From: the human T2T-CHM13v2.0 reference genome, Homo sapiens | Reading direction: 5' to 3' (one strand) | DNA: 64,000 nucleotides | NCBI RefSeq assembly: GCF_009914755.1 | Contig: NC_060927.1 | Shown here: one piece after another, positions 1-64,000 of the stretch | How positions within the stretch are numbered: position 1 is the first letter of the stretch | How the letters are laid out: every line of letters begins with the position of its first letter | Translations under genes and position numbers: made by a program | The notes under the pieces: generated by a model | The model's input: only the letters and a program-made list of their open reading frames with translations | Database searches by the model: none | What the model was told of the DNA's origin: nothing

Positions 1-580
1 TGTGGCGATTCCTCAGGGATCTAGAACTAGAAATACCATTTGACCCAGCCATCTCATTACTGGGTGTATACCCAAAGGACTATAAATCATGCTGCTATAA
101 AGACACATGCACACGTATGTTTATTGCGGCACTATTCACAATAGCAAAGACTTGGAACCAACCCAAATGTCCAACAATGATAGACTGGATTAAGAAAATG
201 TGGCACATATACACCATGGAATACTATGCAGCCATAAAAAATGATGAGTTCATGTCCCTTGTAGGGACATGGATGAAATTGGAAATCATCATTCTCAGTA
301 AACTATCGCAAGGACAAAAAACCAAACACCGTGTGTTCTCACTCATAGGTGGGAATTGAACAATGAGAACACATGGACACAGGAAGGGGAACATCACACT
401 TGGGACTGTTGTGGGGTGGGGGGAGGGGGGAGGGATAGCATTAGGAGATATACCTAATGCAAAATGGCGAGTTAATGGGTGTAGCACACCAGCATGGCAC
501 ATGTATACATATGTAACTACCCTGCACATTGTGCACATGTACCCTAAAACTTAAAGTATAATAATAATAATTAAAAAAAA
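1..580 (+). mobile_element. L1PA (L1PA2/3-like) 3' end: ORF2 C-terminus, 3' UTR, A-tail
   Basis: ORF 117-359 is the L1 ORF2p C-terminus (MFIAALFTIAKTWNQPKCP...); 3' UTR G-tract 411-434; ends TACCCTAAAACTTAAAGTATAATAA plus A-tail; antisense in TMEM207 intron 4. Confidence 0.95.
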
Positions 581-1224
581 GCAATTTATCCCCAAGGTTG
601 TTTGGTTTTTTTTTCTTTTTTTTTTTGCCTGTTCTGAATGATTTCAGAGTAACATAGAGAATGTGAGTCTATTGCCCGTCACTCAGTGCTAGCACATGCA
701 GATTGCTAAAGCAGTATATCAGCCTTGACCCTTCCTTCACACTCATGACATTCAGGCAAGTTCAAGAGCACATATGGAATCTGCCATGCAAGAAATATAA
801 AAACATTAGATAAAGAAGGGTATAACCATGGCACATAAGCTGCTTTAAAAATGTTTAACAGTATAACTGTCTAGCTTAATAATATACTTAAAATTAAAAC
901 GAAAATTCTTTTAAGATTCAAGATAGTCGAGGAAAAGGTCTTTCTTGAAGTGAGAGAAGAGCTGAAAATACTAGGCTGCATTTTTCTTTTTAGAAACTTA
1001 AGTTCAGATAAAAGAAGCATAATTGCATTTACTTATTAAATACCTGGAGGTAAATAAAGAAAAATAGTCCAATGTTAGCATGTTGACTCCTTTGACTAAC
1101 ATATTTTGTTAAAATATCAATAACCCTGTTTCCCTCTATGCCCTGTGGAAGGTGCTTTTGATTTTAGGAGGAAGAACTATTGTTTTGGAGACTTTAATTA
1201 TCCTTCCTAAAAGAACCATTTCCC

Positions 1225-1591
<367 letters not shown>

Positions 1592-2559
1592 TCAATATAA
1601 TCATTATCTTGGAAAACTAAGTTTGATGTTAACAAATTTTTGTTTATTTTTACCCCACTTTTCATCTTGCTGTTAGTTTTCCCCAGGGCACACCCTGCTC
1701 CATCTATTGTAAATTTCATGGTGGCCCAGTTTCTGAAAGACGGCTTTAGCTATTATCTCTGTTAAGCGCTCCCGAGGTAACTGTAGTGTGTAATGCAGTA
1801 ACTTAGAATAAAGTCTCACAACAGTCCCTGCTTGAGCCAATACTTAAGATGAAGAAATAGCTATCAATTATGGCTTCCCAGAAATCAGTAAGTTGTTTTT
1901 TTCTACTCACAGCTAAGGCTGGCAGCTGCAAATAACTCTAAGCCCTGAATTTCCTCTGTTCTTTACTTCCTTATGCAAACTGGAAAATGAAGGGAAGGGC
2001 ATGGTTTTGGGAGGGGAAGTTGGGAGCTGACAGGATCAGGACGCTGAGATGAAAGGGCATGAAAATTGACATTCCCCTGACTATTCCATGGAATTTCAGA
2101 TTCTGCATTGACCGCAGACATCTGGAAAGTGTCGTTCAATGTTACTTCAGATGAGTTCAGTAAAGCATAGAAAGCTCAGTAAATGAATTTATAAATACAA
2201 GTTAAGACAGGTTGATAATAAAAGCTCAGAGATGCTTTGCAGTACCCTAAACCCTACCATTCACCTGGACTGCCCAGCCCTGCATACTTCTTCTCTTCTG
2301 CTTATTGAACAACAAAATATTTAGTTGCTTTCCTTATACTTAACTGTGGGTCAGTTCCCAAGACACATTTTCTTTCTTCTGGGATTGTCTTTCTTATGAA
2401 ATTTTCTCCCTTAAACTCTCCTCAGTGCAGGCCTTGGTGTCTCCAATAAGCCACATCTTTTTCTAAGTTCCCAGATCTGCTTTTGGGAGAACAGTTTTTC
2501 AATTAACCGCAAAACCACAAAGTATCAAAAAAGAGTCCAGAAGCGTGCAGACAACTCAC

Positions 2560-2705
2560 CATAAATAGAGTCCAAGTCTCCAACAGCAAAAACTGCCATG
2601 GTGCGCCTGTGAGAATCAATTCGGGGTCTCCTCAGCCAGCACTGGAGGCAGAGGACCACAGCTCCACAGAGAAGAGCTGCCACCAAAACCAGCAGCAGGA
2701 GGATC
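2560..2705 (-). CDS. TMEM207: TMEM207 coding exon 4 (transmembrane helix ILLLLVLVAALLCGAVVLCLQCW, then LRRPRIDSHRRTMAVFAVGDLDSIY-G)
   Basis: gtcag|G ATC CTC CTG ... ATT TAT G|gtgagt; 146 nt open frame; hydrophobic stretch followed by basic residues; joins exon 3 in frame. Final exon is outside the window to the left. Confidence 0.95.
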
Positions 2706-2974
2706 CTGACTCCAAAAGTAACCGAGAAAAGAATGAGGTAGAGTATGCAGGGAAGTTAAGAGCTTCCATCACTACCTAGAAGTGGGGTGAAGACTCAGCT
2801 AGACTGGCCGCAAGCAATGTGGGACACTGAATTCCTTAAGCAATTTCCTACCACCACCCATACATTTCCACTGAACTGAAAATATTCTTTGGCCTCAGAA
2901 AGGGTTGATCTTTCCAGGTGGTAATAATCATTTTCTCCTTAGAAATTGGAGGGTTATTCTAAAAGACAGAGTCT

Positions 2975-3100
2975 TAATTCATTCATCCATTCTTCCTTTC
3001 AGACATCCATCCAGCCATTCATCCATCCATCCATTCAGTTAGTATTTAAGCAACTACACACACTTTAGATATTGGGGATAGGAATTCAAAAGTAGGCAGA
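2975..3100 (-). mobile_element. L2 3' end fragment with (TCCA)n-like tail
   Basis: TTCATTCATCCATT... tail followed by TATTTAAGCAACTAC and GGGGATA, resembling the reverse-complement L2 terminus. Confidence 0.55.
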
Positions 3101-3102
3101 GG

Positions 3103-3413
<311 letters not shown>

Positions 3414-3753
3414 TCATAGAAGAGACAGTGGTCATTTGGAATGCCTTTTAAGGCCAGAACTAATATCAGTGGAGGGTCATTTAGGGAGATTTCAAGACAA
3501 ATAACAATTATTTTGCTGTTAAAGATTTTCAACTCTAGAATAAGCTTATTTTTTAAAATAGTGAGTCCTTTTGTCACAAGAAGTGTTTAAGTAAACATTG
3601 GCCAACGATCTGAAAGTGATGTTTCTATATTCATTTGCATGACCCCTAATCTTTCCTTAAGCTGTATGATTTCATGTACCATCTCAAATTATTTAGGACA
3701 AAGACTGTATATACCACCAACTGTCATATAAAACAAATGGAAGATATCCTTAC

Positions 3754-3798
3754 CAGATATACCAGCCATTAGGGTGTTGGTCATTATAATTTACACAC
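3754..3798 (-). CDS. TMEM207: TMEM207 coding exon 3 (CVNYNDQHPNGWYI-W)
   Basis: accag|G TGT GTA AAT TAT AAT GAC CAA CAC CCT AAT GGC TGG TAT ATC TG|gtaagg; 45 nt, phase 2-2. Confidence 0.95.
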
Positions 3799-5039
3799 CT
3801 GGTGATAAAGGGAGAGCGTTAGTCCTGGAACTCAGGATAGCCAAAGCCTATTTCTTTCACCCAATAAAATTGGTACTGATCACACTTGTTTCTCCAGAAC
3901 AGTCACCTACATATTCCCATACCAGCCCATATCGTCCCGCACCCAGCACAATTATGCAAATGTTTATGCCCACTCAATTCAAGGCACTGAGAATACAAGT
4001 AAATGTGAAATTATCAGACTGATACATAAACAGATAAATGCATTATAATGGGTTTGATTCTAGAGTTACAAATACTGTTAAGCATTGAGAAGGCAGTGAC
4101 TTAACTCTTCAGGGACAACAAATCGTAGGTGTTTGGTATTAGGTAGATAACCATTATAGCTATATTCTGTTCATCTAGAGACCTACAGTCATGTAAAACT
4201 CAAATTCTCCAGGGAAGAATATCTTGGTAGAGAATAGGAGGCATTGGACAACTGTTTGCCCTCTTGTTATACAATTGGTGAGGAAAGAAATTAGGCTAGG
4301 AGGAAAATGAATGAACGTGGCCATACCTACCATTTACCAAGGAGTTAGAAGTTGACTCCTTCAGTCAGGAAGTTGACCCTCCTGTGTGTGTCTAGCCACA
4401 ATTCAATCTTTCTTGAGAGAAGTTTTAAAATATCGCAGACAGACAAAGTTCACAGAGTGATTTTTGGGAGGTATAACTCCGTAGGTGTAGAGTCCCTCAC
4501 TATGCCTAACATGGCACACTAAATGTATGTGGGCTGATGGACTTTTTTCATACCTCAATATACAAGCTACTTTTAAGGTATTCTGAGCTGAGCTTGAACA
4601 GTGGAAATCTGTTATTCACAGTCAGATACACTTCTGAGAAGACACTATACTTAATCATATCTTCTTCAGCCATTGTTAAAATAACTCAGTTCATTGCAGT
4701 TTGAAGACATTCATAAATGTCAGTTAATTTATTGCATCTAGCTTCCCTGAGGAGGCAGTGTGTCATCCCATCATCATACCAGTCAGAAATGACTTTTAAC
4801 ATATGTGAAGTGTCAATTTAAAAATTCTATCACAAACATTTAAGACAAAAACCAATCACCCAGCCTACAGATGATTTCATTCCCCTCCACATATAAATCT
4901 CTGCGTCTTTTTCTTTTGTCTGTTTTCTGTTTATTTGCTCTTTGTTCTTTTGAGCGCCCAGAGTGTTTAGCAAAATTCACAGGTATGGCTGGAAAAAAAA
5001 AAATGGCAACTGAAGTGTGACTTTGAAAAGCATCCTAAG

Positions 5040-5400
5040 ACAAATGGCCATGAATAAAAGATGTGAAAAATAATTAATGGGACATACTTACAAGGGAATA
5101 TTATTCAATCATCAAAAATAATGTAAACATGTTTATAAATAAGTCTTGCTACATAAAATAGTATAGAGACTTCAATCTTACTTTGTATATATTATTTTCT
5201 ACAAGTACAATGATTTCGCCAAAATTACTACCAGACATAAATTTACACCAGACTACTGAAGTGCCCACTTCTCTTGAAGATGGCATTATGAAAAACTCTA
5301 TCCCTTTCATATTGTTTGAATTATTGTAATGTACACGAATCACTTTGTAGTAAAAAGAACTTTAAAATATTGTATTAAAAAATTAAAACCTTAAAAATAT
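5040..5400 (+). mobile_element. Old L1M(E) 3' fragment
   Basis: GGAATATTATTCAATCATCAAAAATAATG motif typical of L1M 3' regions; highly diverged. Confidence 0.45.
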
Positions 5401-5736
5401 ACATTTTTTAAGAGACAGATGTGGGGAAATTCTCTTGGTGTCCTGACACAATTAAAAAAGCTTTTTTTTTTTTTTGTTTTGTTTTGTTTTGTTTTTCTTT
5501 TTTGAATTGTGACATCTAAGCTCATGGTCAGGAGTATGGATTATTTCATCTTCCTCCTCTTCCTTTACTTTTTTTCTGTTTGAAAATAGCCCCTTTACTT
5601 ATCGTTAAACTCAATTCTAAATATTAACCACCTCATTGTGTTTCTTAAATCTAATTTTTAAGGCCCTCTATTTTTTTTTCTTCCTGGGCTAACAATTTTC
5701 CAAACCAACTTTATTTCACTTTTTTTTCTGAGCTGG

Positions 5737-5751
5737 TGCACCCTCTGGTGG
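5737..5751 (-). promoter_or_regulatory. Candidate CTCF site
   Basis: Minus strand CCACCAGAGGGTGCA, one mismatch to the CTCF core CCASYAGRKGGCRS. Confidence 0.5.
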
Positions 5752-6472
5752 AGTTTCTGATAAGAAATAACATGGCTAGGAAGCAGTTAGCTGGAGAAGT
5801 GCAGTAATCATGTAAGCTCCAAATCGCAGGCATCTTTGAGATCATTTATTGACCTTTAGGATTTTGCACGGTGTACCACTGAGACTTAAGGTGGAGAGAG
5901 GAAGAGGGGAATTCACTACGTAGTCAGAGAACTACACTGGAACATGTGTCTTTTGGCTCCATATGCTCCCCTCCTCGAATCATTATTTCCATTTCTCTCT
6001 TAAATTCAAGTTGTAAACAGAAACTTTTTGAGTTCCTAAAAAAGTAAGAGTATTCTAATTACTCAAATATTACTTCCAAGATATTCAGTATAGGAAAGGT
6101 TATATTTTTGAAAATGAAATTATTCCTCAGGGATTGGTCAAATTGGTATGATTATGGTAAAAAGAAAATCATCGGGGGGAAGTGAGAGCTGACTATAATG
6201 CGTAAGAAAGACATTTGGAATAAGAATTATCTAGAATTAATTGTTGAGGGAGATAATTTCTGTCCTTATCAGAACGATTTCCTTTTGTTACTTTGATGTC
6301 ATGGAGATGATTTCTGTGCAATACGAATGGTTAGATGAGTTGATCTTTATTCTTCTTCTCTGTGCTGAGAATCTGTGGACCTTAGATTACACATTTATGA
6401 ATTTGATAAATTCAGGAAGAAATATGCAGAGTTGCTTCATTGGTTTCTCTGTTACATCACTCAGCATTTTCT

Positions 6473-6705
6473 AGGGCAGACACTCTTCTAAAACCAGATG
6501 CGTAACTTCATGTGAAATAACGGACTCTCAAACTTACACCACTATACAGTAGGGTCATACTATTATAATTCTCCTTTTACAACTGAGAGAACTCAGTCAC
6601 AGAGCCATTAAGTAACTTGCGCAAGTTAGCATAGCTGGAAGTGGTAGAAGTAGGTTTTCAACCCAAATGCTCTGTCTGCAGAGTTCATGTCTCTTATCAC
6701 CATGT
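6473..6705 (-). mobile_element. MIR
   Basis: TTTTACAACTGAGAGAACTCAGTCACAGAG...TTAAGTAACTTGCGCAAG matches the reverse-complement MIR core. Confidence 0.8.
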
Positions 6706-7821
6706 CGTGGTGCGACTGGGACAGTAATAGCCAGCTCTAACCTCATAGTACCATGTGGAGTATTGCCTGAATGAATCCAGTATCCCGTGTTCCAAATGCT
6801 TTAAGGAAATACTGAAAATTAAAAAAAAAAAAAATAGAAATGAGAGCCTGGTGAGGATCAGACAGAGAATAGGCCAATAGTGAGATCAGTTTGTAAACCG
6901 AATATAGTAAATACCGTATATAAAATTTGAATTGAACTGTAGATCTGACTTAAGCTTCCTAGCAGCTAGCATAATGAGAGAGAATATTGGTTATATAGTG
7001 TCCTCTAAAATTAACAAAATGAACAGCATTACTCACCAGATGTACAACTATTCCTGGCATCGAAACCAGAGAAAAATTCAAGCTATGAGGCCTCATAAAG
7101 AGAACACTGTTAACATAAGAACAATGTTTTCCATAGTATTCTCAGAATAAATTCAGTAACAAATTGCATGAATTTTTTTTTATTTTTAAAAAGTCATTCC
7201 TCAACATAGGCCAAAGTGCAATTCAGCTACAGTAATTTGAGGGATGGATGAGTCACAAATCATATTACCCAGAAACTGGTAGTAAATTGTATAGTATCTC
7301 AAAGAATGAATGGACTATGCATATCTCAGGTATTTCACCAGATGTATAATTGATTAAATGTTGGATATACAATATAACTTTGTGGTTGAAATTCTGGGCT
7401 CAGGAGTCTGTCCCAGGTCCAAGTCCAAGCTCTGCCTTTTAACTTGCTTTCCTACTCTTGAGTAAGATATTTCACTTTATCAAGCCAAGCAAGATGTGGT
7501 ATATCATTAGAAAATCTATCAATGCAATTAATTTACAGAATCTTTTATATGTATAGTCATATTTATATTTCATAAATCAATCTATTTTTGTTCATTCATG
7601 CACATCAGTGTCCTTGGCTATTTATCAGAAGAGGACTAAGTCAGAAGTATGATAAGAGGGGCTCTGTCATGCTTTATTTCATAAAATAAATTACTTATAG
7701 CATTTAAATTTTATACAAAGACAGCACAGCAAAGCTTTGTTCATGTTAAAAATACAGTTAGAAAAGTAAAATAATTGGATTGGATCAGAAAAACGTACCC
7801 TGGTGTTGAAAACAAATTTAA

Positions 7822-8140
<319 letters not shown>

Positions 8141-10105
8141 GACCAGTTTTGTTTGTTTGTTTGTTTTAATGGAAAATATATGCAAATTGTTTCGCACAAT
8201 TCTTGGAACATAGAAGTTGATTAATACATATGTTTTTATTTCTAGCTAATCAGCACCTCCTCCACCATGGCCTCTACCTAGGCGATCCATGTTTCATGTT
8301 TTTACTTTGATGCTCCCTTGCATTCCAATCCAAGTCTCCCTTTTCTGTGTCCATTTTGCATGTGAACTTTGGACAAGCTACTGTCCTTTTGTGTTTCTCA
8401 TTTTTTAAAAGACATTTGGAGTAGGCCATCTTTACGGTCCTTTTCACTGTAATCTGCCATGTTTGTGTGTTACTCTCTTATAGCAGTGCTGGTAAATGGA
8501 TGAATATGGTCTCTTGGCTGGGTAGTGTATTTTATCAGGAGATAATGTCTCAGATCAAAGAAGTGATTTGAAACTGAAATCTCTTGTATAAATATAGTTA
8601 GAGAAAGAGGATTTTTCTTGGAGGGGACTTTTTACTCCCTCAGAAAACAGCATGACTTTCCTTACAGATTCATTCCGCTGACACTGTCTTGCGATAACAA
8701 AAGATTTGAGATATTGTGCACGTCTTCAATACATTTACTTACCTTATATGACCACCCTACATTCCCAGCCACTCTCTTTTTTGTGTTTATTTTCTGCCAA
8801 TTTACATTTCATTTGAGGGTTAATTTTTTTTTGTTTTTACTCAAAAGCAATTGTATTGAATAATGATAACCATTACAGACACTTAGTTGCAAAATGATGT
8901 AGCCAGAGAATGTGATGCCTAAGTACCAGTTGAAGCCCTACTACTCATTTACTATTTCTCTTAGGTTTCAATCCCTTCACCTAAAAGGGAGAGCGGTAGC
9001 CTCAGCTACCGCTAAAGTCAGCATAAAAACTTTCTTAATACCGTATGTTTCTGTCACGTTGATTAGAGTTAGATTCAACATTTAAGATCCTTTCCAATTC
9101 TGAACTTCTTTATTTTGTTAGTCTGGGTCAAAGGCAGAAGATGAGGAGATAAGATAAGGGCAGCCAGGAAATCCTGAGTCAGATAAGCATGCAAACAATC
9201 AAATACTCTGTTACATCACAAACAGCATAAGACAGAGTGAAAAAGCAGTTCCAAAATTAACGTAAAGAAATAGCAATCGAGAGCCATGCAAAAGCTGAAA
9301 GAGCAGCACAAATTTAATAAGCAGATTGTTAACAATAAGAAGATCCACCAGAAGCAGGTGAATGGTCCCAATTTCTGCTGTGAAATACAGTCATAGCCTC
9401 CTGCTATACAGAGAGCATGGCTTTGAGTGTAACAGGCAATGAAGACTGAAAACAGCTGCTAACAGTAAGGGCTGCAAGCAGGAGAAGATAGTGCTGGGTG
9501 GAAGTGCTTTTCTGATACTAAATCACAATGAATTACAGATATTAATTATCAGTATCATTATTAATGGCACCTTCTCTTCATCTCCTGAATAGAATTCTGA
9601 GAACCATTAAGTCTATCGCACAAAAAGTGAAAAAATTGAGTCAATTGTTCACATAATTCATATCACAAGCACTTTGAAATAGACACACAGTACAGGTTAG
9701 AATTTTGGTCAGTTTGCTTGTATTTTAAACTGAGTTATACAGAAAACTGCCTCCCTTGGTCACTGTGATTTTTGAGTGTGGATGAAGCCATAGATGACAT
9801 CATGATTCTTTTATGAACTTAAAGTACCCTTGAAACCTTAAGGAAGATAAATTCAGTGTGCAAAAATATCTAGAAATCAACTAGGCCTCTTATTTATTTA
9901 ACAAAGCTGATCGTAATGAAAATTATCTTTCCTGTTTTCAGAAAAAAAAATGGAGCCATCTGCATTTACAAACCATTTACTTTTCTTCTGATTATAATGA
10001 TCATTTGAAACTCAACTGGGCTTTTTCTAATGGCTTGAGCCTTTTTTATACTTTGAATTTTTTAAATGCGAAATAAAAACATGGAGTTTTTCGCTGTTTA
10101 CTTAC

Positions 10106-10143
10106 ATTTCATCTTCTTCGCATGGTAGGTCCGAGAGCACCAA
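10106..10143 (-). CDS. TMEM207: TMEM207 coding exon 2 (LVLSDLPCEEDE-M)
   Basis: tttcag|TTG GTG CTC TCG GAC CTA CCA TGC GAA GAA GAT GAA AT|gtaagt; 38 nt; phase 0 in, phase 2 out, consistent with the neighbouring exons. Confidence 0.95.
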
Positions 10144-12050
10144 CTGAAACACATGTTTAGAACAATAAAATCCAAACATCTCATCAGTCTAATCCTTTAA
10201 TACAAGCAGCGCCTAGAGACAATGTGGGTTTATATCATTTCGTTTGCTTTTTTAATTAAAAGCTCTATAGCAGAGTTTATTGTTGGTACACAGAATTTTA
10301 ATTGAAAAAATCTCTGGGTGGATTCTTAAGCTCAGCAGTGGCAGAAGATATATATTGTGAACCAGATTCCATTTCTACATACCAATATAAATGGATTTTA
10401 CGACAATTTTTGTTTTTTCTATATGCAGATTTTGCTTGCTCTAAAGAGCTTTTGTGCACTTTGCATTTTTTGTTTTCATGTTGTAGCTAGAGGTCAGAGG
10501 TTCATTATTAGTGAGTATTATTTTCACGCAAAAAAAAACAAGTTCCAAGTACATACATGGAAACAGAAGTCAAGCCTATTAGCATTAATGGGCATTAAAT
10601 ATATATTCATGAAAGGGCGACTTTAACCTGCTCTAAGGGTAAGGTCCATTTAAGATCACATGACATTCCAGTTGAGATTTACAGTCTTCTCTTTATCAGA
10701 GAAGAGAAAAAAAGTAATCATCTTTGTTGCTTTGTTTGAAAAGTCCAATACTATAAGCATTCTAAAATAATGCTCTTAGTTATCTGCACTGAGTGTCATA
10801 GGTTACAACATCTCATATACTAAATCACAAGGAAAAAGGCACTTCTTTCTAAAGATCTTATTATCTATTTGCTTGCTTGACCCTTTGAACCAGGACTCCT
10901 TCCTTGTACAAGGAGAAAGTCTTTAAACGGCATTTATGTGTAGCTCTGAACACTTAGTTGATGAAGTCAGTTGAAGTATTTATTTTCCTGGACTATAACA
11001 CGCAAATAAAAGTACAAGTAAGAAGTTACAAAATTTAAAGTGATAGACTTGGGAGTTCTGTGTGAGATGTGTCTTTTCCCCCCTTAATCCCAAAAGCATC
11101 TTCTTCAGCACCTTGTATTTACTCCACCAAGTTTATCTGGGCAAAGAGATTTGTGGAGTTGCAGATGGAGCCATGAATTGGCCATCAGAGAGCATGGTAA
11201 TGAACAATTTATAAGCACAGAAAATGAGTTGCATTCTTTTTTGCTAGAATGCTGCAAATAGATTTGCATACTAAGTGAAAGGAAAATGAACATTCACATT
11301 TTGTCCATAAAGAAAGTTTATTTATGAGTAGATGAAATCGTTTGGGATCCAGCTTAACAGATAAACAAATAAAACCAGTATTTCACTTTCAAGTCACTTC
11401 CGTGTTTTTTCTGTGTGTTGTACCCTAGCAATAGTACACAGTATTAAATTATTAGCACCTCACTGCCAACACATTAGCTGTCAAACTTCCAGTTATTATG
11501 AAGAGGTAAGGAAAGCTATAATTTACTTTAGATCTAAATCTTTCAGATACCTTGCATTGAAGTCACACAGATCTAGAGATGCACGTGTTAGTCAGAAGGG
11601 GATGCTGGAGCAGAGGAACTGAAATAAATCCTAAAATGGTTCTGTCTACATCAGTCAGCATTGAAAAACTGTCAAGCATCAAGTATGGTTGTAGGCAATA
11701 GTAAACATGTCTTAAATTAATCTAGCCATAGCATTTTGTTCTGTGTCAATAGCATTTTGAATTTAAAAAATTACAGCATAGCAAAGTTAAACAAAGGTTA
11801 AATTTGCAATCACGTTATTTCAGTAGCAATAGAACTAATTGAAGGAGAAATAAGACTAATGCCTTGGACATTTTGTTTTGTCCCTCTGACCAGTGAATAC
11901 AAGAAATCATAAGATGCTAGTAAAGCTTGAAGGAAATCTTTTAAATGTAGAAGCAGTTAAGTTGCTCACATATAAATCTATAGCAAATCAAGTCCTCAGA
12001 GTACCTCAGAGTACCTCTGAAAACCTTAACCCAGAAAGAGAGATAGTTAC

Positions 12051-12125
12051 CTGGAATAGCGGCAAACACAAGATCCCTATCGTTGAGATCGCTGAGGTGA
12101 CACTGAAAAGTCTGGATCTTGACAT
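12051..12125 (-). CDS. TMEM207: TMEM207 first coding exon (MSRSRLFSVTSAISTIGILCLPLFQ, signal-peptide region)
   Basis: Minus strand reads ATG TCA AGA TCC ... TTC CAG|gtaact; 75 nt, phase-0 donor; translation matches my recollection of the human TMEM207 N-terminus. Confidence 0.95.
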
Positions 12126-12300
12126 ATTTAAAGGACAGTCAACTTAGGATAGTGGTTTGGTGCCTGTGTTTATTTCCTTCTTTCTCAGAACTTACTAGCT
12201 TCTCTATAAGTTATGCTTCCTACCAGGACATGCATTAATAATGGCTCCTTGTGACTCGTAAAGTGCATGCTAGGGGAAGGAATGTTGGGTACATGTTTAC
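12126..12300 (-). promoter_or_regulatory. TMEM207: TMEM207 5' UTR / proximal promoter region
   Basis: Non-repeat sequence directly upstream of the ATG; TATA-like TTATAGAGA on the minus strand near 12201-12209; partial HNF1-like site near 12232-12245. The TSS cannot be fixed from sequence. Confidence 0.45.
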
Positions 12301-12619
12301 AGGTACTAAGAGCCCAAGGAATTTAAGTTTAAGGTGAGAACTTTAGCACTGTTTGTCAAGGCCTTTAAAAGTAGGGGTTATAAATGCTGACCTACAGAGC
12401 TAGCTGGCTACTTAATAACTTTCCACATTCAAGTGCATGTTTTATTCCAGGGAACTTCTGGGTTTCTAATAGTATTTCATATTTGGAACATTTATTCAAT
12501 TTTCTTCCCTTTGTTGGTACTCTTTGTTCTCCTACACACCATTTTCAGTTCCAGGTCTAACCCAAACTTAGGCATAAAGCTTTCCTTGTTTTATTGTGAT
12601 AATACCCCTCTTTTAAACA

Positions 12620-13690
12620 AGGTATATTTCAATGTTTATTTTATGAAACAACTCCATCACTACCACTGAAAAATAAAGCAAGAATATCTAGGGAAATTCT
12701 GAGAAAAAGAAAAGGCACTAACCTATTGTACATTAAGATGTCTTAATCTATGCATTTTACAAAAATTAGTACTGATATGTGTAAATAATAAGGTAAATGT
12801 AAAAGAGTAGAGAGTTTAGAAATGGAGAGTTTAGACTCAAATAAACAAATTTATTTAAGCTTCCATTTGAAACTAGTGGAGAGAAGATGGATATCTTTCA
12901 GGGTATAATGAAGAGCTAAATGGTTATGTGGAAAGAATGTAACAAATGATTGTTAAGATGCTTAACCTCAGTCATAATTAGATAAACATACCTTAGAATT
13001 ATAATCAGATTGGCAAGTTCAAAAAATTGATAATATAGGGAAGAGGGATAAATACTGGGAAACAAATACTCTCATATACGGTTGGGAAAACTGTACAGCT
13101 TATTTGGAAAACAAGTAGGCAATATACATCAACATAAAAAATAAATATGCCCTTAGAGCAAGAATTCTCCTTGCAAGATACATGAATGTACCCCTTACAC
13201 ATGGCACAAATTACTATATGCAATGATGTTCATCGAAGCATTGTTGGTGTTAACAAAATATTGGAAACAGCAAATATTCATGAAAATGTGACAGACTAAG
13301 TACAAAATGGTTATATAAATTCAACAGAATACTAGGAATCTGTTTTAAAAGGTGGAGACAGATCACAGATGCTGATATAGAGAGGTCTGTAATAGTTATT
13401 GAATAAAAGGAACAAAAATCACAGAACTTTGTGTACATCATGTCACATTTGTATGCAAAAATAGGAAGGTAGAGCTATAGTATTCTCTCCGTACACAAAA
13501 CTTATGCATATATACTTATATATGCATAGGATGTCTCTGCATGAAACTGCTAACAGTGGTTGCTCTGTGAAAGGGAAATTGCAAACTAAGAAGACCAGAG
13601 TGGGAAGGAAATTTACTTTTCACTGTTACTTCCTTGTATTTTTGATATTTTTTACAATGTCTATATGTCATCTAATTATTTTTTACATAT
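12620..13690 (+). mobile_element. Old L1ME-type fragment (ORF2 end and 3' UTR)
   Basis: Diverged L1 motifs, e.g. ATACTCTCATATACGGTTGGGA, GATGTTCATCGAAGCATTGTT, TTTACTTTTCACTG. Confidence 0.7.
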
Positions 13691-14629
13691 ATTCACTTCT
13701 AAGAGCCAATTTTGAAGGCAATGATCCACAATGCAGAATGAGAATATCGTAATTCAAGCTCCAGTGTAGTTCACCACATCCAATTCAAATTGTAATGTAT
13801 GAACCCATTTACAATCACACACATAGATTGCTCTAGAAACAAACCAGCAGTATTAGGTATCTAAACTACTGCACAGAGTTGGCCATCGCGGTATATGGAC
13901 TAGTTGAGCTGCATCTGGATGGGTGAAGCCGTCTGTGTGGTGACTACGCTCTGTTTAGTATGCAGCCACGGTCGCAGCCATGAATTTCAAAGCAGAGGAA
14001 GGCTTGGTGCCAATGCCAATAGGAGAAAAGTAAACCAAACCTACAGTATTATTTATCCCCCAGATACGCTCCATTTTGAGTGTCTCTGAAGCCTGTAATT
14101 AAACAGAATGAAAAATAGGCTTTTCACTGGTGAACTTATTTATTAGGCAGTCAGAAGCCTGACTTCCGTCGGTGGAGTCAATGATCTTAAGAATTTCTGG
14201 GAAAGGAAGAGGCCAGATGACTAGAGAAGAGACAGAATGGAAATAAGGGCAGCATATTTGGTTTTGCCTCAGAAACTGCAATAATGACCAACTACATACA
14301 TGGATTAAGTAATTATTGTCAAAAAAAATGCATGATTCTGCAGCAGCTGCCTGATTAGGAGTATGGCAGCTGAATGGAGATGGAGTCTATAGTCACAATA
14401 GTAATGCAAACACAGCAATTATATTTGGTGCTAAAATCAAAATTTATATTCATTTCCACCTTGCCATTTATCCATTTACTTCTGTGACTTTCCCATGCCA
14501 CTTCCAACGTCCAGCATAACAGTTTCTAAGACAGTAGTTTTTCTAGTACATTTCCTTCCTAGCATCATGAGAGTTTGGTGGTTGTGGAATACAAAATCTG
14601 ACCATGAGTGCAATTTTACCTGCAAAATT

Positions 14630-14890
14630 TTTTTAATAGATACTTAAAATTAAAATAGCTTATTTTGTGATAAATTTAAATTCACAGGCAGTCTTAAGAA
14701 CTACTACAGAGATCCCATATACTCTTCATTTAGCTTACCCCAGTGGTAGCATCTTACATAACTGTTATACATTATCACAACCAGAAAATTGACATGGAGG
14801 CAATCCACCATCGGCATGATTTTAAAAAAATTTATATGTACATAACAGTCGTTCATATTTATAGGGTACATGTGATATTTTATCACTTAA
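14630..14890 (-). mobile_element. Two abutting L1M 3' end fragments (L1MB/MC-like and L1MA-like)
   Basis: AAATTCACAGGCAG...ACAGAGATCCCATATAC...ACAACCAGAAAATTGACAT, then GTACATAACAGTCGTTCATATTTATAGGGTACATGTGATATTT. Confidence 0.7.
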
Positions 14891-16261
14891 AATGTGTGAT
14901 CAATTTTGTAAGTCCAACTACATCCTTATGTGCATGAACTTGTGGTAGTGAATTGTCATCACTGGAAAGTCAAGCTGAAGATGGTTGACTGCTATACATA
15001 GCAATATGGTCTCTTAGATCACTAAGATTCTAGGGACTTTTTATGTTTGATTATAAAAATAGAAGTAGGCAAAACTTGAAAAGAATCTGTAGAAGAAGAA
15101 AGAGGACATGCACTGTGATAGTGTATAAAATTCACCCAGTACTTGGATGGTGGACCTTTTATCTACATCTTTGTTACAAAAGAATGGACACACATATATT
15201 CAACTTCACAATTCTGGTTATTCACCTATCTCTTTTCTTTGTGAGAAGAGATTAATCCTTCCGAAATGGCTGGAGTTCAGGAAATATGAAAACTATCCTC
15301 TGGATTTGGAGCCTGACATAAGTCAAAATTCCCTGAAGCTCTGAAGTCATATCAATATTTGTCTTTAAAGGTCATGGCATGCAGCTCTTCGAAAGGATTG
15401 AGGACCAAAATTCAAGGAATTAAGCGAGAATAAATAAAAGGTATGAATAAAAGTGGGCATGCATAAAGGAAGGTCCAAAGAGCAAGCAAGGGATCACCAG
15501 CTACTCTCTTTATCAAAATTAAAGGCACAAGTTAAGGTTCTAGGAGTTAGGAAGCCTTGGTCACTAATAATCAGCAGTATGACAATAAACAGTTATTTAT
15601 AAAAACTGCATTTTCTAAAATAATGATAATAATATTGAATTATCTTTCTCTAATAATTTCATTAAAGATCACATTGAAAATATCAACATGAAATCAGATA
15701 TAGCACAGATGTAAGATGTTGATTACTGGAGCATAAAACACAACAAAATACAATAAAATAAACGAGAATTTCAAAATTAATTCAGAGATCCATGGAAACA
15801 ATAGGAGTTGAAGTAATATAAGGAGGACATAAAATGAGGCAGCAAGCTGTCGGAGTCTCTAGTTTCTCCATTTGCTTCTTCTCCCTAGTGAAAGGAAATA
15901 TTGATTACATTGCCAAATCCATGGTGAACTTTTAGTCATCTTACTTTAAGTAATGGACAACATTTGACACAGTTAATCACTTCTTGCTCCTTTACCTTCC
16001 TCACTTGGCTTCCAGAATGATATCGTTTTTGATTTGCCTCCCAGTTTGCTGACCATTTCTATTCAATTCTCTAGACCTGCCATGTTAGGAATTCCCTAAG
16101 ACTCAGTTCTCAGACCTCTTTCTCTTCTGTATATATCCACTTTCTCAAGAATCTCAGTCAGTTTTACAGATTATCATCCATAAAGTGACAACTCTGAGAT
16201 TTGTATCTTCAATCCAGATATTTCCCCTGAACTCATGAGATTAACTGTCAACTCCATGTCA

Positions 16262-17662
<1,401 letters not shown>

Positions 17663-19039
17663 ACTCTCTATCCTACGTTTGTAATTTATGCTTTCAAAAA
17701 AATTTTGGAAAATGCTCGTTTGTAATACTACATATACAATATTTATTTATTGATTTCCCCATCATTTGGAATGTAAACTTCATGAAGAAAGGGAATTTTG
17801 CCTCTTTTATTCACTGTGTATCTCCAATACCTAAAATAGAACCTTTCACATACTACGTCCTCAATAAATATTTGATGAATGGATGAACTAGTTGATTAAC
17901 TAAGTAACGTTTAAATGACCTGGCCTAGAGGCTGGTTAAAAATCATCATAACAGTTGGCTAACTAGAAAGTAAGCTGCTTAGGTCACTTTTGCTAGAATT
18001 TTACTGATTAAGCTAATGTCATGTGAATATAAGAAACTGTCAACCAGAAAAATATGAAGGGGAGAGAAGAGAATCAATGTTGCTACATAGGCTCAGTCGG
18101 TAGATGAATCTAAGGCCAGGTTGGGGAAATAGTATCTCTACAGCATTTTGAACAGAAAACTTGACATTGGTTTGTTCTACATTCATTACTAGATTGTACC
18201 AGCAACTAAGAGGCCATGTCTAAATGGACCATTAAATGTAGTCCTTTGCAAATTTAACACAAATTATATCACTCTGAAAAGTGCTTTGACATAACTTGGA
18301 GTTAAACATTTGCTATAAGTGGCACTGTTTATGGTAATAATTGACAAACCATGCTTAGGTTAGATGTGTGTAAGGGTAGGAGTTGTTTTATTAACTGACA
18401 ACATTATCGAATTCCTGATAAATTGCAAATTCTGGTTTGCTTTTAAAATCATTGAATAAACATTGCAGTTGTTTAATAGGTGAATTTACCGGTCTACTAA
18501 ATACAGTGTGGCAGATATTAAACTCTATTCCATAGTTCCTTTCACACATTTTACCGGATTTTTCTTCATTGTAAAATATTAAAAGTTTAGAATTCTAACT
18601 TTCAAAATTGGTTATGCAAAGTATTACCCAAACCTTTGTGAATGCATGAAGAATAAATACTCTTAGTTCTTCTTTTATATCTCACTTTACATACCTCCCT
18701 TCCTACTTTCATTTTGGGCTGCCAAGTTTTCTCAGTTTGTACATAAATATTAGAGTCAGTATTATATTAAAAATAATAATCAAGAATGCTTTTTGAGCTG
18801 TTCGCTTTGTTGTTTTAAATCCAGAAGAAGTGATGAGAGAATTCAGAATTTATCAATTTTGCTGTTTCCATGACAGTTAGTAAAGGACAAATGTGACTTG
18901 TTAGGCCTATCCATCACTATGAAAATTGGCTCTGTTTGGTTTGTGGAGAGAATACAAGCTCCTGGAAGCTTCTTTTATTTCCACATATCACACTGACCAA
19001 AATAGCCAGAATTTTCTGATCTAAGCAGATTGTACTAAC

Positions 19040-19230
19040 TGTAGATACTATTTACCAAGTCTCTGACACTGGGCTAAGCAATCTACAATTAGTGATTGCT
19101 TAAGCCTTACCATAACTTATTTTCATGTAAAGTCATTCCATTTTACAGATGGAGATGGTAAAACAATAGAACTTGTGTACCTTGCCAACATTCATATAGC
19201 TAGGAAGTGAGAGAAGAGGAATTGGAAAAA
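19040..19230 (-). mobile_element. MIR
   Basis: CCATTTTACAGATGGAG...CTTGCCAACATTCATATAGCTAGGAAGTG. Confidence 0.65.
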
Positions 19231-19329
19231 GAAACTACCATGCCTGCCAGCAGCATGTGTACACAAATGCTCCTCTTCTCCCTTTAACTTCAATGTATTG
19301 CTGTCTAGACATGAAGTACATACAGAGTC

Positions 19330-20220
19330 ATCATTCTGTTATTCAGGAATACACCTGATGGCATTTGCTTCCACAGACCTTTGTTGGTATTCACTGTGTG
19401 CCCGATACTGAGGATACAGAGATGAAGTCTCAAGTCTGTTTCTCATGTCAGACACACAGGAGACTGGAATATGATTTCTTTAATAACAGTGTAAAGAAAA
19501 TGCAATTTGGATTTAAGGAGATAGCAATTAGTTTTGCATTGGAAAGCGCTAAAACCAATAATGACTGCCTAATCAAAATCGATTCCTCTTTTCTTATAGC
19601 AGTGGTTTTATTGAACTATTTACTCCTCTTCCATGTAGCGTAGGTTTTATCCCCATGGAAGGCTCAACCATTTGTGTTATACATTCATTCACTTTGTTAA
19701 CAATTAGTTTCGGCATGGTATTAGTTTAGGTGTGTCCAGTGTTAGATAATGAGACACGAGAAGAAATTTATACCATGGGGAATTTGGATTATAGAAACAT
19801 TTCTCCACACTTATAAAATATTAACTGGAGGATGAGGAAACTTTCTGACTCTGAATTCTTTGTGTTATAACCTTGTGTCTATTTCATAGCAAGTTTCATG
19901 GAGGAGACATTATTAGAGATAAATCATTAAGTATGCATAAAAGAAAAGTGAATGTTATGAGCATCTTAGACGGCAGATAACAGATGAGCAAAGGTACAGA
20001 GTCAAGAATGTGTAAGGTATCCTTGGGGTATGGCAACAGGGGAGTTCAATGAAGCTAGAAACAGGAATGCAGGGACATACCGTGGAGGTTTGATTATCGG
20101 AATAAGGAGACTGCACAACTCTTTCCCTTCAGGAAACGAAATTGCTTCGAGGATTTTTAAGCAAGGTGACACCATGATTAGTATCTCATTGAGAGATCGT
20201 TCTGGCTGGAGAAAATGTCA
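19330..20220 (-). mobile_element. L2 fragments
   Basis: CACTGTGTGCCCGATACTGAGGATACAGAGATGAA; ACATTCATTCAC; ATGAGCAAAGGTACAGAG; GGATTTTTAAGCAAGG. Confidence 0.55.
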
Positions 20221-21273
20221 AGTGACGTGCTTGCTACTATTAACATCTAAACCAAAAAATGGTTGCATGTACTTCAGCATATTATTAATAATTAATCATG
20301 TCTTTACTTAGTTTTTATTTAGGTGTTAAACATGTTAATAATTGATCAGATTTTTAACAGTATGATGAAAGTAATTTAGGCTGTAAATGTACCAAAATGT
20401 CAAGGAAACCAAATATTCATTTTCCCATCACATAATTTTGCCAGCAATTCCCTTGAATGAGGAATGTAAAGGAAAAGGAAAGATTGACCAGTGAATGCCC
20501 TAGGGAGAATTTCTGCTCCGTGGAGTCTGCATTCCACTATGGCTGAGGACAGGAGCACTTTGTCTCTGTAATTTAGGCTGTAATTTCGGTTGTGATAGGG
20601 TGACACTAAGTGGCTGAAAAGGGAAAACTTAGTTAATGGAAATCAAAATAAGAACAAAAAATTGCACTTGTGGTGACATTCATGCCTCCCTGACAACAAC
20701 ATAAGAAAATTATATTCAGAGTAACTTGGAATCTTGAAAAAATTTTTAAACTAGCCACTCCTTTCTTTCTGTGAAGCTTAAGATTCTTTTGCAAAGATGA
20801 CAAAAAACAACAAATATTGAATCATATAAGTTATATAAGCTGAATTAAAGGATAAGGCCTTTTCCTTTTAAATGAAAAAATATCTTGCTATTACATTTTC
20901 TGTCACTTTTTTAGGTAGCTTTTTTCATTTTTGGCATTATTCATAATAATAATAAATAGTAAAATAACAATTTTGCTTATCAGTATATAAAAGGCACAAT
21001 GGATTTTCAATATAATGTTTCTGAGTAAATCTACTCGAGTAAATAAATGTACACGCAATACTTAACTAACTGCTTTAGACCTCTTCAAAAATGTTTAGCA
21101 CACAGTGAAAGAAAAGGTTATTTTTTTCTGGCAAGCGCTGTAGTAAATTTGTGTTTTTATTTTTTTTTGTCCTGCTAAAACTGTTTTTTAAAGGAGTTAT
21201 ATTTTTATCTACTGAAAATTAAAAGGACTTCCTAATTTAATATTCATTTATTCCTTTGTTCATTCAGTAATTA

Positions 21274-21350
21274 TTAGATTGAACCATATAAAATTATATT
21301 TTGTTGGTTAAAATGATTTAATACTCTCAATTATATATGATTCAACCTGC
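21274..21350. mobile_element. MADE2 (mariner-derived MITE)
   Basis: TTAGATTGAACCATATAAAATT ... AATTATATATGATTCAACCT terminal inverted repeats, ~80 bp, preceded by TA. Confidence 0.8.
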
Positions 21351-21589
21351 TATTTATTAAGGACTTCTAGATGATGATGATAGATATATCATATCTTTGA
21401 ACATGGACACTTTTATCACTCTAGTACGAAAAACCCACTGGAGCAGTTGATTTTATCTTTGGGTAATTCTCACAAAATACATAACTTTTCTTCCTTAATG
21501 GAACTGAATTTTTTCCCACACATTGGTTTTAATTCTGGATTTTTAAAGTATTTTTAATAAATGTTGTCTTATTTAATTTGGAATTATCA

Positions 21590-21795
21590 AGTGAAATTGT
21601 GGTTGGGGACATGGATGAAGAAAGGGGAGATGTTGGCGAAGGGTACAAAGGAGAAATGGGCTCTGGTAATTTGTTACACCATATGAGGTGTACAGCTAAT
21701 AAAGTATTGTATATTTCAAAATAGCTAAAATAATGGATTTTAAGTGTTTTCACCACAAAGAAACAAGGAGCGACTGAGGAAATGGATATGTTGTT
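21590..21795 (+). mobile_element. L1MA 3' UTR fragment
   Basis: GGAGATGTTGGCGAAGGGTACAAA...GTATTGTATATTTCAAAATAGCTAA...CACCACAAAGAAA. Confidence 0.75.
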
Positions 21796-21949
21796 TCTGG
21801 CATTTAGAGCCACAAAAAGACAAATCTATTCCAGTTTATATATGATTAGTCTTCAGATATCAGGTAACAAACTCTGCACTTATTTCTGCTTCTATCCTAT
21901 CATCTTCACTTCTCTGGATTAAACACTTTAGTTGCTACACCTAAAATGT

Positions 21950-22460
21950 GGTCATCCCAAATTGACATTTGAAAATGTTGGCTATTTCATCTTTTCAATT
22001 TTCTCCTCTTCGAGTTTCTGAGACATTTCTGTCTTCTGGTTTTCTTCCTGCATCTCAGATTTTCTTTCATTTTCTTTTGATTCTTTTTCTTTTACTAACC
22101 AACCCCTTTACCATCGATGTTCCCAGTAGCTTATCCTTTTGCCATGTTCTCTAAAGATACACTAGATGACTTCATTCTGCCCTTTATCTTCAGCTACTGT
22201 TAGTATGCTAAATGTTTCTAGATTTATATCTCTAGATAAAAAAAAGTTTTGAACTGAAGACCTGTGTATTTAACTGTCTCACAGACATAGCTACTTGGAA
22301 GTTTCACATATCCTTCCAGCTAAATCTATCCTCAACTTGAATACATCATCTCTATCCACCCATCACTCAAAGAAGAAACATGGTTACCCCTTTAGACCAT
22401 CATTCTCATTGCCTGCTCTCATCCCCACAACACACAAATTCTACCTCCTTGCTTTCTTAA
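21950..22460 (+). mobile_element. L2 fragment
   Basis: Diverged L2 motifs (AGATTTATATCTCTAG, ACATAGCTACTTGGAAGTTTCACA). Confidence 0.5.
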
Positions 22461-22489
22461 GATAGGAATTGGTCTTAACATACGATCTT

Positions 22490-23500
22490 ATTTTTAGTAA
22501 CAACTTTACGGAGATGTATATAATTCAGGTATCATACTAGTTACCATTTAAAGTGTACAATTCAATGATTTTAATATATTCTCAGAGCTGTGCTACATCA
22601 TCATTTTGGAATATTTTTATCATCCCCAAAAGAAACCCTGTACCCTTTAGCTATCATCCGCCCTCCCAACTGTCTATCCTCCCCATCCCTAAATGCTACT
22701 AAACTACTTTCTATCACCATAGATTTTCCTGTTTTGCATATATAACGCAAATGAATTCATACAATATGTGATCTCTGGGATCGCATATTGTATGATTTCA
22801 TTTGCGTTATATATGCAAAATAGGAAAATCTTTGCAAAACCATTTAGCAATGAATACTAAAATATATTCTACTTAAAGCCTTCTTTTGCTTCACATGATG
22901 TGTTCAAGGTTCATCCATACTGTGTCATGTATTATCACTTCACTCCTTTTTGTTGTTAAATAATATTCCATTGTATGGATTTGCCACATTATGTTTCTGT
23001 GCTCATCAGCTGATGGACATTTGGGTTGTTTTCACCTTTTAACTTTTATGAATAATATTATGACCATTGATGTACAAGTTCTTGTGTGGACAAATGTTTA
23101 TTTCTGTCTATATATAGATCATATAGATATATATCATATGTAGAGTCAAAGACATAAATATATTTGTTTATGAAACAATTACATATCTCATATATGTATA
23201 TAAATAATTCAAATTGCTGAGTCAAATGGTAACTTTATATTTAGTTTTTTTGAGGAAATTCCAGACTCTTGTCCAAAGCAACTGTACCAATTTACACTTC
23301 CAGCAGGATTGTGTCATGGTTCTGACTTCTCCACATCATTGTTAATACTTATTATTGATGTTCTAAAATTATAGCCAGTCTAGGTGTAGGTATAAAGTTG
23401 AATCTTATTGTGGTTTTGATTAACATGTTCCTGATAACTAATGATCTTAGCAACTTTTCTTGTTCTTATTGGCCATTCATGTATCTTCTTTGGATATTTA
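22490..23500 (-). mobile_element. L1MB-type 3' portion, containing a complex templated insertion
   Basis: CATTTAAAGTGTACAATTCAATG...CATCCCCAAAAGAAACCCTGTACCC...GATGGACATTTGGGTTG...TTGGCCATTCATGTATCTTCTTTGG. Confidence 0.88.
22721..22831. repeat. 53-bp-arm palindrome with 5-nt loop
   Basis: 22721-22773 vs 22779-22831: 50 of 53 positions complementary. Confidence 0.95.
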
Positions 23501-23799
23501 CTTTTTTCTTTGCAAAATTATGTGTAAAACTCATGATAAATCTGACTTGAAGATTTGACAGAATTTACCAATAAATCCTCAAATTTTATGAGCCTCATGG
23601 GCCTGGGATTCTTTTAAGAAAATGTTTTAACTATCAGTTTAATTTATATAAGTGATATAAAGATTTTTTTTTGTTCTTTTGAGTCAGGTTTTGTTATTGT
23701 ATTTTTTCCTGCAAATTTTGTCTAATTGTCCAATTTGTTGGCATCAAGATGTTCTTATATTTTCTCATTATCTTTTTAATGTCTGTATGACACTTGGTG

Positions 23800-24575
23800 G
23801 TATACTAGTTACGGTTCTCCAGAGAAGCAGAATGAATAGGATATACAGATGTTCCCTGACTTACAATGGGGTTACTTCTTGATACACCAATTGTAAGTTG
23901 AAAATATGAATAGTTGAAAATGCACTTCATACATGTAACCTATACAACATCATAGCTTAGCCTAGCCTATCTTAAACAAGCTTTAAAAACTAACATTAGC
24001 CTATAGTTGGCCAAAATCATCTAACACAACACAAAACAAAACCTATTTTATAACAAAATGTTTATAAAAATATATACCTCATATAATTTGTTGAATGCTA
24101 CACAGAAAGTGAAAAACCAGATAATCACAAAGATACTCAAAGTACAGTTTCTATTGAATGCATATTACTTTCACACTATCATAAAATTGAAAAATTGTAA
24201 ATTGAACCATTGTAAGTCGGGGACCATCTGTATACAGATATATAAGAGAGGATTTCTTATGGGAAATAGTTCTTGCAATTATGGAGACTAAGAAGTCCCA
24301 CAATATGCCATCTGCAAACTGGAGAACCAGGAAAGCCAGTAGTGTAATTCAGTTGGTGCCAGAAGGACTGAGACCTAAGGGAGCAAATAATGTAATTCTT
24401 AATCTGAGCCCAAAGGCCTGAGAGCCTGGGAAGGAGGTAGGAAGATGCTGGTATAAGCCCCAGAGTCCAAAGCCATGAGAACCAGGAAAGCTCCAATGTA
24501 AAAGGAGAGGAGATGAAAGTCCCAGCTCCAAAAGAAAGACATAATTCACCCTTTCTCCAACTTTTTGTTCTATAC
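23800..24575 (-). mobile_element. MLT2 (ERVL) LTR interrupted by MER47A
   Basis: GGTTCTCCAGAGAAGCAGAA...AAGTCCCACAATATGCCATCTGCAAACTGGAGAACCAGG...TTTTTGTTCTAT. Confidence 0.85.
23846..24230 (+). mobile_element. MER47A (TcMar-Tigger) DNA transposon
   Basis: TIRs CAGATGTTCCCTGACTTACAATGG / CCATTGTAAGTCGGGGACCATCTG; TA TSD on both sides; internal CATCATAGCTTAGCCTAGCCTA. Confidence 0.92.
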
Positions 24576-27500
24576 TTTGGGTTCTGGCTATAATTCTGGG
24601 TCAGTCTGGTATAGGTAGTTAGACTTAGACTTCTGTGGGTTCATTCCCATAATTAACGGTTATTTTTCTTGCTCGCTTCCCTCCAGCCACAATCCTACTC
24701 CATCTCAGTTCCTTTCCTTGTTTCCTGTGGCCACAAAAAAACCCTGGGTTGTTGGAGCCTTGGCTGATAACATGGTGCTACTCTGTAGCTGTGGTTCATT
24801 TTCAAGTATCACCAAAGGAAAAACAAAACCTGATGACCCATCCCCATTCTTGTTTCTTCTCCACATTTTGACTCCATTCCATAGTCTATTTATTTTGGTT
24901 TACTATCCTGACTGAGCAAAATGTAGTTGTCTTATTTTGTGTAGCATTTATAGTTGTTATCAGTAGGAGAGTGGGACTATTAGGAGCTCACACAATACTA
25001 GAGCTGGAACTTGCACTGTTTTCTTTTTTGGTCATATGTTCCATAAGATATTACATTTTGGATTATAGGAAAGGAGAAAGCATTGTGACAAAAGAAGTTG
25101 TATTCAATTATTTATCCTACACTTCTAGTACATGACGAGGTTCAAAGTACAGGGGAAGGAAAGTCTGAGTTTCAGTCGAAGTTGAAGTTATTTAGTTGTT
25201 TGTACTTGGAAAAGGGATTTTGCTTCTGACCACCTCAATTTACTTGGGGTTATATTATCAGACCTACTGTGGAAAATCTTTATGAACTCCAGACTTTTAT
25301 AGAAAATACAGGATTATTACACTCACAATCCTGAACAGTTATCTCAACAGATTTTACTTACTATTTCTGATTATTATGAAGCACTGTAGCATGAATGCAT
25401 CCATTTTGAAAAGCTAAAAGAGGAAACTAAGAAGCATATAGGAATTAGTTTTTTATCTACATTGTTGCCACCCCCACAGTTAAAGCTAAAGTAATCATCA
25501 TCTGCTGATCTATCATGCTCTAAGCATATTTTTCTTTGCCAAGATTTCAGGCAGTCTTGGAATTAAGGATCTAAATTAGAAATTATCTTATCTGATTATT
25601 AACTTATAGGTCTGTTTCATTTTTAATGAAGGCAATTAAAAATATGATGAACCCAGAAAAATACACTGTTTGAAAGCTCTTTATGGTCCTCATCACTTAG
25701 AAGAATAGCTACGCAATAAAATACAACTGAAACTTAAAGATTTAAGATGAAAACCACCGTGACTATAATTTTTATCTTAATAAGCTTTTTAGTCTTCAGT
25801 AAAGAGATAAGGAATAATTTTTAAATTACATTTGATCCTTCATCCAGTTACTTTTATTTCTGCCTTCCATAGCATGCCCATTTGTTTATTAGAATTTGTA
25901 TCCAGATGTTACTTGTAACTGGCATACAGATAAAAAACCTCTGACAAAAATAAGTTATTTGAGATTTCAAGTCTTAAATTTCATTTAATCTTGTTAAGGA
26001 AAGGACAGAAGGAAAGCAAATAACTTTTGAAAATATAAAAGCTGTAACTTTTATTCCCTTTTGATAGATTGATATAGTTTTAGACTGGACTTTGAAATTA
26101 TATGATAATAACCAGCACTTTTCATGAAGCATTATCAAGTCAATTTCCTTGGCAAAACCATTTAGCAATGAATACTGAAATATATTCTGCTTAAAGGTAT
26201 TTTATCAGCTAGTTCATGAATACTGTATTTGAAATTTTACATTTGGGTAGTATATTTGAATGCAGCCTGATAAATAACAAAAATGATTGTTGAGAACCTC
26301 AGAATTTTAATGACTGTGAATAATTTATTTTCTTTTTCATTTTAGATTTTCAAAGAACTTGTCCATAATTCTCACTTTAACATAATTTCAGTCTCTATTT
26401 TTTCCTATAATTCTTTCATAAGTAAAATCTCTGGAACTACGATAATGGTTTGTTGTGTTGTGATGTCCTGAATATTTCTTTCTGCTCTTTCAAATTGTGT
26501 GATGTATAGGTAGACCCTAGAAGTAAAGCTAGAAGTTGTTTCTGGGTGTCTTCTCTGAGTTTTGTTGAATGATTTTTTTGATAAACCAAGTAACCCCTTG
26601 CTTACCAACCACTTCTAAAGAGAGAAATCTTGTTCCATTACCACAACAGAAGTTTGAAATAAAACTCTTTGAAAAGTGTCATTTCATTCTCCCATGATTT
26701 CTTGTGCATGCTGATATCTTGATATATAAGTTATTGATGTTGATAAAAAGTTACAGCTTATCTTATTTGGGTTAAATGGTGAGCTAAGCAGTATAAAATT
26801 CCTCCCCATATGGACAACTAAAGATGCTTGATTTAATAGAATACAGAAAGGGTATAGCTGAACTAACAGGTTGGAAAAGAATCTCTAAGTGCCAGAAATG
26901 AAGAGTAATATATTCATGGGCTGAATCTCTGGAAACCATGGAATAGAGTAAATAGAACAGTTGAGTAGCAGACTCAGTCTATCTAGCACTTGGATTTTAA
27001 TGATGTAAATTTAGCTTGCTCAAGAAAAAAGTTGTAAAAGTGATTGATGCCTAGGGCTTGGGCCCTAAGAGGGTTGAAACCTCAGTGAAAGGGTAAACAA
27101 ATAAAATCTACACATTGACATTGGAAGCAGACAGAAAAGAATGATGTTTCTATCCATCTAGATTCTGTATCGAAACAAAAAAATAGAAGAATCTGTAAAT
27201 CTGAACTCAAGTCCGAATATTAGAGTCTAAATTGCCCAAAACTGCAAGATACAGAAATCCTTGTCTCAATCATTAAGATAAATATTGATCACAAACCAGT
27301 GTGTGCCTAACAAAAACAAATACAAAATAACCCTCAAGAGACATTCTACAATTCAGGTCACAAGGAAATATTACAGAAGAAGGCCTTTTGAAAAATATCA
27401 CAATAAAAGTAGATTACCAGAAATTAGTAAGAACTAAAAGATGAATTAGAGAATTAAAAAATAAATTAAATGACATTATCTATAATTCAGCAGAGACAAT

Positions 27501-28483
27501 GAGATAAAAAGTGGAAGACAGGTTCTGAGACAGGGAGGATAGAACAGGAATGCCCAACATATATTTGACAAGAGTTCCAGAACACAAAATGGAAAATGAG
27601 GGAGTCTACAGTTTAAGAGACCATGGTTGAACTTTTTCAGAACTAAAATTCTACGTATTCAAAAGCTACATATTCCAATTAAAATTCTACATACTTTTTA
27701 TATAACATTTAAAAGTTATATAAAGAATAAATAAGTCTACACTTAGACACATTTTAGTGAAACTTCAGAATGTCAAATCAAAGAGATATGCAAAATACAA
27801 CTAAATAGAAAATATAGATTATGCATTTAAAGTACTGCAGTTAGACTATAGATAATGCAATGAAAACAATGAAGGTCGAGATTTTGAAACACCTTCAGTT
27901 TGAAGACAAAATAACTGCTAACCTATAATTCTCTATCCAGCTAATCTATAAAGAGTAAGGGTCATAAAGAAAATTTCAGATAAAGACTGAGAGGCTTTTC
28001 CCTAGCAGGGCTTGTATTCAGGAAGAAGGGTTTTACCTCCTGAAATAAATGGAATATAAGAAGCAATGGTGAGCAAAATATTAAGAAATGTGTGAGAAAA
28101 TATAAACATTGAAGCATTCTTATTATTTTCATGTTCTTTGTTTGAAAGGTAAAGTTACTGTTTGAAGTTTACATCAATCTGAAGTTAAATTTAAGCACAA
28201 AAATATATGTAAATGAAAATGTAAAAGTTTAAAATTAGTAGTGGCAAAAAAAGGAGATAGATTCCTCTTAGATACCAATCCAAGTGGAAGGATATTAAAA
28301 GTGTCTGTCCCTGTAGTGAAGACTTGTCAATTTTGAAAACTTACCTAGATAGTGTCAAAAAAAAGTAAAGTATCCTTTTCCAAAAAAAGGTGATATATTA
28401 TATTACACTAAAGTTAATCTAATGAAAATATAGAAAAATAGCAAAGGAGAAAGAATGGTATGAGAAAATTAAATAAATATATA

Positions 28484-29110
28484 TGGAGCAAAATGGCCAA
28501 TTAGACACAGACTGGTGAAACAGCTACCACCAAGGGACCAGATGACTGGTACACTCCTAACAGATCTTCAGAGGGAAGGATAGAGAGTGGATAGAGGGAA
28601 GACATGGGAGCTGGACTCACAGGGGAGGAATCTGGAAACCCTGCACAGGGCTACTGTTCACTGGGACTTTTTTCTGGCCCCCAGTGACTTTGGAAGAATA
28701 GGTGAGTTGAACTAGCAAGGAGCACCCTGCTGTGGCCATAGGCCTCTGGAATCACAGCAGGAGGAGACCCCTCAACCACCACGGACATTGGAATTGGCAG
28801 GAAGAGCTACTTAGAGAAGTGGTAAGGGCAGCAAGCCAGCTGATATGGAGCCCAGAGGGTTTGGTGCAGGTGTGTCTGTAGCAGAGCATGACCAGGGACA
28901 GCCATCCCACTAAACTCAACTTCCTCCCATTGCAGGCTTTAGCCCTAGGGGAACTGTTGGATCTGAACTCTATAGAACCGTTTTGCCCACCAGAAGGAGC
29001 CAATCTGATCTGACCACCCCTTAGTCTGCTGGCCTCTCCAAGGGCCTTAGCCTGGTCATGTCTGCTTACAGGGCAGCCTCAGGTGCCCTGGGGACATGCA
29101 TCGTAGTTTC
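28484..29110 (+). mobile_element. Isolated primate L1 5' UTR fragment (old L1PA/L1P4-like)
   Basis: Begins GGAGCAAAATGGCCAATTAGACACAG like an L1 5' terminus (CAAGATGGCCG motif); GC-richer than its flanks; no ORF1 follows. Confidence 0.7.
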
Positions 29111-29119
29111 TATGCTATA

Positions 29120-29345
29120 AAGTTATTGAGTGCATACAGTAAAATTAGGCAGTATTATAATTGTGTTAGATGTGCTCTCATTGAATTTTTATAATGATGT
29201 CAAATAAGAAATATAATTATTTAATTTTTAAGATGAGGAAATTGACATGCAAATGATTAAATAGTTTGCCCAAATTCACACATCTGGTAAGTGGTAAACT
29301 CAGTGAGTCTGGTTTTAGAGTCCTATCTTTTACCACTATAAATTT
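29120..29345 (-). mobile_element. MIR
   Basis: TTTTAAGATGAGGAAATTGAC...TTGCCCAAATTCACACATCTGGTAAGTGG. Confidence 0.75.
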
Positions 29346-30096
29346 TCTATATACAAAATTAACATGATGAAGTAAGTCTAACTATATCAGTGATAATAAT
29401 AAATGTAAAACAGCTAAATTTGCCTATTAAATATAAAAGTATAAAGTTATCTTTTAAAAGACTTTCTGAATGGACTTTTAAAAAGTAGCAACAAAATATG
29501 CTATTTACAAAAAAAGAAATAATAATAAAAATATTTATAAAAGTATAGAAAGGGGAAAAAATACAAAACAACCTCTAACCAAAGGATGCTTAGTTTATCT
29601 ACATTAATAATAGGCAAAAGACATTAAGGCAAAATGTATTATTAAGAATTAAGAGGGTTATTAAATGTTGAAAATTGGAACAATTTATCAAGAATGTAGT
29701 TAAGGCTAGCAAATTGTGTTTTCAAAATGATAGCAAAAATTTATAAATCAAAAGATTTATTTGGAAAATATAAAAAGAACTTACTAAATAATAATATTCT
29801 CTTGTTCGTATTTATATACTAGAAAATATTAACAGCATAGTTTTTCTCTAGCTTTATAAATTTCTTTTGCTGATGCTCATGCTGAAAACTAACAAATTAA
29901 GCTTGCTTGGAGCTCCAGAGATAAACATTTTAGCCAGAATTTCAAATGTGCTTTAGACATAGTGCTAAGGATGGCCCCTCTCAAACATCTTTTCCATAAA
30001 AACTTTCCTGATCTTTTCACTTAGGTGTGTCTCTCCCTATTTTGAACCCCTAAATCACTTTCTTTTTGCTAGTTTAGCAATCTCCTTACTTAAACT

Positions 30097-30306
30097 CAGA
30101 GGTCTCAACCAGGGATGATTATGCCCACCAGGAGACATCTGTTAGCGTCTAGAGATATTTTTGGTTGTCACAAATTGGGGGATTTTACGATAAGTGGAGG
30201 CCAGAGATGATGCTAAATATCCTACAATGCACAGGAGAGTCTCCACAACAAAGAACTATCTGGCCCAAAATGTCAACAGTGATATGGTTAAGAATGAGAA
30301 ATTCTG
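30097..30306 (+). mobile_element. MER20 (hAT-Charlie)
   Basis: TTTTTGGTTGTCACAA, GAGGCCAGAGATGATGCTAAATATCCTACAATGCACAGGA, GGCCCAAAATGTCAACAGTG. Confidence 0.9.
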
Positions 30307-31004
30307 CTTTTGTGTATAATATGTTTTTTTGGAATTTTTAGCTTCTTTCCTTTTAGTTATATTATAAGCATCTTGGATTGTGTCTTACTCATCTTGGATT
30401 CCATATGTAGAATATGCAGCACTGTGTTTGCTACACAGTAAATCAGCATTTGTTTAACTGAATTTTCATTCAACAGCAATCCTTAGTGACCACTATGTCT
30501 TGTGTGCTATGTACTTTCCTTAGAATTTGTGTTAAAAAGCATAAACAGGTAGTCTTTATCCTCTTCAAATTTCTAGTGTAAGAGTGAGAGAAATGTATAA
30601 ATGGATAATTTATAGTACACTACAGTACATACTTAAACAAAAATGTGAGAATAAAATTATGCAAAAAGAAGCCAAAATAAATGGAGACTAATTTGGCTTA
30701 GAGGAGAAAGCTTTACCTAAGAAATGGCAGTGAATTAGAATTTGAAGAAAGAAAAATAATTCAAAAACTCATAGAAATGTAAAGCAGAAAATTACCTTGG
30801 GGTTCATCTACTTAAACTCCAAATTTTATAGACAATGGAAATTGAGTTCTAGATAGGTAAAGTTATTGACAGTGTCTCAGAGAGTTCCTCGCAGAGCCTA
30901 AATTGGAACTCAGGCTTCTGTCTATTTATTTCCATTATAACCCATTGCCCTTCTTCAACCTTCATTGTTCAAGGGTCTTATCAAATTATGTTACGTTTTA
31001 CCAA

Positions 31005-31043
31005 ATTCTGTTCTCCAGAGAAACAGAACCAATATTTTGTGTA

Positions 31044-31085
<42 letters not shown>

Positions 31086-31516
31086 TACGCAGAGCATTAT
31101 TATAAAGAGTTGGCTTATGTAATTGTGTAGGCCAACAATCCCAAAATCTGTCGTCAGTAAGACAGAGACGCAAGAGAGCCAATGGTGTAGATCTGTTCTA
31201 AATAGCTGCAGACTGAAGGCCCAGTAAGAGCTAATGTTTGAGTTTACATCCAGGGGCAGGTAAAGACTAACGTTCCAACTCAAGACAGTCAACAGGAGGA
31301 GTTCCCTTTTGCTCAGACTTTTGGGCTACTCATGTCTTCAATTGATTGAATGAGGTCCATCCACATCAGTGAGGGCAATCTGCTTTCCTTATTCTAGGGA
31401 TTCAAATGTTAATCTCATCCAGAAACGCTGTCATGGTCATGCTCAGAATATTGTTTGACCGAATGTCTGATCATCCTGTGATTCGATCAAGTTGACACAT
31501 AAAGTTAACTATCAGA
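31005..31516 (-). mobile_element. MLT2 (ERVL) solo LTR
   Basis: GTTCTCCAGAGAAACAGAACCAATA...GAGGGCAATCTGCTTT...CAAGTTGACACATAAAGTTAACTATCA. Confidence 0.9.
31046..31079 (+). repeat. (TG)17 microsatellite
   Basis: Perfect TG run within the MLT2 LTR. Confidence 0.97.
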
Positions 31517-31997
31517 ATCAGTGAAAAACAAACAATGAACACCCTCTTTCTACACATCACAAACTACTTTGAAAGTGTGTTTTATTTGGTCTGGAGGAAC
31601 TAAGGAGATTTCATAAAGTAAATCAAAACACACTAAAACTGTAGTGTCTACATTAATGCTAACAAAATTATTTCCTTCCAAAATGAAGAATTATATTAGA
31701 TTTGCATAAAAATAGGAGATTTTAAAATTTATCTTTCGAAACTTGCCTTGAATTGTATATTTCAGCAATTATTTTTAAACCCCAAGAGCTCTGTCTTGTA
31801 CTCATTTTACCTTTTCCATAGCATTTTGTTTTTATTTTCTTTATGAAATATTTTCTCTAATCTCTCTGAGGGCTTTGATTATTGTTTTTCTGTGAAGTTT
31901 TCTTTAGCTTTATTTTTAATTATCAGTGTTAGCTCCTCGTGTTTGACTGCCTTGATTTGGAACATTAGTCTTTACCTGCCTCTGGACGTAACTTTTG

Positions 31998-32373
31998 TGA
32001 TATGGTTTGGCTGTTTACCCATTCAAATATCATCTTGAATTGTAATCTTCATAATCCCCATGTGTCAGGGAGGGACCTGGTAGGTGGAGACTGAATCATT
32101 GGAGTGGTTTCCCCCATGCTGTTCTCATGATAGTGAGTGAGTTCTCATGAGATCTGATGGTTTTATAAGGGGCTCTTCTCCCTTCGCGTTCTCTTATCTC
32201 TCCTGCCACCTTGTGAAGAAGGTGCTTCTTTCCCCTTCACCTTCCACCACGATTGTAAGTTTCCTGAGGCCTCTCCAGCCATGCAGAACTGTGAGTCAAT
32301 TAAGCCTCTTTCCTTTATAAATTACCCAGTCTCAGGTAGTATATTTATAGCAGTGTGAAAACAGAGTAATATA
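31998..32373 (+). mobile_element. THE1D-like MaLR solo LTR
   Basis: TGATATGGTTTGGCTG...GAGATCTGATGGTTTTATAAG...AAATTACCCAGTCTCAGG...TAATATA; near-TSD TTTTG/CTTTG. Confidence 0.92.
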
Positions 32374-34971
32374 CTTTGCTTATTTATTTTGTTCTACTCC
32401 TTTATTTTAAAAGATATGAATATAATTTTGCCTTAATAACTAGATTAACTGATTCTAATATTCATATAGAAAATTATATGAGAAAGAATATTCAGGAAAC
32501 TTTGAAAAGGTAGAGAAATAAGAGATGACTAGTACTACTAAATATAAAGCTTATTATGACAATATAATAATCTAAAATATATATTAGAAAATAAAATTAA
32601 AGTGACTACCTACCCGACTTTCTATATTAAAAAAACAAATAATTTAGAGGTTAGAATATAAAAATTAAGCCACAAAAGAACCAAAAAGATTATCATTAGA
32701 GTTATACACATGCACATGCAGAAACACAGGCATCCATAAATGAAGTGAGGCTGTTTTTTCTGGGTATAAAACAAAACTCAGAAACAGGGGTGAATTTATG
32801 GCTCCAAAATGGTGGTATAGAAACAAGTTGGCTTCACTCTCTATTTTCCCCCCCCAAAAAAAAACAACAAAAAAACAAAATTACAGTACCAAGATAATCA
32901 TTAGAAATATCTCAGAACTCAAATATGAAGATGAGACAGTGGTTCCTGGGACTATGGAGAAGTGAAAAAAACTTCAAGCAGATGGCAAGAGAATTGGACT
33001 TCCATATCTGCAGCACCCCATCCCCAATTCTGCCTGAAACCAAACACGTGGAAAGTTTTCCCCCTAAATCACTGTTTCTACACAAGTAAAAGTAAGATGG
33101 AGGTGCACAACCAGCTTCCTCACCCTCTTGGGTTTCTCGGCAAAAGAGCCATTTCTGCCTTAACCCACGGGAAGCATTGCTAATAAACAAAGAAAGAAAT
33201 ATCTTTGAGAACAGGCAGAGACAAAGCAGGGAGGTGGGACCACCATCCCCAGCCCAGAGAACTCTGCTGTGTAATTGGCCAAAGGAGATATCAAATCAGA
33301 ATAGCTGTTCAGCAGCACCATACTGTCAGAGGTATATCCCACAGGCCTCCTGAGCATAAACCTTTGTCTAGCCTTCCCACACTGCTGGGGTATCTTCTTT
33401 GGAGCCTCTTTCATTTTTTCATTCAAGAAGGACAGCAGTTTTCATCATTTACAAGAGCTAAGACAAACCTGGCTTAAGGTATTACCTACAGCTGAAAAGG
33501 AGGCAGTGACCTAGTGGTAAAAAACTTAATATATGGGTTATTCTAAACAAATGTATTCAATAAAAACCAAAACAAACCAGGCAGAGGAGACTGGAATAAA
33601 TAAATAATCCTTCAATGCAAAGACATAGGCATCCATCCACAATGAACAACAAAAAACAGAGAACCATGATCTCCCTAAATGAACAAAGCAAGAAACCAGT
33701 CACTGACCCTAAAGAGATGGCAATATGTGAGTTCTCTAAGAATTCAAAATGGTAATTTTAATGAAACTCAATGATCTACAAGATAACAAATAAAAGGATA
33801 TTAGAAATTTATCAGAGAAATTTAACAAAGAGATTTAAATAATAAAAAACTGAAAATTTGAAACTAAGAAATACATTTTCTGAACTGAAAAATTAATTAG
33901 AGGCTCTCAACTGCCGAAAGAATCAAGCACAGTAAGAACCAGTGAACTCAAAAACAAGCTACTTAAAAAATGCATAGAGAAGAAAAAAGAATGAAACGCA
34001 ATGCAGATTTTTCTGGAAGATATAGAAGATCACCTCCAAAGGCCAACCCTATGAATTACTGATGTTCCAGTGGGAATTGGGCAAGAGCAAGTGGTAGAAA
34101 GATTATTTCAAAGAAATAATAACAGAAAACTTTCCAAAACTTGAGAAAGATATAAAAATCCAGGAACAGACAGCTCAAAGAACACCAAACAGATCTGACC
34201 AATGAAGATTACCCCAAGACATATAATAATCAAACTCTCAAAGGTCAAGGACAAGGAGAGAATCCTAAAACAGGAAGAGAAAAGAATCAGATAACATATA
34301 AAGGAGCTCCAATTTTTCTGGCAACAGACTTCTCAACAGAAACCATACAGGCCAGGATAGAGTTCAATAACTTTATATTTTCAAAGTGCTGAAAGAAAAA
34401 AAACTGCCATCCAAGAAAATTGTATCCAATAAGCTTATCTTTCACAGATGAATGACAGATAAACCTTTTCTTATGCAAAAGCTGAGAGAATTCACCACAA
34501 GCAGACACATATTACAAGAAATGCTAAAGGAAATTCTTCAATCTGAAATAAACAACAACAAAAATGTGAAGGTATAAAGAAAGTGTAAAACCCACTGGTA
34601 AAATTAAGTACACAGACAATCGACAATACTCTAACAATTGAAGTTGTGGTGCAAAATCTATTCATAGATCTAATGTAAAGCGCTAAAGGCAAATCTGTCA
34701 ACAATAGTAATAGACACAGCAATGTGATACAAGATGGGTAATATAAAAATCATGAATCGAGATAACTAAAAGTCAAAAGTTGTGGAGGTTACAGTTACAG
34801 TGTAGAGGGTTTTCTTTTTCTTTTTGATCGTTTATAAGCTTTGTGATCTAAGATTAGTTGTTATCTCCTTAAAATAAGTTGTAATATCCATGAAGTGTTT
34901 TTATAAGCCTCATAGTAACCATAACACAAAAATCTATAACGAATTTACTAACAATAAAAAGCAACAAAGTA

Positions 34972-36533
34972 GTCCTCCTCTCCCTCTCCCTCCTCTCCCT
35001 CTCCCTCTCCCTCTCCCCACAGTCTCCCTCTCCCTCTCTTTCCATGGTCTCCCCCTGATGCCGAGCCAAAGCTGGACTGTACTGCTGCCATCTCGGCTCA
35101 CTGCAACCTCCCTGCCTGATTCTCCTGCCTCAGCCTGCCGAGTGCCTGCGATTGCAGGCGCGCGCCGCCACGCCTGACTGGTTTTCGTATTTTTTTGGTG
35201 GAGACGGGGTTTTGCTGTGTTGGCCAGGCTAGTCTCCAGCTCCTAACCACGAGTGATCCGCCAGCCTCGGCCTCCCGAGGTGCCGGGATTGCAGACGGAG
35301 TCTGGTTCACTCAGTGCTCAATGGTGGCCAGGCTGGAGTGCAGTGGCGTGATCTCGGCTCGCTACAACCTCCACCTCCCAGCTGCCTGCCTTGGCCCCCC
35401 AAAGTGCCAAGATTGCAGCCTCTGCCTGGCCGCCACCCCGTCTGGGAAGTGAGGAGCGTCTCTGCCTGGCCGCCCATCATCTGGGATGTGAGGAGCCTCT
35501 CTGCCTGGCTGCCCAGTCTGGAAAGTGAGGAGCGTCTCTGCCCGGCCGCCCATCGTCTGAGATGTGGGGAGCGCCTCTGCCCTGCCACCCCGTCTGGGAT
35601 GTGAGGAGCGTCTCTGCCCGGCCGCCCCATCTGAGAAGTGAGGAGACCGTCTGCCTGGCAACCGTCCCGTCTGAGAAGTGAGGAGCCCCTCCACCCGGCA
35701 GCCACTCCGTCTGGGAAGTGAGGAGCGTCTCCGCCCGGCAGCCACCCTGTCTGGGAGGGAGGTGGGGGTCAGCCCCCTGCCCAGCCAGCCACCCCGTCCG
35801 GGAGGTGAGGGGCGCCTCTGCCCAGCCGCCCCTACTGGGAAGAGAGGAGCCCCTCTGCCCGGCCAGCCGCCCCGTCCGGGAGGGAGGTGGGGGGGTCAGC
35901 CCCCCGCCCGGCCAGCTGCCCCATCCGGGAGGTGAGGGGTGCCTCTGCCCGGACGCCCCTACTGGGAAGAGAGGAGCCCCTCTGCCCGGCCACCACCCCG
36001 TCTGGGAGGTGTACTCAACAGCTCATTGAGAACGGGCCATGATGACAATGGCGGTTTTGTGGAATAGAAAGCAGGGAAAGGTGGGGAAAAGATTGAGAAA
36101 TTGGATGGTTGCCATGTCTGTGTAGAAAGAGGTAGACATGGGAGACTTTTCATTTTGTTCTGTACTAAGAAAAATTCTTCTGCCTTGGGATCCTGTTGAT
36201 CTGTGACCTTACCCCCAACCCTGTGCTCTCTGAAACATGTGCTGTGTCCACTCAGGGTTGAATGGATTAAGGGTGGTGCAAGATGTGCTTTGTTAAACAG
36301 ATGCTTGAAGGCAGCATGCTCGTTAAGAGTCATCACCACTCCCTAATCTCAAGTACCCAGGGACACAAACACTGCGGAAGGCCGCAGGGTCCTTTGCCTA
36401 GGAAAACCAGAGACCTTTGTTCACTTATCTGCTGACCTTCCCTCCACTATTGTCCTGTGACCCTGCCAAATCCCCCTCTGCGAGAAACACCCAAGAATGA
36501 TCAATAAAAAAAAAAAAAAGAAAGAAAAGAAAA
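34972..36533 (+). mobile_element. SVA retrotransposon (SVA_D/C-like), full length
   Basis: CCCTCT hexamers 34975-35036, antisense Alu-like domain, GC-rich VNTR ~35415-36005, SINE-R ~36010-36500, AATAAA at 36503-36508 and A-rich tail. Confidence 0.97.
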
Positions 36534-37488
<955 letters not shown>

Positions 37489-39071
37489 GCAACAAAGTAA
37501 AACACACTACCAGGGAAAATTACTTAGCCACAAGGGAAGACAGGAAGAAAGGCAGAGTTATAAAACAAATTTTTTAAAACTAACAAAATGGCAATATAAG
37601 TCTGTACGTGTCAATAGTAATAATGGCTATACATTAACTCAATTATTCAATTAAAAGGCATAGAGTGGCTGAATGGTTAAAGAAACAAGACCCAACTACA
37701 CACTGCCTACAAGAAATGACCTTCACCTATAAAGGTACATAGAGAGTGTTAGTGAAAGGATGTCAGATGATATTCCATGTAACTGGAAACCAAAATAAAG
37801 TAGGTACAACTATATTTATACCAGATAAAATAGTCTATAAATCAAAGACTGTAAAAAGAGACAAATAAGGTTACTATATAATTATAAAGGTGTTAAATCA
37901 GCAAAAGAACATAACAATTTTACATGTCTATGTGCCCAACATCATAGCTTCCAAGTACATAAAGCAAACTTTAATAAATTTAAAGGGTAAGATATACGAC
38001 AATACAATAATCATAGAGAACTTTAACACTCTACTCTCAATAATGGGCAGATCATCCAGACAGAAAAAAAGACTGAGAAACATTGGTGTTAAACTACACA
38101 TTAGGCCTAAGAGGCCTAACTAATATTTACAGAATATTTAATCCATATGCACATTCTTTTCATTGGCATGTGGAATGCTTTCCAGAACAGAACACAAATT
38201 AGTCCACAAAAAGTCTAAACAAATTTAAAAATTAGAAATTTTATCAAGTACATTTTTTTACCACAACGGAAGAAAAGTAGAAATCAATAACAAGAGAAAC
38301 TTTACAAATTTCACAAGCACATGGAGAGAAAAAAATAAGATTCTGAATAACTAATGGGTCAATGATGAAACTACGAACACAATTTTAAATTTTTTTGATA
38401 AAAATGAAAAGGGAAGTACAACATACCAAAATCTATGGATGCACCAAAAGCAGTGCTGAAAGAGAAGTTTATACTGAGAAATACCTAAATTGTAAAATAG
38501 AAAGCCTTCGAATAAGCAACTTAATAATGTGCTCCAAGGAACTAGAAAAGCAAGAACAAACCAAACACAAAATTAGTAGAAGAAAATAAATAATAAATAT
38601 CAGAGCAGAGATAAATTGTGACTAAAAAGAGCACAGAAGACCAACAAAACAAAAAGTTGGGTTTTTGAAAAGATAAAGAAAATTGACAAACCTTTGGCTA
38701 AACTAAGAAAAAAAAGAGACCTAAATAAATAATATCAGAAATAAAAAAGAAGACATAATTCAGACCACAGGAATACAAAGAATTATTAGAGACTATTATA
38801 AACAACTATGGACCAGCAAATTGGAAAATCTTGAAAAAATGGATAAATTCCTGGAAACATACAACTTACCAAGATCAAACAATGAAAAACCAGCAAACCT
38901 TAGTAACCCAATGATGAGTCACAAGATTGAAGCCATAATACAAATTTGCCCATTACAGAAAATCCAGGACCTTATGGATTCAATGCTAAATTATGCCAAA
39001 CATTTAAAAGAAGTAATACCAATTCTAGCCAAATTTTTCCAAAAAAAAAAAAAAAAAAAACAGAGAGAAGG

Positions 39072-39475
39072 TGATATGGTTTGGATGTTTATTGTTAAAA
39101 TGTAATTCCCATTACTGGAGGCAGGGCCTGGTAGCAAGTGCTTGAATCATGTGGATGGATCCCCCACGAATAGCTTGGCATCATCCCCATGGTGTTAAGT
39201 GAGTTGTCACCCAGTTAGTTCATGTGAGATTTGGTTGTTTAAAAGTATGTGGCACCTCCCCATCTTCTTCTTCTGCTCTTGCTATGGGATGTGCCTGCTC
39301 CCTCTTTACCTTCCACCATGACTGTCAACTTTCTAAGGCCCTCAGCAGAAACTAAGCAAATGTTGATGCAATGCATGTACCCCCTGCAGAATCATGAGCC
39401 AATTAAACACCTTTTCTTTATAAATTACCCAGTCTCAGATTTTCTTTCATAGTAATGCAAAAACTGAATAACACA
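39072..39475 (+). mobile_element. MST (MSTA/MSTB-like) MaLR solo LTR in L1 ORF2
   Basis: TGATATGGTTTGGATG...CCAATTAAACACCTTTTCTTTATAAATTACCCAGTCTCAG...AACACA; near-TSD GAAGG/GGAGG. Confidence 0.9.
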
Positions 39476-39978
39476 GGAGGGAATACTTGCAAACTCATAC
39501 TACAAGACAAGCATTATCTTGATACTAAAACCAGATAAGTACAAAACAAAAAAAAGAAAACTACAGGCCAATATCATAGAGGAGCATAAATGCAAAAATT
39601 CTCAACAAAATACTAAGAAACTGAATTCAAGAACATGTAAAAAGATATTCACCACGATCAAGTGGGATTCATCCCAGGGATACAAGGATGATTTAATATA
39701 TACAAATCAATCAATGTGATACATTATATCAACAGAATGAAGGACAAAATCCATGTGATCCTTTCAATTGATGCTGAAAAAACATTTGGTGAAATTCAAC
39801 ATTCCTTCATGATAAAAACCCTCAAAAACTGAGATAGAGGGAACATACCTAAACATAATAAAAGCCCTATATGGCAGACCCATAGCCATTATCATACTGA
39901 ATAGGGAAAACTGAAAGTCTTTCCTCTAAGATCTGGAACATGACAAAGATGTCCACTTTCACCACTGTTATCAACATA

Positions 39979-40055
39979 TTAGGCTGCTGCAACGTAACTG
40001 TGGTTTTTGCCATTAAAAAATGGCAAAAACCATAGTCACTTTTGCAGCAACCTAA
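39979..40055. mobile_element. MADE1 (Hsmar1-derived MITE) in L1 ORF2
   Basis: TTAGGCTGCTGCAAC...TTTTTGCCATT / TGGCAAAAA...TGCAGCAACCTAA; TA TSD; removing it restores L1 CAACATA-GTG. Confidence 0.93.
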
Positions 40056-42584
40056 TAGTGTTTGAAGGCCTAGCTGAAACAATCAAACAAGAGAAAAAAA
40101 TAAAGGACATCCAAACTGAAAGAAAGAAGTCAAATTATCCTTGTTTGTAGATGATATGATCTTACATTTGGAAAAGCCTAAAGACTTCCCCCACCCTCCC
40201 CCCCAGAAAAAACCTGTTACACCTGATAAATAGATTCAGTAAAGTTGCAGGATACAAAATAAACATATGAAAATTAGTAGCATTTATATACATGAACAGC
40301 AAACAATCTGCAAAAGAAATCACAAAGTAATCCCATCTACAAGAGGTATAAGGAATATAAAATACCTAGGAATCAATTTACCCAAAGAAATGAAAGATCT
40401 ATACAAGGAAAACTGTAAAATACTGATAAAAGAAACTGAAGAGAACACATTAAAAAAAGATATTCCATGCTCATGGATTGGAAAAGTTAATATCATTGAA
40501 ATGACAATACTACCCAAAGCAATTTACAGACTCAACTCAATCCACCAAAATATCAATAATGTTCTTCACAGAAATAGAAAAAATAATTCTAAATTTTATA
40601 TGAAACCACAAGGGACCCTGAAGAGCCAGAGCAATCCTGAGCAAAAAGAACAAAGCTGGAGGCGTCACACTACCTGACTCCAAAATTCACACAAAACTAC
40701 AGTAACAAAATTAGGATGATACGGGCATAAGAAAAGACAAAGACCAATGCAACAAAATGGAGATCCCAGAAATAAATCCATCCATTTACTGCCAACTAGT
40801 CTTTGACGAAGGCACCAAGAACATACAACAGGGAAAAGAGTCTCTTCAATAAATGGTGTTGGGAAAACCGAATAACTCCTTGAAGAATGAAACTGGACCT
40901 CTATCTCTTACGATATACAAAAACGCAATCAAATGGCTTAAAAACTTAAATCTAAGACCTCAAACTATGAAACTATGAGAAGAAAACATTGGAGAAATTC
41001 CCCAAGGCATTGTTCGGAGCAAAGATTTTTTGTGTGTGTAAGATCATAAAAGCACAGGCAACAAAAACAAAAATAGACAAATGGGATTACATCAAGCTAA
41101 AAAGCTTTTGCACAGCAAAGGAAACTATCAACAAAGTGAAGAGATAGCATACAGAATAGCAGAAAATATTTTCAAACTAACTACTTGACAAAAGATTAAT
41201 AACCAGAATATTTAAAGAGCTCACACAACTCCACAGCAAAAAAGACAAATCATTCCATTTAAAAATGGGCAAAAGTTCTGAATAGACATTTCTCAAAAGA
41301 AGACATACAAATGGCCAACCAATATATGAAAAAAATGCTCAACATCACTAATCATCAGAGAAATGCAAATCAAAACTACAGTGAGATATCTCATGCCAGA
41401 TAAAATGGCTTTTATCAAAAAGACAGGTAATAACAGATCTAGCAAGGATGCAGAAAAAGGGAACACTCATACACTGCTGGTGGGAATGTAAATCAGTGCA
41501 GCCACTATGGAAAACTGAATGGAGATTTCTCAAAAAACTGAAAGTAGAACTCCCATGTGATCTAGTAATTTTACTTCTGGGCATATACCCAAAAGGAAGT
41601 AAATCAATATATTAAAAAGACATTTACACTTCCATGTTCATTGCAGCACTATTCACAATAACCAAAATATGGAATCAACCTAAGTTCCCATTTGTGAATG
41701 AATGGATAAAGAAAATGTGATATATACACATAATGTAATGTGATTCATCCTTTAAAAAGAATAAAATCCTGTTATTTGTAGCAACGTGGATGGAACTGGA
41801 GGTCATTATATTAAGTGAAGTAAGCCAAGCACTAAAGGCAATTATTTCATGTTCTCACTCACATGTGAGAACTAAAATAGTGGATCTCATGAAGATAGAA
41901 GGTAGAATGGTGGTTACAAGAGGCCTGGAAGGGTAGCGGGTAGGATGAAGAGAAGGTGATTAATGGATAAAAATATACAATTTCATAGAAGAAATAAGAT
42001 CTAGCGTTAGATCAGTAGATTACCTATATTTTACAATAATCTATTGTATATTTCATAATGGCTGGAAGATAAGAATGTGAATGGTTCTAGCATTAATAAG
42101 AAAACAAGTATTTAATTTAATAGATATTCCAAGTACACTGATTGATCTTAACAACTTATGTAAATGTATTAAATTATCATGTGCCCTGAAACTATGTACA
42201 TCTATTATGCATCAATAAGAAAATTCAGAAGCCATGAAATAAAAAATTGTTGAATTCCATTCTATAATTTAAAAAAATCTTCATGGCGAAGTAATATTAA
42301 CACAGTGAAGAGGGATGATATTTGTAACATATGTGACAGACAATAGGCCTGATTTCCATTATACATAAAGTGTCTCCACAAATCAATAAGCCAAAGATAA
42401 ACAACAGAACTGAAGAAGTGTAACAATTACAAATAGAAATGGAAGAATATGTAACTTTCAAACATATAAAAATATATTCAATTACAGTCGTAATAGAAGG
42501 CAAATACATAGAGATATTATTTTCATATTTCAGAATGGCATTTTAAAAAATGATTAAAAATGAAATTTAATGTATTTTTAAAAC

Positions 42585-42795
42585 CATAGATGCTGGAGTC
42601 ACATGTGTGGGTTTGAATTCTCGTTCTGCATTTACTAATGATGTGGTACTGGGAAAAATTGTTTAACATCTCTTATTCCAGAGTTTTCTAATCCATAAGA
42701 CGGGCATAATAATAGCAAGTATCTCATAAGGTTACCATAAATATTAAACAAGATATCGTATGTAAAATGCTTAGCACATAATAAGTGCTATAGAA
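42585..42795 (+). mobile_element. MIR
   Basis: CTGGAGTC...GGGTTTGAATTC...ATAATAATAGCAAGTATCTCATAAGG...ATGTAAAATGCTTAGCACA. Confidence 0.8.
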
Positions 42796-42796
42796 G

Positions 42797-42932
42797 TAGA
42801 GTGGTCATGCATCCCCTTTGTCTTGGGATATAGTCCTTGTTTACACTTGCCTGTCTAACATAATTACTAATACTTCTACTCTTTCATCTCACCAGATGCC
42901 CTCATTTAGATGATATATTATATAGACACTTT
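42797..42932 (+). mobile_element. MER94-like (hAT-Blackjack)
   Basis: TAGAGTGGTCATGCATCCC...ATAATTACTAATA...GATGATATATTATATAGACACT. Confidence 0.7.
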
Positions 42933-43110
42933 ATAAGTAATGATGAAAGTAATTCTATGTGAGGATATTAATTGTGGCACTGCTTATAATAGGAAAGATT
43001 AGAAATAATGCCCATCAGTAAATTAATTTGTTAAATATATTATAGTCCATCCCTTCAGAGAAATACTATGCAACAATCAAAAAGAAAATTAACCCCAGCA
43101 ACTGTTAGAA

Positions 43111-43573
43111 GAGTGGTTTTCAAACTTTCTAGTTTCAGGACCCCATAAAGTATTAAAAGTCATTGAGAATCTCAAACATCTTTTGTTTTTGTGCCTTATA
43201 TCTGGTGATATTTACCACATTAGAAATTAGAATGAAAAAATACATATTTATCATACATTTTAGAATAACAATAATGAAGATATTACATGCTAAATTTATT
43301 TCTAATAAAAAACTGCACTGTATGTAAAATTAGCTTGAAGTATTTCTCTATATTTTGACTAATATAGAATATGTCTGTTTGCTTCTGTATCCAAAGTGTC
43401 ATACTATCACTTCATTCAGATTTTGGAACTTCACCATACACTCATGAGAGAATATTTTTAAAAGGGTAAATCACATTTTAGTACTATTATAAAAATAGTT
43501 TTGACCTCATGGCCCCTCTGAAAGGGTCTCTAAGACTCCCAGTGGTCTAGAGGTCACATTTTGAAAACCACTG
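43111..43573 (-). mobile_element. hAT-Charlie non-autonomous element (Charlie1/MER119-like)
   Basis: TIRs AGTGGTTTTCAAA / TTTGAAAACCACTG; degenerate 8-bp TSD TGTTAGAA / GTTTAGAA. Confidence 0.85.
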
Positions 43574-43599
43574 GTTTAGAACGTAGACCAAAAAATTTT

Positions 43600-43781
43600 T
43601 TTCTCAAGAAGGAACATTTTATTACTGATATTTCTTAGAAGTGCCTACACACAAGGATAATAAAAATCAGATTTTTAGTTAGTTTTATTCTTGTTCATGA
43701 ATTATCGACCAACAATGTACCTTCTTATTGCTTGCACCTGGGGTACACTTCTCCCATCATCCCATCCTTGGCACAACACTG
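43600..43781 (-). mobile_element. hAT-Tip100 terminal fragment (MER97-like)
   Basis: CTTATTGCTTGCACCTGGGG...CCTTGGCACAACACTG. Confidence 0.55.
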
Positions 43782-44924
43782 TGTATTAAAAACCAAACTA
43801 GACCCCAAATTATCTATTGCCAAGTAGGTTGAGATGTTAACTATTACAATATGTTAAAAATATGTTGATGTTAATGTCTAAAAATTTGTATATTCATTCA
43901 TGATCATTTTAATTGGAAAGAAATATCTACACCAAAGCAATTTTTATCATAGACCGTGAGACTAAGTGGGGGGATGAGTGTAAAATACCCTAAAAGGGAA
44001 AAGAAAAACAAATTAGCAATCATTCTCTGTAATCCAAAAAGAAGACACAAACACACTCTAACTAAAACAGACACAGTTATAGCAATGTAGGTGGCATTTA
44101 GTTCTCTGAAAACTTGAAGAAAAAAAGTTAATTATCATTCTGAGATAATTATCACTGTAAATTAAGTCATTCAGCCTCTGTTTTTACAACCTGGCATTTT
44201 CCACAGAGAAGAATAATCTGCTTTTCTACAGAATCTTATTTTCCAGGATCTTCCACAAGTTCTGCCAGCATAGCCCTGACTCACCAGCTGGGGCTCCCTG
44301 AGCAGAGACAGGAGCAGAGAGAATCCCCAGCGCATGTGCTCCAACAAACTTCCTGAAACTCCCTATGCATTTTGTCATGACAATTAGGTTGTGTAGTTAC
44401 ACAAAATATTCTAAACATCTTAATTAAGTTAGATTCCAGGAAATTAAACTACAAAAAATAGGAGACGTAGAGCATTTCTTTCAATACAGCTTCAAATAGA
44501 AGAAACAGGGTCAGTGTGAAAAGCCCATTATAAACCCAAGGTGGTGAGCAAGTTAAGTCTGACTAATGCAAATTCAATCGATTTAAATGCCTAATTTGTA
44601 TCTTTAAAGATGACGAAGGAAAAATAGGGCAAAAATTTTTCATGGTTGGGAAATAAAGAGAAGAGTGACAGGAAGGGTGAATGATATTGGTAATGGCACA
44701 AAAATCCCCTAAGATTACAGGATGTCAGAAGTCAAAGTTATTTTATAGAGCATCCAGACCATTTAGACCAACTCTTTTATTTTTTCATGAGAAAGTAAGG
44801 CCCAGAGAAGCTAACGTAATAAGCGTTGATATTTTTAATGTTGATTTATTTATCATCAGATAAACCATAAAACATACAATACATCTTGGAATCTCCTTGT
44901 TTTATGAAGGAACACATAGGTATT

Positions 44925-45287
44925 TGATAGGGTTTGGCTGTATCCCCACCCAAATCTCATCTTGAATTGTAGTTTCTATAATCCCCAGGTGTCATGGGAG
45001 GGACTTGGTGGGAAGTGGTTGGATCATGGGGCTGGTTTCTCCTATGCTGTTCTTGTCATAATGAGTGAGTTCTCATGAGATCTAATGGTTTTATAAGCGT
45101 CTGGCTTTTCCCCTGCTTGCACTCATTCTCTCTCCTGCCACCCTGTGAAGAGGTGCCTTCTTCCATGGTGGCAAGTTTCCTGAGGCCTCCCCAGCCATGT
45201 GAAACTGTGACTCAATAAACCTCTTTTCTTTATAAATTACCCAGTCTCTGGTAGTTCTTCATAGCAGCATGAGAATAGACTAATACA
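44925..45287 (+). mobile_element. THE1C MaLR solo LTR
   Basis: TGATAGGGTTTGGCTGTATCCCCACCCAAATCTC...GACTAATACA; perfect 5-bp TSD GTATT (44920-44924, 45288-45292). Confidence 0.95.
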
Positions 45288-45469
45288 GTATTGTTTTGTG
45301 TACTCTTTCCTTTCAACTAACATCTAAATTTTAACATTATATAAGATTCAACCATACTGAATATAATACTACGTTAAATCACATCCAAAGTCAAAAATAA
45401 TGATTCAAAATTTATAATTTTATATTAGTCACGTCATTAAATAAAATTCAAAACCACTGCTTTGATGCT

Positions 45470-45830
45470 TAATTCTTATAGGTACTGTGCCTAACCATCT
45501 AGAGGAGCAATAAAATGAATTTAACAAGATTTCCAACCTCTGGTGATTCCAGTATCAAAGGGACATTAGGTATAGACAAACACTATAGACTTTACAGGAA
45601 AAAACATACATACATATAAATGAAGACCTTTTAAAAGAAGCATTGAGAAAATAGATTACAAAGAATTTAATTCTATTTAGGTAGCTCAGGAAATCTCATG
45701 AAACTGAGAAAGGATCTTGAAGGAATCATAAGACTTCAAACATAGATGAGGAAAGTAGGCCATTTCAGATTGAAATATACACACAAAGGCAGAGAAATAG
45801 GAAAGTCTAGAATGGTTTTTAGGAAAGACA
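45470..45830 (-). mobile_element. L2 fragment
   Basis: AGGTACTGTGCCTA...GGATCTTGAAGGA...CACAAAGGCAGAGA. Confidence 0.5.
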
Positions 45831-48800
45831 ATTATGCCGGCTGTGTATATTTAGCGTGAGGGGGAGAAGGTGGAGGTGCAGTTGGCTTACTGATTGCAGT
45901 GCTTGCCCTATACAAAGCCTCTTCTTTGAGACCACTCATGCGTCCAGCCCTCACTCATGGCCTTCTCTTAGATAGAGGTGATTATGACCACGTGTCCTTG
46001 TCTCCAAGTGTCCTTCATTGTATTAGAAGTCAGCTACTTCACAGGCTGGCCTAAAACCTATATGTTGGCTTGGCAAAAAAAAAGCTAATCACACTCTTGA
46101 TTGTTAAAACTCAGATGTACAATGTTTCAGTGGAAGATACAACTAGAAGAGAATATATGGAGAAAAACTGCAAGATAGAATCAGGGCAATGATGCAAAGA
46201 AGGAGAGAGACCAAGAAGTAACTTATTAAAATATTATAGATGCGAGATAAGTAATTGTGGGAAGAAAACCTATCTGTTGATAAAACAAATAACCTTTAAT
46301 AATATTTCTCTATTACAATTAAAACTACATATACCATCTTAGTTTCTCATCTGTATTTGCTTACCTTTCTCCATTATTTTCTATCTGTGGCTTGTCGATT
46401 CCAATGCAATTGAGCATATTTCTCAAGATGGATCTGAGGATTACTTCATTTGACCAAAATTAGTTTAGGAGATTGCTAAGAAACTCCTGAAAGACTATAT
46501 AGGTTTAGCCAGAATGAAGAAGATATGATAATATAGAGGGATATATCTTAAAGCTAAGAGATCATTTATATCATTAAGTGTGACTTAAAACTATTATATG
46601 GTAGAAAATAGACAAGGAGGGTAAAATGGAGGTGGTAATACATACATTTTAAACTTGTATATGATGAACAAAGATGTATTGGTTAAATATTTGCATTTGT
46701 GCAAACATTCAAAATATTGATAATACCCTTATTAGAACCAATACCCTTGGAGTTATAAAAATAGCAAGCAATACATAACATTTTCACCCATCATATCATC
46801 TATGTTGGATGTGCCACATAGATATTCATAAAGGCACCCTACAAGTTTCTGATAAACAAATCCTAAAAAAAGATGCAATAAGAAATGTATGAACCAGGCA
46901 CAAGTAATTTTATAATGAAGATTTACCTATAATAGAAATCTTTTTTTATTTTAAATAGCAAGAAACTAACACATGACTTTGGCAACCTATGAGTGACAGG
47001 GAGTTGAAAATGGTGGCCTGGGTGAAGTAAAGCCCAGACTCCAGTATTTCTACTGCATTCTTACATATTAAATGAGTTTTTGGTTTGGGGCCTTTAAAAT
47101 AGGAAACTGATTTTGCTTATTAGCCATCAACAGAAAGTGATATTTGAATTATCACTATGATTTACTTTGGGGTTTTGATTTTAAGAACCAGAAACCATTT
47201 CTCTGTGTCTCTGAATGTGCCCAAAGATACAAAATCTATCAAGTTGTGAATTAATTCTTGAAAAGTGAAGAAAGAGAACTAGAGAAATAAGAAGACTTGA
47301 TAAGTTTAAGACTTCCAGTTATTTAGTCAGGAATTTCATGATAAAATAAAAGGCACATAGGAATCCCCCAAAGCATTTTGGTTTGAATTAGCAATATAAT
47401 TCCCTTAGTTTCCCACTTTCCTTTACACCAATCTGTATTATTTCTATTGCAAATAAGAAGCAGAATAACTGTGCTCAGATGTGCTTTTGAAGGCACCATG
47501 TAATGGCCAATCTGCACAGACTTCTAATTGCCTTCACTTGAAAAGGAATTACACTCTTAAAATAAAGAAAGAAAGAAAAGAAAAAGAAAAAAGAACGTAA
47601 CTGCCGGCAAAGCCAAACTGCTTGTCTTGATAGCACGCAGAATAATTATAGCTTCTTCTCTTTGCCGATGACACCTCTTAAACTTACGTCACCCTTTATC
47701 AAAAGTGTTTTTCAGTGTTAGTAAAGGAGATAGAATAGTGACATAAGATTAAAGACATGATGGGAAAAAAAAATCTAGTTACTAAAGGTAACATTAAGGA
47801 ATAATTTAATGTCAGTATTCTAGTCAATTGAAAGGTAATTATCTTCATAGCAAATATTAGCACATATGTCTTATGAGGCAATGACTTTTAAAAGCTGGTA
47901 CTTGCATGACTGGTTGAGAAAGAGTTTCAGTTGTAAAGCTTTCCACAAAAGTAAAAAGTAAAATAAACTAAATCTACATATATACACCCGGGAAAATGTT
48001 TGAGCTTTTCCTTAATGTATTCCTAAGTGGCCTGGAACAACTGAATGATCACATAAAACCGTCCTTGTTTTAGGGAGAAGTCTCAGTAGCATAGTTCTTA
48101 GTAGTGAAGATTTTATCCACTGCCAAACAGCCTTTGTATGGTAGGATGTCAGAGCAGGGCTTCACCCTTTTGGTGTGAAAAAGCAGAGTGATTCTTGTGA
48201 AGGTGAAAAGAAAGGAAGGGATCAGGAGGAAGAAGGCAGTGGACCAAATGAATGGTAATGAGTTCAGAGGAGCCGCTTAATCATTTGTCTGCCATGGGCT
48301 TCTATCTGGATAGGACCAAAGAAGCTTCATTTAATAAGAAGATTTATCTTTGGTGCCTATGTAGAGAGAGATGATCTGACATTGTTTAAACAGGCAACAT
48401 CAGAATGCAGGGGTTTAATGCTGGTGTATTACTAAAATGCTCAAGGAATCCCATAACAAATACATTCAAAACACACAATCTAAATCCTTTTTAAAGGGCA
48501 CCTCACATTAATCCCTCAGCTGGGGTTCCTCATTTTTGTAGCATCATTTATCACTTTAATGTAACATTAGTTTAGTGGCAGGCAGAGGACCTGCACCGAA
48601 TGTTGGAACGTTAATGACTTAAGCAGAAAGGAAACACTTGAGAGACCAGCCGGTGCTCTAGTTCTTTCCCTAGGTTATAATCACAGATGCAGGAAGCAAT
48701 TGCTGCTATATAAATAATACCGCAATGTGGTTAATGTTGGCAAGACCAGACTTATTTGTAACTCTAAAGGGTAAATAACAAAAGGTTTGACAAACTGACT

Positions 48801-51435
48801 CAAGGGATAAATGTGTTTCTGAGGGGAGGGGCCGGGTGTGGGGGCAGTGGAAAGAGGGAGAAGAATGAGATCAAACAGTTCTCTTCATTTATTACAGATT
48901 TTTCTAAAGGAAAAACAACATAGCGGTGGAGATAAGTTGTAGGGGGTGGAGGGTGTAAATACCAGGGCATCCTAGCAGCACAGATGGCACTGGGGACTTA
49001 CTGCCTCCCACTACACCTGAGCCTATGGATGCTGCATAAGAATAGGCATGGATGTGGGTGTGAGGAGACTTTGGAAGCCACTCTATTTAGAAGAGGAGAA
49101 TCCCCAGCATTTGTAAATTCAAATCCCACATTGCTTTAGCAACTTTTTTTTTTTTTTTTGACTAAAACATATCTGACCCTTTCCTTAACTTTTAGCATGT
49201 CTCTCTTGGGAAGGACACTTATCTTTCTTTAATTGCTTTCTCACATTTATGAAATGGACCTGAACTGGGAATGGTGAGGATGGGGCTATCTAGTTTAACT
49301 CTTTAAGTCCTTTCAGCACTAATCTTTTATGGGTTTACTTCACTCTTATTATAAGAGATGATTATGTGTTTTTCTTTTAAATAATATCCTTCGTGCTATG
49401 ATTGCATCATATCAAAGAGCTAACCCTGTAAGCATATGTTTTAAGCTCCAGAATTTCTCAGAAGTGGAGCCATTCAGGAACTTCTCAGCAGCCTCAATAG
49501 CATGCTTCTTAGACAGCTTCCAACTTCATCTCCAGGTGAATTCTTCCCTAACATGTTTTTGGTTCAAAAGGGTAAAAAACAAACCAGTTTTTCATTCTGT
49601 ACTTTATATAGCCCATGGTGGGCATTTCCCATCTGCCCCATCTCTTCTTCTGTCTTTGGAGCCCATCTGGCTTTTGTTTTAATCTCTAACACAGCAGATG
49701 ACATTCTCTGCCAGCAAGTCCTATTTTCAGCTCTCTTGGGCAGGCTACAGAAGCTGAGCTCTGCTTCCAAATTTACTGCCGGTTTTAAAACAATAAAAAT
49801 CTAGTAGTTATTATTTCCCACTGACCCAGGCAGGGTCTGAAACGATGAACTTCAAATTTTCTGCAAAGATTTGAGAGCCCGATTGGAAAGTATAGGTCTA
49901 TGAAATTATTACTTCAGAATGGTTCTGCATGGCTTGTGGATCTCTGAGGAGTTCTGGCTTGCTGAATTGGGAGTCTTCTTCATCACCACCATCATCAAAC
50001 AGTGCCTGGGGAGGTAGGTCAAGCTGTGCTCTCTCAGTCTCCTATTCTAGGTAGTAGAGGTTGGTGATCCCCATCTGCTAGCTGGAACTTAGCGTTTTAA
50101 GAATGGATCCTCATCTAAGGCAACTCTACCGGCCCTGGCAGCTAATGTGCCCCAGCTTGCTGTTTTAGCTTCACCTGTTGGTGTTGTGACTTGATATTCA
50201 GGCCATCCGCTACTGGAGCGGCCACATCTAGGGTTGTTCCACATAATTCAATATCATTTCAGCCACTTTTAGAGTTGTTGTGGGATTTGAATAATAATAT
50301 GTATCGAAGCACATGGTAAAACCAAGCATTAAAGCACTATTGGACTGAGAGGTGGTTATGGGACCAAATCATTTATTCACATTGCATCCCTCTTATAACT
50401 ATGTTTTAGGAAATATTTAAGGAATGTAATAAATAATTAACAAGAACTCAAGAGGAATACGGGGAAAAAAGCTACTGCAATTGAGTGGGATTATGGTTGA
50501 ATATTTTTTCTTTCATTTTAATTTTTATTTAGGTTGGTATATGTGTTTAAGAGTTTTAAAACTTTTTCAAAGGGAAATAGGAATGAGGAAAGAGCTTAAG
50601 AGGTACTCCCTAGTTTGGCATTCAAGACTTTCTATGATCTGACTACATCTCCCTTTTTACATTTCCCACTTTATTCCTCTCTTCATTACCACCTCACTCC
50701 ACCCCACACAACTATTTCTTCACCTTTTACCTTCCCTGAGAATACTTTGTTTTTTGCCTTTTCTCTCAACCTAGAATTCCTTTTTTCCCCATATAACCAT
50801 ATTTGTGAAAATGATACATGTTGTTTATATGCAAAAAACTCACATTTTTTGTTACCCTGCATCAAATATATGTAGATTTGCCTGATCTCAGCCATCATGA
50901 AGAGGAAAAGGGGTCTCCCCGCTCCTTCTGAGTCATGCAGGAAACTGGAGGGCTTGCAGAGCCCAGAAACCTTGGAAAATAGTTTCTCAATCTTACTTAT
51001 TCATGGCTGCTCCCACCAGTCCTGAAGATAAAGGAAATGCCACTTTTATACAATTTTCTTAAAGGTTGGTAAACAATATTAAATGTCTAAAAAAACCTTC
51101 ACGAGTGAGTCAAAACATGTCTATGGCTAAATTTGGCCCGCAGGCTGCAAGTTCACAACCCCTGTCTTAGACTTTAGGATACAAAGTCTTGCTTATCCAT
51201 CAAGAATGGTGAAAACGGAGGTAAAGAAGAAGGTTTTAAAATAGCTTTTCATTTTTATAAATTTCTTACAACTCTGAAAATAAGACAGAATTTGAAGTTG
51301 GATAAATTATCCTATTCCATACTGAAACTCTACAGTCTTCAAAGCTTAGCTCAGATACCTTCTGTGACTTTCATGGAGCCAAAAACTACTTCACTTAATG
51401 AAATTAATTGATATCTCCTCTATATCTGACAGCGC

Positions 51436-51565
51436 TCCCTCCCTTCCTTCCTCTCTTCCTTCCTTCCCTCCCCCCTCCCCCCTTCGTTCCTTCCTTCCTT
51501 CCATCCTTCCTCTCTTCCTTCCTTCCTTCCTCTCTTCCTTCCTTCTTTTCTTCCTTCCTTCCCCC
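51436..51565 (+). repeat. (CCTT)n-rich polypyrimidine tract
   Basis: About 130 bp of almost pure C/T with CCTT units. Confidence 0.95.
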
Positions 51566-51599
51566 TGATCTAATTTGATCTTACCCTAGCAGGTGACTG

Positions 51600-51755
51600 C
51601 TTTTATTGTCCCATGCCCATTTAAATACAGGTTGAATGAAGCTCAGGCAAATTAGCAATCTGCCCAATGTCATCCAATTAACTAACAGTGTATCTCAGAT
51701 TCAGACTCAAGAGGGAGTGTAAATTCAAAGACCGAGCTCTTAACCAATGTACCAT
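51600..51755 (-). mobile_element. MIR
   Basis: CCCATTTAAATACAGG...CTGCCCAATGTCATCCA...GCTCTTAACCA. Confidence 0.6.
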
Positions 51756-53639
51756 GGAAATTATAATCTGGTGAAGACACAGCAGTTAATTACCCAAGCC
51801 ATTACTCCTTTAAAAAAATCTTATATGGATTTAAACAGGGCTGCCATGTATTAAACTACTTTACAGACTTATACATTTCCCCAACTATACTATGAGTTTT
51901 TGAAGCGAAGAATTATATGTGATTGATTTATTGTTCTCCCATAGCACCGGGTATAGTAACTCTTCCATAGCAAGCATCGATAAATAGGTATTGAACTGAT
52001 TATTTACACTGGAACATTGCAAATCCCATACCCTCAGCCTTAAACTAATTAAACTACTGCTCCTTCCACCTCCTTTCACACAGTCAGAGTCAGAAACACT
52101 TACTCACAGCACCAGGTACAATTTAATATTCCTATGGGCTTCATGCAATGGAAAACAACCGACAAGGAACCAGAAAGTATAGGTTTGAGGTTTGATCGTG
52201 TGGGTCCATTTTTTACAAGTCATTTCTATTCTCAGTCCTTTTTACCCAACAACACAGGGTGTACACTAAATGATCTCCAGTCTCCTTTCAGCCTTGGTTG
52301 TGCATAAAAATGGTTCTGGAGTCAGACACAGCAGGATTCCAATATAACAATTCCAATTTTCTTAGCTGTATGACCTGAAACGAGTTACTTAATCTCTAAT
52401 ATAAGTAAAATACTACAGTACTTCACAAGTAGAATGCTCTCAATAATTATTAGATACTTTTACTATTATACTGTAATTGTTTATTGTAAATCTTTTAAAG
52501 TGAATTTAAGACATGTGCATATGTGTATATATTATATATATTAATATGGTAGCTTATTTTTGATTATGTGCTGATGATAATATATGCTTATAGCTTTTGT
52601 AAACTCATGTCACATTGTCTGTGGTTATTTATAATACTGTATAAGACACTTATTGACATTTGCAAACTGATAAATTGAATCATGCAGGAAGCTGTTTTAT
52701 AGCTAACATCCTTTTTAATTTATTTCTCACTCACTTGACTTGATTCATCTTTTCAAGATGAATTGACCAGATTTATGGCTTTTTGTAGGCACAGCTCATG
52801 GCAGATCCTTAGGCGCTGTTAGGAAAAAGCAAGATTAAGAAAACAAATCCTCTGTATTTATTAATCTCTCTGAAAATTCATTAAGGATTCTACTTTCACC
52901 AAGAGAAATCAGCAGAGACAAGCAATACACATAACTTTTGCTAAGAAAATAGTAAACCTTCTCTCCTTTGGGGAGAGCTGTAAAATTTTAGGAACTTGTC
53001 TTGAAATATAAATCTACTGAAGACCCAACTTTCATTTAGTTCCGTTAAACTACAGCCTTTAGCTTCAATCCTATACAGATCTTGTGGTTCTTTACTATGT
53101 AGCTATAAATCATCTCATTTGTTTTTACCCAGTAGCAAAAACATTGAATCAAATTATGCATAAAACAAAATCCTGTCTCGCCCGTCAGAGACTTCCCTCC
53201 AAGTTGAGATGGATAATATACAAGCTCCTAAGGGATAGACCTCTCCAGACAATTACTTCCTAAGGATCGTAACAGGACAATTTTACTCTCTATTGTATTG
53301 ACATTTCCTACTCTTCTATTTTAATTCCAAGTGGATTCATAATATTCAAAACAGGGGGAGAAGGGACAGAATTTCAAACCAAAATTGAATACGCACTTTT
53401 CAGCGACTCAAGTTGCTACGTAATTCCTCCTTAAAGTTAGTTGCTATGCCTTTGTCAGTTTTCCTTTCTTGCTTCATTAAGTCAATTAGGAGGAGTCTGA
53501 GATCAATGATTATTAAAAATTATCTTCTCCAAAGTATAATATTCTCTAAGATGCTACTTTTTCCCCATGATTGAGATTCACCCTTTCTCTAATAAATAAC
53601 TCCGTTGAAATGTATTACAAACTTAATTCAAATGATCCA

Positions 53640-54050
53640 ATAGTCTAGGTTTAATCAGAAGATAGATAGGAAACACTTAGTTGGTTAAACAGAGGAAGCT
53701 GAATATAAAGAATTATTAATGATGACAAAAGAGTAACTATCAGATATAGGGAAAGTATGGTACTCTAGGGTGGAGGGAGTACCAAAGAAGGGATAAAATT
53801 GGAAGGCATTCAGACCTCTGTCATAGGTTAGCAAAGATGGCCAGAGCTGGTCTGCAGTTACAGGGCAAACAATAGGCAACTCTCTAGGGAGCAGGTAAGC
53901 TGTAGGTGATTGGCAACCTGCGTTGAAGCCGTGTATTCAGTGTCCTGGTACTGACAGAGGATGGGAACAAGCTTGCAGATAAAGCCACGCTGGGCACATG
54001 ACTCTCCAGGCTACTGGCCACTTGGGCTTATCCAGACAGTCTGGACAGGT
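53640..54050. mobile_element. Possible old LTR fragment
   Basis: GTCTAGGTTTAATCAGAAG...TTAAACAGAGGAAGCTGAATATAAAGAATT resembles ancient LTR termini; family uncertain. Confidence 0.35.
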
Positions 54051-54567
54051 GGTTATTTTTAGATCTGTAGGTGGCTTTGGAGGTCACTGAATCACCTTCC
54101 TTGACAGTTGAGAAAAGTGAGTCTTGAGCAAAAGGGACTTTCCCACATTTGTACAAAGGTGTAGTGAGAGTGGCAGAAACAAAATTGAGGTTTGGATACA
54201 ATGGCTGGCAGGTTAGGATTAAAAATCAAAACCAAAGCCACAGACTAACACACAAAGCCACTTTCTAGTTTTGTTTTAACTTTATTTCCACAACTGGTGA
54301 GTATAGCTATAAGAACAATGAATCAAGCTTAATCATTTGTGCGCAATTAGTCCATTTTGGTTTATGTTAAGAACCTTCTGTGCTATGACCCGAGTGCACT
54401 ATCTAATTTGGGAAATGCAAAGGTTTTCTGTCCGAGGGGATCCTTTCATCATTAGCATGTTATGTTCTCACCCTTTCTGGAGCAACCATTTGGAGCTTTT
54501 TCTCAAAAACACTTTTATCCAATTTTTTAATATACTTACCCATTCCTAAATCCCTTCACTGTTTGAG

Positions 54568-54607
54568 TCCTAGCATTGCTCTGACTTTCCTAGCATTGCT
54601 CTGCCTT
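54568..54607 (+). repeat. 20-bp tandem duplication
   Basis: TCCTAGCATTGCTCTGACTT followed by TCCTAGCATTGCTCTGCCTT. Confidence 0.9.
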
Positions 54608-54864
54608 TCTCAGAGGAGAAAGCACAGTACAAAATGCTGGTTGCTAAGCAGTGCCTATTTTTACTCCAGTTGAGCAGAATAGAGACCCACTCAATGAGCT
54701 TCTATCATTGAGACTAGTGATGAAACAGCTACTACAGGTTAAAAATTTATCAGTGTTTCTCTGTGGAATCCATAGCAAGGCATCTGGGGCAAGAGTGTGA
54801 AATTTAGACCAAGGGCCTGCCCAAGGTAGGTATTGATATAATGATTGGAAAAACTCATAAATAC

Positions 54865-55150
54865 AGACATCAAGTATTGGTTGAGCACCTACTATGTTTA
54901 AGGTACTGCATTAGGCAATTGGAGTAAATTATTGGACTAAACAAATTTGGTCCCTGATTTCATACTGCCTATAGAGTAGATGGAAAGACAGACAAAAAAA
55001 ACAGAAGTGCCAAAATGACAAATAGTGATAAGAAATAAACATGTTGCTAAGAAAGAATAGCAAAGAGAAAGGGAGTTTATTTTAAGTAGGTTACAAAGAG
55101 GAAGGCTATCTGAGGCCTACATGCAAAGACCTGGAAGGAGTCAGGCAGAA
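54865..55150 (-). mobile_element. L2 3' fragment
   Basis: TTGAGCACCTACTATGTTTAAGGTACTG...GGTCCCTGATTTCAT. Confidence 0.75.
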
Positions 55151-55239
55151 GCATCAGTTCCTGAAAATGTTTGGGTGAGGCTGGGGTGAGTGTGGGGGGC
55201 TGTGAGAAGTAATAGGTGGGCAGTCCATTGCCTCTACAA

Positions 55240-57015
55240 TTAAAATACATCCAGTGTCAAGAGTTCCTTGCAAACTTTACTTCTAAATCCTTAGCCCAAG
55301 CCACCATCATTTCTCATCCAGATTGTTGCAATGGCTTTGTGACTGGTCCCCTGCTCTGCCTTTCTGCCTGCAGTCAATGATTCCCCAAACACTCAAAGAG
55401 ATCCATTAAAAATGGATCAGATTACGGTAATCCCCAGCCCAAATTCCTCCAGCAGTTTCCTATCCCACTTTAGGCATGAGAAAAAATACCTTAAAAGGCC
55501 AACCTTTTGTATCTCTGGCCAACCACTGTATCTCTCACTTCACCGACTCCTCCTCCTCCCCTTGTCCATTCCGTTTCAGCCACACTGACGTCTTTGCTGT
55601 TCCTCAAACAGGAAGAGTTTGCTCCTACCTCAGGACACTTGCAGTTGCTGTTTTATCTTTCTGGAATCTCTTTCTCCAGTTAACTGCATGATTTACTGTC
55701 TTGCCTAATTTAAGTCTTTGTTCAAATGTCACCTTCTGAAGTAGACCTTCTCTGACCATATACAAAATTGCACTATCCCCAGCACTTTCTCTTTTTTTTT
55801 TACCTTATTCTTCTCAATAAAACTTATTGCATCTGACATACTATATATTCTATAATTTATTTTACATAAATGTGGAAAATAGAGTTTTAGTAAGCTCCCT
55901 TGAATGGTGAAATTCTTTCAATACACTTTAATTTTTAGAACAGCTTGATATTTTCGGAAAAATTGAGGAGATAGCACAGAGCATTCCTCCATACCTGACA
56001 TCCAGTTTCTCTTATTATTAATATTTTACTTTAGCATGATACATTTGTCATAATTAAGGAACCCATATTGATACATTATTACAAGCTAAAATCCATTGTT
56101 TATTCAGATTTATTTAGTTTTTGTCTAATGTCTCTTTTCTAATCCAGGATTCCTTCCAGAATATTCATTCAATTAAGTTGTAGTGTCTCCTTTAGGCTCC
56201 TCTTGGCTATGACAATTTCTCTGACTTTTTCCTGTTTTTATTGACCTTGACAACCTGGAGGAGCACTCATCAGAGGTATTGCAGGATGCTGCTCTGTTGG
56301 ACATTTTCCGATGTTTTTCTTGTGATTAGACTGAGGTTATAGGTTTGGGAGACAAAGTTCACGGAGGGAAAGCGCCATTTTTGTTACATCAAGAGTCTTA
56401 CTATCAGTATAAATTATGACTGATGATGCTGACTGTGATCACCTGGCTGAGATAGTGTTTGTCAGATTTCTCCACTGCAATGTTCCTTTCCCCACTCTTT
56501 TTCTTACTGTGTTCTTAGGAAGAGGAAGTCACTATGCACAGCTCCCACTTAAGAAGCTCTAATTCCTGGAAGGAACAGTATCTATGTAAATTATTTGAAA
56601 TTCTACTCCATGGAGATTTGTCTCTTCTCACCTATTTGTCAATTTATTCAATTTTTTATCAGTATAAACTCATGGATATTTATTTTGGTAATAATCCAAT
56701 ACTATTATATTTTGTGGCTCTAATTGTTCCAACTTTGGCCATTAGGAGCACTTTCAGTTGCCCTTATACCCATTTAATACATCTCCATTAGTTTTTCTTT
56801 TCTTTTCTTTTCTTTTTTTTAGTGTTTTCTAACTTTCTGGTGTTGCAAGATGTTCCAGGCTCATTGTATTTCCTGCCCCAGTCCTAAAATCAGCCATTTT
56901 TCTAAGGTAGCAGTGAATCTTTGTCAATCAAATTATTTCTATGTCTCCAGCACCCAGAACATTACCTGGCATAACAGAGTTATTCCATAAATATTTGTTG
57001 AATGGATAAGTTAAT
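55240..57015 (+). mobile_element. L2a split by an L1M insertion
   Basis: CCAAGCCACCATCATTTCTC...TTTGCTGTTCCTCAAACA...CAAATGTCACCTTC; resumes ~56915 and ends ATAAATATTTGTTGAATGGATA. Confidence 0.85.
55920..56910 (-). mobile_element. L1MC/L1MD-type 3' fragment
   Basis: TTTTTAGAACAG...GAAAAATTGAG...CCATATTGATACATTATT...AAAATCAGCCATTTTTCTAAGG. Confidence 0.85.
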
Positions 57016-57749
57016 AAATTGGAAGCAAAGGCAATGGATAGGGCAGTTAGTGTCAAAAGTCCCTCCCCGTATCTGACTTTCCTCTCATCATGGCAAGTGG
57101 GATCCAGTACTTCAGGATAAAACGTTTCATGGGCACTATTGCAGGACCTGAATTTGCTTCCCTCTCAAATGTTACTATTTGGGGAGCAATCATCCCAAGA
57201 AAAGTGTATGAAAACTCACAATTTGTTTACTTTAAAATTATAAGCTTTGCTTGTTTAGCCAGAATCAATCACTGTCTACTCAATACTTTCCATTTTCTCA
57301 TTCCCTACTTAAATATGTATTTTTTTTATCCTTAGTTGTCTGCCTCTTGCTGTCTCTCATTAGGCTTTGAATAGCTTGAAAAGAATCATGTCTTATTTTG
57401 TTTAGTGCCCAAAGCACCCAAGGGAGCTGACACACAGGAAGTGCTCAGCAAGTGGATAAAATGATGAGTAGCACAAAGAGCAAATATGAGAATAATATTA
57501 ACTGTCATTGAGGCAATAATAATTCAAATTCCACTGCAAGCATAATCAAAGATCTAAGCTTTTAAACTATAGAACAATTGCCTGAAAAAGAGTGTGCTTC
57601 AATTTTGAACACTTAAGAGTCAGAAAAAATTCTTAAAAATGAATTCGTTCTTCAACTAATGCTAAATAACTACCTTCTCTCCCCCACTTATTTGTGTTGT
57701 TTTCCATAAATTCTAGGAAACAACAGTCTCTTTCTGAATGCAGAATCAT

Positions 57750-57880
57750 AAAACTCTTAAAATATTCCTAAAGTATGGTTTAACTCCTTCATTTTAAAGA
57801 GAGAGAAGTTGTGGCCCAAGGAGTAACATAATCTGTTCATGGTCACACAGGACTAAGTTTAGATGTCAGCCTCACTGCTG
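57750..57880 (-). mobile_element. MIR fragment
   Basis: CATTTTAAAGAGAGAGAAGTTGTGGCCCAAG...GGTCACACAG. Confidence 0.6.
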
Positions 57881-59859
57881 TCTACCAACAGGGCTCCATG
57901 AATATTAATACATTTGCATGCAAATGGATACTTCATAGTTAACTTTTATGTGGAAAAATACATGTTTGTTGAATAAAAGAATGGATACTGTAACAGAACT
58001 AATTCAAAGGTTGAATAATTTTAAAGCATTTAATATTCTTTTAAGTGGAAGAGGAACTGCATATTTAAAATCTATAAAAGACAAAGCTATTATTTCAAAA
58101 TAATAAACAGCTAACATTTAATCAGAATAGAACAGGGAAAAGAAAACAACATATATCAAGTACTTGCAATGTACAAGTTGCACTTACATGTTATCAACTT
58201 AAGGTTTTGAAACTAAATGAGTTTTGGGATGTGAAACAAATCCCCGCCCCCACGCCCCCACCATCCACCCCCACCCTGCCCCGTCACACAGCTATTTTGT
58301 GACAGAGCAGAAATTTACTCATAGGCTCTATGACTCCCATGCCTGGATATGTTGCCTTTACTACCCTACAGTATTTCAAAACTCCAAGTCTTGAACAATT
58401 CTGCTTATAGATTTTAAATCAAGTTTCATTGTGCTTTTGTTACACATCCTGTCAACATTGTGTTGATTCAATTAATTATTCGTGGTGTTCTTCGTTCAAT
58501 CCAATTTAACTCAAACAATATTTATTAACTTCCTTCTGTGTTTTGGGCACTATATCCTATGTGCTGGGCAGAAGTAAAAAGATAGATTCATTTGTATCCT
58601 GAATGGGAAACACACACTCAGATTTAACTCCAATTGAAGGGACTATAATGAAAATTTCTTAAACAGATGGACAAAGTGCTTTATGAAGTGTTGTACATGT
58701 GTGTTTGTATATAGTAAGCATACTGACTGGTGTGTGTGTATGCATATGAAAAATCAGCACCATAAATTTATAGTTGTCCTATATGCATATCACGTATATG
58801 TAAATATATGCATATAAATGCTATTGTGTAATTTTAGTAGGTTCCTTAAATTTTATCCCCTGTGACTGTGAAGCTTAAAGTGTTTATAGCCTGCTTGTAC
58901 ATAACTCAAAAACTTATACATGCTTTATATATATATTTCTCATGATGATGATAGTGGCAATAATCTAAACATGGCTAAAGATTTTGGAAACAATAAAAAC
59001 AGAAGGAACAACAACAACAAAAAATAAATAAAGGCTTTACTGGCAAAATTTTTAAGAGAAGAGACTTTCTCACAAAGACTTGAGATTTTCTAACACGTTC
59101 ATTTTTTATTTCAGACTTGGCACATTGTATAAGCATGCCTTATTTGTCAAATTCCAAATTTATAACTCTCCCTTCCTATTCTCTAGTCTCAAATTAATTT
59201 TCTCTGTCATACCTCAAAGAAATTCAGAAAAAAATGCTATTACAGTGCTCCATTTGTCCTGACATACAGAAATGGTGAGTTTATAATAGTCATTTTACCC
59301 AGCTAATCTCTTCAGAACATTTGTTCTTTAGTCATTGTGAAATTCACATATAAAAGCAGGTCACTTGCAGTCTGACCTTAAAAAGTCTTAGTAATGGGCT
59401 GCACGTTTTTCTTTTGGATGTTGTCTCTCTTCCAATGTCCTTTGTAAGAGATGGTCCTAAGTCAGAAGTCATGAGCTTGTGTCCAGACAATTGGACAACT
59501 ACTTCTTTTTAAAATCCCCTTTGCAAATTGAGCTATATGCATGCAAGACTTCCATAAGCAAAAAATAAAACGTAACTTAAATAACATTACTTAAAGTAAC
59601 TTAATAAGCAGAACTAGCCTCCTTCTCCCTAAAGCAAAGAGGATGGATGGAAGAGTCAAAAAGAGACCTTTATTTTTTTTTTTTAATAAAGAACCAACAT
59701 AAGATACAAAAGAACAGTATGGTATTTTAGGTTTTAACAGAATTGTTTAAAACCAGGGAATATAGATAAAGAAGACAATTTGCCAGATTGAACCAATGGA
59801 GTGATTTTTTTTTAAAGCTTCTCTAAACTTCTTTGCACTCTGTCAATGGCTCTTGTCCC

Positions 59860-60020
59860 ATCTTCCTTCTGTGATATCTATTTATGAGCTCTTACCTCCT
59901 GTGAGATTTCAAAAATTTATCACGGGCAGAGAGTGGGTCTGATTCAGAACGTTCTTCTTCATTATGCCTTTCACAGCACTTTATACATAGTAGGTGTCCG
60001 GTAAGTGAGGATTGATTGGC
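59860..60020 (+). mobile_element. L2 3' end
   Basis: GGGCAGAGAGTGGGTCTGATTCA...CACAGCACTTTATACATAGTAGGTG. Confidence 0.6.
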
Positions 60021-60819
60021 TGCAGGCATGACAAAGGTTGCAAGACACATTATGTTTTATATATTAATTATGTATACATACATATATTTTTAAGGGTTCA
60101 TGAATTTATAATGAGTGATTTCTGTATCCCTGCATAGTGCTGTCAATCAGTTTCAGAGAATCAATTTCGTCCCTAGTTCTTAAAGGAAGACATGCCAATG
60201 GGATGAGAAAGACAGACACATGATTTAATGTTGCCAAATGCATAAGGGTTTCTTAGGTGAAAAGACATTGGCTCATTGTATTAGGAGGGCTGGCCTGATG
60301 GAACCAAGTCACATGGTGTTCATGCTCATGTCAGGCAGCTGCTGTCAACATTCCTGTGAAAGATGCTGGCAGTCTCCCTCTTGAGATGCCAACTCCATTT
60401 AATTAGCTTTCAGACAAGGCAATTTCACCGAATCGTTTTATACACTGAGGCTCTTTTCAAAGCCTCAGCTTTGAGTTCTGGGTCTTCAAAGGTAACTAGC
60501 TTTAAAAAGTGTTGATTATTTAACATAAATGGAGTATGAAAAGCATTAGTGGCATAACCCACGTGAAAAAATGATTACAGTAATTTAAATAAAATTGTCT
60601 TTTTTTGTCTTTCTCGAGGGGAAGTCAACTTGTTTAATTAAACCTTAATGCAATATTAGGTAGAGGCTCAGAGTTAACATTTTGAAGTCTAGTAATAAAG
60701 ATACTGACTATCTCTGTATTACATGTATATAAGCAAATAACAAAGCCAAAACTGCAAGGCTACATGCAGGCTTGTGACAGAACAAGACTACACTGAAGCA
60801 ACATCATGATGAGAACCTA

Positions 60820-61035
60820 GTGTGGCACTCCTGGATTCAGCTTCCATTGCTGACAATTGCTATATGTATTTGCCCTCCGGGAAAGTCACATCACTCAATC
60901 TGAGCTTCATCTTAAAATGAGAATAATAATTTCTGCCTTTTTACCTTTCTTACATAGTAGTTTTAAGGGTCATATTACAGGTGATAATGCTTTGTAAGGC
61001 ATATTGAAGTACATCAACATAAAGAATTGTAATTA
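60820..61035 (+). mobile_element. MIR
   Basis: AAGTCACATCACTCAATCTGAGCTTCATCTTAAAATGAGAATAATAAT. Confidence 0.7.
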
Positions 61036-61399
61036 TTACAACAACTTCATGAACAAACCTTTCCCTATTCTTAAATATTAATGTAGAAGCCGACTCCTTA
61101 GCTTCTCTTCACCTGGTTCCTCAGACTTCTCACAATAAATCAGGAAAGCATTTTAAAAACATATATTCTCTGCTGCAATGTTGATCGATCAAAAAGTTTG
61201 TTGAGTGCCTGTGTTAACCAATAAATATATATCAAATACCTATCACATGTTAAAAATTGTGTTTGATTTTGTAGAGACTAAGAATTAGTATTTTCTACCA
61301 GTCCCTTAAAGTGACTGTGGTTTTTCAAGTACAGGAGACAAGTTAGAAATTCATGTTGATTTGAGGAGGTGGGGCAGGAGCTTTCATTTTGTTTCCATA

Positions 61400-61600
61400 T
61401 AATGCACTGAACACTATGTATGTGCTTTGAATGTATTATTCCATTTATAATAACTTACCTTTTGAGATAGAGGTTTTTAAATCTCCATTTTTCATGTATG
61501 AACACTGAGCCATAGAGAGAAGTGAAATAACATATTCCAGAACCCACAGCTCATCAATCAGAAAGTTGGAAATTCAACCCAAGCCAGAGCATGAGCAAAT
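61400..61600 (-). mobile_element. MIR
   Basis: CTCCATTTTTCATGTATGAACACTGAG...ATTCAACCCAAG. Confidence 0.65.
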
Positions 61601-61699
61601 GATGGGAAAGGCTGTCTAAGTATAGCAGGGCCTCATGGGAGCAATCCCTTCCTCTTCTGTTTTCTGTGGCTTCACTTCCACGTCTTCCACAACTCTGCT

Positions 61700-61723
61700 T
61701 TCTCTCTCTCTCTCTCTCTCTCT
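61700..61723 (+). repeat. (TC)n microsatellite
   Basis: Short perfect TC run. Confidence 0.9.
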
Positions 61724-62834
61724 CCAACCCCCCAGCACACCCTCCCCATCGTTTTCTCCCCTCCTTTCCTCTCTCTCTTTATCCAGTAGTTTGCTTCACA
61801 ATAAATTCTTCATTTAAATGTTGCTTTGTAGATGGTGGTTTCATACGAGCTCATTTATCCTCATAGAATATTTGATATCACAAAGGGAATGGGAGCTCTT
61901 TCATAATTTTTACAGTTTGACAAATTGAGAGATGTTAAATAACATATCAGAAACATATAACACATTTTGTTAAGATCAGATTTAAGTATCAGTTATCACA
62001 AATTACTTAGCAAAGAAAAAATAAATGAGCATTTATTGAATGAATAAATACTCAAAGCATGTATTAATATTCTCTAAAAATTACTTATTACAAAGACTAT
62101 ATATATCAAATCATATTTTTCTGTTGATGTCCATTACAAAATTGGAGATACATTCCAACAGAAAATACTTTTTGCAGCATTAGATATGAACACATACAAA
62201 AGAAAATTACTAACCTCATAAAATCTCACATCTAGAAGAAAAAACTCATCAGTATAGCATTAATAATAATATTAAAAACAAATCACAAGTTAGAAATACT
62301 AAAACAGAAAATCATAAATGATACCCTTCATTTTCTATCTTTGCGATTTCCTATACTGATAGCTCATGGTTTAGCTTTTAGTTTATTGCTTTGTTTTTAT
62401 CCCAAACTAAATACTGTGTTTTGATTTTTCTTTTCAAATACGTAACAAATTACTTATTGTTTCAGTTTTCTATGGAAAAAAGAATATTTATACTTAATGC
62501 TTTCCCATAAGAGAAAAGATATTCAAACTCCCTTTATGGAGGTGTACTGCCAATTTTCTTTCTTTTATAAATAACATTATTGTAGAATAATATAAAAATG
62601 AAACATCACAGAATTTACATACAATCCTACCATCTTAACACTTTACTCCTTATCATTTTTATATACAGCTGCATGGCTATAAATATAAGGGTCTTGAATT
62701 TTATTTTAAAATTTAAATATAAGAATTTTTATATGCATAATTATAATTTTTAATGGTTGCATAATACTCTACCACATGATGTCCCAAATTGACTAAATCA
62801 TTTTTCTACTTTCTCACAAAATCAGATTACGATT

Positions 62835-63830
62835 TTTTAAAATTGTGGTAAAATACACATAGAATAAAATTTGCTATCTTAACCATTTTTAAGTGTACGG
62901 TTTAATAAGTTTAAATTAATTTTAAGTTTTTTCAATAATACATGTAAAAATATCCTTTCTTGTCTACGTTCACATTGTTGTACAATCAATCTTTAGAACT
63001 CTTTTCATCTTGCAACCCTATCCACTGGACAATAACTTCTCATTACCCCCTTCCCCAAGCCCTTGGCAATCACCATTCCATTTTCTGTCTGTATGAATTT
63101 CAGTACTCTAGGTACCTCATATAATTGGAACCAAACAATATTTGTCTCTTTGTGAGTGGCTTATTTCATTTAGTATGATGTTTTCAAAGTTCATCCGTGT
63201 TGTAACATGTGTCAGAATCTCCTCCCTTGTAAAGGTTGAATAATATTCCATTGTATGTGTATACCACAATTTGTTTATCCATTCTTCTGCTGATGAACAC
63301 TTGTGTTGTCTCTAATTTCGGCTATTGGAAATAGTCCTGCTATGAACATGGGTGTACCGATATCTCTTTGAGAACTTGCTTTCAATTTTTTGAGTATTTC
63401 CTTAGAACCAAAACTGATGAACCATATAGTAATTCTATTTTCAATTTTTAGAGGAATTACCATACCCTTTTCCTTAGAGGCTACACCATTTTATGTACCA
63501 TGAACAGTGCACAAGAGTTCCAATTTCTTCACATTGTCAACAATACTTGTTATTTTATTTCTTTTTATTTTATTTTTCAAATATTAACCATTGTATTGAG
63601 TATGAAGTAGTGTCTCATTATGTTTTTAATTTGCATTTCCTTAATGATTCATGATATTGAGCTTCTTTTCACATGCTTATTGGCTATTGCCATGTTTTTT
63701 TTGTTTGTTTGGTTGGTTGGTTTTTTTGAAAACACTAAGTCTGTTCAAGTCCTTTGCCCATTGTTTAATCAAGTTATTTGTATTTGTGCTGTTGAGTTAT
63801 GGGAGTTTTTATATATCTGGTTATTGGCAC
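62835..63830 (-). mobile_element. L1MB/late-L1MA 3' portion, flanked by older L1M remnants
   Basis: AATTGTGGTAAAATACACATA...AACCATTTTTAAGTGTAC...AATATTCCATTGTATGTGTATACCACA...TTGCATTTCCTTAATGATT; ORFs at 63275-63902 are L1-derived. Confidence 0.88.
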
Positions 63831-64000
63831 CTGGTCAACATTGTTTTTGCAGTGAATATCTATGTTAATACATTTTCCTCTTGGTTTGAATTATTATTTT
63901 AAGTACATTGCCAGGATTGTAATTTCTGGTTTGAAAAATATGTTTTGAAGATCTTGACTTATTTGCCAAATTGCTTCTTCAAAGAATTGTGTCTAATAAC

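What the first reader, a model, noticed from the sequence alone, without database searches (positions are those of the whole stretch)
34956..37499. SVA carrying a ~940-bp 3' transduction: foreign DNA moved into this locus
Seen: the 16-bp TSD AAAAAGCAACAAAGTA does not follow the SVA's own A-tail (36506-36533). It follows a second A17 tail at 37472-37488, which lies about 20 nt after an AATAAA (37447-37452). The left TSD sits at an L1-endonuclease-type site (TTTTT/A on the minus strand), and removing the whole unit rejoins the host L1. Established: SVAs read through their weak poly(A) signal and co-mobilise 3' flanks. Inference: 36534-37471 is a barcode of the source SVA locus. It holds an older antisense AluS within sequence resembling an ERV1/MER internal region, so an old Alu gained a new address without retrotransposing itself.
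Basis: partly seen in the sequence, partly recalled or inferred. Interest (0 to 1): 0.8.

Follow-up and report, generated by a model that had tools for sequence, protein, structure and literature searches.

The report
SVA with 3' transduction, source found
This is an ordinary SVA jumping element that carried about 945 bases of its old neighbourhood on chromosome 2 into chromosome 3, a well-known process, and its parent locus and nine sibling copies can be found in the same genome.

Summary
A full-length SVA (34972-36526) is followed by about 945 bp of non-SVA DNA (36527-37471), an AATAAA (37447-37452), an A17 tail and the second copy of a 16-bp target-site duplication. The whole unit sits at a TTTTT/AT site in an old L1.

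On contig C2 (85,489,003-85,492,036) an SVA abuts the same DNA. There the sequence runs on past the cleavage site with no poly(A), and the SVA alone is bracketed by its own 18-bp duplication. The right-hand copy of that duplication was carried into the window (36527-36544).

Nine siblings with separate 13-18-bp duplications exist. Four keep SVA sequence and five are 5'-truncated "orphans" with none.

Shared substitutions show that the source fired over a long period, and the window copy belongs to the early wave. The transduced DNA is part of the interior of an old LTR element, split by an antisense Alu. The AATAAA that was used reads AATAAT in 4 of 4 paralogs.

The mechanism is textbook: new detail, no new biology. 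Interest is low. Ape orthologs could not be checked.

The parts
34956..34971 (+). Left target-site duplication AAAAAGCAACAAAGTA. It is preceded by AT, giving an L1-endonuclease-type site TTTTT/AT on the minus strand.
34972..35038 (+). SVA 5' end: G, T, then the (CCCTCT)n hexamer array
35039..35417 (+). SVA Alu-like region (7SL-derived sequence in antisense)
   Evidence: Metazoa_SRP match at 35199-35306 on the minus strand, E 1.5e-4; repeat families D6-D8..
35418..36011 (+). SVA VNTR: period about 37-40 nt, about 15 copies
36012..36508 (+). SVA SINE-R, ending in the element's own AATAAA (36503-36508). It carries two sub-lineage markers: A at 36114 and a 4-bp deletion at 36424.
36506..36526 (+). 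The SVA's own A-rich tail, copied from the source locus rather than added at this insertion
36527..36544 (+). Copy of the source locus's 3' target-site duplication, AAGAAAATTGGAAAGGCT
   Evidence: the same 18-mer lies immediately 5' of the SVA on C2.
36527..37471 (+). 3' transduced segment (about 945 bp), from C2:85,491,082-85,492,036
36545..36617 (+). First piece of an old LTR-element interior, contiguous with 36934-37471 in paralogs that lack the Alu
36618..36933 (-). Dimeric Alu in antisense, with its T-run at 36618-36650. It was already present at the source.
   Evidence: Metazoa_SRP on the minus strand at 36815-36931 (E 1.5e-12) and 36649-36796 (E 0.005)..
36934..37471 (+). Second piece of the old LTR-element interior
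   Evidence: about 30 paralogs at 70-78% identity..
37447..37452 (+). The downstream AATAAA used for cleavage 19-20 nt later. It reads AATAAT in 4 of 4 old paralogs.
37472..37483 (+). Poly(A) added to the read-through transcript. The A run extends to 37488 and overlaps the first five A of the duplication.
   Evidence: absent at C2.
37484..37499 (+). Right target-site duplication
34156..34389 (+). Host L1: remnant of ORF1p
   Evidence: LINE-1 ORF1p chains, E 1.3e-4
37869..38120 (+). Host L1: remnant of the ORF2p endonuclease (residues 95-161)
   Evidence: LINE-1 ORF2p 8sxt, E 1.1e-13

Best explanation
**What it is.** The unit 34972-37483 is one L1-mediated retrotransposition of a read-through transcript from an SVA that sits at C2:85,489,003-85,491,081 of this assembly.

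**How it arose.**
1. That SVA had inserted, with an 18-bp duplication, into the interior of an old LTR element that already held an antisense Alu.
2. Transcription began at or just upstream of the SVA 5' end.
3. It ran through the SVA's own AATAAA and tail. It was cleaved 19-20 nt after an AATAAA about 920 bp downstream.
4. The polyadenylated RNA was reverse-transcribed at a TTTTT/AT nick in an old L1 on chromosome 3. This made a 16-bp duplication.

The same source locus did this at least ten times. The window copy belongs to the earlier wave. No sampled sibling shares any of its private changes, so none of them derives from it.

**Shown by sequence:** the anatomy, the source locus, the siblings, the duplications and the order of markers.

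**Inferred from established knowledge:** Pol II read-through, and L1 ORF2p as the enzyme. The dates are also inferred.
For: **Anatomy.** The anatomy and the 16-bp duplication are as described.

**Whole-genome searches.**
- With 36934-37471: 10 loci at 95-99% identity besides the window itself. All other rows are at 70-83%.
- With 36534-36617: 6 of those same loci at 92-98%.
- With the last 132 bp: the same 10 loci at 96-97% and nothing else above 81%.

**Only C2 lacks a poly(A).**
- After ...AAGAAGTT it continues ACTTAAAAGTTG, then two Alus.
- It then resumes colinearity with paralogs of the old element. L012 7189-7360 matches positions contiguous with those matched by 6400-6554.

**The SVA's own duplication at C2.**
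- At C2 the SVA alone is bracketed by AAGAAA[A/G]TTGGAAAGGCT.
- The right-hand copy follows the internal tail in the window and in C4, C5, C13 and C19.
- The C4 sibling also carries 21 nt of C2's 5' flank with 1 mismatch.

**Siblings are separate events.** All 9 siblings have their own 13-18-bp duplications.

**Star-like variation.**
- Private substitutions: window 8 of 1390 sites, C19 14 of 1398, C13 7 of 1378, C5 5 of 1396, C2 5 of 1393, C4 2 of 1394.
- Three transduced-region sites (36533, 36606, 37287) split the family into {window, C19, C5, C20} and {C2, C4, C1, C13, C8, C10}. 36775 splits it the same way, except that C4 there carries a third state (T).
- At 36533, 36606 and 37287 the first group agrees with the old paralogs (4 of 4, 2 of 2 and 4 of 4). 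36775 lies inside the Alu and was not compared.
- Two Alu-like sites (35045, 35375) give the same split.

**Pre-insertion site.** 12 of 13 paralogous L1 copies join the two flanks through a single 16-bp copy.

**Published description.** The review PMC4859970 (passages read) describes exactly this signature for 3' transductions: two A stretches, with the source's 3' duplication inside the transduced part.
Against: - No orthologous empty site in another primate could be examined.
- The two SINE-R markers (A36114 and the 4-bp deletion at 36424) are absent from C19 and C13. The window, C5, C4 and C2 all have them. This conflicts with the order given by the transduced and Alu-like regions for C13.
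- C1 and C14 share G at 37394, which C2 lacks today.
- A lost or unsampled intermediate source for the early group therefore cannot be excluded.
- The search scores only the best candidates (131 found, 40 scored). Very short or diverged copies could have been missed.
Confidence: 0.94

Rival explanations
1. The transduction is real, but the window copy descends from an intermediate daughter element rather than directly from C2. That daughter would be a full-length SVA plus transduction that is now lost, polymorphic or unsampled.
For: The early group {window, C19, C5, C20} shares four states that differ from C2 today. Marker conflicts exist in the SINE-R. PMC12593883 (section 7 read) reports that offspring elements can themselves act as sources.
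Against: The early group's states match the old paralogs at the three of those four sites that were compared. They are therefore ancestral, not derived, and no intermediate is needed. None of the sampled daughters shares a private change with another. No further copy was found in this assembly.
Confidence: 0.12
2. Two separate insertions. A retrocopy of the Alu-bearing LTR-interior fragment landed first, and an SVA later landed exactly at its 5' end.
For: Two A-tails are present. A sibling made of the fragment alone exists (C1).
Against: No duplication brackets the SVA alone in the window. The identical SVA-tail/flank junction is found at 5 other loci, and at C2 it is the native junction with the SVA's own duplication.
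Confidence: 0.01
3. DNA-level duplication of the C2 locus (segmental duplication or gene conversion), not retrotransposition.
For: 97.9% identity to C2 over the 1,470-column alignment from the SINE-R to the end of the transduction.
Against: The copy starts at the SVA 5' end. It stops 19-20 nt after an AATAAA with an A17 that C2 does not encode. It has a 16-bp duplication at a TTTTT/AT site. Nine siblings end at the same point. Eight end at exactly the same site and C13 ends 7-8 nt earlier, each with its own duplication.
Confidence: 0.01

Closest known systems
SVA 3' transduction groups in the human reference (Xing et al. 2006 PNAS, recalled and not held here; polymorphic groups in PMC12593883 and PMC12350158, passages read)
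   Same: Read-through of the SVA poly(A) signal. Co-mobilised 3' flank. Two A stretches. The source's 3' duplication sits inside the transduced part. Several offspring share one barcode and can be traced to one source.
   Different: Nothing in kind. At 945 bp this transduction is longer than the 258-bp median for 3' events reported in PMC12593883 (section 7). I could not check whether this particular group is already listed.
L1 3' transduction (reviewed in PMC4859970, passages read)
   Same: The same mechanism and the same insertion hallmarks: target-site duplication, endonuclease site, use of a downstream AATAAA.
   Different: The mobilised element is the non-autonomous SVA, which borrows L1 proteins in trans.
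Orphan 3' transductions. The SPTA1 SVA insertion is listed as 'Orphan 3'-transduction' in the PMC4859970 table. PMC12350158 reports 48 orphan events.
   Same: Five siblings (C1, C8, C10, C20, C14) are 5'-truncated inside the transduced part and contain no SVA sequence.
   Different: These five are present in the reference assembly and form a series from a single source. The window copy itself is not an orphan.
SVA 5' transductions (Damert 2009 and Hancks 2009, recalled; summarised in PMC4859970 and PMC12593883)
   Same: The C4 sibling starts 21 nt upstream of the source SVA and so carries both 5' and 3' flank. PMC12593883 found that 32 of 217 transducing SVAs carry both.
   Different: The window copy starts at the SVA 5' end. 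It has at most 1 nt of source flank plus an extra G.

Membership tests
SVA retrotransposon | [quoted passage not shown] | tested here: met
   Hexamer array and VNTR by TRF. 7SL-derived antisense match in the Alu-like part. The SINE-R stretch is shared with at least 42 other genomic copies. AATAAA at 36503-36508. The HERV-K origin of SINE-R is recalled, not tested.
L1-mediated (TPRT) insertion | Target-site duplication of about 4-20 bp bracketing the whole insert, with a terminal poly(A) | tested here: met
   A 16-bp exact repeat, present only at the two ends. A17 at the 3' end.
L1-mediated (TPRT) insertion | Insertion at a T-rich/A endonuclease site (consensus TTTT/AA) | tested here: met
   TTTTT/AT on the minus strand at 34955/34956. 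The consensus is taken from PMC4859970 table entries and general knowledge.
3' transduction | Non-element DNA between the element's own tail and the terminal poly(A), ending shortly after a downstream poly(A) signal | tested here: met
   36527-37471, with AATAAA at 37447-37452, 19-20 nt before the tail.
3' transduction | A source locus where the element and the same flank are contiguous and the flank continues without poly(A) | tested here: met
   C2:85,489,003-85,492,036 and beyond.
3' transduction | The source's 3' target-site duplication is carried as the first bases of the transduced segment | tested here: met
   AAGAAAATTGGAAAGGCT at 36527-36544 equals the 18-mer 5' of the C2 SVA.
3' transduction | Empty pre-insertion site | tested here: inconclusive
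   Paralogous L1 copies show the flanks joined through one 16-bp copy in 12 of the 13 loci that both flank searches hit. The orthologous site in other primates could not be examined.
   Paralogs lie between direct repeats of about 540 bp (76.6% identical) 8.7 kb apart at C3:158.13 Mb, and in a colinear unit on C23. 0 of 62 stop-free ORF fragments hit any Pfam family (0 of 27, 0 of 35). The class is not determined.

The most novel reading that the evidence does not exclude
The C2 element may be a long-lived master SVA. It stayed active while its own sequence accumulated at least 8 substitutions. It may have founded the 21-42-copy sub-lineage that shares A36114 and the 4-bp SINE-R deletion. It produced a series of five orphan transductions present in this assembly. 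The mosaic SINE-R of siblings C13 and C19 would then record either reverse-transcriptase template switching between SVA RNAs or gene conversion between dispersed SVAs.
Probability: 0.2. Interest if true: 0.35.

Novelty: already known. Interest (0 to 1): 0.2.

Why it matters
It gives a clean, fully resolved worked example of SVA 3' transduction: source, ten offspring, an order of birth, and passive movement of an old Alu and an LTR-element fragment to ten new addresses. It is useful as a lineage barcode for dating SVA activity and for checking repeat annotation of the five SVA-less orphan copies. Those would otherwise look like unexplained dispersed duplicates. It does not change what is known about the mechanism. 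No effect on TMEM207 or IL1RAP is indicated.

Tried and rejected
- **Pfam on translated L1 flanks.** Stop-free fragments gave no L1 family: 0 of 4, with one sub-threshold unrelated hit. The PDB sequence search then identified ORF1p and ORF2p.
- **Naming the old repeat in the transduced part.** No Pfam hit in 62 ORF fragments. No similarity to anything else in the window. The LTR termini and duplication of the C3:158.13 Mb copy were read by eye without a clear 4-6-bp duplication, so the class is left open.
- **Whether the AATAAA is a native LTR signal.** Rejected. It lies in the interior, and 4 of 4 paralogs read AATAAT.
- **Literature.** Xing 2006 and Damert 2009 are not held. Number searches for T2T coordinates 85.44-85.49 Mb found nothing relevant in the supplements of PMC12593883 (all six prefixes 8544-8549). 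The same holds for PMC12350158 (prefixes 8548 and 8549 plus '2p11' only). One of the latter's files was cut when stored, and GRCh38 coordinates of the locus are unknown to me, so this is weak.
- **A combined marker pattern.** A shorter one worked.
- **Subfamily of the SVA (A-F) and of the Alu.** These could not be assigned without consensus libraries.
Full report
**1. The observation**

Reading 34700-37800 shows a complete SVA on the + strand.
- After the 16-mer AAAAAGCAACAAAGTA (34956-34971) come G, T and a (CCCTCT)n array. TRF places the array at 34977-35038.
- Next is an Alu-like region, which gives a minus-strand 7SL match at 35199-35306 (E 1.5e-4).
- Next is a VNTR of period about 37-40 nt at 35418-36011.
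- Last is the SINE-R, ending in AATAAA (36503-36508) and an A-rich tail.

The 16-mer does not recur after that tail. It recurs at 37484-37499, after 945 bp of other DNA, an AATAAA at 37447-37452 and an A17 run at 37472-37488.

The 16-mer has exactly two matches in the window even with two mismatches allowed. The shuffled expectation is 0.25. The site reads TTTTT/AT on the minus strand.

**2. The host**

The flanks belong to an old L1 on the + strand.
- A stop-free fragment at 37869-38120 matches residues 95-161 of human LINE-1 ORF2p (8sxt, E 1.1e-13).
- A fragment at 34156-34389 matches LINE-1 ORF1p (E 1.3e-4).

I searched the window's own assembly with the left flank plus duplication and with the duplication plus right flank. 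Each search listed 39 paralogs at 71-76% identity. Thirteen loci occur in both lists. In 12 of them the two hits overlap by exactly the 16 bases of the duplication. In the thirteenth (C22) the register is off by 21 bases.

**3. The source and the siblings**

The assembly that holds the window can be searched.
- With 36934-37471 (131 candidates, 40 scored, 44 rows) there are ten loci at 95-99% besides the window itself. Six are full-length for the query at 99%: C8, C4, C19, C2, C1 and C5. C13 is full-length at 95%. Three are partial: C10, C20 and C14. All remaining rows are at 70-83%.
- With 36534-36617 (12 rows) six of the same loci match at 92-98%.
- With the last 132 bp (40 rows) the same ten loci match at 96-97% and nothing else exceeds 81%.

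Nine of the ten loci end in a poly(A). Eight of them end at the same site, and C13 ends 7-8 nt earlier. Each has its own 13-18-bp duplication.
- C4, C5 and C13 are full-length SVAs with the transduction.
- C19 is truncated in the VNTR.
- C1, C8, C10, C20 and C14 start inside the transduced segment, at window positions 36541, 36793, 37126, 37150 and 37309. They hold no SVA sequence.

The tenth locus, C2, has no poly(A).
- After ...AAGAAGTT it continues ACTTAAAAGTTG, followed by two Alus (L012 6555-7188).
- It then resumes colinearity with paralogs of the same old repeat.
- Upstream, the SVA at C2 is preceded by AAGAAAATTGGAAAGGCT. Its tail is followed by AAGAAAGTTGGAAAGGCT. The SVA alone therefore has a duplication there.
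- In the window the right-hand copy sits at 36527-36544, directly after the internal tail. The same holds in C4, C5, C13 and C19.

This is the signature the review PMC4859970 gives for 3' transductions (passages read). The C4 sibling also begins with 21 nt of C2's 5' flank with one mismatch, so that transcript started upstream of the SVA. C2 is therefore the native locus, and the window unit is its retrotransposed read-through transcript.

**4. What was carried**

The 84-bp piece (36534-36617) and the 538-bp piece (36934-37471) are adjacent in old paralogs at C9:120.02 Mb and C11:20.40 Mb. At the source an Alu had split them.

Rfam finds 7SL-derived matches on the minus strand at 36815-36931 (E 1.5e-12) and 36649-36796 (E 0.005). 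This is a dimeric Alu in antisense. It is present at the same place in C2 and in every sibling that reaches that far: 6 complete plus C8 partial. The Alu therefore moved as a passenger.

The old repeat is long. Pairwise homology runs across the whole 2-2.5 kb fetched. In two 20-kb stretches it lies between direct repeats. At C3:158.13 Mb these are about 540 bp long, 76.6% identical and 8.7 kb apart. A colinear unit lies on C23. This supports "interior of an LTR element". No protein family was detected in 62 stop-free ORF fragments (0 of 27, 0 of 35). The class (ERV1 or other) is open, as are the Alu and SVA subfamily names.

The AATAAA that ended the transcript reads AATAAT in 4 of 4 aligned paralogs. 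The signal seems to have arisen by a point change in the C2 copy.

**5. Order of events**

I aligned the SINE-R plus transduction of all 11 copies. I excluded the two homopolymer zones and all gapped columns.

| Copy | Private substitutions | Sites covered |
|---|---|---|
| Window | 8 | 1390 |
| C19 | 14 | 1398 |
| C13 | 7 | 1378 |
| C5 | 5 | 1396 |
| C2 | 5 | 1393 |
| C4 | 2 | 1394 |
| C1 | 2 | 897 |
| C10 | 4 | 350 |
| C8 | 0 | 683 |
| C20 | 0 | 326 |
| C14 | 0 | 167 |

- No private change of any daughter is shared. None of the sampled daughters, the window copy included, was the parent of another.
- Three sites in the transduced part (36533, 36606, 37287) divide the family into {window, C19, C5, C20} and {C2, C4, C1, C13, C8, C10}. 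36775 divides it the same way, except that C4 there has T where C2, C1 and C13 have C.
- At 36533, 36606 and 37287 the old paralogs carry the first group's state (4 of 4, 2 of 2, 4 of 4). 36775 lies inside the Alu and was not compared. The left-hand duplication copy at C2 also has the first group's A.
- The first group is therefore the earlier wave, and C2 changed afterwards.
- The Alu-like region agrees. Sites 35045 and 35375 give the same split. Sites 35062 and 35251 are shared only by C4 and C2.
- The source thus fired repeatedly while it accumulated at least eight substitutions.

Taking roughly 1e-9 substitutions per site per year (a recalled figure), 8 of 1390 puts the window insertion very roughly at 6 million years, with wide Poisson limits. 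This is inference only.

C2's own signal now reads AATTAA. This change is private to C2, so it did not cause the read-through.

**6. What does not fit**

- Two SINE-R markers, A at 36114 and a 4-bp deletion at 36424, are present in the window, C5, C4 and C2. They are absent in C19 and C13.
- They are sub-lineage traits. 42 genomic SVAs carry the deletion junction (38 exact, 4 with one mismatch). 21 carry it together with A36114.
- C13 groups with the late wave by its transduced and Alu-like parts, so its SINE-R is mosaic. Possible causes are gene conversion, template switching, or recombination between old alleles of the source. I could not decide between them.
- C1 and C14 share G at 37394, which C2 lacks today.
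- An unsampled intermediate source for the early wave cannot be excluded. I give it about 0.12.

**7. Comparison with what is known**

- SVA 3' transduction is established (PMC4859970, passages read).
- In polymorphic SVAs, 127 of 217 transducing elements carry a 3' event and 32 carry both 5' and 3' events. The median length of 3' events is 258 bp. Offspring share barcodes traceable to sources (PMC12593883, section 7 read).
- PMC12593883 states that orphan transductions had not been described for SVA. However, the table in PMC4859970 lists the SPTA1 SVA insertion as an orphan 3' transduction, and PMC12350158 counts 48 orphan events (passages read). The five orphans here are not new in kind.
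- The reference-genome catalogue of Xing et al. 2006 is not held. Whether this group is already listed is unknown to me.
- Number searches of the supplements of PMC12593883 and PMC12350158 (one file cut when stored) found no entry near C2:85.49 Mb.

**8. Verdict**

Its own proposed test succeeds: a source with no poly(A), plus siblings.

Three corrections are needed.
- The transduction starts at about 36527 and opens with the source's duplication.
- The labels "ERV1" and "AluS" are unverified.
- The event is one of at least ten from the same source.

The kind of event is already known, and interest is low. The ape-ortholog test remains to be done.

Noticed in passing
L012 (G000:C2:85485500-85493500), SVA at locus 3504-5582: The source SVA's own poly(A) hexamer now reads AATTAA (still containing ATTAAA). 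This change is private to C2 and absent from all offspring. The element lies directly after a (GGAA)n/(GGCA)n simple repeat.
   Followed up: partly
L010 (G000:C4:3535000-3543000, minus-oriented), insert C4:3536516-3539475: This sibling carries both a 21-nt 5' transduction of the C2 flank (1 mismatch) and the 945-bp 3' transduction. Its duplication is AAGAGTGCCCTGG.
   Followed up: yes
G000 C1:150770400-150771373, C8:80789969-80790674, C10:74543498-74543882, C20:49615700-49616056, C14:71729244-71729435: Five SVA-less 'orphan' copies of the transduced segment (173-957 bp), each with poly(A) and a 15-18-bp duplication. Without the source they would look like unexplained dispersed duplicates.
   Followed up: yes
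window 36114 and 36424; 42 loci genome-wide: A small SVA sub-lineage shares a 4-bp SINE-R deletion (42 copies) and A36114 (21 copies). Siblings C13 and C19 lack both markers although they carry the C2 barcode, so their SINE-R is mosaic.
   Followed up: partly
window 35226-35409: The window copy has a cluster of private changes in the Alu-like region at 9 positions. Six are G to A (35226, 35231, 35249, 35409) or G to T (35290, 35303). The other three are 35304 and 35327 (C to G) and 35399 (G to C). This is denser than in the SINE-R or the transduced part.
   Followed up: no
window 37435: The window copy has a private 4-bp deletion (TGTT/TTTG) in the transduced part, 12 nt upstream of the AATAAA. 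All ten other copies keep these bases.
   Followed up: no
L015 (G000:C13:40170000-40178200): Sibling C13 was polyadenylated 7-8 nt earlier than the others. It also carries an 18-bp deletion (window 36997-37014) and a 4-bp deletion (36589-36592).
   Followed up: partly
L024+L025 (G000:C3:158129001-158149000), about 5449-14684: An old LTR-flanked unit: direct repeats of about 540 bp, 76.6% identical, ends ...CCTACA. Its interior is the family of the transduced DNA. No recognisable coding remnants were found.
   Followed up: partly
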